NCBI GenBank assembly: GCA_045599485.1
Contig: JAZRWA010000051.1
Coordinates: 1-16,601 of the forward strand
Direction of reading: 5' to 3'
DNA: 16,601 nt
Source of the DNA: Clostridia bacterium
Lineage (GTDB): Bacteria; Bacillota; Clostridia; Christensenellales; Aristaeellaceae
Shown here: positions 1 through 16,601 of the stretch, one piece after another
Layout: the number at the start of each line of letters is the position of its first letter
Numbering within the stretch: position 1 is the stretch's first letter
Notes under the pieces: generated by a model
Database searches by the model: none
What the model was told of the DNA's origin: nothing
The model's input: only the letters and a program-made list of their open reading frames with translations
Translations under genes and position numbers: made by a program

Positions 1-6475: not shown

Positions 6476-7702
6476 TCACTCCGCCTTGCGCTTGCGGGCC
6501 AGATATTCGTCCAGCTGGGTCTTGATCTTTTCAGGGATCTCCCGGGAGACGGGGCACTTGACCGCGGAGGCCATCGCTTCGGTAAACGCCGCGATGAAGG
6601 CGGTATCCTGCGCGATCCGATCCGCGGAGAGGACATCGATCGTGTCAAAGCGGTTATGGATCACCGCCTGCGAAGGCGTGGCCAGCCGCGCAAAGGAAAG
6701 CGCGGGCACACCCTTATCGGCAAAGGGCGTGGAGTCGGACGAATAGACGCCGCTGCGGGCATTGATGCCAAAGCCGCGGAGGGCGGCAAAGTACTCAATG
6801 AAATGCTGCAGCTTTTCTTCGGCGCTGACACAGGCAATGAAGCGGCCCATGATGGTGCCGATCATGTCCAGGTTGATGTTCAGCGCGATCTTGTCCAGCT
6901 CGGCTTCATGGGCGGCCACATACGCCTTGCTGCCCAGCAGACCGCGTTCTTCGGAGCCGCAGAACACAAAGCGCAGGCCATAGCGCAGCTTGCGGTCCTT
7001 CAGCTGCTCCATCACGCCCAGCAGGCCCAGACAGCCCGTCATGTTGTCGTAGCTGCCCACAGAGAGCGGGGTCGTATCATAGTGCGCGGTCAGCACGATC
7101 CATTCATCCGTTTCACCGGGGATCTCCGCCACCACATCGTGGGATTCACCCTCGTAGGCGTTCTGCTCCACCTCGATGCGGACGTTCCCCGGCTGCATGG
7201 CCACCAGCCGCGCCGCGGTACGCGCATGCACATTGACGCCGGGCAGAATTTCACCGCAGGCCACATGCGGACGCAGCTCCTTTTTGTCAATATCATCATC
7301 CGGCACATTGAAGGCGCCATTATACGTGATATAGCCCACAGCGCCGGCGGCCAGCAGATCCCTGTAGAGGAAATAGGTAATGCCCGTATCCACCAGCACG
7401 ATCTTGCCTTTCACCTTGCTGAGCGACGCGGCATCGGTATTGGGCAGGTACAGCATGGGCGCCTCCACCGTGCTGCTGCCGCACAGGCGATAGCCTTCGC
7501 AGGGCATTTTCTCGCCGTCCGCCGTCAGCTCCGCTTTCTTCATGTCGGACAGCTGCACCTTGAACGGCTCCAGCCAGGCGCGGACGCCCATTTCCTCGCA
7601 GCAGGTTTTCAGATATTGGGCGACCTTCAGCTCTTCTTCCGTACCGGAGGTGTGCACATAGGCGGTATCCTTCAGGATCTGCATGATCTTTTCATTCGTC
7701 AT
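6476..7702 (-). CDS. M28-family metallo-aminopeptidase with PA domain (408 aa)
   Basis: M28 motifs LTAHYDT...YDNMTG, CGSEERGLLGSKAYV, NLDMIG and SDSTPFADKG. Start chosen at MTNEKIMQ after AAAGGAAG. TGA stop. Confidence 0.85.
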   Translation of the reverse strand: MTNEKIMQILKDTAYVHTSGTEEELKVAQYLKTCCEEMGVRAWLEPFKVQLSDMKKAELTADGEKMPCEGYRLCGSSTVEAPMLYLPNTDAASLSKVKGKIVLVDTGITYFLYRDLLAAGAVGYITYNGAFNVPDDDIDKKELRPHVACGEILPGVNVHARTAARLVAMQPGNVRIEVEQNAYEGESHDVVAEIPGETDEWIVLTAHYDTTPLSVGSYDNMTGCLGLLGVMEQLKDRKLRYGLRFVFCGSEERGLLGSKAYVAAHEAELDKIALNINLDMIGTIMGRFIACVSAEEKLQHFIEYFAALRGFGINARSGVYSSDSTPFADKGVPALSFARLATPSQAVIHNRFDTIDVLSADRIAQDTAFIAAFTEAMASAVKCPVSREIPEKIKTQLDEYLARKRKAE

Positions 7703-7757
7703 TTGCTTGCTTCCTTTCTTTATCAAAGCGCGCCGCGCTGTTTTTGTTTACGTTTCC

Positions 7758-8672
7758 TCAGGGCAGCGGGTTGCCTGCCGCCCGATAGAGCTTGTACCAT
7801 TCGGGGCGGGTCAGTTCAACGTCCCCCGCCTTGGCGATGTCCGCGATGCGCCCGGGGTTCATCGTGCCGATGATCGTCTGAATGCCGGCAGGGTGCCGCA
7901 GGATCCACGCCACCGCAAGCGCGGATTCACTGACCCCTTTTTCCTGCGCCATTTCGGTCAGCGCCGCGTTCAGCTCGGCATACTGCTCCACGCCGAAGAA
8001 CACACCCTTGAACATGCCGTGCTGGAACGGGCTCCACGCCTGAATGGTGATATCATGCAGGCGGCAGTAATCCAGCGTGCTTCCGTCCCTGCTGACCGCA
8101 TGGTCGGAATGAATGTTCACATTGACGCCGGCATCCACCATGGGCGTATGCGCAAGGCCAAACTGCAGCTGATCGATGATCAGCCTGCCCGGCATATACC
8201 GATCCAGCAGCGCCATCTGCGCCGCGTTCTGGTTGCTGACGCCAAAGTAACGCACCTTGCCTGCACGGTGCAGCGTTTCAAACGCCTCGGCCACCTCCTG
8301 CGGCTCCATCAGCGCGTCGGGGCGGTGCAGCAGCAGCGCGTCCAGGTGATCGATGCCCAGCCGCTGCAGAATGCCGTCCGCCGCCTCCAGGATGTGCGCT
8401 TTGGAGGCGTCATAGTACCCGCGGCAGATGCCGCACTTGCTTTGGATCGTGATCGTTTCCCGCAGAGCGGGATGCTTCTTCAGTACCCGGCCGAAGATCT
8501 CCTCCGATTTACCGCCGCCGTAAATATCGGCATGGTCAAAAAAAGTGATGCCGTTTTCCACCGCGGTCAGAACGACCTTTTCGGCCTCCTCATCGCTGAG
8601 CGATGCCATGCGCATGCAGCCCAGCGCGATGGGGGACGCGGGCAGTACCTTTCCGAGCATGAACTCCTTCAC
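7758..8672 (-). CDS. Aldo/keto reductase family oxidoreductase (304 aa)
   Basis: GITFFDHADIYGGGKSEEIFG, LLLHRPD and RYFGVSN are AKR signatures. GTG start sits 7 nt after GGGAGGA. TGA stop. Confidence 0.9.
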   Translation of the reverse strand: MKEFMLGKVLPASPIALGCMRMASLSDEEAEKVVLTAVENGITFFDHADIYGGGKSEEIFGRVLKKHPALRETITIQSKCGICRGYYDASKAHILEAADGILQRLGIDHLDALLLHRPDALMEPQEVAEAFETLHRAGKVRYFGVSNQNAAQMALLDRYMPGRLIIDQLQFGLAHTPMVDAGVNVNIHSDHAVSRDGSTLDYCRLHDITIQAWSPFQHGMFKGVFFGVEQYAELNAALTEMAQEKGVSESALAVAWILRHPAGIQTIIGTMNPGRIADIAKAGDVELTRPEWYKLYRAAGNPLP

Positions 8673-8717
8673 GCAAATTTCCTCCCTTATTCATATTCCG
8701 TTATGCCGCTTTCATGA

Positions 8718-10088
8718 TCAGCCCTGCGGCAGTTGCTTTTTGATCACCTTCAGATAGATATAATACGAAAACGCCACGGTCAGGGCATCCGCCAGCACCT
8801 GCGACCAGATCATGCCGTCCAGCGCAAACAGGGTATTTAGCAGGATCATCACCGGAATATTGAGCACCAGCTGACGCACAAACGCGAGCATCAGCGAAAT
8901 GCCGCCCTTCTGCAGCGCCTGCATCAGATAGACCATGTGGAAGCACAAAAACATCAGCGGCGTTGCAAAGCAGCGCGCCTTCAATATCTGCGTGCCCACT
9001 GCCACCGTGACCGGGTCGGCAATAAACAGCTGCATGATCGGCCCGGCAAACGTCCAGTACAAAGCGACGCAAAGAACGGCGATGCACAGCCCCGCCTGTC
9101 TGGCCCGGCGGAAGAACGCGTGCATGCGCTTCATATTGCCCGCGGCATAATTATACGCCAGCAGCGGCGCCATGCCAAGGCAGATGCCCACGCCGATGTT
9201 CAGCGGCAGGCGCTCCACCTTGAGGATGATGCCCATGGCCGCCAGCGCCTCGTCCCCATAGCCGGCGGACAGGCGGTTGAGCATGATCGTGGAAAAATCA
9301 TAAAACAACAGCGCCATGCCGGACGGAACGCCCACCGAAAAGATCAGCTTCATCGATCGCGGGGAAATGCGTTCGATCCTGCGGGGAATTTGGAGAATGG
9401 TGCGGTTCTGTATGCGTACATACACCACCAGATAGTATACCATGACCGACACGTTGGACAGCAGCGTGGCCAGCGCCGCGCCGATCACCTGACAGCCGTC
9501 CGGCAGCAATACAAACATCAGCAGCGGATCCAGCGCGATGTTCATGAGGCCGCCCGCGGCCAGACCCAGACCTGCTTCCTTGGAATAACCGATGTTGCGC
9601 AGCATATAGCTCATGGTGTTGGAAAGCACCGTCGGCACCGCGCCGATGACCACCACCACCAGCAGGTACTGCTCGGCATAGGCATAGGTGTTTTCACTGG
9701 CGCCCAGGAACATCAGCAGCGGATGCCGCACCGTAAAACAGATCACCGCAAACAGCAATGACGCCCCCGCCGCCATGACCAGGCTCAGCGAGGCCACCCG
9801 CCGCGCTTCATCCTCCTGCTTTTTGCCCAGCAGACTGACCACCTGATTGCCGCCGCCCACGCCGAAGATGTTGGACAGCGTCTGCACCATCAAAAAAACC
9901 GTGGCCACCATGACCGCCGCGCCCACCATGTAAGGATTGTTGGTACGACCGATGAACCAGGTGTCCGTCATGTTGTAGAGGAGGGTGATCAGTTGGCTCA
10001 TGATCGTGGGCAGCGCCATCACCGTCAATGCTTTTCCGATGGGGTAGTCTTCAAAGACCGCTTTTTTGTCATTTCCCGGTTGTTTCAT
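8718..10088 (-). CDS. MATE family efflux transporter (456 aa)
   Basis: About 12 TM segments. N-terminus LTVMALPTIMSQLITLLYNMTDTWFIGR is typical of MATE. TGA stop. Confidence 0.9.
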   Translation of the reverse strand: MKQPGNDKKAVFEDYPIGKALTVMALPTIMSQLITLLYNMTDTWFIGRTNNPYMVGAAVMVATVFLMVQTLSNIFGVGGGNQVVSLLGKKQEDEARRVASLSLVMAAGASLLFAVICFTVRHPLLMFLGASENTYAYAEQYLLVVVVIGAVPTVLSNTMSYMLRNIGYSKEAGLGLAAGGLMNIALDPLLMFVLLPDGCQVIGAALATLLSNVSVMVYYLVVYVRIQNRTILQIPRRIERISPRSMKLIFSVGVPSGMALLFYDFSTIMLNRLSAGYGDEALAAMGIILKVERLPLNIGVGICLGMAPLLAYNYAAGNMKRMHAFFRRARQAGLCIAVLCVALYWTFAGPIMQLFIADPVTVAVGTQILKARCFATPLMFLCFHMVYLMQALQKGGISLMLAFVRQLVLNIPVMILLNTLFALDGMIWSQVLADALTVAFSYYIYLKVIKKQLPQG

Positions 10089-10223
10089 CTTTCACTCCGG
10101 CTCGATTCCTGATAGATTCATTACATTACAGCAAACATTGTTATTATAACATACATTTGGCCAATCCGTCCTGAATACACAGAAAAAACCGCTGTTCTTT
10201 CAAGCGCGGCAGCATCGCCGGTC

Positions 10224-10252
10224 AAAAAGGAGCGGGACATCCATCCCGCTCC
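10224..10252 (-). terminator. Terminator of the single-module DUF6273 gene
   Basis: Stem ggagcggga (10229-10237) pairs with tcccgctcc (10244-10252). The A-run at 10224-10228 gives a T-run on the minus strand. Confidence 0.7.
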
Positions 10253-10265
10253 CTGCGTATGATGT

Positions 10266-11006
10266 TTAAAAGATTCCCGATCCAAGATCGACCCACAAAG
10301 CGGGGCGAACCGCGTCACGGCTGTCGTAGACGCCGCTGTAGCTGCGGGAGCCGTCGTAGTGCACAAGGATCGCATCGCACTGATAGTAGCCGGGCGAGCG
10401 CAGCCACCACCAGCAGGCGGCCTTTCCGTTCACTTTGTAATTGCTGTTTGTATAGGCTCTCTGCCCGACCGCGTATTCCGTCGGCACGCACATGCGCGCG
10501 CGGTCATCCTTAAAATACGTCCACGCTTCCGCGTAGCTGAGCAGAAAGACCTTGTCCTCAGTGTCGCTGCCGCCCTCGGTGCGGTAGCCGCTGTCCCCCT
10601 GCCGCCTGCTGTTATCCACATTCGTGGTCAAAATGCCCTTCTGCTCGCCGTCCGTGAACGCCGTGCTGAGGAACGTTCCGTTCAGCCATACGCGCAGGCT
10701 GCATGCCTGCCACGTCGTATCCGACCCGTCGCTGCTGTACGGCTGGCAATCCAGCGCGTAACGGCTGATCAGCAGCGCCTTGCCCTCCTGCACATCCAGC
10801 ACAAGCCATTCGATGGGCGTGTGATCCGTTCCGCTGATGGTCTGCGGATAATGACCGAAGGTCACGATGCTCCCCGCTTGGATGAAAGGCTCCGCGGCTG
10901 CGCGCTTCTGCCCCGGCGGAAAGACTCCGGTCAAAAAAAGCACAGCGGCAAGGATGATCACCGCGGCCATTGCGATCAGAAGAACGTTGTTTTTCTTTCC
11001 CTTCAT
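10266..11006 (-). CDS. Membrane-anchored or secreted DUF6273-like protein, single module (246 aa)
   Basis: N-terminal TM segment or signal peptide, then FGHYPQ...PIEWLVLD...KALLISRYALD...LRVWLN...DKVFLLSYAEA...CVPTEYA...WWLRSPG...VRPALWVDL. GGAGGA RBS. TAA stop. Confidence 0.8.
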   Translation of the reverse strand: MKGKKNNVLLIAMAAVIILAAVLFLTGVFPPGQKRAAAEPFIQAGSIVTFGHYPQTISGTDHTPIEWLVLDVQEGKALLISRYALDCQPYSSDGSDTTWQACSLRVWLNGTFLSTAFTDGEQKGILTTNVDNSRRQGDSGYRTEGGSDTEDKVFLLSYAEAWTYFKDDRARMCVPTEYAVGQRAYTNSNYKVNGKAACWWWLRSPGYYQCDAILVHYDGSRSYSGVYDSRDAVRPALWVDLGSGIF

Positions 11007-11033
11007 CAAAAACGTCCTCCATCATTTGCGTAC

Positions 11034-11062
11034 ATTATAGCAAAAACAGGAAAAACGGTCAA
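11034..11062 (-). promoter_or_regulatory. Promoter of the 10266..11006 gene
   Basis: Minus strand reads TTGACC (11057-11062), a 17-nt spacer, then extended -10 TGcTATAAT (-10 at 11034-11039). Confidence 0.65.
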
Positions 11063-11071
11063 ATCAACTTT

Positions 11072-11108
11072 AACAACCATCCACCCGCTTGGCGGATGGA
11101 TGGTTGTT
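11072..11108. terminator. Hairpin downstream of the three-module DUF6273 gene; probable terminator with a weak U-tract
   Basis: 17-bp stem aacaaccatccacccgc / gcggatggatggttgtt with one mismatch and a 3-nt loop. Confidence 0.45.
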
Positions 11109-11210
11109 GATGAGTTTGACCGAATTGTTCAAGAATTTCCATGTGCCTTTATCCGCCGCATCACATTGCTGCAGACTGCAACCGCGAACAGCACCTTCGG
11201 TATTTACGGA

Positions 11211-13328
11211 TCAACGCTTTCCTGTGAGGGCATCCAGATCGACCCACATCACCGGACGAACAGCATTGATGCCGCTTGAGACATCATCGAAGCTGAAAAG
11301 CCCGCCGTCGCTGACCACATATGCAATGTACCAATTGCCCAGGGTCCGAAGCCACCACTGACTCGTTTCCCTGCCTTCGATATCATAACGACTGCTGATC
11401 AGTGCACCCTGTGCCGCGGCGTATTCCGTCGGTACACACATGCGTTCTTCTTCGGCAAAATAAAACCGATCCAGTTCCGCATAGCTGAGCAGAAACACCT
11501 TGTCCTATGTATTTGGGCCCTTGATCGTTCTGCCGCTGATTCCCTGATTTTTGCTGTTGTCCACGACAGTCGTCCGTATGCTCTCCTGCTCATTTTCCGT
11601 AAACGCCTTGATCAAAAACGTTCCGTTCAGCCACTCACGCAATGGGCTCGCCTGCCACGAATCAACATCTTCATTGCTGCTGTATTTTTGACAATCCAGG
11701 CCATATCTGCTGATGATCAGCGCTTTATCATCCTATAGATCCAACACCTGCCATTCGATGGGTGTTTGATCTGTTCCGCCGGCCGTCTGCGGATAATGAC
11801 CAAAGAAAACAGCATCGCGTACTGTCACGCAAGAACCGGTTTCTTCTTTCAGAAGATCGTTCTCAAACGGCTCTTCCGTACCCGCAGTGAATGCAGCCAG
11901 GTCTACCCATAACGCCGGGCGAACAGGGAGCCCTTCCTATTTCACATCGACTGACATAAACCAACCGCTGGTCCTGTCCAATGGATAAACTTCAGATATA
12001 CAATGACTCTTGTTGCCGGGTGAACGCAGTGCCCATGAACACCACCATACGCCATTTTCATCCTCGAAGCTGTCAGGTCTTGCGCCATTTGCCAATGCAA
12101 ATTCAGTAGGTGAAGCAATCATATCACCGCCAATAACATCTTCGACTGCGCTGCATTCACCATATTCCATCGCTTCCTCAAGGCTGAGCAAAAAAACGCT
12201 GTCCCGAGTATCTGCGCCACCGCTGAGGGAAGCATACTCCCTCCCCTTCTGCATTGCGTATGTTACCCATTTGTCATTGCCTTGTGTCGTAACGGTCGCT
12301 GTTGCAATTGCTTTCTTCTCTGCGTTGGTGAAAGCGCTGTCCAGGAAAGTGCTGTTCAGCAATCTGCGCATTTCACTCTTGTCCCAGCCCTGATATTCGT
12401 TCACATCAAACCGATGGGCATCCAGACAATGTAAGCTCAGCAGCAGTGATTTTTCGTTTTCACTGTCGTACTTGAGAACGATCCATTCAATGGGTTCCTT
12501 GCCGTTGTAAGGTTCGTTATCCTGCTCGTAACGCCCGAAGGTCACAATGCTGCCTTCTTTGGTAAAAGGCTCCCGGTCTGCGATCATTTTTTCCGCATTG
12601 TCGTTTAATGTATCGTTTGCGGACTGAAGGGCTTCCATCTCCACCCACATGGCAGGGCGAACGCCTGCTTCATGAAAAAGTGAAATGGAGATGCTGGTGG
12701 GGTCGATGTCCACAAAGGTTGCCTGCAGCAGAGAGTCGCCCGGCGAGCGGAGCCACCAGTCACAGATCCACATACCAATTGCGTCCTTGTTATTCCGGAC
12801 GGTTACAGATTGTTTGATTGCATAATCCGTAGGGATGCATATACGCGCTTCGTCACTGTCAAAATAGCTGCGCGACTCCGCATAACTGAGCAGGAACACT
12901 TTATCCTGTGTATTATCTCCACCATAGATACTGTATTCGGGATGTCCCTGACTGCTATCGTTCACTACCTCTGTGAGCAGAATGTGCTTCTTTTCAGCAC
13001 TTGTGAATGCCTTCTCCAGAAACCTTTCGTTTAACCAGGAACGCAGCGTGCAATACCCCCACGCGGCAGCCGCCTTTTCGCCGTCATAGGGCTGGCAATC
13101 CAGCGCATACCGGCTCAGCAGCAGCGCCTTGCCCTCCTGCACATCCAATACCTGCCATTCGATGGGCGTGTGATCCGTTCCGCTGATGGTCTGCGGGTAA
13201 TGACCGAAGGTAACGTAATCGCCCACCGCGATGCTCTCCCGGGCTTGTGCGTTCCGTGCCGATGCGGCTGTCATGCCGATGATCAGTATCAGCATTGCCG
13301 AAATGATGAACAAAGCGCTCTTTTTCAT
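11211..13328 (-). CDS. Secreted three-module DUF6273-like protein (705 codons) with three in-frame TAG codons (11937-11939, 11733-11735, 11505-11507)
   Basis: ATG 13328 follows GGAGGA. Signal peptide MKKSALFIISAMLILIIGMTAASA. I translated 11937 down to 11211 by hand in the same frame. The third module is complete (FFGHYPQT..PIEWQVLDL*DDKALIISRY..LREWLN..*DKVFLLSYAEL..CVPTEYA..WWLRT..VRPVMWVDL) and ends at TGA. There are no frameshifts. Confidence 0.75.
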
Positions 13329-13397
13329 TGTCAGGTGCTTTTCCTCCGTTTTCCGCGACGCTCCCCCCCTTTTGGTGGAAAGGCGGTTTTGCGGTTT

Positions 13398-13426
13398 ATT
13401 ATAGCATGAGGCGCCGCGCACCGCAA
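13398..13426 (-). promoter_or_regulatory. Promoter of the three-module DUF6273 gene
   Basis: Minus strand reads TTGCGG (13421-13426), a 17-nt spacer, then TGcTATAAT (-10 at 13398-13403). Confidence 0.6.
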
Positions 13427-13452
13427 CAGCACCCGCAAAGAAGGGGGCGTAT

Positions 13453-13481
13453 TTGACACAATCTGCAAACCGCGGTATACT
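13453..13481 (+). promoter_or_regulatory. Promoter of the glycosyltransferase gene
   Basis: TTGACA (13453-13458), a 17-nt spacer, then TATACT (13476-13481). Confidence 0.65.
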
Positions 13482-13516
13482 CTACTTACAACCGTTTTAC
13501 CAAAGGAGACTTTTTG

Positions 13517-14347
13517 ATGCAGCCGCTTGTATCGATCATTATTCCCTCCCACAACCGTTTGGACCTGCTGCCTGCCTGCCTCAACAGCATTTACGCGCAG
13601 GACACCGCCGATCTGGGTGAGACCGAGATCATTGTGGTGGATGACAGCAGTGCGGACGGCACGTGGGATTTTTTGACCGAGGAGGCAAAAAAGCACCCCG
13701 AGCTGAAGCCCATTCATGCCGAGGTACGCAATGTTTCCAAAGCGCGCAATCTGGGTCTTGACGCTGCCCGTGGCACCTACATCCGCTTTGTGGACAGCGA
13801 TGACGAGCTACCGCCCGGCTCCATGCGCCGTCTGATCACCGCCTGCCTGGAGGGCGACAGCGCGCTGGCCATCGGCGCCTTCATCCGCCGCACGGGCAAG
13901 AGGATCACCAAGCCGCGTGTGCTCTTTAAGCAAAGCGGCACCTGGGACATGAAGCCGTTTGCGCCGCAGATGATCCGCTTCATCACCAGTTATACGGTGG
14001 GCGTGGTGTGGAACAAGCTGTTCCGCCGCGACATCATTGAGGCCCGCGGGCTACGCTTTGTGCCTGGGCTGACCTATGGCGAGGATTTTTTGTTTGTCAT
14101 GCAGTACCTGCCCGGCTGCAAGCGCGTAAGCACCGTGACGGACAGCGTATATATGTATTATTTCAATCCCAAATCGCTGACCACCGGTCAGGTCATGAGC
14201 TGTGTGACGCATCCGCTGGTCAACATCCGCTGTAAAAGGCAGCTGTTTGACGGCTACCGCGGCGCGTTTAAGGAGCTGGGGCTGTACGAGCAGCACCGCC
14301 GCCGCATTGACAGCTACATGTGGCTGGTCAACCTGTACGACAACTAA
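13517..14347 (+). CDS. Family 2 glycosyltransferase (276 aa)
   Basis: VSIIIPSHNR...IIVVDDSSADGT...ARNLGLDAARGTYIRFVDSDD is the GT2 (GT-A, DxD) signature. AAAGGAG RBS. TAA stop. Confidence 0.88.
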   Translation: MQPLVSIIIPSHNRLDLLPACLNSIYAQDTADLGETEIIVVDDSSADGTWDFLTEEAKKHPELKPIHAEVRNVSKARNLGLDAARGTYIRFVDSDDELPPGSMRRLITACLEGDSALAIGAFIRRTGKRITKPRVLFKQSGTWDMKPFAPQMIRFITSYTVGVVWNKLFRRDIIEARGLRFVPGLTYGEDFLFVMQYLPGCKRVSTVTDSVYMYYFNPKSLTTGQVMSCVTHPLVNIRCKRQLFDGYRGAFKELGLYEQHRRRIDSYMWLVNLYDN

Positions 14348-14360
14348 TGGGAGTGAATAA

Positions 14361-14402
14361 GGGGGAACCACGCTTTCCGCAGCCGGAAAGCATGGTTCCC
14401 CC
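14361..14402. repeat. REP-like palindromic element, copy A (inverted relative to B and C)
   Basis: gggggaaccacgctttcc-gcagcc-ggaaagcatggttccccc. 18-bp arms whose single non-Watson-Crick position is a G-U pair only on the minus-strand RNA. Confidence 0.6.
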
Positions 14403-14527
14403 TTTAACCCCCTCCGAGAAAGGGCAGTATAAAATTATAAAAAAGCACCTTTGCTTCGATGATAGGTGATTTTCATCGAAGCAAGGGTGTTGTTATGTGC
14501 AATAAATACTGCTTTTTCTCGGAAGGT

Positions 14528-14569
14528 TTGGAAACCATGCTTTTTGGCATCAAAAAGCGTGGTTTCCAA
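14528..14569. repeat. REP-like palindromic element, copy B
   Basis: ttggaaaccatgcttttt-ggcatc-aaaaagcgtggtttccaa. Same ACCAYGCTTT...AAAGCRTGGT core. The right arm encodes the last codons of the 14550..15413 gene and the loop holds its stop codon. Confidence 0.6.

Positions 14570-16601: not shown

Follow-up and report, generated by a model that had tools for sequence, protein, structure and literature searches.

In a lineage of uncultured horse-gut Clostridia, which includes the NCBI MAG Horse_feces223, the codon TAG is very probably translated as a sense codon. This assessment is made from DNA sequence and applies to translation itself; the residue inserted and the tRNA and release factor 1 (RF1) mechanism stand apart from it. 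We analyzed a 16,601-nucleotide stretch of DNA from this lineage (the window), in which a first-pass annotation had noted three TAG codons within a DUF6273 gene and proposed that they encode glutamine. The TAG pattern belongs to the organism's lineage and is not peculiar to the DUF6273 gene, and translation of TAG is supported by TAG-only interruptions in unrelated genes, by conservation of TAGs across species, and by purifying selection downstream of them. With TAG as a sense codon throughout the lineage, the three TAGs of the DUF6273 gene would simply be ordinary, rare sense codons. That these codons are translated and that module 3 of the gene is live therefore both hold up. The glutamine assignment does not follow from the original observation, as this involved two columns, paralogues of 45–53% identity, and a Q frequency only slightly above that of E; close orthologues and residue profiles favor Glu. 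All of the lineage sequences are metagenome assemblies, and approximately 45 kb of the lineage was read.

The three-module DUF6273 gene

The gene occupies positions 11211..13328 on the minus strand of the window and encodes a secreted protein with three DUF6273 modules. Read from 13328 to 11211 on the reverse complement it is a single frame of 705 sense codons, if TAG is read through, followed by a TGA stop (11211–11213); as first described, it includes three in-frame TAGs, and there are no in-frame TAA or TGA codons. NCBI calls a product of 463 aa (P0367), such that code-11 annotation shortens the 705-aa protein. Translation begins with a signal-peptide-like segment, MKKSALFIISAMLILIIGMTAASARNAQA (13242..13328, minus strand; read from the translation), and the same leader is present in the relatives L001 and L002. 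It is followed by module 1 (~residues 31–240; 12609..13238, minus strand; a Pfam match with approximate boundaries), module 2 (~residues 251–485; 11874..12578, minus strand), and module 3 (~residues 496–705; 11214..11843, minus strand). The Pfam DUF6273 profile (PF19789) matches the gene with 251.5 bits in three stretches, the best of which covers profile positions 1–171 of 172, and matches the neighboring single-module paralogue (10266..11009, minus strand) in one stretch with 108 bits. This paralogue has no TAG, ends with TAA, and is associated with a promoter-like site at 11034–11062. A strong hairpin followed by a U-rich tract (11052..11123, minus strand) is located ~90–160 nt past the TGA of the three-module gene, and the 91-nt segment at 11040–11130 has a predicted fold of –42 kcal/mol (z –7.1). 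It is not flagged by a simple terminator scan, but it resembles a terminator at which the full-length DUF6273 transcript would end.

The first TAG (codon 464; 11937..11939, minus strand) lies between VDVK and EGLP, and is kept in L001, a 90%-identical orthologue. It precedes a module-ending motif, as had been noted, and this is the conserved C-terminal motif of module 2, LPVRPALWVDL. The ~726 nt past this codon agree with the ~725 nt given earlier and contain all of module 3, but they also contain the end of module 2. Module 3 holds the other two TAGs and, compared with its paralogues, has an omega of ~0.2. The second TAG (codon 532, between LDL and DDK; 11733..11735, minus strand) corresponds to CAG in module 1, in the neighboring gene, and in the L002 copy. 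The third (codon 608, between PNT and DKV; 11505..11507, minus strand) corresponds to CAG in module 1 and to GAG in both the neighboring gene and the L002 copy. At this third site the first-pass strings are exact (module 3, CCA AAT ACA TAG GAC AAG GTG; module 1, AAT ACA CAG GAT AAA GTG TTC CTG), and the neighbor indeed reads DTEDK. Over the 32 nt adjoining this TAG, identity to the neighboring gene is 94%, and at this column that gene has GAG (Glu), not CAG.

TAG-interrupted genes in the window and in related genomes

Two other genes in the window contain in-frame TAGs. A secreted HExxH peptidase-like gene (1985..3547, minus strand) has two (3191–3193 and 2486–2488) and ends with TAA, and a secreted Peptidase_C39_2-like gene (14550..15413, minus strand) has one (15012–15014) and ends with TGA. 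Across these three genes the window thus has six in-frame TAGs; TAA and TGA do not interrupt any frame and serve as the terminators in all 13 cases, using the ORFs chosen in this analysis, which differ from the genes called by NCBI under code 11. In the window the domains run on past the TAGs. The G+C content is 45–64% (~56% over most of the window) and the gene content is ordinary, with the TAG-bearing genes interspersed among MATE, AKR, M28, M14, GT2, and RluA genes. A phage or prophage location was rejected on this chromosomal gene content together with the phage comparison, in which no more than 2% of the query is covered by any match among 50,697 phage records. Diversity-generating retroelement (DGR) activity, deaminase-type hypermutation, and phage origin were likewise rejected as sources of the TAGs, on the TAG-only pattern, the presence of G-to-T beside C-to-T origins, and gene content.

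TAG-interrupted genes also occur on nine contigs of related organisms, all assembled independently and from other samples. TAG is the sole in-frame stop type in at least seven unrelated genes and at least six related assemblies, and the gene types include DUF6273, peptidase-like, C39-like, STAND/TPR, and adenylation enzyme genes. The lineage count is ~16 independent in-frame TAG sites; in-frame TAA, in-frame TGA, and frameshifts are all absent. If nonsense codons arose at random, with ~50% expected to be TAG, the probability of a TAG-only pattern is ~5e-5 (14 of 14 sites; two further TAG sites turned up later and are not part of this calculation). No conversion of GAA to TAA was seen either, although GAA is as common as GAG (25 and 27 per 1000 codons). 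In L002 a STAND/TPR gene contains five TAGs, has Pfam TPR matches downstream of them, and ends in an ATGA stop/start overlap, and in its DUF6273 gene a TAG separates the signal peptide from the domain. The L006 adenylation enzyme aligns end to end with solved A-domains, and a TAG precedes its C-terminal half, in which the RTGD and GRRDSQIKHHGYRMELGE stretches are found. Further TAGs are present in L008, L009, and L012, at positions that differ among 95%-identical orthologues. Of the seven gene families with TAGs, five encode secreted proteins or are accessory, and the housekeeping genes seen so far in the lineage contain no TAG. TAG frequency is ~1.4 per 1000 codons in what is an old lineage (dS at least 0.9).

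The distribution of TAGs follows phylogeny, not contamination. In an M28 tree, the window groups in one clade with P0153 (L002) and P0154 (L006), both from loci with in-frame TAGs; P0155 (L007) belongs to the same clade, and the seven genes of its contig neither contain an in-frame TAG nor end with one. A coding-score scan identified six two-sided TAGs in 34 kb of clade sequence versus three in ~250 kb of other loci, and none in the sister contig L010. Relatives of the C39-like gene were searched for with only the post-TAG half of the protein. A scan of a genome collection with the 705-aa DUF6273 protein gave no relative among the matches listed, and the same scan with M28 gave a 1,966-bp contig of Horse_feces223 and a distant Faecousia locus among the matches listed. 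Exact look-up of three window proteins gave no match. A metagenome scan with the aldo-keto reductase recovered loci of at most 76% identity, none with convincing in-frame TAGs; long read-through ORFs in G+C-rich loci of this set were discarded as antisense artefacts.

Selection downstream of TAG codons

Diverged relatives have TAGs in common, and strong purifying selection acts on the sequence that follows them. In L001 (90% aa identity), in which the first DUF6273 TAG is kept, the next 13 codons have seven synonymous and no non-synonymous changes (P ~1e-4 under neutrality, by arithmetic from the site counts). A TAG common to L005 and L011 is followed by 215 codons with an omega of 0.14 at a dS of 0.86, and the window and L011 share another TAG.

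Terminators, tRNAs, and release factor

TAG terminates none of ~24 genes in the clade contigs. It is also absent as a terminator from ~28 genes in the outgroup loci L004 and L010, which look like users of the standard code, and missing TAG terminators are therefore not a discriminator; TAG is used as a stop in the more distant locus L017. ARAGORN did not find a tRNA(CUA) in the window or in L001–L004, and its only matches were a tRNA-Leu(UAA) in the window and a tRNA-Arg(CCU) in the outgroup L004. The window tRNA-Leu(UAA) is the sole tRNA gene in the ~45 kb of lineage sequence.

In the mechanism that we favor, TAG would not be an efficient terminator in this organism and its relatives but would be translated as an amino acid, such that the DUF6273 gene would yield a full three-module secreted protein ending at the TGA. 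A tRNA with a CUA anticodon presumably decodes TAG, and RF1 may be lost or weakened alongside it. The rarity of TAG in an old lineage, and its occurrence mostly in secreted and accessory genes, suggests that decoding is poor and is tolerated mainly where selection on expression is weak.

The residue encoded by TAG

Eight of the nine informative TAG sites have only GAR or CAG as their counterpart, and Glu and Gln codons in these positions suggest that the residue is a standard amino acid. AAG, TAY, TGG, TTG, and TCG never appear as counterparts, although AAG and TAY match GAG in frequency. Among close orthologues (dS no greater than 0.22), TAG is opposite GAG or GAA at three sites (C39-213, C39-254, and L002-DUF30), a fourth site faces both Q and E, and a fifth faces AAT; no site in this set has CAG as its sole counterpart. 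GAG or GAA is also opposite TAG at peptidase-377 and at the third DUF6273 TAG. A profile-based test with five to six columns favors Glu over Gln by 5.6–7.9 natural-log units, with the TAG columns appearing intermediate between those of true E and true Q codons. The spectrum at 4-fold sites (21 C-T versus 16 G-T changes) gives a rough likelihood ratio from recent changes of ~25–50 in favor of Glu. On these ~9 sites the inserted residue is about equally likely to be Glu as something other than Glu; Gln is a lesser possibility, and any other residue is somewhat less probable still.

Alternative explanations

It is doubtful, although it deserves serious consideration, that TAG has been reassigned specifically to glutamine, in a bacterial counterpart of phage code 15 in which the tRNA-Gln anticodon has changed from CUG to CUA. 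An alignment of 345 DUF6273 domains from 120 homologues has Q as the commonest residue in both module 3 TAG columns (30% and 23%), as would be expected from the first-pass description of these as Gln or Gln/Glu columns, but E is close behind (20% and 17%), and the module 2 position is in a variable loop (G/N/V/Y). CAG is the counterpart at the second DUF6273 TAG, at peptidase site 142, and, within the window, at C39 site 105, and CAG is converted to TAG by one transition. The known cases of UAG suppression associated with bacteria, whether natural or from the laboratory, also mostly insert Gln. Against this reading are the five sites with GAG or GAA opposite TAG and the profile test; moreover, synonymous exchange of CAG and TAG should dominate the recent changes, and it does not. 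Pyrrolysine inserted genome-wide through pylTSBCD, as in archaeal code 34, is a good deal less plausible, and we consider it unlikely. TAG is rare, scattered, and without conserved sequence context, as in archaea with that code, and gut Firmicutes can inhabit methylamine-rich habitats. However, the 8 of 9 Glu/Gln counterparts would have a probability of only ~0.01–0.05 (a rough value) if the residue were unrelated to E or Q, and no Pyl gene was seen in the small part of the genome that is visible, which is almost none of it.

Two further explanations dispense with a dedicated reassignment. TAG could be a weak or ambiguous terminator, for example through RF1 loss or impairment, with partial read-through by near-cognate tRNAs, or read-through could be regulated for conditional expression of secreted genes. 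The TAG frequency, which is far below the level of a neutral synonym of GAG or CAG over a dS of at least 0.9, the secreted or accessory nature of most TAG-bearing families, and the tRNA(CUA) so far not found in ~45 kb are all in keeping with this. Nonetheless it has a low probability, as the base following TAG varies (~7 G, 5 A, 3 T, 1 C) with no shared downstream structure, and partial read-through would leave very little full-length product from the DUF6273 gene or the STAND gene of L002, which have three to five TAGs, yet both are under purifying selection. That the genes are pseudogenes generated by nonsense mutation, or that the TAGs are assembly or sequencing errors, is highly improbable. 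All of the TAG-bearing genes are split or shortened by code-11 gene callers, and they are accessory genes, but the interruptions are never TAA, TGA, or frameshifts, identical TAGs are present in independent assemblies from different samples, selection acts on the codons downstream in both comparisons above, and essential catalytic motifs lie past a TAG in L006. Translation of TAG as a sense codon across the lineage is thus the explanation that we prefer.

Implications and relationship to known genetic codes

If TAG is indeed a sense codon here, the list of bacterial genetic codes would grow by one, through a free-living, G+C-balanced gut bacterium. As a natural equivalent of E. coli strains engineered to lack RF1, the lineage would also let the spread of a code change be studied while TAG is still rare and mostly confined to weakly constrained genes, and it would be a source of a naturally occurring tRNA(CUA) with its synthetase for use in genetic-code engineering. 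There would be a bearing on code conflict between phages and their hosts, as TAG-recoded phages are common in animal guts. Systematic mis-annotation is exposed as well, in that every TAG-bearing gene of these MAGs is now split or truncated, the 705-aa protein being represented as 463 aa.

A close parallel is code 15 of gut phages (crAss-like, Lak, and others), in which TAG is read as Gln by phage suppressor tRNAs. The codon, the Q/E-type positions, the gut metagenome setting, and the concentration of TAG in a subset of genes are all alike. The TAGs described here, however, are in chromosomal bacterial genes among housekeeping genes, in a region without phage similarity, and they follow the descent of a bacterial clade; they may also specify Glu instead of Gln. 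The peritrich ciliate nuclear code, in which UAA and UAG both specify Glu, is to our knowledge the only natural precedent for UAG as glutamate, but it is eukaryotic and reassigns both codons, whereas TAA is still a terminator here. Amber suppression in E. coli, by supE-type tRNA(CUA) or in RF1-deleted recoded strains such as C321.deltaA, is the mechanistic model for UAG as sense, in which a tRNA with a CUA anticodon suffices whether or not RF1 is removed, and near-cognate tRNAs insert Gln, Lys, or Tyr at UAG in E. coli lacking a dedicated tRNA. Those systems are laboratory mutants or engineered strains, in contrast to a natural lineage in which TAGs have accumulated and been conserved over the long term.

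In archaeal genetic code 34 every TAG is read as pyrrolysine (bioRxiv 10.1101/2024.09.30.615893). As in our lineage, TAG is a rare sense codon in many unrelated proteins, two stops remain, and code-11 annotation truncates genes, but code 34 belongs to another domain of life and depends on pylTSBCD, whereas the TAG counterparts here are Glu and Gln codons. Code 4 (TGA to Trp, in Mycoplasmatales and others) and code 25 (TGA to Gly, in Gracilibacteria/Absconditabacteria) are lineage-wide bacterial stop-to-sense changes that follow phylogeny, as does the pattern described here. They involve TGA and RF2 instead of TAG and RF1, and occur in AT-rich or genome-reduced lineages, unlike the window with its 45–64% G+C and ordinary gene content. 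According to published work all known bacterial stop reassignments involve TGA, and TAG-to-amino-acid changes are reported solely for phages, some eukaryotes, and archaea (as pyrrolysine). No reassignment of TAG in bacteria appears among the results of genome-scale code screens up to 2026, and we found no earlier report of TAG translation in any bacterium. The lineage would probably have the first natural bacterial code with UAG as sense, and possibly the first prokaryotic change of UAG to glutamate, in G+C-balanced gut Clostridia with a non-reduced gene repertoire, where TAG is rare and concentrated in secreted or accessory genes and where the change may be intermediate or leaky.

In-frame TAG codons in a three-module DUF6273 gene

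The gene at 11211-13328 (minus strand) is read by reverse-complement translation as a single open frame of 705 codons, free of in-frame TAA or TGA and ending in TGA, with TAG codons at 11937-11939 (TAG#1), 11733-11735 (TAG#2), and 11505-11507 (TAG#3; plus-strand coordinates). The observation of the first-pass annotation is confirmed, and the strings it quoted are correct. Pfam identifies three DUF6273 stretches (251 bits), and matches a single-module paralogue next door at 10266-11009. TAG#1 lies in a variable loop of module 2, immediately ahead of the conserved domain-closing LPVRPALWVDL motif. Beyond the TGA there is a very stable predicted hairpin with a U-rich tail (-42 kcal/mol, z -7.1), as expected if the transcript continues through module 3.

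The three-module gene (11000-13000) is 49-50% G+C, compared with about 56-57% for flanking genes. A 130-nt stretch of module 1 (13080-13209) matches the neighbouring gene (10731-10860; see also 11676-11805) at 89% identity, whereas the modules overall share only ~54% identity in protein, which suggests gene conversion among the paralogues. A 32-nt stretch next to TAG#3 is also 94% identical to the neighbouring gene. The DUF6273 locus is fast-changing, and its architecture differs among relatives: contig L001 has two modules, and L002 has a single chimeric module, adjoined by a STAND/TPR gene and without the MATE gene.

Other TAG-bearing genes in the window and in relatives

Two other genes, both predicted to be secreted, are interrupted by TAG only: an HExxH peptidase-like gene (1985-3547; TAGs at 3191-3193 and 2486-2488) and a Peptidase_C39_2-like gene (14550-15413; TAG at 15012-15014). 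The NCBI code-11 calls truncate or split the TAG-bearing genes, giving for example a 463-aa DUF6273 product and C39 halves of 133 and 152 aa. The peptidase-like protein has no Pfam family match and lacks the C-terminal SH3 domain (PF08239) of its homologues P0122-P0130 in other Clostridia, with which it appears from sequence to form an uncharacterised secreted metallopeptidase family.

Each of the window's 13 true terminators is either TGA or TAA, and its remaining genes are ordinary chromosomal ones (two MATE transporters, an aldo-keto reductase, M28 and M14 peptidases, a GT2 glycosyltransferase, and a pseudouridine synthase); the phage records compared have no meaningful similarity to the region. 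Long ORFs at 529-1944 (minus), 6656-7873 and 14466-15374 (both plus) are antisense to the MATE, M28, and C39-like genes. They encode products enriched in the residues G, D, H, Q, and R, and were rejected as artefacts of G+C-rich sequence. A lower-G+C island at 4300-6450 (45-48%, against about 56-60% in its flanks) adjoins tRNA-Leu(UAA) (4422-4506) and carries overlapping genes for a Gp49/HigB-like toxin (5122-5502, minus) and an HTH_3 antitoxin (4836-5165, minus), as well as several small ORFs without family matches; it is possibly a small element integrated at the tRNA gene.

Orthologues were found on short contigs from other samples, and the MAG 'Clostridia bacterium Horse_feces223' (M28 92% identical to the window) belongs to the same lineage. 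TAG#1 is also present in the DUF6273 gene of L001 (90% aa identity), which terminates further on with TAA. On L002 (M28 92% identical) there is a STAND-like gene with a P-loop (GIGGAGKST) and TPRs (1064-3385) that contains five in-frame TAGs, has Pfam TPR matches downstream of TAGs, and ends in a TGA overlapping the start of the next DUF6273 gene (ATGA); that gene in turn has a TAG between signal peptide and domain where the window has GAG. The STAND/TPR gene is absent from the equivalent position in the window. L006, more distant (M28 70% identical), encodes an adenylation enzyme that can be aligned over its full length with A-domains of known structure, with the RTGD and GRRDSQIKHHGYRMELGE stretches downstream of a TAG. 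Three C39-like orthologues (L008, L009, L012; about 95% identical) have TAGs at two further positions, and the peptidase orthologues of L005 and L011 have in common a TAG that corresponds to AAT in the window; L011 also has the first of the window's two peptidase TAGs.

Evidence for translation of TAG

Random nonsense mutation would be expected, from the codon content of these genes, to give about 50% TAG, yet all in-frame stops are TAG (P about 5e-5 for 14 of 14); GAA is as common as GAG but no GAA to TAA changes are seen, and no frameshifts were found. Sequencing or assembly error is ruled out, as the same TAGs occur in independent assemblies. Selection on the protein persists downstream: omega is 0.14 over 215 codons past the common TAG of L005 and L011 (dS 0.86), 0.10 before, 0.14 between, and 0.16 after the TAGs in the window-L005 peptidase comparison, and 0.06-0.24 for C39 pairs. 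In the 13 codons past TAG#1, L001 and the window differ by seven synonymous and no non-synonymous changes, and module 3, having no orthologue for comparison, gives an omega of ~0.2 against paralogues. A codon-usage scan of 34 kb from the clade found six TAGs with coding-like sequence on either side, as against three in some 250 kb from other loci. The TAG-only stops, the low omega downstream and in module 3, and the two-sided TAGs together argue that TAG is very probably translated, as the first-pass annotation had proposed for the one gene, and throughout the lineage.

The outgroup loci L004 (a Faecousia sp. MAG, 16.6 kb) and L010 (an ERZ27234658 contig, 21 kb) contain no in-frame TAGs, and TAG is not used as a terminator by any of their genes (roughly 28) either; L017 often uses TAG stops. 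TAG terminators may already be scarce across the wider group, a state that could have made reassignment easier.

Identity of the inserted residue

Aligned with TAG, the closest homologues available have GAG or GAA at C39-213, C39-254, L002-DUF30, peptidase-377, and TAG#3 (in the neighbouring gene), CAG at peptidase-142 and TAG#2, both CAG and GAG at C39-105, and AAT at peptidase-67. AAG, TAY, TGG, TTG, and TCG are absent at these sites although equally common as codons, which speaks for a residue resembling Glu or Gln and against Pyl, Lys, Tyr, Trp, Leu, and Ser.

Glutamine, the residue originally proposed, is the commonest in both module-3 columns among 345 DUF6273 domains extracted from 120 homologues (30% and 23%, followed by Glu at 20% and 17%, then D/K). 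If TAG were glutamine, synonymous CAG-TAG transitions should dominate recent changes; instead, among the recent changes (dS up to 0.22), three sites have Glu as the counterpart, one has Q/E, one has Asn, and none has CAG alone, and C-T changes are only slightly commoner than G-T at 4-fold sites (21 versus 16). Together these give a rough likelihood ratio of about 25-50 favouring Glu, and a Codetta-style calculation on 5-6 family columns favours E over Q by log-odds of 5.6-7.9 natural-log units, although in this small sample the TAG columns are intermediate between true-E and true-Q codons. The glutamine assignment is therefore unsecured and may be wrong: we give glutamate roughly an even chance, and regard glutamine as less likely, though possible.

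Decoding and comparison with known codes

A tRNA with anticodon CUA would presumably decode TAG, with RF1 lost or weakened; in about 45 kb of lineage sequence the only tRNA gene is the tRNA-Leu(UAA) of the window. Although the clade is long diverged, TAG accounts for 1.4 of every 1000 codons (GAG for 27) and so far occurs mostly in secreted or accessory genes, which suggests that it is inefficiently decoded and that selection disfavours it where expression is high. Read-through might instead be conditional, but the base following TAG varies and a common downstream structure is not evident.

According to Shulgina and Eddy (2021), UGA is the codon concerned in every bacterial stop reassignment known. 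The preprint describing archaeal code 34, in which TAG is read as Pyl (2024; bioRxiv 10.1101/2024.09.30.615893), counts three bacterial codes and describes bacterial Pyl as confined to few enzymes, TAG otherwise being a stop. A k-mer screen from 2026, covering about 2.7 million prokaryotic assemblies, has no bacterial TAG reassignment in its list and cautions that stop-codon calls are susceptible to contamination artefacts. A natural bacterial UAG sense codon, if true, would surprise specialists. The nearest analogues are phage code 15, archaeal code 34, bacterial codes 4 and 25, and amber suppression in RF1-free E. coli strains, from each of which the reading of TAG in this lineage would differ in host, codon, or residue.
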